The notes beneath the pieces are model-generated. The model did not search any database. It saw only the letters and a program-made list of their open reading frames with translations, and was not told the DNA's origin. DNA of 64,000 nucleotides, taken from NCBI GenBank assembly GCA_003427395.1, contig BFEA01000016.1, forward strand, positions 4,723,242-4,787,241. The letters are read 5' to 3'. This document shows, piece by piece, positions 1 to 64,000 of this stretch (position 1 is the first letter of the stretch; each line of letters begins with the position of its first letter). The stretch comes from Chara braunii. Its lineage: Eukaryota > Plantae > Charophyceae. A program made the position numbers and the translations under genes.

Positions 1-835
1 CCCCTCTGCTCCGGGGCATGGCCGACGCAGGTCCACTTGTTACATTTTAAGGCCATCGCTCACTCTCCCTTCTAGACTGCTGGCCGGAAACAGTCCGAAT
101 GCCCAATGATGTGATAGGACCACGTAGCTTCAGTGATGGAAGGATGGGAGGTCCCATAAAAGAAAAGCTCCTGGGACAACTTGGACGGATGGCTGGCCAG
201 AATTGTGACCTGGATTTGGATCTCCTACCGATCCATGTGTTTGTCGGCAGTCTCTTCAACATTCCTGACGGAGCTGTCTTCTTCCGTTGTGTAACAACAG
301 AAGACACGTGTGTTGGTTGACGTGTGGACTGTGTTGATGAAGACCCAGGTCGGGATGTGTCATGGAGGGGCTCGTTTGAAAGATCGATACTTTCGGTTTC
401 GCACTCCTCCCCAGAGGCTTGAGCATCAAAATGCACCATCTTCGAAGATTAGATGGATAGATTGATAATTGATCTATGTAACTATACATCTGTTAGAGAT
501 ACAGATTAGCTATAGCTTAGACATATCTCTTAGGGAGAGGTCTATAAAGAGAGGTCTCTAATCGATTTACCATAGAGCAAGAGATCAAGAAGAGAGGAAA
601 TGAGATCGAAATGAGATGAGATGAGATGATGATTAAGATTTAGATTTAGATGATAATATTAAGTATTATTAACATTAGACTAGATTGTATTAAATAAGAA
701 TTAGACTGGATTAGATTCGAATAGAGTAAATAAGATTAAGATTAGATATAAGAGATTGATCGATAGATAGATAGATCAATAGCTAGGTCGGTAGATAGAT
801 GGATAGGTGAAAAAGCATCACGAAGACAATCCAGT

Positions 836-960
836 GAGGTGGGACAAAGAAAACGGATGAGCGCGAGGGGAGGATGCAGAGGGGGAGGGAGGGTTAGGGA
901 GGTGGGACAAAGAAAACGATGGGCGAGAGGGGAAGATGCAGAGGGGGAGGGAGGGTTAGG
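836..960 (+). repeat. Two ~62-bp tandem copies
   Basis: GAGGTGGGACAAAGAAAACG...GGAGGGTTAGG occurs twice in tandem. Confidence 0.8.
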
Positions 961-3633
961 GACATGTGATCGACTGTTTATGGAACTCTCCAAGCTCATT
1001 CTCAAAATCGAGCTTCGGACATTCTGCAGCAACACCAACTCCCCTAGTGATGCTTTCGGCCATAATTTTCCTTGAAAGAAGAGCAGGTACCACTCCCACA
1101 AATAGTGACTCCAGCTGTATGCTAGCAATCAACTTCCACAAAAAGACCGCAGAAGCTTCATGCATATTTTCCTCTTCTTTGATTCTTCCAGCTTGTTCGC
1201 GATGCTGTTACTCCCAATTTCTCCACAAATGCGCTCAAAGTGGATTGTCGGGCGTGATTTACATATGGTAGGGGGAGAAGGTAGGTAGACAGGGTTGGAG
1301 GAATGGGTAGGGGCTAGGTGGGTAGGTGGGTAGGTGGGTAGGTGGGTAGGCGGTGTAGGTGGGTAGGCGAGTAGGAGGGTTCATTGGTATCAATTACACC
1401 AGGGTAGATGGAAAGCTCAAGATAGATGGATACAGAATGATACAGATGCACAGACAGCTAGATCAAGATAAATGCAAATAGATAGATATCGATACATACG
1501 TTGAGATAGATCGATGGACGAATGGGATGGTCGATAGGTACAGCCGTGCAAATAATTGATTGGGTAATAATTCATTGGGTGCGTGAGCGAGTGATCGAGG
1601 AGTGAGCAGGCAGGTGGTCGAGCAAGCGACCAAGTAGGTGCGGAGCAACCAGGCAGCGTAAGCAAGTGTGTAAGTGAGAGTTAGTGAGCGAGTGACTGAC
1701 GGAAAGAGTTTGAGAGAGAGCGAGAGTGATTGGCTCTAAGAGAGTGAAAAGAATAAGACAGAATCAATGAGTGAGTCAGTGAACGACAGACTGAGAAAAG
1801 GGAGGAACGAAGATTGAGTGGGAGTAAATGCGAGAGTGAGAGAGAGAATCAGCGAGCGAGAGTAAATGAGCGAGGGAAGGAGAGAGAAAGTGGCGAACGG
1901 AGGTGGATGAAGGGGCATTTAATACGTCAGCATACGGGGCAGAAAAAAACGGACATACATTTCGCTAATTGCCAAGAAGCCACGGGGAGAGGGGAAGGAA
2001 ATGCCGGCATATACCCCTTTCTCATGATGCTTAGCTTGCCGCCATTCGCAAAAAGAGAGACAGAACCCCCAAATTCTAGGTAGCCAGAAAGAAAAACACC
2101 CGAAACAAGCTGGCGACGGTCCTCCTTGTAGTAGAAAGATGAAAAGCATCAAGGTAAATGCAATCAGACTCGCTTTCATTCACACTTTACATGCATGCAA
2201 ACGGTAGCGCAGCAAACTGGCGACATGCGCCCACTCAAAACTCAGAGATATGACAACCAAGAACGCAACTCAGACACGAGTTCACTTCATCTGGCTATGG
2301 CGACATAGGTCCTCGTTGCCTTCCATGCCTTAAAGGACGAAGCAGCCAGCTTCGCCAGGTCTCTCGCACGTGCCGCAGATTGCGAGCACAATATGCTTGC
2401 ATAAAGGAGCGAGGAGGAATGCAGTGGGCGTCCCTTCCACCTGCAGAAGGGTGTTGCTAATTTCAAAAACATAAGGGAAAACAAATGCCCAAGGAAAGAA
2501 CTTCTTCACCTGTGCCTTGGCGACTCTTACAACCCCTTTCCTGCTCACCATTCATATTGTGAGAAACAACCTCGTGCCACGTCACCACCTCCGTCGTATC
2601 CTGGCTAGCCGCCTGCATGTAGCCAGCATATCCTCACTTGTTCTCCTCGACCATCAAAACTTCGTGACTTACACGATCACTGTTTTCCCCAGTGTGTTGG
2701 CGTTGTGAGAGAATGCTCACTCACTCAGAATACAACCTTTTATAGACTGGATCTGGCTGAATTTGTTATGGTATAGGTGCGGGAATGGCCCCCAAAGAGA
2801 GGCAGCTGGACAGCTTAACAGCTTAACAGCTTAACAACTTAACAGACAAGAAAGAAAGGCATCTTTGCATATATGCAAACATTCACATATATAGCTGTGT
2901 ATACCCGCTCATTTGACTCAATGGGCACACGCTTTTCCGATCGGCATGCGCGCTCCTGTTCAGAGCCAGGGGATATCTCTGCTCCTGTCGGAGCTGGTCA
3001 TGCACGCTGCACACTTCTCGCTATACATTTCAAACCGGTGACCCTGTGATGGGCGGACAAAGAGGAGGAAAACATGCGATGATATCCCTCTAGAAAACGC
3101 TCCATTGATATCCCTCAGCGTTTTGCAGGTAAGTTGTACCTCCTCCTCTCGAGCGTCCGGCCATTACTTGATTTCTTCAAAAACACTGTGGGCGAGGGAG
3201 AAAGCAGCGTGGCTTCAAGAAACTCTTCACCAAGACGGGGAGGGAGGAGAGAAAGGAGGAAGAGAAGGGGAGCCGTAGAACAGGCGAAGTCTACAGATCA
3301 AACCCGTAGAGTGGATTTGTTGCGAGACTGTCCGCCTCTGCAGCGGAAAGACGAGGAGAGAAGAGAAGAGGAAAAGGAACTAAACAACAAGAGACGAGAG
3401 GAGAAGAACGACACGGGCAAGGAAAGAACCAGACGAAAAAAAGAGGGACGAAAAGACAACCATGATGAGTACGAGACAAAGAACCAAAGAGGACAACGAG
3501 GTTGGCGCAGGGGGCAATGGGAGGAGAAAGCCGATGCATGGCAATCATCAACGAGGTTGACCCAGTGAAAAAGACAGGCAGGCTGAAAAGGGTGGGTAGA
3601 AGTAGGAGAAATGGAAGGAAAATACTGAACGAA

Positions 3634-3814
3634 ACCCAAGAGCCTAGCTCAGTGGGTACACCCATGAACTGTTGAAATACAGACCAGGTGCTGTGTTCGA
3701 ATCCAGATGATGGAACTTGACGAGTAAAACCAACTACTAATGAATTGCTTGGGACCGGTCAGCTCAATGATAATATCTCAAGGCCGTCGCCCTTTATTAA
3801 AAAAAAAAAAAAAA
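3634..3814 (+). mobile_element. tRNA-derived SINE with poly(A) tail and target-site duplication
   Basis: A box TAGCTCAGTGGGTA, B box GTTCGAATCC, A-tail 3799-3814, TSD ACTGAACGAA at 3624-3633 and 3814-3823. Homologous to 53911-54085. Confidence 0.85.
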
Positions 3815-4207
3815 CTGAACGAAGGGTGGGTAGAAGTAGGAGAAATGGAAGGGAAATACTGAACGAAGGGCGCGCTAGGGAGGACCAAAGAAAACGAAGG
3901 AAAGGAAGAGCAACAGGAGGACGGCAAGGGCGTGGCTGAAGCACAAGAGAGGAGAGAACAAGGAAGGGAGAACCTCGGACAACTATGAATGAATGGCACT
4001 ACACGCATGTGACTGTTGATGAACAGATCGTGAGTTCGAATCCTGACCACATATAAAATGTGGCTGAGGACAAGGGGCTTCAGGAATGGAGAAAGTAACA
4101 CGAGGAAACAGAAAACGTCAAGAAAACCGAAGACAAGAACAGAAAGTAGAAAAAAGAGAGCAGAGGGAAGAAGAGAACAAGAGGAACAAGAAGTGAAGTG
4201 AAACTTA

Positions 4208-4280
4208 TCCGCACCGATCCAAGGATCGAACACGTGACCTCCACGTCAAGAGGCAAACACTCAACCAAATGGCTAAGTGG
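4208..4280 (-). other. Degenerate tRNA-like sequence (SINE head or tRNA pseudogene)
   Basis: Minus strand reads TAGCCATTTGGTTGAGTG...GGTCACGTGTTCGATCC, with A and B boxes at tRNA spacing. No clean cloverleaf. Confidence 0.45.
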
Positions 4281-4787
4281 ACTGCGGTGAAAGTTAAGCC
4301 CCAAGATGAGTACTTAACCCCACCCCAGCACGGGTACTCGTTTTTCCCCGCGACCCGGTGTACCCAGTCACACACGCGCACCCAACCAGGGTGTGTAGAC
4401 GTAGCCACCATACAGTGTACGACCTCAATTCACAAGAACAAGAACAAGAAGGAAAAGAGAGCAAAGAAAACCAACAAGAAGAAACCAAGTCCACGTGGGA
4501 AAAAAGCCGACGACACAAGTCGTTTACTTATAATTATGTACATTGAGCACGTCTGTTGCGCAGAAAAGTCGTTTACCATGCATATCTCGAGCATCTCATC
4601 CTTCATTATTTCGATTGAACGAGAACCTGTACAGAAAAAGAACCTCCTATATACCACCCACCCACTCACGGACACGTCTAGAAGACAGGAGGGAAGAAGA
4701 GGCAAAGGGAGGGTGAGACATGTTGCCAACCTTCCTTCCACTGTGGACATACACTGCTGCTCCGGTCGACCGCGAGGGAACAACAAA

Positions 4788-5588
4788 TTAGGGAGAAGGG
4801 ACAATAAGTCCTCTGCAGAGGTAAGTTCCGCAAAGGAACCAACCTAGTAATGCAGCAGAGAATCCCACCCAGGCCACCAGAAACATCCAACGGCCGAAAT
4901 ACAAGCCGATCGCCATGAGGACAAACCACGGCAGCAAGGTCTTCAAAACCGCTCCAGCATTAACCCACCGACCCTTAAACACGACAAGAAACACCAAATC
5001 CACGATGTTCCATCGCACAGAGCCTCGATATGCCATTCGGTTGAGACACGTGGCGACAAATGAATGACAATTGCAAGTAAAGAGATTGTACATGCGATCC
5101 TGAAACTCCAGCACGCCGTCCTGGATGGCCTCGTTCCAGGGCAACCCACCCGTTCTCACGGAGACAAGATCGGGGTCGAGTCGGACATAGCGCGCCGTCC
5201 TACCGAAGGCGAACCTATCTTTGCTGACGAAGTAAGGCCCGGCGAAATCTAAAATGACACCGTTCGATTCGCAAATCCCTAAATGACCAATGAAAGGGAT
5301 AAACCACGCAATGATCGGTAAAGGGGTCCAGACGATGCAGTAAGGAAAACGGGCATTGCGAGGGTCGATGGAAGAGGAACGAGACGAAGAAACTGACGAA
5401 ACAGAGACAGAAGGAGGACGGTGAGGAGGAGGAGGAGGCATTGCAACAGCTGAAGACAGGGATAACAACCGGGGCGATAGCGCTTCTCCTCCCGCACTCA
5501 CTCCAATGCCAGGTCGCCTATCATCCATTCCCGACTCAATTCTTGCTGACTCTGCACCAGCTTCCGCATCTCTCGTGGTCATTCCCAT
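4788..5588 (-). CDS. RTE1: RTE1/RTH-like (REVERSION-TO-ETHYLENE SENSITIVITY1 homolog; DUF778/TMEM222 family) membrane protein, single exon
   Basis: Intact ORF with family motifs IDPRNARFPYCIVWTPLP, FIGHLGIC, GVILDFAG, FAFGRTARY and YNLFTCNCHSFVA, plus C-terminal hydrophobic helices. First ATG at 5588 (the ORF track start at 5591 is GTG); TAA at 4788-4790. RTE1 versus RTH orthology is not resolved. Confidence 0.92.
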   Translation of the reverse strand: MGMTTRDAEAGAESARIESGMDDRRPGIGVSAGGEALSPRLLSLSSAVAMPPPPPHRPPSVSVSSVSSSRSSSIDPRNARFPYCIVWTPLPIIAWFIPFIGHLGICESNGVILDFAGPYFVSKDRFAFGRTARYVRLDPDLVSVRTGGLPWNEAIQDGVLEFQDRMYNLFTCNCHSFVATCLNRMAYRGSVRWNIVDLVFLVVFKGRWVNAGAVLKTLLPWFVLMAIGLYFGRWMFLVAWVGFSAALLGWFLCGTYLCRGLIVPSP

Positions 5589-5821
5589 CACCCAAAACTC
5601 CCTCGTCTTCTCTTGCTATTTATTTAATAACATAACCCGCCCACCTCACCCCACCGTACATACAAACACAGATGCACGTCCTTTGCCGCTTCCTTCCTAT
5701 ATCTTACTCCGTGTTCGCGTTTCAGCAACGTTGCCCGCAGTTTATCACTCTCGATATAGCACGTCCACACTACGCTTCAGGGTCTCATTCCCTTCTTATC
5801 TGCGTTATGGCTCTCAACTTC

Positions 5822-5832
5822 TCCATCCATCC

Positions 5833-5880
<48 letters not shown>

Positions 5881-5890
5881 GTTTATCTCT
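5822..5890 (+). repeat. (TCCA)n/(TCTA)n microsatellite upstream of RTE1
   Basis: Seen directly. Confidence 0.9.
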
Positions 5891-6639
5891 CTGTAACCCT
5901 ACCTATTTGTCTATACCGCTACCTGCCAACACATTTCCCTCCTCCATATAGTACTGATCGATTGATCGATCGGGACCCAACATCCACATCAGACGGCTGA
6001 TGATGATAACGATACTTATGCCGGCGACAACGACGCCGACGACTTCTTGTTTGTACGCTTGCTCATTTGTGCCAACAAGCGACAGACCCATCGATCGATT
6101 AAATGAACAATCAGGAAGAAAATGTCGATTGGTTCATCATCAACAGGTCCATCAAGCAATTAAATAAAGCCAACAGGAGACTGCCTGCCTTCTTTCGCCC
6201 CCAACTTTTTCTCTAGCGGCACAACTACTTCACTCTGCTGAACCTCGACTTCTTCACACCTTATGCAGCAGGACTTCTTGTAATAATGTATTAAATGAAG
6301 TAATCAGGCATCCAATCTGCTTGGCAGTTGCCATTCGCCGGGGGAAGTCATCTGAAAAAAATAGTGTTCTTATGTAAGAGCCGTAATGCTGGGCGTGCTA
6401 TTGGAGCCAATGTCCTGCAAGGCAAAAGCCAATGAAGAAACCGGCAGCATGTGTCAGAATCACTTCCTCGACAGTGTGGCAAACTCTACAGCCTCCCGTC
6501 CTTCATCCACCTGATGCCCTCCGTTCCTCCGGCGTCTCTCCCCCCCCCTCCCTCCACCACCCTCCTCTCGACCTCCCTTCCAAGCTCCAGGTCAAATTAC
6601 TACCCGGCCTCCGTGCCCCCACATCTATACCCCCTCCCC

Positions 6640-6925
6640 CTCTGCACCCATCATACTCTTCAACTGTGGCAACCCTCCACGCCTTCCACACTCTTCTCTC
6701 ACTGGACGTATCTTCCGCTTCCACTGTGCCCACCCTGCTCCTAAACTGACCCAACCTTCCTCCCCCACTGCACCGACCCCCACCTCTGCACCCATCCCTA
6801 CTCCTCAACTGTGGCAACCCTTCACCCCTTCCCACCTTCCTCTCTCAGTGGACCGACCCTCCTCCAGTGTGCCCACCCTGCTCGTAAACTGACCAAACCC
6901 TCCTTCCCCACTGCACCCACCCCCC
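6640..6925 (+). repeat. Two diverged ~144-bp pyrimidine-rich tandem units
   Basis: CTCTGCACCCATC...CAACTGTGGCAACCCT...GTGCCCACCCTGCTC..AAACTGACC is repeated. Confidence 0.75.
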
Positions 6926-7067
6926 TCCATGTTCTTCACGCTCTTCCTCCTACTCTCTCTCTCTCTGTGTTTGAACCGATCCCCCTCCCCCACTGTCCCC
7001 ACCCTCCTGCCAAGCTGCACCGTCTCTCCTTCCCCACTCCACCGATGCTCCGTCTTCCTCATTCTCT

Positions 7068-7127
<60 letters not shown>

Positions 7128-7420
7128 GTGCCCGAGCACACACCTTGCTTTTCCCTCCGTTTGAATTCGTTCGATACTCTTATTTTGCTCTCCCTCCTCG
7201 TCACGCACCCGGCTCTCAATTAATTGGGCTGGTGTTCATCCCCCCCCCGCCTCCGTGGCTTCATTCTCCACACTCTTCCTCCTCTTCCTCCTCTTCGTGC
7301 TCTTCTGCTTCATTCCCCACACTCTTCTTCCTCTTCGCGCTCTTCTTCCTCCTCATGCTCTTCCAATCGAGGTTCTCCTCCTCTTCCTCATAATCTTCGT
7401 TCTAACTCATTCCCTTGCTC

Positions 7421-7490
<70 letters not shown>

Positions 7491-7527
7491 CCCGCCTGAC
7501 CTCTTCCCTCCCTCCTTACTCCACCCA

Positions 7528-7642
7528 ACCTTACGCCAATCTCACAGTCCGCCTGATCTCCTCGCCCCCCACAGCACCTCCCTCCCTTACGCCAATCTCA
7601 CAGTCCGCCTGATCTCCTCGCCCCCCACAGCACCTCCCTCCC
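7528..7642 (+). repeat. Near-perfect ~57-bp tandem duplication
   Basis: CCTTACGCCAATCTCACAGTCCGCCTGATCTCCTCGCCCCCCACAGCACCTCCCTCCC twice. Confidence 0.85.
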
Positions 7643-8152
7643 ATTGCATGCTCAACGACACCGACCTAGCCTACTCCCTCCATCCCTCAGTAGACCCGAC
7701 CTCCTGCTTCCCTCGGTCCTGCTTCCTTTCTTTCTTAACGCCAGACATAAGACGTGCATTTCGTCATTTTTCTTTCTGTGGTCTACAAAAACGCTGCATT
7801 TCATATCAAGATCTCAATAAGGGTGCATGGGTGTAAGAAAGGGAGAGAGGGAGAGAGAGACGGACACACATGTCACCTAACACTCTTCCTCCTCCACATC
7901 CTCCTGAAGCTTTTTTATCCCCTTCACGCTCTTCCTTCCCCGCACCTTCTCCTTTGTCCGTCTCGTCCACCACCCAAAGTTCGCCTCCCTCCTCCTCAAG
8001 TTCTTTTTGCTCAACATTCTCCTTTCGCTGTCGAGGGGCGGCATTAAGATTAATCATCAAATTGACCTGCAACAGGTATTTCCAGCCATCGACATTTTTT
8101 CCACAGTTCACGCTCTTCCTCCCTGTTCCCTACGCCCACCACAGCACGTCAG

Positions 8153-8225
<73 letters not shown>

Positions 8226-9169
8226 TTCTTTTGCGCGCGCGTGCACTCGAGCGTGAGCGTGAACGTGTGCGTGCAGTCGCCTTTTTTCAGATCGCCAAAC
8301 GAAATCTGGTGTTTACGTAACTTGGGAAAAAAAGAGCAACAAAATGCACTCTCTAGATCATGCACAGAGCAGGGAGGGACGGAGGGCGGGACGGAGGGGG
8401 GAGAACCGAGAGATAGGAGGGAGGGAGGTCGCGAAGGGGGAGGAAGGACNNNNNNNNNNNNNNNNNNNNNNNNNNNNNNNNNNNNNNNNNNNNNNNNNNN
8501 NNNNNNNNNNNNNNNNNNNNNNNNNNNNNNNNNNNNNNNNNNNNNNNNNNNNNNNNNNNNNNNNNNNNNNNNNNNNNNNNNNNNNNNNNNNNNNNNNNNN
8601 NNNNNNNNNNNNNNNNNNNNNNNNNNNNNNNNNNNNNNNNNNNNNNNNNNNNNNNNNNNNNNNNNNNNNNNNNNNNNNNNNNNNNNNNNNNNNNNNNNNN
8701 NNNNNNNNNNNNNNNNNNNNNNNNNNNNNNNNNNNNNNNNNNNNNNNNNNNNNNNNNNNNNNNNNNNNNNNNNNNNNNNNNNNNNNNNNNNNNNNNNNNN
8801 NNNNNNNNNNNNNNNNNNNNNNNNNNNNNNNNNNNNNNNNNNNNNNNNNNNNNNNNNNNNNNNNNNNNNNNNNNNNNNNNNNNNNNNNNNNNNNNNNNNN
8901 NNNNNNNNNNNNNNNNNNNNNNNNNNNNNNNNNNNNNNNNNNNNNNNNNNNNNNNNNNNNNNNNNNNNNNNNNNNNNNNNNNNNNNNNNNNNNNNNNNNN
9001 NNNNNNNNNNNNNNNNNNNNNNNNNNNNNNNNNNNNNNNNNNNNNNNNNNNNNNNNNNNNNNNNNNNNNNNNNNNNNNNNNNNNNNNNNNNNNNNNNNNN
9101 NNNNNNNNNNNNNNNNNNNNNNNNNNNNNNNNNNNNNNNNNNNNNNNNNNNNNNNNNNNNNNNNNNNNN

Positions 9170-9229
<60 letters not shown>

Positions 9230-9567
9230 ACTAGCGCGCGCAAGCGTGTGACCGTGTGCTTGTGCGCGCTCACTTTTCTTCAGATCGACAAATGTATCTG
9301 GTGTTCACATAACTTGGGAAAAGAAAGAACAGCAAAATGCACTGTCTAGATCGGGCATTAAGAAGAGAGGAAGGAGGCAGGAAGGGAGGGTGGGGGGCAG
9401 GGGGAAGAACCAAGGGATAGAGGTAGAGAGGAAGGGTGGGAAGAGGGAGGAAGGACAGAGGCCCGAGCCCTAGGGAGGAAGTAGCGGGGCCGATGGAGAA
9501 GCGCCGAGGCATGAATGGAGGGAAGGAGGATAGGCCGAAAAGGAGGGAAGTGGTGGTGCCTCTGTTG

Positions 9568-9655
<88 letters not shown>

Positions 9656-9741
9656 GACTTCTCCGTCCGTCTCAACTTCTCCCATTAAGCCCCCCACCCC
9701 TCTTTCATTCCTTTCTTAGATTCAATTCGCCAAAAAAAACG

Positions 9742-9824
<83 letters not shown>

Positions 9825-10399
9825 TGTGCACGCGCGCGCAGATCGAAAAACGAAATGCAGCGTTACGTCCATTGGTCAAAAAAGAAAGATGAAATGCACC
9901 CGCTACGTTGGGCGCCAAGAAGGGAAACAGGAGGGAGGGAGGGCGGAGCGCTAAGGAAAGACGGAGGGAGGACCGAGCGAGAAGGGAGGGAGGGAGGGTG
10001 GGTCGAAGGGGAAAGGCCAACGGAGGAAGGAGGGACGGAGACGTGAGGGCCGAGGGAAGGAAGACAGGAGAGAGAAGTAAGGACTGAGGGAGGAGTAGCC
10101 AAGGAGGGAAGGCCGACGGAGAAGGCAGGGAGGAGGTCAAGCGGAGGTCGCAAGGGAGGGCGGAGAAGAGGGTAGGAGGCGGAGATCAGGCAGAGATCGG
10201 GAGGACGGAAGAAGGAGAGAGGTCGCGTCGAAGGAGGTAAGAGAAATGGAGACTCACTTCAGTCAGCCATGTGGCAAAGCCCCCATCAGACAACGATCAA
10301 CCGACAATGCGCAAGCCTTCGACGATGATTTAGCCCAGTGGACAATGCCTCAAGCACACGTTGCAGTAAGCCACGTGATGTTCACATGGCATGCAGGAC

Positions 10400-11115
10400 A
10401 ATTCACGTAGCACCGACTCAGAGAGCACGTAGCACCAACCTCACTAATCAAGTACCACCAAGCTCAGATTTACGCTGCCAGCACCTCACATAGGATGTAG
10501 CACTTCATGCAATGTGCCACGTAGGGCTTAACACTTCATGCAATGTGCCACGTAGGACGTAGCACTTCATCCAATGTGCCACGTAGGACGTAGCACTTCG
10601 CACCTGCAACGTGGGACGTAGGTCAGAGCACGAACCACGTAGAACCGAAGCACGGAGTTCACGTAGCATGCACAATTCACGACCAAGCTCACAAAGCACG
10701 TAGCACCAAGTTCATGAATCACGTCGCACCGGTAGCACAGAGAGAGAGACATGGAGAAGAACGAACCGCGTAGCAAGCATGAAGCACGTAGCACCAAAGA
10801 ATGAACCACCTAGCAAGCAGTGGCGAGCACGGCACGTTTCACCGAAGAACGAACCACGTAGCACCGGTAGCACCAAGAGAGAGAGAGAGAGATGGAGAAG
10901 AACGACCCAGCTAGCAAGCACGAAGCACGCAGCACCGATGGCACACCAACTCACGTAGCACGTAGGTCAGATCATGAAGCACATAGCACCAAAGCTTGAA
11001 GCCCAGCACGTCTCGTTTTCACACCAACTCACGTTGAACATAGGTCAGCTCACGTCGCAGCGTAGCACAAAGCACGGAAGACGAAGCAATTACCACCAAC
11101 GCAGTAGCGCCGTGT

Positions 11116-11167
<52 letters not shown>

Positions 11168-11223
11168 CGGAAGACGAAGCAAATACCACCAAAGCAGTAG
11201 CGCCGGTTCATGTAGCACGGTGT

Positions 11224-11225
<2 letters not shown>
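10400..11225 (+). repeat. CACGTAGCAC-motif minisatellite region, including ~31-bp tandem units at ~10490-10600
   Basis: GTAGCACTTCATGCAATGTGCCACGTAGGAC occurs 3-4 times, with many scattered CACGTAGCACC motifs. Confidence 0.8.
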
Positions 11226-11266
<41 letters not shown>

Positions 11267-11807
11267 AGAGAGAGACGGGTAGGGCTACGGCAGCTACCGT
11301 CTTCTCCCGAGCATACCGCACCCTGATAACCAAAATGTATGTAAGCTACCTTCCCGCTCAGGTACAGCCAAAATCGGGGTGCAATGTGTTGGGGGCAAAA
11401 AAAACGCCGCAAACACCACGGAAAAACAGACAAACTGACGCAGGCCTTAGCGCCAACGAATCCTACTGACACATTCGCGATTCTTTCTTTTTTCCTTTTC
11501 AGGAAACTTCGTCGAACGGTTGCCATTGTTTTTTATGTTCGGAGTGCCAACCTTAGCAAAAGACAAGGAGTCATGAAGGTTTTCTTGTTTGAAAAAAGAG
11601 GCCAACGAGGGCCAGCACCTCCACCCTAACCCAAAGTCCCCCACACTCCATGCAACTTTCAACATGAAATGACTTTGAAATGAATGATAAATTTAAACCA
11701 CCAGTACCTGGCCCAGCTATAGAGTCCGAGCCTATGCCGATCCGTACCTAGGCTCGGACTACCGGGCGCAGGCATCCCGAACGTCAGAGTGAAATGAACG
11801 AAAAAAA

Positions 11808-11889
<82 letters not shown>

Positions 11890-12754
11890 ACATTCGGAGG
11901 AAGATGAAATGCACCCGCTAGGTTGGGCGCCAAGAAGGGAGAAAGGAGGGAGGGACGGCAGAGGGCTAAGGAAGGAAAGAGGGAGGGAGGGCCGAAGGAG
12001 GAGGAAGGGAGGGTCGAGGGGGAAGGGCCAAGAGAGGAAGGAGGGACCGAAAAAGTGAGGGCCGAGGGAAGGAAGGCGGGAGGGAGAACGGAGGGCCGAG
12101 GAAGGAAGGACCGATCGATATTTCNNNNNNNNNNNNNNNNNNNNNNNNNNNNNNNNNNNNNNNNNNNNNNNNNNNNNNNNNNNNNNNNNNNNNNNNNNNN
12201 NNNNNNNNNNNNNNNNNNNNNNNNNNNNNNNNNNNNNNNNNNNNNNNNNNNNNNNNNNNNNNNNNNNNNNNNNNNNNNNNNNNNNNNNNNNNNNNNNNNN
12301 NNNNNNNNNNNNNNNNNNNNNNNNNNNNNNNNNNNNNNNNNNNNNNNNNNNNNNNNNNNNNNNNNNNNNNNNNNNNNNNNNNNNNNNNNNNNNNNNNNNN
12401 NNNNNNNNNNNNNNNNNNNNNNNNNNNNNNNNNNNNNNNNNNNNNNNNNNNNNNNNNNNNNNNNNNNNNNNNNNNNNNNNNNNNNNNNNNNNNNNNNNNN
12501 NNNNNNNNNNNNNNNNNNNNNNNNNNNNNNNNNNNNNNNNNNNNNNNNNNNNNNNNNNNNNNNNNNNNNNNNNNNNNNNNNNNNNNNNNNNNNNNNNNNN
12601 NNNNNNNNNNNNNNNNNNNNNNNNNNNNNNNNNNNNNNNNNNNNNNNNNNNNNNNNNNNNNNNNNNNNNNNNNNNNNNNNNNNNNNNNNNNNNNNNNNNN
12701 NNNNNNNNNNNNNNNNNNNNNNNNNNNNNNNNNNNNNNNNNNNNNNNNNNNNNN

Positions 12755-15700
12755 GTATGCGCCCCCCCCCCCCCCAGCCATGTTCCGAAAAAAGAAAGAT
12801 TTTTGCTTCAAGTTCGCAAATATCCATGAGCAGAAAAGATTTCACAGCCTGTAAGTAATCCGTGGTATCGGCCTACCATCCCGACCATGTCCTTCAAACA
12901 AGGGGTTCTGGCCCAGACCAAACACGGGCCTCTGGGACTGCCCCAACCAAGGGATTCTGGCAATGCCTCACACAAACAAGGGCTTCTGGCACGGCCTCAC
13001 ACAAACAAGGGATGCTGCCAATGCCTCACACACACAATGGGGATTCTGGCAAAAGACGGAACAAGGGGGATGCTGGCAATGCCCAAATCCAAGGGGTCTG
13101 TCATGACGACTCTTGAATAAGTAAATTCTACCCAGAGCCTTTTTTACATTGTTTTCTTCCTTTTTTTTTTTTTTTTTTTTTTCCAATAAAGTCCAGGGTG
13201 TTGTAGAGGCCAGTTACTAGGCTCACATTGATCGCAGGAAGCTGTCAGCCATGGTTGGCCTGAGATGAGGCTACCTCCCATCCCATCCTCGCGTCAATAC
13301 TCCTAGCGCACCCCCTATTCCTACTATCCTACCTCAGTGTGACCAGCACTCAGGACCATTACCCTACCATCGAGGGGAACTTGGACCGAACAGTAGTGAC
13401 AGGCACCACGGCTAGTGACCCAGCCCTGGTGGAAGCACAGTCGAACGAGCCTCGATGGACGGGAACTTCGGACGCCAGGCTCAAACAATCACCTATTAGC
13501 CCCTAAGTAGACCGACTAGTAACTCACGCCCTCTCTTATCATCGAGACACCTATTATTAGTTATTAGTGACCTCCTCCCAGCCCTATGGTTATGTATGTG
13601 TGTGTGTTCGGTATTGTAGGCATGTGCCTGTAGGCTATGTGTGTATGTTTGTCATGTGCGTGGACCCGTAGCAGACGCTGCCCCCCACCATGGAACATCT
13701 ACCAGTGCCTGTGTGAGCCATGTGTAGGTAGTATGTATAGGACCCTAGAAGGGCAATCTTAGAAGATCTGGAAGCGATAGCCCCGGTAATTGGCTACATC
13801 AATGACTTGCCCCAGTTTCTCTCAAGGAGGGACGACAACCTCCTGGTGGCAGTCCGTTGGGACCACTCACAACGCTTCCCAATCCACGGAGAATGGAGAT
13901 ACTCAAGGGAAGGAAAACTGGTTGCAGTACCAGTGAGCCACTCCCAAGACCCCTGGTGCTACGCATGCAAGGAAAAGGGTCACCTTTGCTCAGATGATTC
14001 TTGCCCACAGTCCCGCAAACGACAGATCAAAGGGATTGTCACCCCTCACCCAAACCAGTCGAAAACCTGGATCCCGGAAGACCCCAAGCTCACGGACTGG
14101 ATTTTCAGGGAAGGACAACACGGACCACCCGGGATCTGGGAATGGCAGGGTACTAAGATACCTGAGATATATCCGGATGGGGTTCAGTTATACAAGTCCA
14201 AAATCCAGCTGAAAAAGAATCCCCAAGCGCAGGGTCAGCCCGAACCGGCAGACAGACAACCGCTCCTCCCAGCTGCTCAAGGAACGAAGACAAGGTCTCC
14301 CAAAGTACACCCTGCCAGGTCAGCGAAATACGTCATGAAACAGGATCACTGAAGCTCTGCACCCCCCCTTCCAGGTCAGGTGCCGACTCAGGGGTCCCCA
14401 CCCCAGGCCGAACCCGACAACACTGAAGGTGAGAACGATATCCCACTGCAACACAACAGGAGGAGGCCAACCTGTCCGCAGGGAACCCCGTTTCGTAACT
14501 TGGCCTCAAACTCTTTAGTAGTAGGGCTGCCGGCCAACAATATAGCCACAGTCGCTGTGCCTCCACCCCCTACTATAGTAGAGCTACACCACGAACTCTA
14601 CTCAAACCAGCAGAACATGCAGCCCCGTCCGCTCCCATCACCGGTAGTTGAGGAAACAGCAAATGCAAACCTGCTCCTAGCAGGGCCTCAGGAGGTCGAT
14701 CCAGCTCAGCAACCCCCTACACAACCGCTCTCGCCCATCATCACAGAAATCACATCACATCCGCACCAGCAGCAGCAGCCCCCTGCTCACCCGCAGTTTT
14801 CTCACCAACCACCACCACAATCTCCTCAGACAACTGAGGGTCAACTGAGCCCCGGAGTCCTCATTGTAGGTCTGCCGGCTGTCAACAGAATCCCTCAGGC
14901 GTCCACACAGCCCATCCCACCGCGGCCGACAAAAATCAATCACCAGGTTACAATCCAACCCCATCACAGTCAGTCCAGCGGACTGTCTACATAGATTCAC
15001 AGAATATACACACAAAAAACAGGTTGGGGAGCTAGTCACTGGTGGGGTCTAGCTCTTACAGTAGGTTCAGGTAGGTTGGATAGGGTGCCATTGGGTGCAG
15101 TTCCTACTGACATTCGGATAGAACTGTCTGGTGGCTATATATAGGGCCTGTAGTTCATTGGCGTCGAAGTTCCCGTTCGACAAGGTTCGTCCGATTCCTC
15201 TTCCACCAGGGCTGGGTAACCTATCAGCCCTGGTGCCTATCACTGCTGTTCGGTCCAAGTTGCCTGCCCGTTGGTGGGCCAATGGCCCTGTGTGTGAGGT
15301 AGGATGGGGGTACGCTAGGAGGATTGACATGAGGATGGGTTGGGAGGTGGTCTCATATTCCAGGACCCCCCGGCCTCACAGATCCAGGTGATCACTGTGC
15401 ACTCACTGACTGGCCTCTACAACACCCTGGATTTAAGGGGACAAAAAAAAAAAAAAAGGTACCAGGGCTAAGCAGAGTATAGGTCCGAAATAAGCGGTTC
15501 TGGCAATTCCCCAAAGAAGGGGCTCTCACAAAGACAAAACAAGGGGCTCCGGAGTTCTGGCATAGACAAAACCAGAGGAGGAGAGGAAAGAGGAGAACAA
15601 CGACACCGCTAAGAGGCAACCCCCGTCACAGTTCCTCGGATGACAACGGACCCATCACATTACGGCAACACCATGTTCATGGCATCAGACGTGCAATGTT

Positions 15701-16160
15701 GCTTGGAGAGAAAGGAAAAAAAAACGTGGCCCTTGGTTTTGTGTTCCCCCCACGCCTTCAGCATTTGGCCAGCGTTCACTAGAAGACAGTACACTTGGAG
15801 GTAATTGGGAGGGGGAGGGCCTCATCTAGGGGGTTGTAAGACGGTTTGGACGATTTTTTTTGGGGGGGGGGTCAGAGGGAGTGTGGAAGGGGGTTCTAAG
15901 TCGCTCTGGACCCCCACGTGGGAAGACGACGTTGTAGGATGCTTGACCTGCAAACAGGTGAGGAGGAGGAGGAGAGGAGTGAGAGGATAGGGAAGGCAGT
16001 AGAACGTCACAGAAAACCACAGGACGAGTGACGTGAGAGGGTACCAAGGGCGCTTGCACGATGCCTTGGCAATTATCAAGCATAGTTTGCACAGAGCCAG
16101 GAGGGGAGGAGCAGTGTCTTCATGGTGGGGTTTGGATTTGAGAGGGGGGAAGAGGGGGGG
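12755..16160 (+). repeat. 3.4-kb block duplicated at 27282-30687 (copy 1, probable assembly duplication)
   Basis: All ORFs repeat identically at offset 14527. Both copies start GTATGCGCCCC immediately after an N gap. Confidence 0.95.
13741..14994 (+). pseudogene. LINE ORF1/gag-like remnant with zinc-knuckle-like motif, followed by a Pro/Gln-rich ORF
   Basis: VPVSHSQDPWCYACKEKGHLCSDDSCP (CX2CX4H) preceded by a beta-rich segment, as in plant L1 ORF1. In-frame stop at 14350-14352; no RT follows. Confidence 0.5.
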
Positions 16161-16203
16161 GGAGAAAAGAGGAGAGAGCCTCATAGAGCAGAGAGAGTTA
16201 GTC

Positions 16204-16241
16204 CTGTCTCTTATACACATCTAGATGTGTATAAGAGACAG
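16204..16241. other. Nextera mate-pair junction adapter (head-to-head Tn5 mosaic ends); sequencing artefact
   Basis: Exact CTGTCTCTTATACACATCT + AGATGTGTATAAGAGACAG. Confidence 0.99.
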
Positions 16242-16326
16242 GCCGATAGCTGAGCGAGGTACTGGTGGTTTAATGCACATGTCTTGAATTGATTTAAATT
16301 GTTGCAGCATATGGTGGAGGGAGCTA

Positions 16327-17362
16327 TTGCTGAGTCAAGGAATTCAAAAAACAGCCAATGTTGCGCTTCCAGACATGCAGGCTCAATATGCTCAAGGATT
16401 GATAAACTCAATAGAATTGATTGCCCAATATGCCGTGAGCAAGGCTATTGAACAAGAAAAAGGGAAGATTCTTTGGTTTCTTAATTGTTGGCCCCATCAA
16501 AACGGACTAAGACGAGGATTACAAGATTGTACTGACTTTGATGTACTAGCCTTTATTGAAGGCTGCTTGCTTCCGGAGAGGTTTCTGAACTAAGAATCGG
16601 GAGGGAGAATGCTTTGTTGTTGTAAACACCCTCGATGGTGCTATTAGTTGCAATGGTTTTCGGATACTTTGCCGCAAAGGGGCCCACAATTCTTGCCAAT
16701 CGACCAAGGTTAAAATGTTTCGCCGATCTTATAAAAAATGGGTTCAGACCGAGGGGTTCTTGAGGAGCAAGCCCCTCCTATGACTAGAGAAAAAAAATGT
16801 CAATCCTCCGAGAAGGTATAATGGAGAGGATGCGTATACAAAAAGAATGGTCATATGCCGCCTCACTTCGAGACTTCTGCATTATGACTTACTTGTGGAA
16901 GAGTTGGCAATGGGGTGGGAAAGGTTTGCGCCTTCAAGAGAAAGAGATAGCCAATGAGACACTGATTGTTCAACAAAGTCATACCAAAACTCAACGATAC
17001 AGTCATTCGATGGTAATAAAGCTTAGGCGACCCCGAGAAAATGGAGATACTTTTTTAGAAATATTCGAGGAAATGAAGAGATATTACTTATCTTCATGGA
17101 AGGACTTGAGCAGCGGGCCTATTTTTCGAAGCACACAAAAAAAAAAAGGTTATCCTTAAATGTTTTCAACAGAATCTTTAAGAAATGGTTGATCGATCTT
17201 AAGATAAATAATCACGAGAGTAGTCATAACTTTCGAGTTGGAGGCGTTCGAGAAGGAATACGCAAAGGTTGGACATTCGAACAGATGCTCACAAAGGGTT
17301 TTTGGAAGAGTTTCTCATACTTTATTAGATGTGGTTTTGGATGTAATCATCAATCCTCATAA
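16327..17362 (+). pseudogene. Tyrosine recombinase of the DIRS-type element (frameshifted)
   Basis: LRDFCIMTYLW, SHTKTQ, GPIFRS, SSHNFRVGG (HxxR box II) and GFWKS, spread across three ORF pieces. Confidence 0.85.
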
Positions 17363-17810
17363 CTTGATTGAGATCCTTTTTGCTACTAGTCCGAACTTAG
17401 CAGGATTCGAAACGCCTGCTGGCACCCGCTTACTTGGTAAGCAAGTTAAATGGCATATATCCAAGGAAAAGAAGCCCAAGCAATCGAAGAAGATGATAAA
17501 ATGGTACCATGCTGTCACGGTGGACGCCGAAGTAATGAGGAAGTATTCCCCTCCGTTCTTCTTCATGCACTTGATAATAGGTCTAATTAGGCAGGTTGGG
17601 GGGGAAATTCATCGGTAAGGTTTTCGAGGTAGATTAATCAAATTCAGGGGTAAGGCATCCACCTTCATACATCCCCTGCTCAGATTTGTTGAGATTAAGG
17701 TAGGGCAAACGTAGTGAGGATCTGAGGCAAAAAGGTCGGTGGTTGAGAATCCGAATTCTCTTATCAAAAGAGTGACAACGTGGTGGGGAAAACCTCAATC
17801 TGTTGCATCT
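17357..17810 (-). pseudogene. DIRS-type DNA N6-adenine methyltransferase-like domain
   Basis: TDLFASD, VDAL, ISPPTCLIRPII and LIT...AWY lie directly after RNase H, matching the DLFAS / (N/S)PP / WY pattern of DIRS MT domains. Confidence 0.7.
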
Positions 17811-17814
17811 TGGA

Positions 17815-19330
17815 GTTTTAACAAATTATCGGTCTCCGTATTAAGAGTCCTTGGAACCCATACTGGTCTCAATGGACAGTCAAACTTTAGCAGCAGGGTA
17901 GTAATTTCACGTAGCATTCGATTCATTTACTCCACATGGGTGCCCAAACTTTTCAAAAGAGCAGTGATTTCAACATTATCACATATTAGCTTTATAACTC
18001 CTTTATCCATAACTTCTTTCTACTTAGAGCATATGAGATCCAAAGTTACTGGGACACCAAATAGTTCCCTATGGTTACTTGCAGTACTGATCATGTTGTT
18101 TGGGAGCATGAAGTTCACAGACTTTTTGAGCCTAGTTCCAATAACAATTGCACCAACTGCATTTTCGAATGCGTCAGTTCGCACGGTAACGGAGATCTCT
18201 TGCAAAGGCCAATAAGTTCGTTTGAGGGATGCCAAGTTTGTTTCCTACTATTACAAATTTTGAAGGACCTAAGTGGATAGTGGAAGGTTGAGATTCCAAT
18301 TGCTAGGATGGATGACCTTATGGAGGTAAGAACAAAAGGCAGCCGCAGGAGAGAAGGCCCTAGCAAGTGCTACCAACTTTCCGACAATTAAGAAAGTTCT
18401 CTACTGGAAACCATAGGTAACTTTCTTCTTTAAACCAAAATCAATGAGATGTTGTTTGCTTTCTCTTATGGGATAGTGATACTTTTCTTGTGAGAATCTA
18501 CCATGAAAACCAATACCTTGACTCTTTGAGATGAGAGGAAAAAACGTTTGTTGATGCTTAGAAAGAAACTTAATTTTCGTATCAGGTAAGTGTAGAGGAA
18601 AGACTGCTACAAAGATTGAAGATAAATTTCAGACGTTAGTAACGAGTCGTCAATGTAGGAGAAAATTCTTACTTCAAAAATTTTGAGTGTGACTATAATT
18701 TTTTGCATGAATGTTGTGAAAATCCAGCATGCAGAAAAAAAAATGAAAACAAAATTTTTTAAAATGGTAAAACTTTTTCATTCAAAATCAAGGTAAGGTT
18801 GAGACATCTTGTTCACTTTCACATGATAGTAATAATTTTTGACATTATAGGATGTGAGAAAATCATTGAGAAAGACTTTAGAGCAGGCGCCCTCAACATC
18901 AGAGACAGACTCATTGTGAAATTTTGGAAAAGAGATGAAGAGGTTCACAAGTCGCAAGTCCATGATAAATCTCAGTTTGGAGGACCTTTCGAGTACGAAA
19001 ATTTGATTAATAACAATCGGATTTTATGAATCTTCGATAACATCATGGGCCATCAAAGTTTGAATTGTCTCAATAATAAAATCCTTGTCCCTAACGGAGT
19101 GCACGTAGGAAGGAAACTGCATTTCAAGGCTCTTATAAATTTTATTTTTGTCATCTCAGGCTTTACCCTTCTAACAATTTCTTCTATCTTGCGAGGATCA
19201 TTGTGAGAAGTTCCCCTAAAGTTGAAGGTCACTCTTCTTTCGATCAAAAAAATGACTTCCCTTTAATCAGATGTCTCATGCCATTTACGCAATTGAGTTC
19301 ACTCAGAAAGATAAGAGGCTAGTGAATTCC
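17815..19330 (-). pseudogene. DIRS-type reverse transcriptase and RNase H (degenerate)
   Basis: RT: KLRFIMDLRLVN, YYHVKV and SYIDD (YIDD at 18646-18657). RNase H: RTDA, NHRELFGV, ICDN and WVPRTLNTETDNL. Confidence 0.85.
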
Positions 19331-19399
19331 CTACGAAATTTTCGGTCTTTAATCTTGTGTCATTCAAAGGTAAGAGATAATCATTTGAGCGTCCTCCAA

Positions 19400-20850
19400 G
19401 GAGGGCAAGTGCTGAAATCCTGCCAATAACTCATTCATGGTGAAGCATGGCTTCATGATCTAAGAACCCGGTATCCTGACCACCTTGATTTTGTTGTTGG
19501 TACCCTCCCTTTCCCCCCCCTCTCGAGTTCTTCTTCTGGTTCTGCTGACTTGGGTTATTTTCTTGATCAATGTCTTTCCTGCAAGAACGAAAAATATTGG
19601 TTAGTTGAAACGTACCTAAGGTTGAATCTTATTGGAGGAGATTATGAGGTTGGCTAAGCAATTTCAAAATAACCACGACTCCCACCGAAAAACGTCGTGA
19701 AGCTAAACAGTAGCCTCTAACGGGGTTAAAATAGATCCATAAAATTCACCAATAATCTAATTGCTTCACCTTTCTTATTCTCCCCTTTGAAAGCAAGGTT
19801 GAATTGAGGTGAGTTAACTATGTAGCTTGCGACTTTAAGGAAAAACGACAAAAATGCACGTTGCCTAATAATTATTACTTTTGGACAACAATATATTTGT
19901 ATAGGTGTATGTCAGACAGTAGCTTGGGGAAAACCTTCATCATGGACTTGACATGACTTTGCTCAAAAAATTGTTGAGTGAGCTTAGATAAGTCCTCATC
20001 GCATAACAACTCGGGATAATCAATGGTTTTGTACCTGAATCTCTTAGTTTTCTGCCTCCCATAAGACCAGTGCATGTAATTGAGGTAGACTTGCATTGCC
20101 CTGACTACCAAGTTTACATGGTGCCACAAAGGTTTCTTTCCGTAGCACCAAGCCAGGACTTCAACTTCTTCAGCAGCCAGACCTTTTTTGGGTCTGAGAT
20201 AGACAATTATCTTGAGCTATCACTCTTCTTGGAGACTGATGTTGATGGTGCCTCTGCCCCTTGGAGACTGCCAGCTACAAGGTTGAAGGAAAACAACTTG
20301 AGGTTTCGACGGAGTTTTCTCCTGCAAAAGGGTTGTTTCACCCCCCCGCCAAGTGACCCAAAGCTCTATTTTGCATGTGGTTGAAAGCACCGGTTGCAGT
20401 ATTGAGAACATTGTGACCTCCACCAGTGGAGCCAACTGCATCTGGGGTCTGCGGTGCAACAACTGCAGCGTACGGATGATGGTTACCCCCCCAAATAATG
20501 TCTGCTACATTCTGGGCTTGAGTAGCGACACTTGCAGATTGCGAAGTTCCCGAAATTTATTGGAGGAGGAGGTTCGGGTTTGAATTTTGCAGAAAATGAC
20601 CATCAGGTTGAGGCAGCATGTGATTGCCCATTCTGTTCAAGACCTGGTTTATTGCGCCTCTAGTCTGCAGATTCATTGAACCGTTGACGTGATTGTTGAA
20701 GGTTCTTTGAATGTCATAATGGTGATCGAGTAACTGATAATCTGAGGTTATTTTCTTCTTCAACCGGTACCTGCGCTTAACATCTTCGTCATCATCAAGA
20801 TCAAAGACATGCAGCGTTCCATCCTGGTTCCTTTAATAAGTCATTTTGAT
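19400..20850 (-). pseudogene. Putative gag/ORF1 remnant of the DIRS-type element
   Basis: Broken minus-strand ORFs (19875-20129, 20220-20462, 20557-20763) upstream of RT. Called on position only. Confidence 0.35.
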
Positions 20851-21579
20851 CAATGGCATGAGGGCTAGGTCTGATTTGCCTGTGTCTGTTCTTCTGATAT
20901 CAAAAAAATATTCTTCTATTTTTTCGCAGTGCAAATTTAGCCAATCGATGATCTCGCCTTCATACCAATCATTGCGGGGTTGATCAGGAAAAAAAACCAA
21001 GTCACCTTCATGGTAGGTGTTCCTCGAGTTTGAATCAGGGCCTTATGGGGAAATACAAAACTACTGAACATTGAGGGATGTTTACAAGAATGGTCCGGAT
21101 TCCCCCCCTCCCCCCCCTTTTTTTTTTTTTAGAGAGAGCAAATGAGTTAGGCAGTGACCCTTCTGGTCTTAATTCCAAATGTTCTTAGTAAAAACAGTGA
21201 GTGGGTTGAAAATCCCCTGTCCTGTTTTTTTTTATTATATACAGACGCCATCAATCTTTTGGATTCGTAATTAACTGATTTTCGAAATTCATTGCTTTCA
21301 TAAAGTGTAAATCCAAGGTCGAATATCAAGGTCAATCGTTTCTCCCCCCCTTTCTTCTTCTCTTTTTTTTTTTTTTGCTGCAATGTTCAGTCTTTCAGTC
21401 TACCTTTCCCATTTGGGTTAAACTTTTCGACGGAATTACAATGGTAGTTTTTTAAAAGGTTCGATTTGAAATCAACACAACTCGTGGGTTGTGCAAATGC
21501 AAAATTTTGTCCTAATGCTTAAAATATTTATTTTTGAAGTGGGAAATACCCCAAATATTGCAGCTTGCTAAAGCTGCGG

Positions 21580-22180
21580 ATGCTTTGCTGCGTCCGATAC
21601 TACTGGTGCTACTACAAATATCATTGTTTCTGCTACGACTACTACTAATGCATCTGCTATTGCCACTACTTACTGCGGATGAAGCTTCTACAATTGCTTC
21701 TTCACCTGTGATTACCAACACCGTTTGCTGCGAAGTTACTACTACTAGTTGCTACTGCTGCTACTGCTACTGTTAATTTTGGTTACTGCTGCTATTGCTG
21801 CAACTACTGCTAGTATTGTGCTCATAAGTGCATCGACATAAGGATACAATAAAATGTGCGCGCCGAGTTTGGGTAGAGTGCGAAATTAGTTTGAAGACCG
21901 ATTAATGTAATTGTGGGATACATAATTCGCTGACCTTTCTTCGATAAATTATTAGTACTACTTCTGCTGCGGCCGTTGCCGCAATCTCTGTTGACGCCTA
22001 TTCCAAGGTTACTGTGGTTGCTTCTTCAACTGCTGTTTTTGCTACTGCTGCCCTTAATGAAGACAATTTGTCCTTATTTTTACTAATGTTGTTTCGACTG
22101 CCACTGCGACCGTAGCCTGCTGCTTGCATCGATTACTGTTGCTGTTTCTGCTGCTAAGGCCTCTAATGTTGCTGCTGCTA
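21580..22180 (+). repeat. Degenerate (CTG/CTA)n trinucleotide region
   Basis: Seen directly. Confidence 0.75.
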
Positions 22181-22717
22181 GACGGATGACTCCACAACTC
22201 TGCAAATTGAAGGGCATGTAGATTTGGTCGTGATCTTTCCACAAAAAAATATTTAATTAAAAAAATATATATATTTAAGATCGTGAAATAAATGTCGTGC
22301 CAAGTCGTCTCATTTCCTACTGTTGCCACTTTACCACGTGTGGCCCAACGGGAAAACTACCCCAACTTCAACGATTTTTCGACGTGATCTTTCCAGGAAA
22401 AGTAAGTAAGAAATTAAAAAAAAAAATCATTTCAACTGCGAAAAAAAATCACGACGGCAATTCGATGCATGTACATTTTGTTGCTTGCCAACTCTTCCCA
22501 CTGTACTACCGGTAGCCCTCATGAACCTGTGCGACCGGTCTCCCCGAATTTCAGAAGGCGGGGGCAGTAGTGGTTTAACTATTTATTAGGAAAAAAACAA
22601 ATATGAACACTTCTTAGGGGGTGCGGGTTTTGTGTGTGGCGATGCATGATATGGATCCAAGTCCGAAGTGTGGAGGGCAGGGGGCTGGCCCACGACTTTG
22701 AAAAAAAACTACTCTAT

Positions 22718-22886
22718 GACACACAGACCACACACAACGTGACACACACGCACACACGCATACGGGGCCACACACACACATATGCATAGACACACAGACA
22801 GACACATACACCCCCACAAACGTGACACTCACACACACAAACACACACACACACAAACACACCAACACACACACACACANACACAN

Positions 22887-22931
<45 letters not shown>

Positions 22932-23110
22932 GGGCACACACACACATACACATACAAATAGGCAAACAGATACACACACACACACACACATACACATGCA
23001 GACACACAGACACACACACACACATATACATACACACACACAGGGGCACACACACACAGACACACACACACGCACACACATGTGATACACACACGGACAT
23101 GCACACAACC
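22718..23110 (+). repeat. Degenerate (CA)n microsatellite
   Basis: Seen directly. Confidence 0.95.
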
Positions 23111-23112
23111 GC

Positions 23113-25512
23113 ACTCTACACTACGCTATGACACTCTACTCTACGACACTCTACTCTACGATAGTCTACTCTACTCTACTTCACGACACTTTACTCTATG
23201 ACACTCTACTCTAGGACACTTTACTGTACGTACTTTACCCTACTCTACGACACTCTACTTTATTCTACTTTATTCTACTCTACTCTACTCCCGACACTCT
23301 ACTCTACTTTAATATACTCTACGCTACGACACTTTACGACACTCTACTCTACTCTATTCTACGACACTGTACTCAACTCTACTCAACTCTACTCTACTCT
23401 ACTCTACCCACTCTACACTACTCAACTTTACTCTACTACACTCTACTCTACTACACTCTACTCTACTCTAAGACATTCTATAATACTATATTATTCGACA
23501 CTACTCTACTCTACTCAATGATACTTTACTCCACAACACTCTACGGCACTTGATTTTACTCTACTCTACGACACTCTACGACGTTTTACTTTACTCTACG
23601 ACAATCTACTGTGCTCTACGACACTCTACTCTACTCTACGATGTTGTACTCTACTATACGACAATCTACTCTACTGTACTCTGCAACACTTTATGACAGT
23701 CTACTCTACGACACTCTGCTCTACTCTACGACACTATATTATACTCTACTCTACTCTATGACTCTCTACTCTACTCTACTCTACTCTACGATACTCTACG
23801 ATACTCTAAAATGCTATACTTTACGACATTGTACTCTACTCTGCAACATTCTACTCTTCTCTATGACGCTCTACTCCACAACACTATAAAATACTCTACT
23901 CTACGACACTCAACGACACTCTACTCTACGACATTCTACAACACTCTACTTTACTCTACTCTACTCTACTCTTCTCTACGACACTCTTTTGTATTCTACG
24001 ACACTGTACGACACTCTACAAAACTCTACTCTACTCTACTCTACTCTACTATACTCTACTCTACTCTACGACACTTTACTCTACTCTACTCTACTCTACT
24101 CTACGACACTCTACGACACTCTACGACACTTTACTCTACTATACTCTACTCTACGACATTATGCGACACTTTACTCGATTATACTTCACACTACGACACT
24201 CTACTCTACCCACTCTACAATACTTCACTCTACTCTACTATAAGACACTCTAAGACACTCTACAATACTCTACTCTACGCGACGACACTCTGTCATACTT
24301 CCTCTACGACACTCTTCGACATTCTACGACATTGTACTCTTCGACACTCTACGACACTTTGCGACACTGTACGATGCTCGACTCTACTTTATTCTACTAT
24401 ACGACACTCTACGACACTTTACTCTATTTTACTCTATGACACTCTACTCTACGATACTGTACTCTACTTTACGATAGTCTACTCTACTATACTCTGTGAC
24501 GCTTTATGAAACTCTACTCTACTATACTATACTCTAGGACACTCGGCTTTACTCTACGACATTGTACTCTATTCTACTCTACTTTACTCTACGACACTCA
24601 ACGACACTCTACTCTACTCTACTCTACTCTACGACACTCTACTCTACTCTACTCTACTATGCTTTACGACACTCTACTATGCTTTACGACACTCTACTCT
24701 ACTCAACTCTACTCTACAACACTCTATGACTTTCTTCTGTACTCTATGAAACTATATGACACTCTATGGCACTATACAAAACTATACTCTACTCTACGAC
24801 ACTTTTCTCTACTACACTCTTCTCTACGACACTGTACTCTACTATACTCTACTCTACGACATTATACTCTACTCTACTCTACTCTAATATACTTTACTGT
24901 ACTCTACTCTACTCTATTCCACTTTACTTTACTCTATACTCTACTCTATGACACTCTACGACACTCTAGGACATGCGACCCTACTCTACTATAGGACACT
25001 CAACGACACTCTACTCTACTCTGCGACAGTCTACTCTACTTTACGACACATCACTCTACTCTACTCTATGACACTTTACTCTACTCTACTCTACTCTATT
25101 GTACTCTACTCCACTTTATGACACTCTACGACACTCTATGACACTTTGCTCTACTCTACTCTACTTTACTCTACTCCACTTTACTCTACTCTACGCTGCT
25201 CCGCTCTACGACACTTTGCTCTACTCTACGACACTCTACGACACTTTACGACATTATGAAAAACTATACTCTACGACACTTTGCTCTACTCTACGACACT
25301 CTACGACACTTTATGACATTCTAAAAAACTCTACTCTACGACACTTTACTCCCATATACTCTACTCTACGACACTTAACTCCCATATACTCTACTCTACG
25401 ACACTATACAACAGTCTACTCTACTCTATTCTACTTTACTCTACTCTACTCTACTCTACTCTACTCTACTCTACTCTACTGCACTCCACTCTACTCTACT
25501 CTACGACACTTT
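23113..25512 (+). repeat. 2.4-kb (CTACT)n satellite with recurrent CTACGACACT variant
   Basis: 5-bp periodicity throughout; it generates the spurious YSTLL ORFs. Confidence 0.95.
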
Positions 25513-27281
25513 AAAAAATCGCGGAAGTTCGAGTACTTTTTCTGTTGGCCAACACGTGATAGAGCAGCAAAAAACACCAAAAATGAAATATAGGACGAAT
25601 TTGGCACGCCATTTATTTTGCGATTTAAAAAAAATATATTAAATATTTTAAATATTTTTCGTGGAAATATCACGACCAAATCTACAAACCCTTCAATTTT
25701 AAGAGTTGTGGAGTCATCCTTTTGATCGCAAAAAATTGCGAAAGTTGTGTTTTTTTTCTCGTTCGCCAACACGTGCCAGGATGACAAAAATAGAAAATGT
25801 AACGAAACGGCGCGACATTTATTTCAGAGTCTATTTTTTTTGTTTTTTTTTATACATTTTTTCTGCAAAGATGACAACCTAATCTGCAGGAACTCAAATT
25901 TTCTGATTTTTTCTTCGATTCGTCTGAGCGCGAAAAATCGTCAGAGTTGGCGCTTGAAAATTGTGGGACTGGACCCGCCTGACACACTGTGCAACGTTAG
26001 GGTTTGGACACAAGGCACATCCTGACCTGCCAGCTGCCTGACATCGGATACACTTCCTAAAGAAGCAGTCCCCAAAAACACACAGGGACCCAATCGACCT
26101 GAGTGCTTATCAGATCAGGCAGTTGTGTATCTCAAATCTGTGGGTGGGTTCAAACCCGACGACAGCCATTGGCAGCGAACTTCATAATCTTAATATTTGT
26201 GTGTGTGTGTGGGTGGGTGGTGTGTGTGTGCGGGCAGGTGGGTGGGTGGGTGGGTGGTGGAGGGGTGCAGGCGGGGGGGGGGGGGGCAGGTNNNNNNNNN
26301 NNNNNNNNNNNNNNNNNNNNNNNNNNNNNNNNNNNNNNNNNNNNNNNNNNNNNNNNNNNNNNNNNNNNNNNNNNNNNNNNNNNNNNNNNNNNNNNNNNNN
26401 NNNNNNNNNNNNNNNNNNNNNNNNNNNNNNNNNNNNNNNNNNNNNNNNNNNNNNNNNNNNNNNNNNNNNNNNNNNNNNNNNNNNNNNNNNNNNNNNNNNN
26501 NNNNNNNNNNNNNNNNNNNNNNNNNNNNNNNNNNNNNNNNNNNNNNNNNNNNNNNNNNNNNNNNNNNNNNNNNNNNNNNNNNNNNNNNNNNNNNNNNNNN
26601 NNNNNNNNNNNNNNNNNNNNNNNNNNNNNNNNNNNNNNNNNNNNNNNNNNNNNNNNNNNNNNNNNNNNNNNNNNNNNNNNNNNNNNNNNNNNNNNNNNNN
26701 NNNNNNNNNNNNNNNNNNNNNNNNNNNNNNNNNNNNNNNNNNNNNNNNNNNNNNNNNNNNNNNNNNNNNNNNNNNNNNNNNNNNNNNNNNNNNNNNNNNN
26801 NNNNNNNNNNNNNNNNNNNNNNNNNNNNNNNNNNNNNNNNNNNNNNNNNNNNNNNNNNNNNNNNNNNNNNNNNNNNNNNNNNNNNNNNNNNNNNNNNNNN
26901 NNNNNNNNNNNNNNNNNNNNNNNNNNNNNNNNNNNNNNNNNNNNNNNNNNNNNNNNNNNNNNNNNNNNNNNNNNNNNNNNNNNNNNNNNNNNNNNNNNNN
27001 NNNNNNNNNNNNNNNNNNNNNNNNNNNNNNNNNNNNNNNNNNNNNNNNNNNNNNNNNNNNNNNNNNNNNNNNNNNNNNNNNNNNNNNNNNNNNNNNNNNN
27101 NNNNNNNNNNNNNNNNNNNNNNNNNNNNNNNNNNNNNNNNNNNNNNNNNNNNNNNNNNNNNNNNNNNNNNNNNNNNNNNNNNNNNNNNNNNNNNNNNNNN
27201 NNNNNNNNNNNNNNNNNNNNNNNNNNNNNNNNNNNNNNNNNNNNNNNNNNNNNNNNNNNNNNNNNNNNNNNNNNNNNNNNN

Positions 27282-30200
27282 GTATGCGCCCCCCCCCCCC
27301 CCAGCCATGTTCCGAAAAAAGAAAGATTTTTGCTTCAAGTTCGCAAATATCCATGAGCAGAAAAGATTTCACAGCCTGTAAGTAATCCGTGGTATCGGCC
27401 TACCATCCCGACCATGTCCTTCAAACAAGGGGTTCTGGCCCAGACCAAACACGGGCCTCTGGGACTGCCCCAACCAAGGGATTCTGGCAATGCCTCACAC
27501 AAACAAGGGCTTCTGGCACGGCCTCACACAAACAAGGGATGCTGCCAATGCCTCACACACACAATGGGGATTCTGGCAAAAGACGGAACAAGGGGGATGC
27601 TGGCAATGCCCAAATCCAAGGGGTCTGTCATGACGACTCTTGAATAAGTAAATTCTACCCAGAGCCTTTTTTACATTGTTTTCTTCCTTTTTTTTTTTTT
27701 TTTTTTTTTCCAATAAAGTCCAGGGTGTTGTAGAGGCCAGTTACTAGGCTCACATTGATCGCAGGAAGCTGTCAGCCATGGTTGGCCTGAGATGAGGCTA
27801 CCTCCCATCCCATCCTCGCGTCAATACTCCTAGCGCACCCCCTATTCCTACTATCCTACCTCAGTGTGACCAGCACTCAGGACCATTACCCTACCATCGA
27901 GGGGAACTTGGACCGAACAGTAGTGACAGGCACCACGGCTAGTGACCCAGCCCTGGTGGAAGCACAGTCGAACGAGCCTCGATGGACGGGAACTTCGGAC
28001 GCCAGGCTCAAACAATCACCTATTAGCCCCTAAGTAGACCGACTAGTAACTCACGCCCTCTCTTATCATCGAGACACCTATTATTAGTTATTAGTGACCT
28101 CCTCCCAGCCCTATGGTTATGTATGTGTGTGTGTTCGGTATTGTAGGCATGTGCCTGTAGGCTATGTGTGTATGTTTGTCATGTGCGTGGACCCGTAGCA
28201 GACGCTGCCCCCCACCATGGAACATCTACCAGTGCCTGTGTGAGCCATGTGTAGGTAGTATGTATAGGACCCTAGAAGGGCAATCTTAGAAGATCTGGAA
28301 GCGATAGCCCCGGTAATTGGCTACATCAATGACTTGCCCCAGTTTCTCTCAAGGAGGGACGACAACCTCCTGGTGGCAGTCCGTTGGGACCACTCACAAC
28401 GCTTCCCAATCCACGGAGAATGGAGATACTCAAGGGAAGGAAAACTGGTTGCAGTACCAGTGAGCCACTCCCAAGACCCCTGGTGCTACGCATGCAAGGA
28501 AAAGGGTCACCTTTGCTCAGATGATTCTTGCCCACAGTCCCGCAAACGACAGATCAAAGGGATTGTCACCCCTCACCCAAACCAGTCGAAAACCTGGATC
28601 CCGGAAGACCCCAAGCTCACGGACTGGATTTTCAGGGAAGGACAACACGGACCACCCGGGATCTGGGAATGGCAGGGTACTAAGATACCTGAGATATATC
28701 CGGATGGGGTTCAGTTATACAAGTCCAAAATCCAGCTGAAAAAGAATCCCCAAGCGCAGGGTCAGCCCGAACCGGCAGACAGACAACCGCTCCTCCCAGC
28801 TGCTCAAGGAACGAAGACAAGGTCTCCCAAAGTACACCCTGCCAGGTCAGCGAAATACGTCATGAAACAGGATCACTGAAGCTCTGCACCCCCCCTTCCA
28901 GGTCAGGTGCCGACTCAGGGGTCCCCACCCCAGGCCGAACCCGACAACACTGAAGGTGAGAACGATATCCCACTGCAACACAACAGGAGGAGGCCAACCT
29001 GTCCGCAGGGAACCCCGTTTCGTAACTTGGCCTCAAACTCTTTAGTAGTAGGGCTGCCGGCCAACAATATAGCCACAGTCGCTGTGCCTCCACCCCCTAC
29101 TATAGTAGAGCTACACCACGAACTCTACTCAAACCAGCAGAACATGCAGCCCCGTCCGCTCCCATCACCGGTAGTTGAGGAAACAGCAAATGCAAACCTG
29201 CTCCTAGCAGGGCCTCAGGAGGTCGATCCAGCTCAGCAACCCCCTACACAACCGCTCTCGCCCATCATCACAGAAATCACATCACATCCGCACCAGCAGC
29301 AGCAGCCCCCTGCTCACCCGCAGTTTTCTCACCAACCACCACCACAATCTCCTCAGACAACTGAGGGTCAACTGAGCCCCGGAGTCCTCATTGTAGGTCT
29401 GCCGGCTGTCAACAGAATCCCTCAGGCGTCCACACAGCCCATCCCACCGCGGCCGACAAAAATCAATCACCAGGTTACAATCCAACCCCATCACAGTCAG
29501 TCCAGCGGACTGTCTACATAGATTCACAGAATATACACACAAAAAACAGGTTGGGGAGCTAGTCACTGGTGGGGTCTAGCTCTTACAGTAGGTTCAGGTA
29601 GGTTGGATAGGGTGCCATTGGGTGCAGTTCCTACTGACATTCGGATAGAACTGTCTGGTGGCTATATATAGGGCCTGTAGTTCATTGGCGTCGAAGTTCC
29701 CGTTCGACAAGGTTCGTCCGATTCCTCTTCCACCAGGGCTGGGTAACCTATCAGCCCTGGTGCCTATCACTGCTGTTCGGTCCAAGTTGCCTGCCCGTTG
29801 GTGGGCCAATGGCCCTGTGTGTGAGGTAGGATGGGGGTACGCTAGGAGGATTGACATGAGGATGGGTTGGGAGGTGGTCTCATATTCCAGGACCCCCCGG
29901 CCTCACAGATCCAGGTGATCACTGTGCACTCACTGACTGGCCTCTACAACACCCTGGATTTAAGGGGACAAAAAAAAAAAAAAAGGTACCAGGGCTAAGC
30001 AGAGTATAGGTCCGAAATAAGCGGTTCTGGCAATTCCCCAAAGAAGGGGCTCTCACAAAGACAAAACAAGGGGCTCCGGAGTTCTGGCATAGACAAAACC
30101 AGAGGAGGAGAGGAAAGAGGAGAACAACGACACCGCTAAGAGGCAACCCCCGTCACAGTTCCTCGGATGACAACGGACCCATCACATTACGGCAACACCA

Positions 30201-30687
30201 TGTTCATGGCATCAGACGTGCAATGTTGCTTGGAGAGAAAGGAAAAAAAAACGTGGCCCTTGGTTTTGTGTTCCCCCCACGCCTTCAGCATTTGGCCAGC
30301 GTTCACTAGAAGACAGTACACTTGGAGGTAATTGGGAGGGGGAGGGCCTCATCTAGGGGGTTGTAAGACGGTTTGGACGATTTTTTTTGGGGGGGGGGTC
30401 AGAGGGAGTGTGGAAGGGGGTTCTAAGTCGCTCTGGACCCCCACGTGGGAAGACGACGTTGTAGGATGCTTGACCTGCAAACAGGTGAGGAGGAGGAGGA
30501 GAGGAGTGAGAGGATAGGGAAGGCAGTAGAACGTCACAGAAAACCACAGGACGAGTGACGTGAGAGGGTACCAAGGGCGCTTGCACGATGCCTTGGCAAT
30601 TATCAAGCATAGTTTGCACAGAGCCAGGAGGGGAGGAGCAGTGTCTTCATGGTGGGGTTTGGATTTGAGAGGGGGGAAGAGGGGGGG
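27282..30687 (+). repeat. Copy 2 of the 3.4-kb duplicated block
   Basis: Apparently identical to 12755-16160; diverges at a poly-G run. Confidence 0.95.
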
Positions 30688-30740
30688 GGGGGGGGTGTTA
30701 AACTTAAAACTGCATTTCGTCAAAATGGACATTGTTTATT

Positions 30741-31014
30741 TTTTGAACAAAATTGGAACCGAGTTTTTTGGCCAAAAACTCGTCCAAATTTGCTGCTCCT
30801 GCGGGTCCGGCGTTCTTAAAACACTGGACCCCCTGGATGTATGTGGACTTAGCAGGAGACCAGATACATCCAGGCGGTACCCCCTGGATGTATCTGGTCT
30901 CAAGCCTAATACACATACATCCAGGGGGTCCAGCGTTAAGAATGCTGGACCCTCAGGAGCAGGAAATTTGGACGAGTTTTCAGCCAAAAAACTTGGTTTC
31001 AATTTTGTTCAAAA
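30741..31014. repeat. 274-bp imperfect palindrome (foldback/MITE-like)
   Basis: TTTTGAACAAAATTGGAACCGAG... pairs with ...CTTGGTTTCAATTTTGTTCAAAA; centre GGTACC at 30876-30881. Confidence 0.9.
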
Positions 31015-31269
31015 CATCATCTATCCTATCCCCACCCGGTGCCAGAAAAGAAGAGACGATTCATCATAAAAGAACACCGAGTAGGGGTGGGGGGGAACAG
31101 TACCAAATCGTACCTTCAACCTCAAACCACACTTCACCATCAGCAACAAGCTACAAAATCCCCCCACTGCCCTGATGACGGTATCTTTGCCATGATGCTG
31201 AAAAGGAGCAAGGATTCAGAAGCACCACTCTCTGCCCCGGCAGCCCCGCTACCTCCATGGTTTTCATCG

Positions 31270-31790
31270 CCGCCGTCGTCGTGGCTGTTGTTATTCTTCT
31301 TGTTATTGTTGTTGTTGTTATTGCCGTTGTTGTTGTTGTTGTCCGTGTCATCCTTCTCACCCAGCTCACCCCTTTCCCCCAATCCCTGCTCACCGTCGTT
31401 TTTATTGTTACTGTTTGTGATGGAGAGAGGGAATATGCCGCTGATGACGCAGGTGAGTGGGGTTGGGGATGAGAGTGCAGATGGCAATGGAGAGGGCGAA
31501 TATGCCACTGATGACGCAGCTGAGTGGGAAGAGGAATGGGGGCTATTGGCAATAGTAGAAATGGCAGCGGCAGCGGCAGCGGCAACGGCAGCAGTAACAA
31601 CAACATCTTCAACAACAACATCTTCAACAACAACATCTTCAACAACAACAATAATGGAGGTGGAGCAGGGGTTGGAAGAAGAGAGGTAAGGAATGGGTGG
31701 GATTGGCGAGACGGGCGTGATGGTCTACAACAACAACGCCAATAACATCAACGATAACAATAACAATAGCAACTTCAACAACGGCGGCGA
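31270..31790 (+). repeat. (TTG)n/(AAC)n/(GCA)n low-complexity region with an internal ~66-bp duplication
   Basis: GAATATGCC.CTGATGACGCAG.TGAGTGGG twice; ACAACAACATCTTCA three times. Confidence 0.8.
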
Positions 31791-32389
31791 GCGGCGACCG
31801 GTTCTGAAGGTAGGACATAGCTACACACCACTGTATAGGGACGCTGGACCCGTCTTCCAGCTGACACACATCACATCACTGTTATACACATCACATCATG
31901 GTTAGGGTTCCGTCTGATAGATAAGATTGGGCTCGTAACCTCAGTGTTTGGTTTGGAGATACTGTAGATTAGACGGATAGGGTCTCCCATCATCTGACAT
32001 ATATTGCTTGATGTGCACACATAGGTAGTTGGAGATATCAACACATCTCTGCATTGGGACGCTGGACCCGAGTTCCAGCAGATAAATGCACATAGTTGTA
32101 CAGGGACACTGGACCCGCTTTCCAGCAGATACATTCACATCATTGTACTGGAAGAAAAAAAAAAAAAAAAAAAAAAAAACATAAAAAATGTCCATTTTGA
32201 TGAAATGGCAGTTTGACTGGGGAGGGAAGAATTAGCGTGTAACAGCAGGTATCTAGCGCCGGTTTCAGGGTGAAGAGATTCTTTCCCCGCTTTCTAATAT
32301 CCTGCTCAGTTACTCCCCTGGATCCCGGGGTAATCAATGCTGGCTGGAATCCCCCACAATCGTTTTCTGATATGCTCCATATTCAGTCT

Positions 32390-32524
32390 GTATATGGGAC
32401 GCTGGACCCGTTTTCCAGCAGGTGATCCTCCCCACCAATAGATGGAGCCGCTCCCCAGGTGCTAGTGGTGTCTGCTCTTATCAGCACCACTAACACTGGT
32501 GGGGTGTTTGCTTAAAAAAAAAAA
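32390..32524 (+). mobile_element. Isolated LINE 3' end (5'-truncated copy or SINE tail) with poly(A)
   Basis: Matches the 3' UTR of the LINE at 60930-61075 (CCCCACCAATAGATGGAG; GTGTCTGCTCTTATCAGCACC). Confidence 0.75.
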
Positions 32525-33369
32525 GATGGTTTCCATGCAAGGGGATTCAGGATGGGGCCTGTCAAAGGGGGGCTGCAAGACACTTTGCACACGAAAAGAG
32601 GGTAGGTGTTGAGTGGGATTACAAGATACATTCCCTGGAAGCAAAAGAGGGGTTGGGGCGGGAGTGCCAGTGGAAGTGATGGTAGTAGTATCCAGGGGGG
32701 TTGCGAGGTGCAAGCTGGGGAGGACCCGGAATGTCGAGGCAAGTGGATGGGCAAGGATGCGAGGGTCAAAGGGCGCTATCAGTTCCCGTCTACACAGTCA
32801 GCAGAAAGGACAGGGAGTGCCNNNNNNNNNNNNNNNNNNNNNNNNNNNNNNNNNNNNNNNNNNNNNNNNNNNNNNNNNNNNNNNNNNNNNNNNNNNNNNN
32901 NNNNNNNNNNNNNNNNNNNNNNNNNNNNNNNNNNNNNNNNNNNNNNNNNNNNNNNNNNNNNNNNNNNNNNNNNNNNNNNNNNNNNNNNNNNNNNNNNNNN
33001 NNNNNNNNNNNNNNNNNNNNNNNNNNNNNNNNNNNNNNNNNNNNNNNNNNNNNNNNNNNNNNNNGTGTGTGTGTGTGTGTGTGCATAACATTAATCGAAA
33101 CGACTATCGTCTTCACCCAAATAGAACGCCCGGTCATTATGGCTGTATATAGAGTGAAAGTTGCACCAAAAATGGCCTATAATGACCACCAGGCATTCTA
33201 TTTGGGTGATGCTGGGCCCATGCTGGGCCCAGTTCCCAGTATGTGTTGCTCCCCAAGGTCGTGGGTTCGACTTTGTCGGCCCACAACTTCCCCCGAGCAC
33301 AATTGGTTTGTGTAGGTTGCACCCCACGTACTTGTCCTGAGCCTGGCATAGCGCCTTTACAGACTAATG

Positions 33370-33442
33370 ACCTCAATAGCTCAGTGGGTAGAGCTCGTAT
33401 ATTGTAACTTGGACGTCCTGGGTTCAACTCCATACTACGCTC
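33370..33442 (+). other. Degenerate tRNA-like sequence, possibly Thr(UGU)-derived
   Basis: TAGCTCAGTGGGTAGAGC...TTGTAA...GGTTCAACTCC; acceptor and anticodon stems are broken. Confidence 0.5.
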
Positions 33443-36400
33443 ATTCGTCATGTCTATATATCCTGTTCATCATATCAGCTAGGGATGATCCTCTGGATGG
33501 ATTTGGGTGGGGACGTGTGCCTTTCCTGCGGGAAAGCTGATGTGGGATGGATGGTATGCTCTTTCGGGCCGGAGAGTGGTGACACCGTGGCAGTCCTTTG
33601 GTGGCAGGGGTGCCTTGTAGGGAAACCAATGCCGAATCAAGAGGTGTGTCCTACTCTCGATGGCTGTAGACCCATTCTGGGGGGGTGGGTTATCGGCTGT
33701 TGGTCGGGGATGGTTCGAGGTCTCCACCATTACCACTGGTCGATTCTCCCTAGCAAACAGACATAAGCAAGGCTCATTAGTAGCAGAAAGCAACCACATA
33801 CATCCATACAAAACTATGATATCACACTAGCTCACATAACAACCAGCATATTCAACAACCAACAGTAGCCATATATGAACCGCGCCGTGCTGGGTTGGTG
33901 CTTAGAGGTAGAGGGCTCATGGGTTAGACCTTGCTTAGCCGACCATTAGACACTGCCCTCCTATGGGTGCCCTCACTGCTCACGGGACTAGTTGAGAACT
34001 TCGCGCCTAGCTCCTGAGGTACCCGTATAAATATGGCTTGTACGCTAGTGCCTCAACTGGGGCTGAATGGGGAGCTCATTCAGTGTCAGTGCCCGCGTCC
34101 GCTGTCTGGTCAGGTTGCTCCAGTACGCATGAGGTAAGCTAGAAAAGGAGTGGGGGTGCGCCAGGAGATATATTGAGAGAGGTGGAAGGATGAGAAAAAA
34201 AAAATTAAAAAAAGGAAAAAAATAAAAAAGGGAAAAAAAAACCGAATAGATTGGAGAATTGCTATCACAAAAACAAAAGAAAGAAAGAAAGGTAAGGAAG
34301 AACAAACGAACCAAAAGAGGAGGGGCGCAGCGCTAAGCGCCTGAGCGCTATCGGCTGCGGCGTTGCGGGTACCTGTGGGAGCGCTACTTGTGGCAGTGGG
34401 AGCGTCACCGACAGAATCGAGAGTGCTCAGCGCAGTGTTGCACGTGCCGTGCAGGGCAGTGGGAGATTGTTCACGGGCGTGCTTCTGCTCGGCCAGCCAT
34501 AGCCTCTGCTCTGGTGCTGGTGTGTCCAGCTGCTTGAATGGGCGGGCCGCCAGCCCAGCAGCCCCTCTCCACATGACTTATCAAACCTTACCAAACTTCA
34601 AGAAACGTCATGAGCCACCTCCGGCATGATGTGCTGCCGAGGTTGCGGATTCAATTTTTGCCGTGCCTTTATTAGTGGAGACATTTGAGCTGGAAGTGCG
34701 AGTTACCACATGGAGGTCCGGGGCTTGCCGCATGTGTTCGAGGTGCTATCCGTAACAGCGTTGCCAGCAGGAGTGGGAGCACCACTGACAGCGGTGGGAG
34801 CGAGACTGGTGTCGCCAAGGGCACGCACGTTAGTCCCCAGCGGCAATTCCAAGGGTTATATGGAATTCGCGAAACGCTTCATATGGTTTGGTGCTGTAGA
34901 AGCGGTGCCCTATTTGGTTGAACTTCACCTACCTGCTCACAAAAGCGCCACCGCAGGTACTGAAGATCGAACTGCAGAAGGAACCTTTGCAGTGCATGGA
35001 GGAGCCCCGACCTTGACGCCTTCTGCAGTCCGTGGTTCCCCTGCATCTGGTCCGTTCGCTTGGGCCACATTCATTGATTGAGATACCGAACATGTATTCA
35101 GTTGGCCTTTGGGAGAGCTCAAATGACTGTCGATGATTTTGTTGTGGCTGTTCAGATCAATGGTACAGGGACCTGACTTTGTTCATACTGACTTAGCTAT
35201 AATCCGCCTTCTCCTCTGTGCCCGGTCATACCGTGGGTTAGTTTTTCATTCAGTCTCTAGCGTTTTCATCGAATCGGGGAGGTATTCCAAGTGTGTCATC
35301 ATTCCAACGGAACTAGTGGTTGGACCAGAATCTGGTCGCTACCGATGAGGAATTGTTAACTTATGGATGATAAGTCGCACTTCAGCAGGCGGTGGGATTG
35401 GCAGCTTCTTGGGCCACTCAACGGTGTTCCTTTCTGTCTACACCCTACCTCCTACTACTATGCTTTCGCTTACATCCTAGGCTAGGTCCTTCCCTCGCCT
35501 TATGGAACTACAACGATCTTACGAAACGTTATGCATCATAGATCATGGCTGAAATTGTAGGCCAGAATGGCTCGATTGAATCTGTAGACCAGAGTGGGCT
35601 TATGTTTGGACGTTACGAAATTACAGCTCTCTGTTTCTGGCCGCAAACAAAGACTAGATTCATCCCTCCTTCTACTAGCTTGGTTGATACCCTTGTCTAG
35701 CCGTCCAATTAGACTAGATTCATTTCTTCTCCACACCTTGTCTCCTGTGTTCCTTTAATTGTTTTCTTGGCCTGTGAATACCATCCACAATAAAATTCTG
35801 AATTTCAGATTCACAGCAGCTGGCACTTACCCGGGGGAAACTTCCCAGAGCAAGAGACTTCCGTCGCGTGTAAAGCACCAAGGGGCTCTATGTAGACATT
35901 CCGGTTACGGCCATGCAGTTCGCTGATATCGTCCATTTTCAGTCTCAAGATGGTGGCAAGTGGTTTATGGGTAGTAGTCAGACCTTTCGTGATTGATGCT
36001 TACCTGCTGCATTTTATGCCCGTTCCGAATGGAAGGCTACTTGTGGATGGTGTTGGATGGCAACCGACGTCCTTGCGGTGTTTCCGCACCTGACCTAATG
36101 TTGACGAAGACCATCTTCTCATCTTTTCAAGAGTAAAATCTGCTCCTATTATTGGCTTCGCGTGATCCTGCTACTGGCCAAGACCTCAGACTAGATTCAC
36201 TTTTACTATCACCGTCATTTGCCAAGCCACGCATGTAGATTAGATCTACCTTCTTCCTTACACCTTGTTTTCCGTGTTCTTAGGGGTTGAAGTTTCGGGA
36301 AAGACGTTCTACCACGGATATGGGTAGCGGCACTACGGAGGCAGTGGGAGTGCTACCGTCAGTGGTGGGAACGCTGATCGCCTGTAGTTAGCGTAAGTAG

Positions 36401-37714
36401 GGAAGGAAGCAAACTTGAACTGTATCCATGCTGATCTCGGTACATTGCATGCTGTTATTTTTGAAGATCTAAGGGTGCGTGATGGGAAACCCGTCTAGGC
36501 GGCTCAGAGATCTGTTTAGGTTAGATTAAGATTGAGTTTCTGCCTGAGAGGCTACATCGCATCTACGAGCGGCGGCGCTACGGAGGCAGTGGGNNNNNNN
36601 NNNNNNNNNNNNNNNNNNNNNNNNNNNNNNNNNNNNNNNNNNNNNNNNNNNNNNNNNNNNNNNNNNNNNNNNNNNNNNNNNNNNNNNNNNNNNNNNNNNN
36701 NNNNNNNNNNNNNNNNNNNNNNNNNNNNNNNNNNNNNNNNNNNNNNNNNNNNNNNNNNNNNNNNNNNNNNNNNNNNNNNNNNNNNNNNNNTCTACTCAGC
36801 ACTGAATTACTATCCTATCCCTAATTTCCTGTATCCATTCCAAACAACCAATCACAATTGAGCCCGTGCTGTGCACCAATCAGGCCTCTTCCCGGTCTCA
36901 CACCCCAATCTGGCTCGATTACAAGGCAGCGCTACCCACCCCAGCTCCGACCATCATCGGCCAGATTGTAGCCATTAGTCAAGTTTGCAGATTGCCTTCC
37001 TCTCTCGGCAATTCCAGAGCTCTATACAAAGCCTCAAGCTCCTACATAAGCAGGTTACAGGGCACTGCCCCAACGCCGGCTAGCGTCGTTCTGGCGCCAA
37101 CTCAAGCTGGCCATTGCACAAGAAGACTCAATTAGGAAATTAGCTAATCTAGAATGCCAACCAGAAATCAAGGATCTGATAATATCAGAATCCTGATCAG
37201 CAAAACTTTCTGATGATGAAATTTGACGAGTACCCTGAGATGATCACAAAGATGATGGATAATGATGACGACGCTGATGATTATTTCTCTCCACCCCTCC
37301 CCTTCTTCCACGTATTCTCCTCCTCTCCCATCATTTCCTCTTCTCCTCTCGCTGCCTTCGCTGAGCACAACCCCAGCCCCAACGAGAGAGAGAACCTCCC
37401 CATTCCCTTCTACCTTGAGGTAACCAGTTCCCCCAAAAGGTGTACCTCAAAACTAACACTCTGACCTAGTCTGCCTCCGCCAGGAGATAATGCNCCCCCA
37501 TACATATCTCCCAGCCCNAGCCCAGGTCAGCTCCCATCATCTGCGTCTACTCCCTGGAGGGCAATCACCTCCCACCTTGTGTTACCCTTGCGGAGTAGCG
37601 CTCCCTTCCTGACCAACATACCTACCAACTAGACCATATCCTATCTGGGAGATGAGAATATAACCACCAATGCAGAGATAACTACTGATTGGTGAAAAAA
37701 TGAATAAAGAAGCC

Positions 37715-37715
37715 G

Positions 37716-37747
<32 letters not shown>

Positions 37748-37781
37748 GTGATTGGTAGATGATGATGATGGTGATGATGAC

Positions 37782-37815
<34 letters not shown>

Positions 37816-37850
37816 CAGATTGGTAGATGATGATGATGATGATGATGATG
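37715..37850 (+). repeat. (GAT)n microsatellite
   Basis: Seen directly. Confidence 0.9.
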
Positions 37851-38388
37851 AGCTAAAATTGGCAAAAATAATTAAGGAACGTCGAACTTGCAATGCCCTA
37901 ATGGCAACTGTGTGGAAGATTGACAACTCACTATTGCTGTAATGAAAATAGAAGATGACGATGATTACGATTTTTACAGAGAAGTCCGGATGATAATCAT
38001 GAAGAAGATAAAAAGAAGATAAAATAACATGGATGACGAAATAGAGAAGCCGATGATGATTACCACCGGTAACCAAATGAGGATTACAGAAATGACGGTG
38101 TCCTTGATGAAACCCCCCCGCTGAAAAGACAGTGATGAAAATCTCGATGCTCTTGATGGATAACCTGCACAAGATAAAAAACAAACGAAAGCACATATAT
38201 AGGTTGATGACGACCTCCTAGCCGCTCTCTTGATGATTCTCTCCAAGTGGCACTGTGATGATTCTTCAAGTAGGACCAATGTTCTCCGCACTTTGGTTTC
38301 CACAGGGCTGACTCCACTTTCCTCCACCAACATCGACTTTTGGGGGTGTCGGCCTCGAGCTGTGGAGGTACGTCGGGCCTTGCCTTTT

Positions 38389-39348
38389 GATCTCAGGTCG
38401 GGCGGGAGCACCCGCCCAACTTAAGCATATAACTAAGCGGAGGAAGAGAAACCAACGAGGATTCCCTTGGTAGCGGTGAGCGAACCGGGAATAGCCCAGA
38501 CTGAAAATCCGGGGGCTCTGTTGCTCCCTGAATTGTAGTCTTGAGAGGCAACCTCTGCAGGTTCCCTGGAAGGGGACGCCGAAGAGGGTGACAACCCCGT
38601 CGACCGCCGGACCCTGCTGCGCAACGAGGTGTTGTCCAAGAGTCGGGTTGCTTGGGAATGCAGCCCCAATTGGGTGGTAAGCCCCATCCAAGGCTAAATA
38701 TGTGCGAGGGACCGATAGCGAAGAAGTACCGCGAGGGAAGGATGAAAAGAACTTTGAAAAGAGAGTTAAGGAGTGCTTGAAATTGTCGAGCGAGAAGCGG
38801 ATGGAGGGGAAGTCATGCGCTCCCGTCTGGGCAGGGGTGGACGGCGACTGTGTTGTCGCCCCCCTTGTTGGACGTGGGGTGCCTGCCAGCATGGGCTGCT
38901 GTGACCGGCATTGCGGTGGGGAGCGATTGAAACCCCCCACGGGTGCCCGTCACGGTAGTCGAGGACCTTGAGCACGCGCCTCTTTCGGCGGGCCCGTTCG
39001 GGTTCCTGCGTGTTCGGGATGCTGGCGAAATTCCTCTATCCTGCCCGTCTTGAAACACGGACTGAGGAGTTCAACGTGCATGGGAGCCGGTGGGTGATNC
39101 GGTGGGTGATTAGCCCACGAGGCGGAAGAAACCTGAGTGGCGGGAACCCTCTGTGGGTGCACCGTCTGCCAACCACGATCTGCTGTGAGAGGTTTGAGTG
39201 TGAGCATGCCCGTTGGGACCCGAAAGATGGTGAACTATGCCTGAGCAGGGCGAGGCCAGAGGAAACTCTGGTGGAGGCTCGCACAGCGATACTGACGTGC
39301 AAATCGTTCGTCGGACTTGGGTATAGGGGCGAAAGACTAATCGAACCG

Positions 39349-39383
<35 letters not shown>
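38389..39383 (+). pseudogene. Dispersed 5' fragment (~1 kb, D1-D3 region) of nuclear LSU (26S/28S) rDNA, possibly with the end of ITS2
   Basis: ACCCGC..AACTTAAGCATAT...AAGCGGAGGA; GAGTCGGGTTG; AAGTACCGCGAGGGAAGGATGAAAAGAACTTTGAAAAGAGAGTTAA; CCCGTCTTGAAACACGGAC; GACCCGAAAGATGGTGAACTATGCCTG. Truncated after CCGAAGTTTCCCTCAGG. Confidence 0.95.
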
Positions 39384-39539
39384 CTCGCATGAGCTCTCCA
39401 GCCTCTTTAAAGGTCTTGGCTATGGAGTACTTCATGTGAAAAACACAGGGAAAATGTTCAAACAGCAGCTGCCGCTACCATTCTCCCTTTTCCTCCGTGC
39501 CTCAGGTCAGATGCCATGTCAACCTGTGACGTAGTAATG

Positions 39540-39950
39540 ACCCAGCGCCTCTAGATACCGCGCGTGCGTCAAGCGCCATCCCCCATCTAATTCACAAAAT
39601 CACAGCACCCTCGCACCAGCGCCTCCCTCCCGTCGGCTGCCAGCACCGCGCCACATGTCAGCTAGCATCTTACTAGTCACTCCAAGCGAGCGCCTAGCCA
39701 ACCGCAAGTCACCAGCGCCCCACCACTCACCTGTTGCCAGCGCCTCGCCCCCCGCCAGCAGCCAGCGCCTCGCTGCACTCACACAGCCAGCGCCTCGCCA
39801 CTCGCGAGAAGCCAGCGCCTCGCAACCTGCGAGAAGCCAGCGCCCCGCCACCTCCGACCAGCCTGCGCCTCGCCTGCAAGCAACCATCATGCCACCATCC
39901 GCGTGCCGCGGCGGCCCGCCAGCCATAGCGCTAGCGCTAACGCGCGCCTA
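39540..39950 (+). repeat. Degenerate CCAGCGCCTCGC minisatellite
   Basis: Motif recurs more than 8 times. Confidence 0.7.
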
Positions 39951-41967
39951 CTCCCTGGGAGGAAGCAAACTTGAACTGTATCCATGGTGATATTGGTTCG
40001 TTGAATGTATGCCAATGACGATCCAGGGGTGTGTGGTGGGGAACCCATCTAGTAGGCGGTTCAGGCTTCCTTGAGTTTATAGATTGTGTACTTGGTCTCT
40101 TTTCTGTAATAAGATCTTGAAGCGAAGCTGCTGGGTAAGACTCCCAGATAGATTAGCAGGAGACTTTGGTTATGAATTCTTCAATAGTTCCTGGCTGTTT
40201 TGTTCCGTTTATTTCTGTTGCCGAATTTTCCTTTTTGGTCCAGTGGCAACTTTTTTTTTTGAGATGTTGAGGGATTCCCGGCCTCATTCGATTACTTTTA
40301 TAATATAAGCTGCAACTTAAAAAAAAAAAAAAACACGAACGAAAAAGAACCATGCTGATGCATACGTGAAAATTCCAGACAGGTGAGGAACAAAGACAAA
40401 CAAAATAATATAATGATTGAAGTACATTTTTTAGAAGTCATAACTTTGATTGGCTTTAAGTCCGCCTGATATTCCATGAATGGGCTAAAGTAGACACAGA
40501 GATCCCCCTGAGACCCCCCGAAGAATTCCCTGACCCCTTCCCCCCCTCTTCCAACTGCCTGGTGGGAATGCAGTGGTATGGCATGTAGAAAGGTAACGAG
40601 AAATCAAGGAGCAGCCTACATTCAGCAAGGAAGAGCTCTCCAGAATCGAAGATGGTGGATACTTTTTTTCTCCCATTAAAAGAAAAGAAAAGAAAAGAAA
40701 AGAAAAGAAAGAAAGAAAGAAAGGGCAAAAAAAAGAAACAAAAAGTTGCATGTGGCACCCCTTGGACTCCAAAGCTCTTACCAGCGTACCTCCACTGTCT
40801 TTTTGGGCGCAAAGCTTCCAGCGGTTCCTAACACAGGCATAGTTACCCCATAATGGCCCATAACCTATACTCGCGCAGATTGTGGAAGGCTTATCTCAGT
40901 TTGTTCTTCTGCTCAGCATATGCCGCTGCACTACTCATGGTGTAAGAACTTAAGGAGGCCTCCTTGCCTGCAGGCTGGTTTTCACAAACACAACCTCTGT
41001 GCACACTATAGGAGCCTCTCAAAGTTTCCTAAAGATAAATGGCCCACCACACATTCGGCTGGACGAAGCATTTCGTGCCTGCCTTCGGTTGGGTAAGGGG
41101 TAGCTAGCTAATCCACTTTAATCCCAACTAAAGATTCCGAACCTATATAAAAGTCGATATTTCAGTGAGGATTCTGAGGAAGCCATATTCTCTCTCTAAT
41201 AGTCCAACACATGTGTGGTACACCATGTTGAATTCAAAGCTGGAAACCTCCAGGCCTCCCTCCTAACCTCCTCCAAGTCAGGTACTCTTCTGTCACAACA
41301 ACATTGGAAAGGAATGCAAACGCCGATCCACACAAAGGAGGAGAGGGGGAGGAGGGGGGGGGAGGGTTGAGAGGGAAGAAGAGGGAGACGGCGGTGGTGG
41401 GCAGGGAGGGAGTAGAGAGGGTTCCACTACACCATCCTGGAGTATAAATACATCCTTGATTAAACCAATGTATTACTAACAAACCCTTGCCGCTCTAGGC
41501 AGAGAGTTGACTTGGCAGCGGCCCACAGAAGACCGACCAGAGCAGACTTTGTGTGATCATACACACAGGTGATCTGAAAGAAGCCACATTCTATGCGCTG
41601 TTGCGTGCTGCATGCTTGTTCTGACTAGCAAGCTGGTGCTGGATGGTCAATGTCCTTCACAAACTGCCGTGCCATGCCATGCCATGCCATTGCCTGCTTT
41701 CAACCAGAGCAACCAATGACACAGAGGACAGGACGTTGCCCAGATAGACGGTTCTGGTCAGTGGCAGACAGGAAAGGGCAGGTCGAAAGAATCCGAACCT
41801 ATTCACACTATGGACTTCTTCGGATGTGTCTGATTGCGATTACGACTAATAGACTATGTCGAGAAAGTAGTCCCAGGCCTTCCACAAATAAATCTGACGG
41901 CAAGAATTACGTCAAGAAAGTCCAGGCGTTGCAAGTATGACCTCACTGGATTGATTGGCTAAGAGGA

Positions 41968-42196
41968 AAGGATAGGATAGGATAGGATAGGATAGGATAG
42001 GATAGGATAGGATAGGATAGGATAGGATAGGAAAGGGAAGGAACGGAAAGAAAAGGATAGGGTAGGAAAGCAAAGGATAGGGTAGGATAGGAAAGGAAAG
42101 GATAGGATAGGCAAGGCAGGGAAAGGATAGGATAGGCAAGGAAAGGATAGGAAAGGATAGGATAGGAAAGGAAGGAAAGGGTAGGATAGGATAGGA
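41968..42196 (+). repeat. (GGATA)n/(GGAAA)n pentanucleotide satellite
   Basis: Seen directly. Confidence 0.95.
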
Positions 42197-45100
42197 CAGA
42201 AGAGCCAAATGTGGACGAGAATGGACCCCAATCGGAAGGGATTCTAAGAGGCTGCAATTGAAGTGGGTGTGCATGCGTGTGTTCGAAACGCTCCGTAAGG
42301 ACGTTGCTGACAATTAAGTGACTACACTCGTCATACCTCTTCTGGTTTACAGGAGGATGGCATTAAGTATTCCTGGTCCTCAACCGGATTCATGGAAAGG
42401 ATGCACAGTAGAAGTGGCAGAAAGAAGAAGCAACCCATGAACACAATGACACCAAGATCTGCTTCTTCTCCGACCGGGGGAAAGGAATCCATCAGCCAGT
42501 AGAGCCGTCGAACACACCATAGGCAGTACAGAGCAGCAATTGTTAATATCAGCGCCAGGGATGCCGGCGCTCTCTTCTCTGGCGCCTTTGAACGCTTGGA
42601 CCTGCAGAACAGCCCAGCCAGTCAAAGGATCCCCATAGATAATTACTCAAAAAATATCAAACACTCTATCAATATTCAAATAACATCATCTTTTTTCCCT
42701 CCCTTTCTGCACACACATACACACATAAGGAAATTGAGCAATAGCGAACTGACAGAATTCCAAATTGCAACATCACATTGACAGACAGACAGTCGCGAGC
42801 TGTCCAGAAAGCAGAAATGCACCAATATCACACCAAAGGAGAACCAAAGCAACGAACTCAATTGTCCATGAAAGCCCTCTCTCGCCACCATCAACAACGT
42901 ATCTGAAGTCTTTCGTCCCTACTGGTGCTCAGCACCCAGACTCGGATTGCACAGCTCCTATACTAGCCTACTCTAACGACAAAAGCAACCAGATGACATC
43001 AGCAGCAGCAACCACAGTACATGCGGATGTTGCCCATGCAGACCACCGTGACGACCAGGTACGTGCCCTCTCGTCTTATCCCTCACTTGCCCACTTGCCC
43101 TCTCAATGCTCATCCCGTCTTCCACCCACACCACCATACCCTGCTGACCTCCTTGCACCCAAGCCCGGCTATGGCTGGCTTGGCACAGCGCTGCACAAGC
43201 AGCACTCCTCCCTCTAGCGCCTGTGTGCGCCCTGCTCTCACTGCCAGCGGCCTCGAGCACTCGCACTAGCAGCGTTGCCGCATGTGAAGTGAGTGCCCAA
43301 ACGCCTCACCTGTTGCCAGGCACTTTCCTATATGGAAAGTGGCCTGGCCTGAAGCCCGCCTGGCTGGGATGCTCGTGTGCCCAGTAGCTTCATGTTGGGT
43401 CAAACTGTCTGTCTGCACCCAGGCCCGATTCAGACAGTGGCCTGGGACCGAAACAGTCAAGGGCTCCCAGCTATCACACGTGGCATGAGTTGTTTCCGGC
43501 GTTGTGATAGGCAGAAAGGCCTGCTTCCACGTCAAGCCCAGAAGAGCCGAGATGGGCGCATGTAACCAACTTGCCGGAAGATTCACATGTTTGCGAGCAG
43601 GGCGCATGTAACCAACTTGCGGGAGGTAACTGTCTGGTGCCCACCAGGCCACACCGAAAAAAGAAGGCCCGCATTCACTTGGGGCGGGCACAAGGCTTGC
43701 AGCAGGGCCCCATCAAGGCCTGCCGAGGACAATGTTGCTCGCATATTGTATATATCCCGTGTACAAAAAAAAAAAAAAAACCAGCATTGCTTTCATTTTA
43801 AACTACTGCGTTTCTTTGTGTATATTGTCATCATTTATTTACACATGCAGTTCCTGATGTGTGTACATTGATTGCCACCATTAACACAGGGTTGAATTGC
43901 ATTTTGGAGGTTGTTGTTGTTGTTGTTGTTGTGGCTTCCAGAAGGTACAAGGTGATGTGGGTGGACTTAGGTGTCTGTAACTTCGGGGCCTGGTTACCGT
44001 GGCATGCATGGACAGCCACATGGGCCCTAGAGGCCCAACACAGGATCTGCCCGGCCCTTAAAAAAAAAAAAAAAAAAGCGTGCTACGCGGGGTGATATGA
44101 GCACCACTGCCTAGTAGCCTGTCGCCAGATGCTCCAATCTAGTGGTGGGGAGCCGCACCTGCTGAAACCGGGTCCAGCGTCCCATGCATCATACAAAAGA
44201 AGACTGAATCTTGCTCTCATAGACCCCAACAGGCACCTTCCTTGTGGGATGATCTTATTTGGGGATGGGATTGGCCGGGAGTGCCTTACCCAGCCCGGTT
44301 CGGCTGCGGCATTCATGTGAGGGACGCCGGGCCGGTTTCCCGGTTTTATAATGGAAATGCGAGGATCAGGGTCCTCGGTAGGCCTATGGGCCCCTGTCTG
44401 CAGCCTTACCCGCCCTAAGTGCAGGCGGAGGTGCCCGCCCTAAGTAAAGGCGGGCCTGGCTTTTTGCAAAAGGCCTTCGACTGTCAATTTCATATTTGGG
44501 GTTCAGGCAGTTGCGACGCGCCAGTTGGTTGAAAGAAACACAGGCCGAGCAACCCAGGCATTTCCATGGCCCTCCGGGCTTTTCCAAAGAATGCAGGCCC
44601 TGGGCGTGAATCGCAGCCTCATACAGAGACAGTTGGGCGCCCAACCGAACGAGGCCCAGCAGCCCAGTAGCTGCTGCATCCAAGCAGCCTCCCGGGGCCT
44701 TCCGGAAGCTTCTGGGCCCAGGCCAGCCCATTCAGGCTGTGAAAGCAGCCAGCTCTTTCCATAAAGGAAAGAGCTCTGGCCAGGCCAGGGCATTCAGGCA
44801 CTCGCATGCTGGGTGGCAGCGCTGCTGGAGCTTATGCTCGTAGGCTGCTGCTAGCGCTGAGAGGCGAGGTGCAGCACGTGCGGTCGTGCAGAGGAGGAGG
44901 GCGCTGCTGAGGGCAGCGCCATAGCCCAGCCACCATAGCTGGTGGGCTTGGACTACAGTGAAGCGCAGGGGTGGTCTTCGGGTGACAGAGAGGACAGGTG
45001 TGGGTGAAGTCAGGGGATAGGTGAAGGATGATGATGATGATGGTGATGTGAGGGCACGTACCTTGTATTGGCGATGGTCTGCATGGGTGGCATCTTCAAG

Positions 45101-45606
45101 TACTTGGGGCTGCTGCTGATGTCAACAGTTGCATTGTCTTTTTGTAGTCTGTAGTAGCTGTGTAGGAATAGGCTGGGCGCTGAGCGCCAAGTGTGAGTGT
45201 AAGGGAACTGGACTCTTTTGTTGAGAGGAGAGAGTGAGCTCTCCACAGACATTGGTTTTCAGTGCTACGAAACTCCATTGGTGTATTATTGGTGCAACGC
45301 TGCTATCTGTACACGGTGTGACTATTTGGCTTGCAATGTGATGGTGTGATCTGGGATTGTCATCTCGCTGTTGCTTATTTTCCTTGCAGAAAGTAGTTTT
45401 CTTATAAAAAAAAAAAAAAAAAAAAACTGACTCCTGCTGGAAAGCAGGTCGGCCATACCGTCTTTCACCTGAAAATACCGCTTGGGCATTGTATATGAGC
45501 ATAACGCCCAGCAGAAGTTATATTAGTCTATATTCGTTTATAACGCTCGGGCATTATATTCAGTAAATTGGAAGCAACTTTGGTGAGGACCGCAGATTAA
45601 AAATGA

Positions 45607-45649
<43 letters not shown>

Positions 45650-45668
45650 GTAATAAAATTACTAAAAT

Positions 45669-45890
45669 TGCAATCAGACTTGTCTTCTTCTCGCTCAGCA
45701 TGCATGTAAATAGATGACAATCAAACTTGGCCAAAGGCGCCCACACAAAGCTCAGAGATAACACGTAACCAGGAACGCAGCCCAGAATCAAACTTGTCTG
45801 AATGGCCTTGGCACAGGGTGCCAGACAACAATTCCCACCCGACCTACTTGTTCACACGCACGCATGTACACTGGATCTCCCTGGATGTCC

Positions 45891-45972
<82 letters not shown>

Positions 45973-46311
45973 CTAGCCTACTGGGCAGCTATCGCTGCCA
46001 TCTAACTCTCTACCTAACTCACGGCTATGGCCGCGTCTTCCTCCTCTTAGCCCTCTTCCTCTCCGGGCACCTGCAGACCTCCGTAGCACAAGACAAAGAG
46101 ACAGCGCTTCCGCACAGCTCACAGCCATAACGAATGAATGCGTGGACACTGCCTCCTTATTTGTACTTCGGATTGTCATAGGTCTGCCCTTGGACCCTGG
46201 GCCCGGGGTGCTTACAGTCCCCCATGGTACTTGCTGACTGGACAAAGTGCGACCTGGGACTAGGTACCGCTGACTAGGCTAGGTAGGACTTAGGACTGCC
46301 CTCTGCTGACT
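45669..46311 (-). repeat. 3' LTR-containing direct repeat, with (CA)n inside
   Basis: Highly similar to 52915-53548. On minus, a PPT-like GGGGGAC is followed by TGTAAG at 46216. Confidence 0.85.
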
Positions 46312-46338
46312 GTGCTTGGACTGCCCTCCAAGAATACT

Positions 46339-47975
46339 TTAGTGTAAGACAGGACCTTTACCTTTCCTTTCTCTGTCATCGGTGTGGACTACGTTGGGAG
46401 CGGTCTCTAAAAGTTCGGTTCTTGTGAACCAGCGGTCGTCCTCCGGTTCCTGATAAGCGAACCTGACTTTGCACTGCTTGTGTGGACGACCTCTACCTCC
46501 GGTCCGGAATACATCCTCTTCCACAATGCGATCTATATCATATTTGCCATCCATATCAGGCGGAATCATCGATCGACGCGGCGGAAATTGCTGACTGGTG
46601 ACACAAGGTAACAACTTGGATGCATGGAAGACTGGGTATGTGTGGAGGCGTGGCGGAATCTCTACTGTGTAGGAAGGTCCGTCCTCTCCGCCTTTTACTT
46701 CAAGGACAGGCCACGGTCCCCTATACGTGGGCAACAACTTTTGTGAGATGTTCTCTTCTGGGGCGAACTCCTTGGACTTGACCTAGACTAAGTCACCTAC
46801 CTAGAATTGCGATGGCCGACGATGCTTGTTAGCTTGCTCAATCATTCTGTGTTGAGCCTTTCTTAGATTGTCGGTCACTCTTGCGATCTCTCTCTCATGC
46901 TGTAGGGCAAACTCCCTAGTTCCGGGTGGCAGTCGCTGTACCTGGTCACGGTTTAGTCCTTCAAACGGCCTGCGTGGTCTAAAGGACTTGTGTAACTCAT
47001 TACGCGTTCGACATGTAGCTAGATGGACACTGTTGCTGTAGGCGCTAGCTACCTTAGGGAGCATCTCATCCCAGTTAATCTGATCCAGTCTAATGCACAT
47101 CCTGAGTATCTGTTGCAGGATCTTATCCATCTGTTCAGTCTGTCCGTTAGTCTCTGGATGACGGCCAGATGACATCAATAACTTTGAGCCATAGACTCGC
47201 ATAAGCTCCTGCCAATGCTGGCTAGTAAACCACGTATCCCTATCGCTAACTATGGATAGCGGAATGCCATGCTCACTAACCTAGGAATCGAAAAACTTCT
47301 CTATCACTAGCTCAATACGTGCCTCCGAGGGCAAAGGAATGAAAACTACATACTTGCTAAAGCGATCACCTATAACCATGACTTGGCTCTTGCCATGCTT
47401 ACTCCTAACCCCTGCGTCCATAAAGTCAATAGACACAAACTCTCTGGGTCCTGAAGGGATAGGTTGGAGAAGACCCAATGGGGTCGCGTCGTAATTTTGT
47501 TGCGTTGGCACACTTTACAACTGTGTATGTATTCTATACAGTCAACTTTCATGTCAGGCCAAGTGTAAGCACGTGTCAGGTTGGCTAATGTCTTTTGCCA
47601 GCCGAAGTGCCCTTTTGTGTCATGGCATTCCCCTAAGATCAAACTCCGGATCTCCTCATTGTTGGGAATGCATAGCCTGTCTACGACGTCTGTCTTCTCA
47701 AACAATAATCCGTTCGTGGTGCGATAGTCAGGTTCACTCTCTAGAGCCTCCTTTACTCTCTTAAGGAGATCACTACAGATAGGGTCCTGAGCATACGAAT
47801 CTTTAACCTTTTGCTGCAAATCGGATCCTTTGTCCAAATAGTGAACGATCACCCCAAAGTAATCAGCCCTTCTACTGAGATCGTCTGCAACTACGTTGTA
47901 CTTTCCTTTAACGGGTTTGAGCTCAAAGTCTAACTGGTCTATCTCTGCGGCCCACATAGTAAGCTTAGGTGTCAT
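46339..47975 (-). pseudogene. Integrase and chromodomain (plus RNase H C-terminus) of the Gypsy element, frameshifted
   Basis: CHDTKGHFGWQKT..CKVCQ; YRGPWPV; YPVFHASKL; YDIDRIV...KVRF...DDRW. Confidence 0.9.
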
Positions 47976-48227
47976 CTTGGCCTGTGTCTTCAGCCACCTG
48001 AGTGTCTAGTGGTTTGAATAGACTTTGAAGTGTCTCCCAAGCAAGTAGTGTCTCCAATGATCTAGAGCTTGCCTGAGAGTGTAGAGTTCTCTCTCGTATG
48101 TGGAGGCTGCTACCTTCTTTGAAGGCAATCTAGTAGACATAAACTCTACGGGTCTATACCCATTGCCATCATCTTGCTGTAAAACAACACCAATACCATA
48201 CTGCCTCGCATCAGTGGTGACAACAAC

Positions 48228-48597
48228 TTTTTGTTTTGTTATGTTTCTTCTGATTTCTCTATTTATAGCGTTTTTACAAATTCAAATAATCAATTACCAT
48301 TGTTTTATAAAGTTTCTGGAACTTGGTCGAATCATGAAGGTAGTCTCTTATTATGGTGTTGGATCCTGAGTCTTTATGGTTTTGTCTTTTGTTTTCGAAC
48401 TCGCAACGAAGTTGCCTTGACTGGTGCCCCTCTTATGATTCACAAATGGATTGCTTTATTTTTCTCTGTTTTTTTATGTTTAACCTCCAATCCTTTTCTT
48501 CGAATTTCCTTTTTAAGCACTGATTCGGGAAAAGAATTCAACCCTGTACTACAAGACCCCGTATTGGCTATACATCCTCCTTGTATTTATGCAGGAA
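48228..48597 (+). pseudogene. ccmFN: Mitochondrial ccmFN fragment (NUMT) inserted in Gypsy pol
   Basis: [39 protein letters not shown] and [21 protein letters not shown]-rich, antisense to pol, and splits DPSL|VVTTDA. Confidence 0.93.
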
Positions 48598-51500
48598 CGT
48601 AAGGATGGATCAGCTACCTTGAGGACTGGGTAGTTTATCAAGGCCCGTTTCAACTTCTTTAGGGCCGATGTGCAGTCCAGGTCCCACTTCCAGATTGCTT
48701 CTTGCTTTAGCAGTCTGCGAAGGGGAGCAGTGATAGCAGAGAAGTTTCTAACGAACTTCCTGTAGTAATTAGCCAATCCTAGGAACGATCTCAACTATGT
48801 GAGTGTACGAGGAGTTGGCCAATCTCTAATCGTTGCGATCTTGTTGTCCTCAGGTTTTATGCCATCACCATCTAGTGCGTGGCCCAAGTACAGGATTTCG
48901 ATCTTGGCCCACTCACACTTCTTTGCGTTGATCTTGAAATTTGCCTCTCGCAACTTTTCCAAGATCTACCTCAGATGAGCCTCATGTTCCTGGAGGGTCT
49001 TACTAAAAACTAAGATATCGTCTAAATATACGACTACAAACCTGTCTAGCCACGACCTAAACAAATCGTTCATACAACACTGGAAAGTGGTCAGTGCATT
49101 GGTTAGTCCAAAGGGCATCACTATGAACTCGTAATGCCCATACCTGGTCCTGAACGCGGTCTTGTACTAATCTTCAGGGTGAACCTCAATCCGATGGTAC
49201 CCTGACTTTAAATCTATCTTTGTGAAGTACTTGCAGCCCTACACCCCATCAAGCAAATCATTTATTTGGGCCAATGGTTCTGCATTCTTGATCATGACTG
49301 CGTTCAGACCCCTATAGTCAATACATATCTTCAACTCTCCCTCCTTCTTGGGGACAAAGTGAACAGGCGCTCCAAATGGAGACGAACTGGGCCTAATCCA
49401 ACCCTTCTCAAGGAGCTCGTCTAACTGCTTGCGCATCTCCTCTAACTCCTTAGGAGACATTCTATAGACTGCTCCCTTGGGAGTTCTACTGCCAAGCTCT
49501 ATCTCAATGCGATGTTGGATAAGACGTTGAACTACTCCCGAAGGAGGTTCTGACAAATCTCCGTACTCTTCCAACAACTTGGTAATTATAGGGTTTGTCA
49601 CTTCCTCTTTCTTAGGCTCAGTGACTGGCTGAACATAGGCTACAAGGACCCGCTCTTCTAACTGCTGCTTCTTGACTAATCGCGCAAACGTAAGAGCACT
49701 AAGACAACAATGTGCTAAGGAGTTGTCTACTCCTGACACATGAAATAGGTGGGCTTCCTTGACACCACCTGATGGACTAGGAAGCCTACACTCATGCTCA
49801 TGCAAATGCAGTGTGGCCCCTGCTGCCTCTCTCCAATTCATACCCAACACTCTCGAAAAGGAGATTGTCTTCAATGAGGAGAGTCAGGGAATGAAGAACT
49901 CTCTCTACCTTCCCATCTGCTTCTAGGCGAAAATACGCCTGGACTCCCTCGACATAATCCTCGACCGCATCGTGCGATTGTCAGCGAGGATACTGACTAT
50001 AGGTTCTTTTATCTTTTGGACTTTCAAGCTAAGCTTCAACTTCTTCAGCGCTTTGCAGCTAATGTAGCTACGTGTGGCCCCACTGTCTATAAGGGCCCCT
50101 ACTCTGCTCTAAAGACCTCTACATCTGCTAACAACAGCCGCCCTTTTCCTTCTCTCTTCATCTTGGCCCAAACCGACATTCTCTCCTTCAACTCTTCTGC
50201 CAAGCCTGTGAGGGAAGCACCTAGAGAGACTCTAACACAAACAGTCTCTGGAAAGTTAACTAGACGCTGACCAGCAACCTCTGCCTAGACACACATGGAG
50301 TGAGAGTTTCTATTTGGCGCGAGCACTCATCTCCACTTGGCCTCGAGGTAAGGGCAGTTGCTACCCCTACCAGCGGTTGCTTTTTGTTGCCTCAGCAACA
50401 TCTCGTCGGACACTCCTATACCTTGGGCAAAATTTGATGATGTGCCCAGGGTCACTGCAGAAGACGCATTGAAACCCATCTATCCTCTTCTGCCAGTTTG
50501 TCTGCTCAATACCCAACGTTTCCCAGGGTTGGGCCTTAGGCCGACGAGGGTGCCAACCACCCGTTCTGGGAGGTGACCAATTTGAACGAGGGCTGTTTGA
50601 CGGGGGACCTTGACCACTACCTCCCGCTTGGCGGTTTCCTCTGCCGCCCAACCCTCGACCACCAAAGGCTTGGCCATGTTGGCCTTGGCCCCTTCCTCCT
50701 CCTTGCGGCCTCCCTCTGGCCGCGACAGCAGCATAGGTACTCCCCTGGCCTACGCTGCTGTCTGACTCATCCTGGCCCCACTCTATCTCACTGTATGGGA
50801 CCTCTTCCAGACCACCTTCTTCTAAAGTGAGTATAAGACTATCCTTAGCCTTTACTTGGCTGGTGATGGTTTGTCCTTTCCAATTTTTGCCCTTGGCAGA
50901 AAGTGGTAACTGGCACGGATTGGGCCTCAAAAGCAACAACCTCTCTACTTAACGTGTCATACGTCATGTTAGGTTGTTGCTTACGTGTGAAGAAGTGCCC
51001 GTGCAGAGCTTCGGGCATGGCACGATAAAACAATTGGACAAGTTGGGTCTCAACGACCCCATGTCCAGGGACAGTGACGAGTTCATCCATGGCGGCCTTG
51101 AGTGCGTTTGCACTCCTCCACTGTTGTGTGTGGATTGTCTGCAATTTGTCAGACGCCCTAAGACATCTAGTAACGTCTGCAAATCGTTTACGGAGGGTGA
51201 ACAAAAACTCACTTAAGTTACTGATGGAAGAGTATGTGACCATATCATTGTCACATTTGGCAGTGTGTGCAAGCGACCTAGCAAAGCTGGCCGCTCTTTC
51301 CTTCATTGCTTGAAAAGCCACGAGAACATGGTTCTCAGGCGTGATATTTTGTAGGTGTAGGTAGGAATTGATATTGGCTTCCCAATTATCAAAGTCCTCT
51401 CCCGTCTTCCTGCCATAGGGTTCAGGGAATTTGATGTTGACGCGGTCGCGGTGTGGCCTTGCCTCCTCTTCCTTAAGGGCTGCTATCTTAGCGTGTTCTA

Positions 51501-52272
51501 TGGCGCCTGTGCAAAATCTCTCGGTGCTTTCTAACGCAGTGCGCATTTTCGTGCCCACACGCAACACCATATCTCGTGCAAAATCTTTGAAACCTATGCG
51601 CATGGACTGCAAAGCAATATCATGGCCTCTCAGATAACGCAGCTGCTCTTGCTGGGCCCTCAACATTACATCCATATTCTGGGACACGAGTTCTATCTTT
51701 CTCTGGAGATCTGCCTGGGCTCCTGGTTTGCCGCCTCCAATCGCCTTGTTCTCTCTCTTGCAAGGCGCAACTTCCACTCCAATCTCTTCTCCTCATCCTT
51801 GGCCTGACGGCGCAAGGGGTCCTCCTCCTTTTCCAACTCCTTTAAACCGCTTCCCTTTCTACCTGAGGGACAAGCAACATAGCCTCTTCTTCTTTCCCCC
51901 GGGCCAAATTGGCCACCCATTCAGTAACCATCTTTTCCATCTTTGCTTCCCTCTCTCGCGCCCCACTAGATCCCCCCCTCTCTTCAGTTCTCACATTCCT
52001 CTGCAAGGGAACCTCCACTTCTTCTTCTTCTTCTTCTTCTTTTTCTTCTTCTTCTGCTGCTGCTGCTGCTCCTGCTGCTGCTGTGCTGCTGCTGCTTCTT
52101 CTGCTTCAACTGCCGCCATCCAAACTCGGCTATGGCTTCCTTCGTCCTCCTCCGTCTCTCCTTCCTTCGTCTTTCTCTCTTATCTCTATCTTCTTCGTCA
52201 CCTCCGGTCTTCGTCTTCTTCAACCCCGAGCTTGGTGCCTATGGCCACCAGCTTCTTCTTTGCTGACTCACC

Positions 52273-52364
<92 letters not shown>

Positions 52365-52914
52365 CTCTTCGTCGTCGTCCTTCTTCCTTGCAGGTTCAAC
52401 GGCTATGGCCGCCCTTCTTCGCTTAGCGCAACGACCTTCTTCTTCACGGCGGTCGTCTTCTTCGTCGAACGGCGCAGTGATCTACCCACCTGTGGCGATG
52501 GTGGACTTCAACCTGATGGCGCGATGGCACGGTGCGCGCTTAATGGGCACTGGCACGCGGCAGGCGACTACCGGACTGCTACAGCGCGCAGCTAAGACAG
52601 GCGAGCAGCGAACAGCGGGAGCGTGCGCGATAACGCAGCAAGCAGCAGCGCGCGAGCGCAATAGTGGTGCGGGGAACGGGCGCACAATGGAGCGCTAATG
52701 CTGACGTGGCGCTCGCCTCCTACAATGTACAATCACGAACAGCACGCAATAGCACGCGATCTTCTTCGGCGGGCGGCACGCCAGACGCTGACGTGGCGCC
52801 TCGGCGCCCCTCCTCTCTTCTCTAGGTGACGACAAACAGTGACAGCGATGGCGCTCACGACGACGGTGACGACGGGACGACTTGTGGGACTTTGGGAACC
52901 AGCTTCGATGCCCG

Positions 52915-53150
52915 TGCAATCAGACTTGTCTTCTTCTCGCTCAGCATGCATGTAAACAAATGACGATGAAACTTGGCTCAAGGCGCCCACACAAAGCTCA
53001 AAGATAACACAGCAAGAAACACTGCCCATAATCAAACTTGTCTAAATGGCTATGGCGCAGGGCGCCAGAAAACGATTCCCACCCGATCAACTGTATCCTC
53101 CAGCAACTTGTTCACACACACCCACGTACACTGGATCTCCCTGGATGTCC

Positions 53151-53214
<64 letters not shown>

Positions 53215-53550
53215 CCTACCGGGTAGCTATGCCTGTCGTTTAACTCTCTACCTAACTCACGGCTATGGCCGCGTCTTCCTCCTCTTAGCCCTCTTCCTCT
53301 CCGGGCACCTGCAGACCTCCATAGCACAAGATGCACTGACAGCGCTTCCGCACGGCTCACAGGCAAAATGAATGAATGCCTGGACGCTGCCTCTTTATTT
53401 ATACTTTGGATTGTCGTAGGTCTGCCCTTGGACCCTGGCCCGGGGTGCTTACAGTCCCGCATGGTACTTGCTGACTGGACAAAGTGCGACCTGGGACTGG
53501 GTACCGCTGACTAGGCTAGGTAGGACTTAGGGCTGCCCTCTGCTGACTCA
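52915..53550 (-). repeat. 5' LTR-containing direct repeat
   Basis: Matches 45669-46311. Confidence 0.85.
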
Positions 53551-53910
53551 GACGCGGTCTGACTCCTACCATTCACAAAAGGCCAGTTCCAGAGCTTCCA
53601 GAAGGTCGTAGACTTGACCTTTTGGAGCTACAGTAGCTACGACTTATACTGACCCTACGACCACTAAGACTCATACCTACGATTCGAGCCCCGACAACCA
53701 CACTATATACAACAACTAAACAATGGACTCTCAGAACACAGGTCGCGGGTTCAAACACACACGGGTCAATGGGTACTGTACATGGATGAAGGGGAGGTCT
53801 AGGGATCGAGCCGTGGGTGCTACCATAATAGGTGAAAACCGTTTCAAAATTGAATATTCTCTTTAAAAAATATTTGTCTAGGGTTGCAATGCAGCGGCAT
53901 CGCAGCCAAC

Positions 53911-54085
53911 TTCTTTTTCTTTTTCCTTTTCTGAAGGGCAACGGCCTTGAGATATCATCATTGAAATGACCGGCCTCAGGCAATTCAGAATGATTTTAGT
54001 CTGTTTATTTGATAGTATCTAGATTCGAACTTGTGCCTGTATTTCAATAGTTCATGGGTGTACCAACTGAGTTAGGCCCGTTGGT
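53911..54085 (-). mobile_element. tRNA-derived SINE, same family as 3634-3814
   Basis: Reverse complement reads GGCCTAACTCAGTTGGTACACCCATGAACTATTGAAATACAG...GTTCGAATC...ATATCTCAAGGCCGTTGCCCTT, followed by an A-rich tail. Confidence 0.85.
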
Positions 54086-55104
54086 AATGCAACCAATTTA
54101 ATTTATTTATTTTTTACAAAAAAAATCACAGGCTGGGAAATGGGCCCAGCGTCCCTCACATCAATAACCACGGCCTGCAGGGATGAACCGGACTCTCCGA
54201 CCTTGATTAACCCCACCGCGGCTGAGCACCCGTCAGCCTGCAACGTCACACCCTAATTAACTTAACTCTAATTAACATAACACCCTAATTAACACTTAAC
54301 ATCGCCAACACTAAAACTAAAACACAAACCAACTCAAACCATCAAAAGGAAAACACAACCAGAAATCTACACCTCCAACCCTAAACACTAACAAAGACCA
54401 ACAGAATTCCACCCAAAGAACTGCTCAACAATCAACGAATGAATGAACCCTAACTAGCTCACAGGCAAGGAAACGAAAACCAAATAATGCAGCCAACTTT
54501 TGGCTGAGGGTCACATAAGAATTCCTTTTACATTCAAAGAGAAAGAAAATAGAAAACTCAAACCAAAACACTCCCGCTTGAGGTGAAAACCTCTGTCAAC
54601 ACCCTTTGAATCCCATGTACACCCCATCCCCCATCCCTGAGAGGCATAAAGCCCAGGTGTTCTATTCGGATATAACTTGCATTCGTCATATTTGGAAAGA
54701 AAAAGTGAGTAAAAAGAAGTCTCTTGAATTTTTAGGGTGAGTAGAATACAACGCCCGGGCGTTGTTTTCGGGTGAAGACAGCAGGCCACACAACCCTCAC
54801 TTTTGGGCAGCCCTAGGGCCACGAACAGGTTTCAACCTCGTGAGTCTCAGATAGGTATGGGGTCTCACCGCACGGCCCACGAAAACAGACTTTCGCAAAC
54901 CCAAAGTTCACGAGGGGCCATGGGCCTTAGCAATTGAAGAACCTCGTGATTGGGAATCGCATGGCCCTCGAGAGTAACAAAAGCATCCACTCGTGCGGGC
55001 ATAGAGAGAGAACGTGACAAACCTCAAAAGAAAAAAAGAAAAAAAGAAAAAAAAAAAAAAAGAAAAAAAAACAACGCAAGAAAAAAGAACAAGACAAACC
55101 TCAT

Positions 55105-58100
55105 CTTTTTATTTTTTTTTTATTTTTTTAAGACCATACAGGTCACTCCATCTATTGGTGGGGAGCTGCACCTACTGGAAACCGGGTCTAGCGTCCCATT
55201 TGTACAATGATACTTGAGTCTTGATAAGAATACTGTAGTTGAATCTGAGCCTCTTCACCTCATCAAAGGTGCCAAATATATCTATTCTTCCTAGCTCATA
55301 AAAAAACGTTCCCTCCTACATTAATTTAGTTCCAACTCAAACATGACCATACCAGGACCTGGGAACTACAGCTAATGGGTGTGGAGGAAATGGATCGGGG
55401 AAGTCTTTTGCTGAGCGCATAGGGATGGATGGATCCACTGAGGTCCAGTCATCAAATTTCAAGTAATAGTTCCTTTTAACCAGTCTATCTTCCCCTTCTG
55501 TAGCCCCTTCCCAGATTACTCTCTCGAGCTTCCCATCCTGGGTTCCCCCAAGCCAGCATTGACAGAATCCTTGAATAAGTTTGAGGATTTCCTTGTGTTT
55601 GGATAAATATTTGATTTTCTTCCAACTTCTCCCATTCCGTTCAAATGGCCGTTTGGATTTGTTGTTTAATAGATTCTGTGAATTCTGGTCCTTCAAGACG
55701 CGCACCTTCCCATTCATAAGTACATCTCTTCTCCATATGGCCCAAAGGATCGCTCTCCTTCCCAAAGAGAAGAGGTTCTGAGTAAATTCATCATAAGGAT
55801 CTGAAATCCAGGATTCTAGTAAGATCGCCTTCCAATTCCATGCCCACTAAGCTTAAGTCCCTAATTGACTCCAAATTCGATCCCACCACCTCCATAGCCA
55901 CATTGCCCCTGAACATTGTAAGAATATATACTCTATTGTTTCTGGAACAACTTTACTTGGGAAAGCAGTCTTACAAAACTTACACCACGGAACTGCAACC
56001 CCCCTTTGTTCCAAAGATTATCTCTCAATCAGCCAATCATTAGTAGGGAGACAACGATGTTCAATATGCCATTGCAGGGAGACCATCTTTGCGGGTCCAA
56101 ATTTCATAATATTAAACCATTTAATTGGTTTTAGATCATCCCTACTGAGGTTGAGGTGCTTCATCCATCTTGTCATCACTGTATCCTTCAAATTAATTTT
56201 GGAACGAAACATACGATAGGTAGATTTGACCGTCAAAGTATGAAGGTTGCGATGATATACTCTTCCCTTTCCACCCGAGGAATTCCAAATCCAATCTTTG
56301 GGGTCCAGTACCTGGTGGGAGACTGGTATAATCGGTCTAAATGCTAGCAATGTGTTTATCTGTTGCAAAACTCGAATTTTGAAGATCTGATCCTTTTTTA
56401 CCCATTTTATATCTTCCTGTTGGTTTGGGATAATACAATTTTCTTGTGTTAGATAAAAAAGGGACAACAGGATGTCCCCGTTTGTAAATTTATCAAGGAT
56501 GTTGCCAACCAATTTTGGATGATCTATAAGTTCTACCCTGTCATTGATTTTCAACTTAGGCCCCTTATGCAAGATATTGATTCATTCCAAAGGAATGGGC
56601 TCAATCACATTTTCCAGAGTCTTATCCGGGTGGTGACAATATTTCAATTGACTGTGCAAATCCTTAGTAGTAAATCAGTCATTAGTTAGTGGATTTCATA
56701 GGTTTTTTATCCTTAGGACTCCTCTCTTTACCCAACTCAACCAAGGGGAATCCATACAGTGGAGAACATATCCTTAAGTGTCTTTAATCCAATTGTCATT
56801 AAAGAGAGGTTGTTGACACACTTCTTCACATCTTTCTGGTGGTTGTTTATCTGGCAACGGTAGTTTTCTCCATGTTTTAAGCAGGATGATCCACAAGGAG
56901 TCCTTACACAGGTCCAATCTAGCAGTTTGTCGATCTGAAACGACTTCACCCTCATTTTCCTTGATACTACCTCTGGGAAGGGACCAAGATCGATTCTCTA
57001 GCCATATCAACAGGTCAGTACCTTGTGGAGTGGGCAGTGCTAACCTCTTGATTTGTTCCCAAGCAAGAGCACTCCAAGGGGTTTGAGGATTAAAGAGCAA
57101 CCTTTTGATCCATTGTATTGACAGAGCTAAAGCTTGAGTGGTTGGGTCTATAATTCCCAACCCTCCTCTCAATTTCGGTTCAATCACTGATTGTCATGCC
57201 ACTCTACTAATTACATTAATGCATTCGTAATTTCCCCTCCAAAGGAATGCTCTTAATTGCTGCTGGAACACTTTAATGGCTTGTTTATCCAAGGCCCAAA
57301 CGGCTGATTTGTACCATATGGAGGCCAGGATGACATTATTCATGGCGAGAGTTCGACCTAATAGTGAAGTATGTTTATTTTTTCGTAGTCCACGCTTTGT
57401 TTGAGCTTGTTGCATTATCCAGGCATTGTTGGTTCTTGGTTTTCCTTCCGCCATTAAGGAAATACCTACTACTCTGATCTGGTTATCCCTGGGCAGTTAT
57501 TTGATCTTAGGATCTTCTGGATGTCACACCCCTTGATGATGAATCCACCACCCCAAAGTTTTACTACCCAAGTTAACTTTCATATCTGATAAGCGACAAA
57601 ATCGTTCCATTAACTTTTGGATTGCCAACAGGTTCTTGTGGGATGCATCAACCATTAGGGATAGATCATCAGCAAAGAGCGAGCATACTGGGATTGCGTC
57701 TTCTGGAACGGATGTTATCTAAATTCGCTTTATATCTTAATGAGTACGCAAATTTGTTACAAGAGCTTCCATGATAATGACAAATAGTAAGGGGGCAATT
57801 GGGTCACCTTGTCTAACCGATCTTTGCAAGGTTATAGAAGGAATCACATTGTCATTAACCATAATACTGGTAGTGGCATGTATGTGCAATATTCCTATCC
57901 ATCTTCTGAAATCTGGGCCAAAGTTGAAATTTTCTAAGCATTTATCTAGAAAGAAACAATCCACATGATCATATGCTTTTCCAAAATCAATAAAAATGAA
58001 TGCAGCATTATGTTTAGATTGGCGTGTGAGCTTGATGAGTTCATTTATCAGAAGCACATTATCATGTATGTTCCTTCCCGTGATAAGTCCGGTTTGAGAT

Positions 58101-59370
58101 GGGTAAATGATATCCGCTATCACTTTTGTCAACCTATCAGTCAATGTTTTAGCTATCATCTTATAAACAACTGTTAATAAGGTAATCGGGTGATAATTCC
58201 TAATATTTATTTTTTCCCCTTTTTTGTAAAGAAGTGTTAACACCCCCTATCCCACAAATTATCTCATTTCCCCTGAGGTCCATACCGCATGATAAAAGTC
58301 CATAAGGTCCTGAGAGATTAAATCTCACATAGATTCTCAAAATTCCTTACGTAAACCATCTATCCCCGGGGTCTTTTCTTCTTCTTCCATCAGCATCAAT
58401 GCTTTCCAATTTTCTTCTTTACTAATCGACATTTCCATTATTTCCTTCTGCTTTATCGACAATGTTTTTGTGATTGGCATTAGAAATTCATCAACTTTTG
58501 TGTTTTTTTGTGTTTGAGTTATATTTCCCTTTTCGGATGTGAACAGGTCTTTAAATAAATCCCTTTCAATCTTAGTGCATGTTGCAGTTGACGTGACCCA
58601 TGATACATCTCTATTAAAGGGATCAGACAGTGCTTCAATGACGGTCCTTCCTGTTCTGGCTCTGGCCATTTCAAAGAAACGTGCATCCATTGCTCCTTCC
58701 GTTTGATGTTTTCCAAGTTTTCCTATGATCCTTAACCCTTGCCATCTATATTCCATATGTGTCATTAGTTTATCTTCCAATTCCTGTATTTCTTTAGCTA
58801 GCGGATCAAGTGTCTCTTGGTCTTCTGCCATCGTTTCTTGTTGTTGTAATTCTTGAATTTTTTCTTGTAGCTGTGTTTCTTTTGAGTGTTTGTGTGATGT
58901 AAATAATATGGAATATTCATTGCATTTACATCCTAAAAAAGCTAGGTCGTTATTGAACCAGCATATGTCATTTTGAATCAGAGGTCTCTGGTCTCTCCAG
59001 AAGTCCCATACATCATGGAGATAATGTTTGAAGTTATCCATTCTCATATGAGATGTGTTTTGTCTATAGAATCCTCTTCCTTGGTCTGGTTTCTTCCAAA
59101 ATGAGAAGACTGCCACACACATTGCATGATCTAGACCTGAAAAAGGGCTATAAGGAAAAATTCCAGCATACTGAATTGCCCCTTGCAGTTTATCCGATGC
59201 TAAAATTATATCAATTCTTGATTTCGTAGTTTGTCTAGATTGTTTTTTCATTAAACATGAAAATACTTTTGAATTAGGGTTAAGCCTACGATAGGAGTCA
59301 AAACGATTTAGAAAGTGATAAAGATTCGCACTAATCTTCTCATCTATTTCCACATAACAAACCTCATATT
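55105..59370 (-). mobile_element. L1/Tx1-like LINE, 5'-truncated ORF2 (EN C-terminus, RT, C-terminal Cys region), degenerate, with A-rich tail
   Basis: KSRIDIIL, LDH, KTPGIDGL, NYHPITLL, IDFGKAYDHVD, SVRQGDPIAPLLF, LFADD, GGLGI and HRCLPTN. Confidence 0.93.
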
Positions 59371-59629
59371 TTGGCGGGAAGTGTTGAAGTTCGTGTGAAA
59401 GTTGGGTTGCTTCAGCTTTCGCAAACCCAACCCCAAATTTCAAGAAGGCAGCGCAGGCCGGCAAACTTTTTTTTTTTTTTTTTTTTTTTTTTGAAGGAAT
59501 CAAACATTTCATTATCAATTGGAACAGGAGGCCGTGAATCCTCACAAACAACCCGGAAGAAAGTCTGAGGCTATTACCCAGCAGAGGGCAAACTTCTGGC
59601 TCATACAAAATGTGAAAAAAAACGAGCCT

Positions 59630-59732
59630 ACCAACTGGCCTAGCTCAGTTGGTAAAACACCCCTGAACTGAACTGTTGAAATACAGACCTGAGTTCGAAC
59701 TCGAAGAAAAAAAAAAAAAAAAAAAAAAAAAA
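59630..59732 (+). mobile_element. Head-only SINE copy (tRNA-like head fused directly to poly(A))
   Basis: GGCCTAGCTCAGTTGGTA...AACTGTTGAAATACAGACC.GAGTTCGAACTC followed by an A run. Confidence 0.75.
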
Positions 59733-59864
59733 GCTCTGACACCTCATGATTCATGAACCTCCGCTCGTTTTTCAAACTCGCACCCACCATGCGCCGATGG
59801 AAATTCATGGATATCCTACACAAATTTTTGTTTTCGCATGTTGTGCATCGAGGCCCTGTGAGCA

Positions 59865-60165
59865 TACCGAACATGTTCGGAGCTTTTCTGAACGTCCGAA
59901 CATGTTCGGGTGTTCGGCCGAACGCCACCCGAATGTGTTCGGCTGAACATATTAAAAAAAATAAAAATAAAAAAATTTTGGTTTTTGATTTTTAACTCGA
60001 GTTTGCTTACGAATTTGAGCATATCTCCAAGGCAAAAGTTGTTTGTATTATTATTTTACATCACTTTTTTTTTTCCAGATTTTTTGGAGAACTTTTGTTT
60101 TTTTTTTATGTTCGCATTCGGAGAGTTTCGACACTCATTCGCGTTCGGTCCCGAACGTTCGGCGA
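59865..60165. repeat. Cluster of CCGAAC/GTTCGG palindromic motifs (possible DNA-transposon subterminal region)
   Basis: CCGAACATGTTCGG twice, CCGAATGTGTTCGG and CCGAACGTTCGG. Confidence 0.6.
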
Positions 60166-60929
60166 TGCTACACAAGCGAGGTCTATCGTGTGTGTGTATG
60201 CTCACTGTGTTGTTTTCTGTGTGCTCTTTTATTTTCTGATTTTTATTACATTTTATGATTTCGTAGTACTTTTATCTGTTCCAGGTTTTGGCCGGTAAGG
60301 GATGCAGACTCTCGTGCCTACTTGGACCAGCAGCCATTTTTCAGGCCAGAATAGACTATTGTCCGCACTTGGGCTGGACTAGGCTTTATTACGATCCTGG
60401 CCAATTTCGAAGTACACATTCATCAGAAAGTACAATGTCGTCTAATTGCAAAAAGAAATGAATGAACTTGAGAGGAAAGAGAGGGAAAGAAGAAGGAGAA
60501 CATGATGAAGACCAATGATAATTCCCTTCTTCTTCACCAACCACTCTCCTCCTCCTTTTCTCCTCCCCTCTTATTCAAGCAATAAATAACAATAATAATG
60601 TTGAATGGCTGAACCAGAATCAATGTCCGAATCTCTCTTCCACTGCAGGCACAACATCAGGTCCACCATAGCCATGGTCACCCTTCCTCTTCCTCTTCAT
60701 GTAGGCCAAGGCTATGGCTGACTACTAGGGTCTCGCCCTACTGTGCAAAGGACAACACAAAGCAGCTATGCTCACTGCTGTTTAGGCTGCCATGCCTAAC
60801 CCCGCCTTGAAGCCTTCTTGGTGCGGCGTAACCCCAACTGGGGCTAACAAGGTGATGAAGATGGTGCCCACCATAGCCAGGTAGGTACCTCGCCACTCTC
60901 CTCCTCGGTCCTCTTCTCCCTTCGTCTCC

Positions 60930-63085
60930 TTTTTTTTTTTTTTTTTTTTTTTTTACCGCCCGAGTGAGTGCTAGGGGTGCTGATAAGAGCAGACACCTCT
61001 AGCATGCTCAGGAGGGCTCCATCTATTGGTGGGGACTCAGGAGCAGCACCTGCTGGGAAGCGGGTCCAGTGTCCCTTCAAAAACAAACAATTGATTGTAG
61101 ACTGATTACCTGCATGATAGCTAATCCTACCACGTATGAGCAATCCCCATTAGACCCCCCTTTCTTGAAGAGGTGAAAAGAACCTCTACGCCCTGTATCA
61201 GGCGCCAGATGATTGCTAACACCCACTGGTTCCTTCCTTCCACCAACTATCCCTTCCGGCCCGCCATTGTAACCACACCACCACAATCTGCCAGTCATAA
61301 GCTCTTGTGATGACTACTGTTCTTACGTTCTAAGTAGGACTGGGTCCGACATCCCTTACTGCTGACCAAACCATTGCCTTTCTACGATCGTTGTGGTTGT
61401 CGAGGGGAACATGTCTGGGAATTCCTCGGGGCTCTTCATCGGAATGTTGGGGTCGACCTGCAGCCAGTTATGGAACCTGAGCTTGTAGTCTTTGGTGAAG
61501 CCACTGCGTTCCTCCTCGTTTCCTTTTCCCCAGGCCATTCTACTTGCGCCATCCCTTTGCCCTCCCAGCCAATCTGTGCAGAAGTTATGAATTTCCTTGG
61601 TTATGTTTGCTTTTTGTGAGAGAATTTCCGTTTTTTCCTGAATTCTTTTCCATTGCACTCTTATTTCTGTTTCTATAAATTGCTTGACTGTGTTTGCCAC
61701 TTCCCCTTCCTCCATCCTGGCCCCTTCCTGGTCGAAAGCAAACCTTCTTAACCACAATGTCCAGATCATCGTCTTTCTAGTCATAGAGAAAACTCTGAAA
61801 AGGTTGTTGGCAAGGCGAGATGCATGTGGCCTTCTCCACTCACCTAACAGAAGAGTTTCCCATTTCCACGGCCACTCCTCATTGGTGCCCAGTTGTGACC
61901 AAATGCGGTCCCACCATCACCACAGTAGGACTGCCCCAGGACATTGGAGAAAAATATGTTCTATTGTCTCACATATTCTTCGGCCCGGGAACTCTGCATT
62001 ACAGGATTTGCACCATGGAAGTGCCTCCCCCCTCTGCTCCAGGTTCGTCCTGTTGATAATCCAGTTATTGGTGGGGAGGCATCTGTGACCGATTTCCCAC
62101 TGTAGGGAGGCGGACTTTGCCGGTCTCTCTTTTACTCCTTTGAACCACTGCAGCCCTCTAACTTGGTCCCTATGTAGGACAAGGCGTTTCTGCCACTTGT
62201 CTCCTACCCCTGCCTGAACATCCACCCGGGGCCTGATCATCCTATAACTGATGTTTACTGACAATTCAGAAAGTTGAACTGATTGCCCTTTCCATCCCCT
62301 TACCCATTGCCATTCCAGAAGGTCCAAGGCTAAACTGGACAGGGGGACTTCTGGTAGGTAGGCACGCCATTGGGTCCTCCCTTCCTTATGACTCTGCAAA
62401 ACCCGGATCCGGTAAGAGTTTGGTTTTCTCATGCCACTGGACCGAGTCTGGGTGGTATCTGGCCACAGTGTCGTCTCCTCTTCTTTCAAATAGATTGACC
62501 ATTGCCCCTTCCGGTCTAACCTCCACTACAGAGCCTATTTGCAAGGGGAAGTACTCTACCCTTACTGCAACCCATGTAATATCGAACCCTTTCTCAGGGT
62601 CACCACCCAGGCTAGGGGGATCAAAAATATTAATTGTTCCAGAGCGTCCGCCAGCTTGTGAGCATGGCGCAGGCAGGGTCTTAGTTGTTAGGCTGTTTTA
62701 CAGTCTTTGGTTACCTTCCCATATGTCCCCCACTCGGAGAATCCCTTGTCTGACCCATAAAGCCCAGCGGAGGTCCGAGCTGTCGAAAACCCGTCCTTGC
62801 CTGTCCGTGATTGCCCTGTTCCCAAACAGGGGTTGGCGTAGGATCTCCTCAATCTGGTCTGGGGTAGGTCTATCAGGGATCGACAACCTCCTCCACTTCT
62901 TGATAGGGTCGATCCATAACTTGTCTTTTGCCAGGTCTTGTCAAGCCGCTCCTCTATCCCCCTCCTCTCGTGAGCACGAACTGGCTCAGGGGATAGACCA
63001 ATACCGATCCTTAAGCCATGTGAGCGCGTTCACTATATTAACGGTTCTAGGTGCAAGTCTGTGGATTTGTTCCATTGCCAGATCT
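60930..63085 (-). mobile_element. Second L1/Tx1-like LINE, 3' 2.1 kb only, with poly(A) tail
   Basis: Collinear with the LINE at 55-59 kb (EQIHRLA, RQPLFGN, IRVLQ, SLQWEIGHRCLPTN, CKSC..ETIEHIFLQC, VDPNIPMKS..FPD). T run at 60930-60954. Confidence 0.9.
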
Positions 63086-64000
63086 CGGTAGAGCTCCACC
63101 ATAGCTGAGGTGGGAGCTCCCGGTCTCCTTCCTCCCAGCAGCGATGAAGTGCCCAGCGCTCCTCCAGCCAGAGCTCCAAGCAGTGTGTCGCCAAACTTAC
63201 ACACCGAAGAATGAGGCTGAGCTCTTGGCCCAGCCCGGAGATATAGCGGCCTACTTGCCTCTTGGGTGGTGACTTCCACGCCGCTCGGCCTCCCAAGCAA
63301 CCGGTACCTCCTCCCTTTTGGACGGAAACATCATCGCAGACTTTGATATTGCCCGTACAGGCCCTAGACTCAGACTGGTTGGACTGGTACCCGCCTAGAC
63401 CTAGCCTACAACTACTGGGCCTCTAAAAATGCCAACTTTTGTCTTCTTCTGCTCGGCCTTCAGTACCTGGCACATCTACTTCTACTTGGTGTGGTACCGG
63501 CCTACCTGCTACTTGAGTGTTTTCCCGCTGCCCTAAGTGTCGTGGGCCTCGTGCCCCACCACTTGGGTGTTTTTCCCCCGCCTGCAACCCTTAATGTCAC
63601 GGCCAAAGGTAAGTACCGGCCCTACGGGCCTTCAAACAAGCAAGTACCCCTGCGGGTCACACACACACTCAGGCCGACCAGCACTCAGACAGGCACGCAG
63701 ACCATCAAGCACGCAAGCGCACAGACTTAGAAAACTCAGCAGAATGGGGGAATCCCGGCAAGGCATCCATTCCAGCAGCAGAACTCAGAAATCAGCGGTG
63801 TTCTCAGTCTGTGTTTTGGCAGGTCATTACACTGCCCCCACCTCAAGAGCGAGGTCCCTTCGAGCGAGGTCCGGGCAAAACGCATCGTAGGCGAATACTG
63901 CAAAGAGGGATCGGGATTATGCTGTAGCAGTGAGAGCCGCAGTAATCTTTGGCTGGGTATCAATCTGTCGTTCATAGGCCTCGACAACTCGGGGTGCGCT

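Follow-up and report, generated by a model that had tools for sequence, protein, structure and literature searches.

Positions 16243 to about 21100 of the window, the 64,000-nucleotide stretch of Chara braunii DNA analysed here, very probably represent one insertion of a YR retrotransposon that is old, inactivated and present in low copy number, belonging to the DIRS order and having a layout of the kangaroo/PAT type. A gag-like region, RT, RNase H and a Dam-like methyltransferase (MT) are encoded on the minus strand, and the recombinase (YR) on the plus strand lies tail to tail with pol (Table 1). A first-pass annotation had placed an RT with a YIDD motif, an RNase H and an MT on the minus strand and a YR on the plus strand, and homology searches support all four domains in those places. 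The same annotation had regarded the copy as dead, with Trp for the catalytic Arg and Cys for the catalytic Tyr of the YR, and both substitutions are confirmed by comparison with relatives.

Table 1. Positions of the features of the element and of its left flank within the window.
Feature	Positions	Strand	Details
Nextera mate-pair junction adapter	16204–16241		19-nt mosaic end, then its own reverse complement; outside the element
Very high-copy motif of ~31 nt	16243–16273		First genomic bases past the adapter
YR	16300–17362	+	Coding across three frames
YR N-terminal DNA-binding-type region	16300–16780	+	Two frames; aligns to P0037 residues 21–190
YR catalytic domain	16788–17362	+	50% identity to P0037, 46–52% to the L001 YR
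Trp codon TGG at first catalytic Arg position	16911–16913	+	WQWGG in the window, WQRGG in relatives (CGT, CGC)
Cys codon TGT at catalytic Tyr position	17330–17332	+	FIRC in the window, FIRY/FMRY in relatives (TAT, TAC)
pol/YR frame overlap, TCATAA, six bases	17357–17362	both	Minus-strand TGA 17357–17359; plus-strand TAA 17360–17362
Dam-like MT domain of pol	17360–17794	-	MT-only profile E=8e-8 over 17776–17490(-), unique in the window
RNase H domain and RT–RNase H linker	17798–18400	-	tblastn with P0017, P0003 and P0025; seven in-frame stops
RT domain	18430–19155	-	YIDD at 18646–18657
Conserved pre-RT part of pol	19056–19430	-	Frame differs from that of RT; two stops
gag-like region	19878–21042	-	Two frames

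Domains and state of the element

The traits of the DIRS order are present, these being RT and RNase H of the LTR-retrotransposon type and a YR in place of a DDE integrase. Also present is the trait that separates the DIRS1-like and PAT elements from Ngaro and VIPER, a Dam-like MT located after RNase H. The order also lacks a protease, and there was no rve or RVP match in Pfam on any stop-free piece, although this is a weak absence in a copy so decayed. Pfam searches with single stop-free pieces gave only weak matches, since the pieces are too short: RVT_1 was matched at E=0.11 and Phage_integrase at E=0.0038, the latter by the YR piece. The intact 397-aa relative P0037 matches Phage_integrase at E=2.9e-4, and for both sequences the match is under the gathering score.

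An 81-aa piece of the RT (18781–19023, minus strand) matched 29 proteins by phmmer at E<=1e-3 among 1.84 billion representatives, and these proteins align back to 19113–18391 by tblastn, with a best E of 5e-23. Only one contig among these representatives provides a close RT relative (P0001, 48% identity), the others being about 33–43% identical. The RT contains four internal stops (19024–19026, 18778–18780, 18607–18609, and 18466–18468), followed by a frameshift into the frame of the RNase H. The D/E/D/D positions of the RNase H are at 18167–18184, 18056–18073, 17969–17983, and 17819–17836. Profiles of RNase H with MT and of MT only, built from 11 RT-RNaseH-Dam relatives, were run on the six-frame window, where the former matched in one place only (E=2.4e-15). 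The pre-RT part of pol resembles by eye an ORF at 1282–1620 of L001, a second decayed copy (BFBZ01002423.1, GCA_003427375.1), the two sharing a GTSHN.P.KI.E..R.VKP stretch. Likewise, one piece of the gag-like region (19878–20216) is 25% identical to the gag ORF of L001 (E=1.6e-9). The gag-like region matched no Pfam family, and no CCHC zinc knuckle pattern was found in the minus-strand frames of 19400–22600, the copy being decayed.

P0037 aligns to 16300–17356 of the plus strand over three frames, and the comparison follows the R..K..HxxR..W..Y pattern of catalytic residues. Lesions in the N-terminal region are two stops (16591–16593 and 16781–16783) and a frameshift near 16590. The catalytic domain has a frameshift within the poly-A run at 17137–17148 before its terminal TAA, and it retains the K (HTKTQR, 16980–16997) and HxxR (HNFRVGG, 17225–17245) positions. 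A word-based protein search with a 111-aa piece of the YR found nothing among proteins of 61–194 aa. Sequence searches of the PDB returned noise only, whether with the YR piece, the YR profile or the MT profile, and an AlphaFold model of the intact YR, made from a 6-row alignment, was unusable at a pLDDT of 37. An ALOG reading of the YR N-terminus was considered and rejected, there being no PF04852 match at E<=10 with P0037 or with its residues 60–215. The insert in P0037 at the position of the ALOG zinc ribbon has one Cys only.

The window copy has accumulated 14 or more internal in-frame stops, along with 5 or more frameshifts. Every reading frame is broken and two catalytic residues of the YR are substituted. 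The copy is therefore dead and incapable of a transposition cycle. The word depth of the element, at about 10–17, is equal to that of the single-copy flank, and comparison of the window with itself found neither a second copy nor terminal repeats. CpG observed/expected is about 0.6 for the element and the remainder of the window alike, and is uninformative. No RNA reads were found on the element in two oligo-dT runs (6–12% of reads sampled), which does not prove silence; in this region, RNA reads from these runs fell only on the adapter and on the adjoining high-copy motif of 31 nt.

The convergent joint and the methyltransferase domain

The stop codons of pol and YR abut on opposite strands, as the first-pass annotation had described. 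The two frames overlap in six bases, within which the stop codon of each frame is complementary to the last codon of the other. In L005, an intact environmental relative (JGI sample 3300064063), the ends of YR and pol are both open and overlap by 15 nt (1358–1372). In L001, gag, RT and RNase H are on the plus strand and YR is on the minus strand, which is the same convergent layout; the MT domain is absent from this copy. DNA identity of L001 and L005 to the window is only about 70–76% and is confined to short stretches, therefore these are loci distinct from the window. Judged from these sequences, the convergent overlap is a trait of the family, being shared by L005 and matched in layout by L001. 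That L005 is intact, with its 15-nt overlap, suggests that selection acts on this layout in a living charophyte-like organism of some kind; convergent transcription in a YR retrotransposon would then be open to testing.

An MT match had been expected within 17357–17810, and one was found there with the MT-only profile. The MT motifs in the window are DLFAS (17723–17737), VDAL (17651–17662) and ISPP (17594–17608), the last being NPP in the family consensus. An internal stop at 17609–17611 comes before the ISPPT motif of the window. Relatives retain DLFAS and NPP, the latter followed by W, F, L or P, and they match PF05869 (Dam) at 21–25 bits, under the 28.1-bit cutoff. By language-model features the MT resembles a Dam cluster (0.92). 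The fold of the family MT domain has a Z of 8.8 to cap adenosine-N6 methyltransferase and of 6.5 to T4 Dam, and a TM of 0.74–0.78 to the C-terminal domain of eukaryotic RVT_1/RNaseH/Dam polyproteins.

The element could be read as a member of an undescribed streptophyte family, defined by the tail-to-tail overlap of pol and YR and encoding an active N6-adenine MT that marks the DNA of the element itself. The recurrence of the overlap in an intact relative and the single close RT relative among the representatives searched are consistent with such a family, and the motifs retained by relatives, with a fold nearest to N6-adenine methyltransferases, are consistent with an active enzyme. However, the combination of MT and inverted YR is not a new architecture, being already published for kangaroo and for a Daphnia PAT element (PMC4157794; PMC3266345). 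YR retrotransposons (DIRS and Ngaro) have also been reported from C. braunii and Klebsormidium nitens, according to a passage of bioRxiv 10.1101/835561 that cites the Chara genome paper. DIRS MT domains have no known activity; the function of the domain has been called unknown (PMC6681497), and in one subgroup, the ALOG-type, it has been described as catalytically inactive (PMC3537659). The earlier proposal that the element marks its own DNA with 6mA is thus unsupported, and the reading as a whole is unlikely.

Left edge of the element and the assembly

The adapter match is exact on both strands, with 0 expected by chance. Adapter depth reaches millions with many different flanks, and none of the DNA contigs of runs X1 or X3 cross it. 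The start at 16242 reflects a chimeric assembly join rather than a real boundary of the element. The sequence is cut off at this mate-pair adapter chimera, so the 3' end of the element is absent and mapping of its terminal repeats is impossible. The first genomic motif past the adapter has a word depth of about 1.7e5, compared with about 10–17 for the element, and it is also present in RNA reads, where positions 16253, 16256 and 16258 vary. A related copy of this motif is found at 11693–11720 on the minus strand. Further to the left, 12755–16162 is 100% identical to 27282–30689, a duplicated 3.4-kb contig, and both blocks begin at N gaps. With an untrimmed Nextera junction and a duplicated contig, the boundaries and neighbourhoods of elements here are untrustworthy.

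No terminal or internal repeats, ITRs or ICR were seen in 16243–23200, the 3' part of the element being absent. Since no such repeats are visible in the window copy, its assignment to PAT rather than DIRS1 is made on gene order only. A DIRS1-like element proper, having ITRs and an ICR and a YR inverted by chance, rather than a PAT or kangaroo element with split direct repeats of the form A1 ... B1-A2 ... B2, would fit with termini that are not visible and with an MT that is common to DIRS1-like and PAT elements (PMC4157794). Inverted YRs, however, have been described within the PAT group only (PMC3266345; PMC4157794), and this reading is quite improbable. That the convergence is accidental, with a Crypton-like YR DNA transposon beside a truncated retroelement or two sequences joined by the assembler, is scarcely credible despite an assembly that is demonstrably chimeric 1.1 kb leftward, as the same junction, with conserved protein on both sides, is present in L005 and L001, and an assembly error at the joint is excluded by a DNA contig of 1028 nt from run X1, which covers 16749–17776 with zero differences.

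For an intact element of the kangaroo/PAT type, the published DIRS/PAT model would have transcription start at the 5' end. RT and RNase H would then copy the RNA via the split terminal and internal repeats, and YR would insert the resulting DNA into the genome by recombination, leaving no target-site duplications. Being antisense to the genomic RNA, YR would need a separate promoter in the 3' part of the element, and the two transcripts would converge.

Comparison with known systems

The DIRS1-like elements, such as Dictyostelium DIRS-1 and its animal relatives, and the metagenomic RT-RH-Dam relatives have in common with the window copy an RT, an RNase H, a Dam-like MT and a YR replacing the DDE integrase. 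The motifs DLFAS, NPP and WPSQPW are shared with the metagenomic relatives. In both groups the YR and pol share a strand, unlike in the window. L004 has a downstream ORF with HSLRSGG..GRW on the pol strand, and L006 and L007 have all of their genes on one strand. DIRS1 has ITRs and an ICR, and the YR of DIRS1-like elements overlaps pol in the same orientation, whereas that of the window is in the opposite orientation.

ALOG-type DIRS1 elements of Ectocarpus and cnidarians (Iyer & Aravind 2012) also carry an MT domain, but their MT and YR share one strand. The recombinases of this type of element are the proposed source of the plant ALOG transcription factors. By language-model features, the YR of the present family is similar (0.98, rank 6) to a cnidarian cluster labelled 'ALOG/Phage integrase'. 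Together, L001, L005 and the window copy may form an uncatalogued charophyte lineage of the PAT/kangaroo-like type, with a short antisense 3' overlap of pol(MT) and YR that is fixed and a YR that is a streptophyte-side relative of the ALOG-type DIRS recombinases, but this proposal is tentative and rather doubtful. If true, a fixed overlap would force convergent transcription and therefore a separate promoter for YR.

On the streptophyte side, DIRS-type elements were undetected in a 2011 survey and were later only counted at the level of repeat annotation. The novelty of the element is limited, as an MT with an inverted YR is the published kangaroo/PAT layout and an inverted YR is known from Volvox. 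What is added to the catalogue is a documented streptophyte-side example of the inverted-YR, MT-bearing layout.

Kangaroo of Volvox carteri is classed among the MT-encoding DIRS/PAT elements, and its YR is inverted (PMC4157794; PMC3266345), as are those of the window copy, L001 and L005. Compared with its published layout, the likenesses are a green-lineage host, a pol composed of RT, RNase H and MT, and a YR on the opposite strand downstream of pol. The gag of kangaroo is without a zinc knuckle (PMC4157794; PMC3266345), and the Gag of Toc also lacks a zinc finger; in the window no CCHC pattern was found, though this copy is decayed. Kangaroo differs in having internal repeats (B1-A2) between MT and YR. 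In the present element that interval leaves no room for them, because the frames of pol and YR overlap.

The 'novel' PAT element of Daphnia pulex (Szitenberg et al. 2014, Fig. 1G) is alike in layout, being an MT-bearing element of the PAT type with an inverted YR (PMC4157794), although its host is an animal. The Daphnia inversion is regarded by its authors as homoplasious with that of kangaroo (PMC4157794). In this element the internal repeats adjoin the 3' terminal repeat and are not in the interval between MT and YR (PMC4157794). The absence of a spacer between MT and YR in the C. braunii element would therefore require a placement of repeats like that of the Daphnia PAT element.

Coding content and the methyltransferase domain

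A six-frame reading of 16243-21130 recovered the gene positions given in the first-pass annotation, with the pol genes on one strand and the tyrosine recombinase (YR) on the other.

Features of the decayed YR retrotransposon, in window coordinates
Feature	Position	Strand	Remarks
Gag-like stretch	21042-19878	minus	two frames; six-frame reading of 16243-21130
Conserved pre-RT stretch	19430-19056	minus	six-frame reading of 16243-21130
Reverse transcriptase (RT)	19155-18430	minus	YIDD at 18646-18657
RNase H and further domain	18400-17360	minus	single frame; six-frame reading
YR	16300-17362	plus	spread over three frames

An 81-aa piece of the RT (18781-19023(-)) matches 29 proteins at E<=1e-3 in a phmmer search of 1.84 billion representatives, the best at 7e-14. 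The same 29 relatives match window 19113-18391 in tblastn, down to E=5e-23. The closest, P0001 (48% identity), is on contig BFBZ01002423.1 of GCA_003427375.1, a second decayed copy referred to as L001. The longer relatives P0003, P0025 and P0028 are polyproteins of RVT_1, RNase H and PF05869 Dam, the Dam score being 21-25 bits, below the 28.1-bit cutoff. A precomputed Dam match is present in 5 of 7 other proteins retrieved with the methyltransferase (MT) region of P0025. A second, unrelated Ty3/gypsy-like RT/RNase H is found at ~49625-47853(-), where the same RT relatives score lower.

RH+MT and MT-only profiles, built from an alignment of 11 RT-RNaseH-Dam relatives, were searched against all six frames of the window, stops being read as X. 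Both match a single place, 17980-17490 on the minus strand, at 51.9 bits (E=2.4e-15) and 27.6 bits (E=8e-8), respectively. The match retains DLFAS and VDAL, and the family NPP is replaced by ISPP. The language-model features of the 83-aa C-terminal MT piece put it nearest to a 'Dam domain-containing' cluster (0.92). An AlphaFold model of the family MT domain (alignment A1, pLDDT 74) is nearest to cap-specific adenosine-N6 methyltransferase (Foldseek E=7e-3, TM 0.54-0.58; VIA Z 8.8), followed by Erm/KsgA, T4 Dam (Z 6.5), E. coli Dam (5.9) and TaqI (5.5); against the C-terminal domain of eukaryotic RT-RNaseH-Dam polyproteins its TM is 0.74-0.78. The predicted fold is thus that of a class I SAM-methyltransferase of the adenine-N6 kind. 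The first-pass annotation had named the lack of an MT match in 17357-17810 as grounds against its reading. The profiles do match there and, together with the motifs, the language-model likeness and the fold, mean that the MT call stands.

The convergent joint and the recombinase

The stops of the two strands adjoin, with TAA at 17360-17362 (plus) and TGA at 17357-17359 (minus), each complementing the last codon of the other frame. A 1028-nt DNA contig (16749-17776) with zero differences spans the joint, which rules out an assembly error. In L001 a gag-like ORF, RT and RNase H follow one another on one strand, and a 333-aa ORF lies on the opposite strand. This copy is convergent like the window element and lacks the ~420-bp MT domain, the RNase H end meeting the antisense YR C-terminus (2345-2490); it is either a deletion derivative or of an MT-less subfamily.

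Searching with the 333-aa ORF retrieved P0037, an intact YR relative of 397 aa (JGI name 'integrase') that matches Pfam Phage_integrase at E=2.9e-4 and has the complete R ... K ... HxxR ... W ... Y pattern. P0037 is encoded on L005, an environmental contig (JGI sample 3300064063, Ga0598241_0109471, 179-1558). On the strand opposite the YR, this contig has an open 66-aa ORF, ended by the contig edge, which aligns to the C-terminal end of the window MT with the RVPxGxSNPxxFGL stretch conserved. This pol-end ORF and the YR gene share 15 nt. The overlap in the apparently intact L005, together with the convergent order of L001, marks the tail-to-tail overlap as a family trait, of which the 6-nt overlap in the window is a decayed form. 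Active members of the family may persist in some organism. The overlap is absent from more distant relatives: in L004 a downstream ORF on the same strand carries the YR box HSLRSGG...GRW, and in L006 and L007 one strand holds all genes.

P0037 aligns to window 16300 to 17356 over three frames, with the catalytic core 50% identical. This comparison bears out both catalytic substitutions reported from the sequence at first pass, the first catalytic Arg to Trp (WQRGG to WQWGG, TGG at 16911-16913) and the catalytic Tyr to Cys (FIRY to FIRC, TGT at 17330-17332). By language-model features P0037 resembles several tyrosine-recombinase clusters at 0.98, among which is a cnidarian 'ALOG/Phage integrase' cluster. 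An ALOG-type YR was not adopted, because the Pfam ALOG model has no match to P0037 at E<=10 and only one Cys occurs in the segment where the ALOG zinc ribbon would lie.

Decay and the edges of the element

In-frame stops number 2 in the pre-RT stretch, 4 (internal) in the RT, 7 in RNase H and linker, and 1 in the MT. There are at least 2 frameshifts in pol and 3 in the YR, one of the latter inside the poly-A run 17137-17148. With the catalytic substitutions, these confirm the earlier description of a dead copy. Over 16248-21096, DNA contigs of the probable source sample have a word depth of about 10-17, equal to that of the unique flank, with a few variant contigs over 16326-16539. There is no second copy within the window, and no RNA reads map to the element at >=90% likeness in two oligo-dT RNA runs. 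The element is an old, essentially single-copy relic, silent in these two runs.

The sequence at 16204-16241 is a Nextera mate-pair junction adapter, composed of the 19-nt mosaic end and then its reverse complement. None of the DNA contigs spans it, its depth reaches millions with a wide variety of flanks, and RNA reads run on from it into Nextera adapter sequence. Two blocks of 3408 bp, 12755-16162 and 27282-30689, are 100% identical, and each begins right after an N gap (12125-12754; 26292-27281). A poly-G run (16153-16162) is where the first block diverges from its duplicate, at a distance of 41 nt from the adapter. The scaffolder seems to have placed one contig twice. Given the adapter and the duplicated block, the left edge of the element at 16242 is a chimeric join. 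Read in pol orientation, the 3' terminal region lies beyond the YR start and is missing from the assembly here; PAT-type B1-A2-B2 repeats would be expected in it. On the right side contigs break at a homopolymer run near 21097-21130, and the 5' end is therefore undefined too. Terminal or internal repeats were not detectable between 16243 and 23200.

Other features are present in the window. A ~31-nt motif at 16243-16273, with a related copy at 11693-11720(-), has a DNA-contig word depth of about 1.7e5. It also occurs in oligo-dT RNA reads, varies at three positions, has flanks that differ between copies, and has no Rfam match at gathering score. A long CA/TG microsatellite (22600-23120) precedes a ~2.4-kb degenerate tandem array (23100-25500) translating as TLLYSTL-type repeats. 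A eukaryotic LSU rRNA fragment in two pieces lies alone among repeats at 38411-39360(+) (Rfam RF02543, model 24-954 of 3401).

Proposed mechanism and comparison with known elements

Under the published DIRS/PAT model, full-length RNA would be reverse-transcribed with the help of split repeats, and the YR would insert the DNA product without target duplications (PMC6681497, PMC4157794; for DIRS-1 intermediates, PMC7192593). Since the YR is antisense to the genomic RNA, it would not be translatable from it and would need its own promoter, presumably in the 3' part of the element; the pol and YR transcripts would then converge and overlap. The MT was proposed at first pass to write 6mA on the element's own DNA. 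This is unsupported, the role of the domain being stated as unknown (PMC6681497) or, in the ALOG-type subgroup, as catalytically inactive according to Iyer and Aravind (PMC3537659). De Mendoza et al. describe it as Dam-like only (PMC5890265).

DIRS1-like elements were not detected in streptophytes in 2011 by Piednoel et al. (PMC3266345). The Penium genome preprint reports DIRS and Ngaro families from C. braunii as well as K. nitens and states that they are absent from land plants (10.1101/835561). YR retrotransposons encoding an MT are DIRS-group by the definition of Szitenberg et al. (PMC4157794). The combination of MT and inverted YR is not a novel architecture, being already present in kangaroo of Volvox and in the Daphnia PAT element (PMC4157794). 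The earlier interpretation holds for the anatomy and the dead copy, but not for architectural novelty or function. Kangaroo, in the PAT subgroup, has an inverted YR, a Gag without zinc finger and internal repeats that separate the MT from the YR (PMC4157794), whereas the window element has zero spacer there. In the Daphnia PAT element the YR is inverted and the internal repeats adjoin the 3' terminal repeat (PMC4157794), an arrangement that fits the zero MT-YR spacer better than that of kangaroo.
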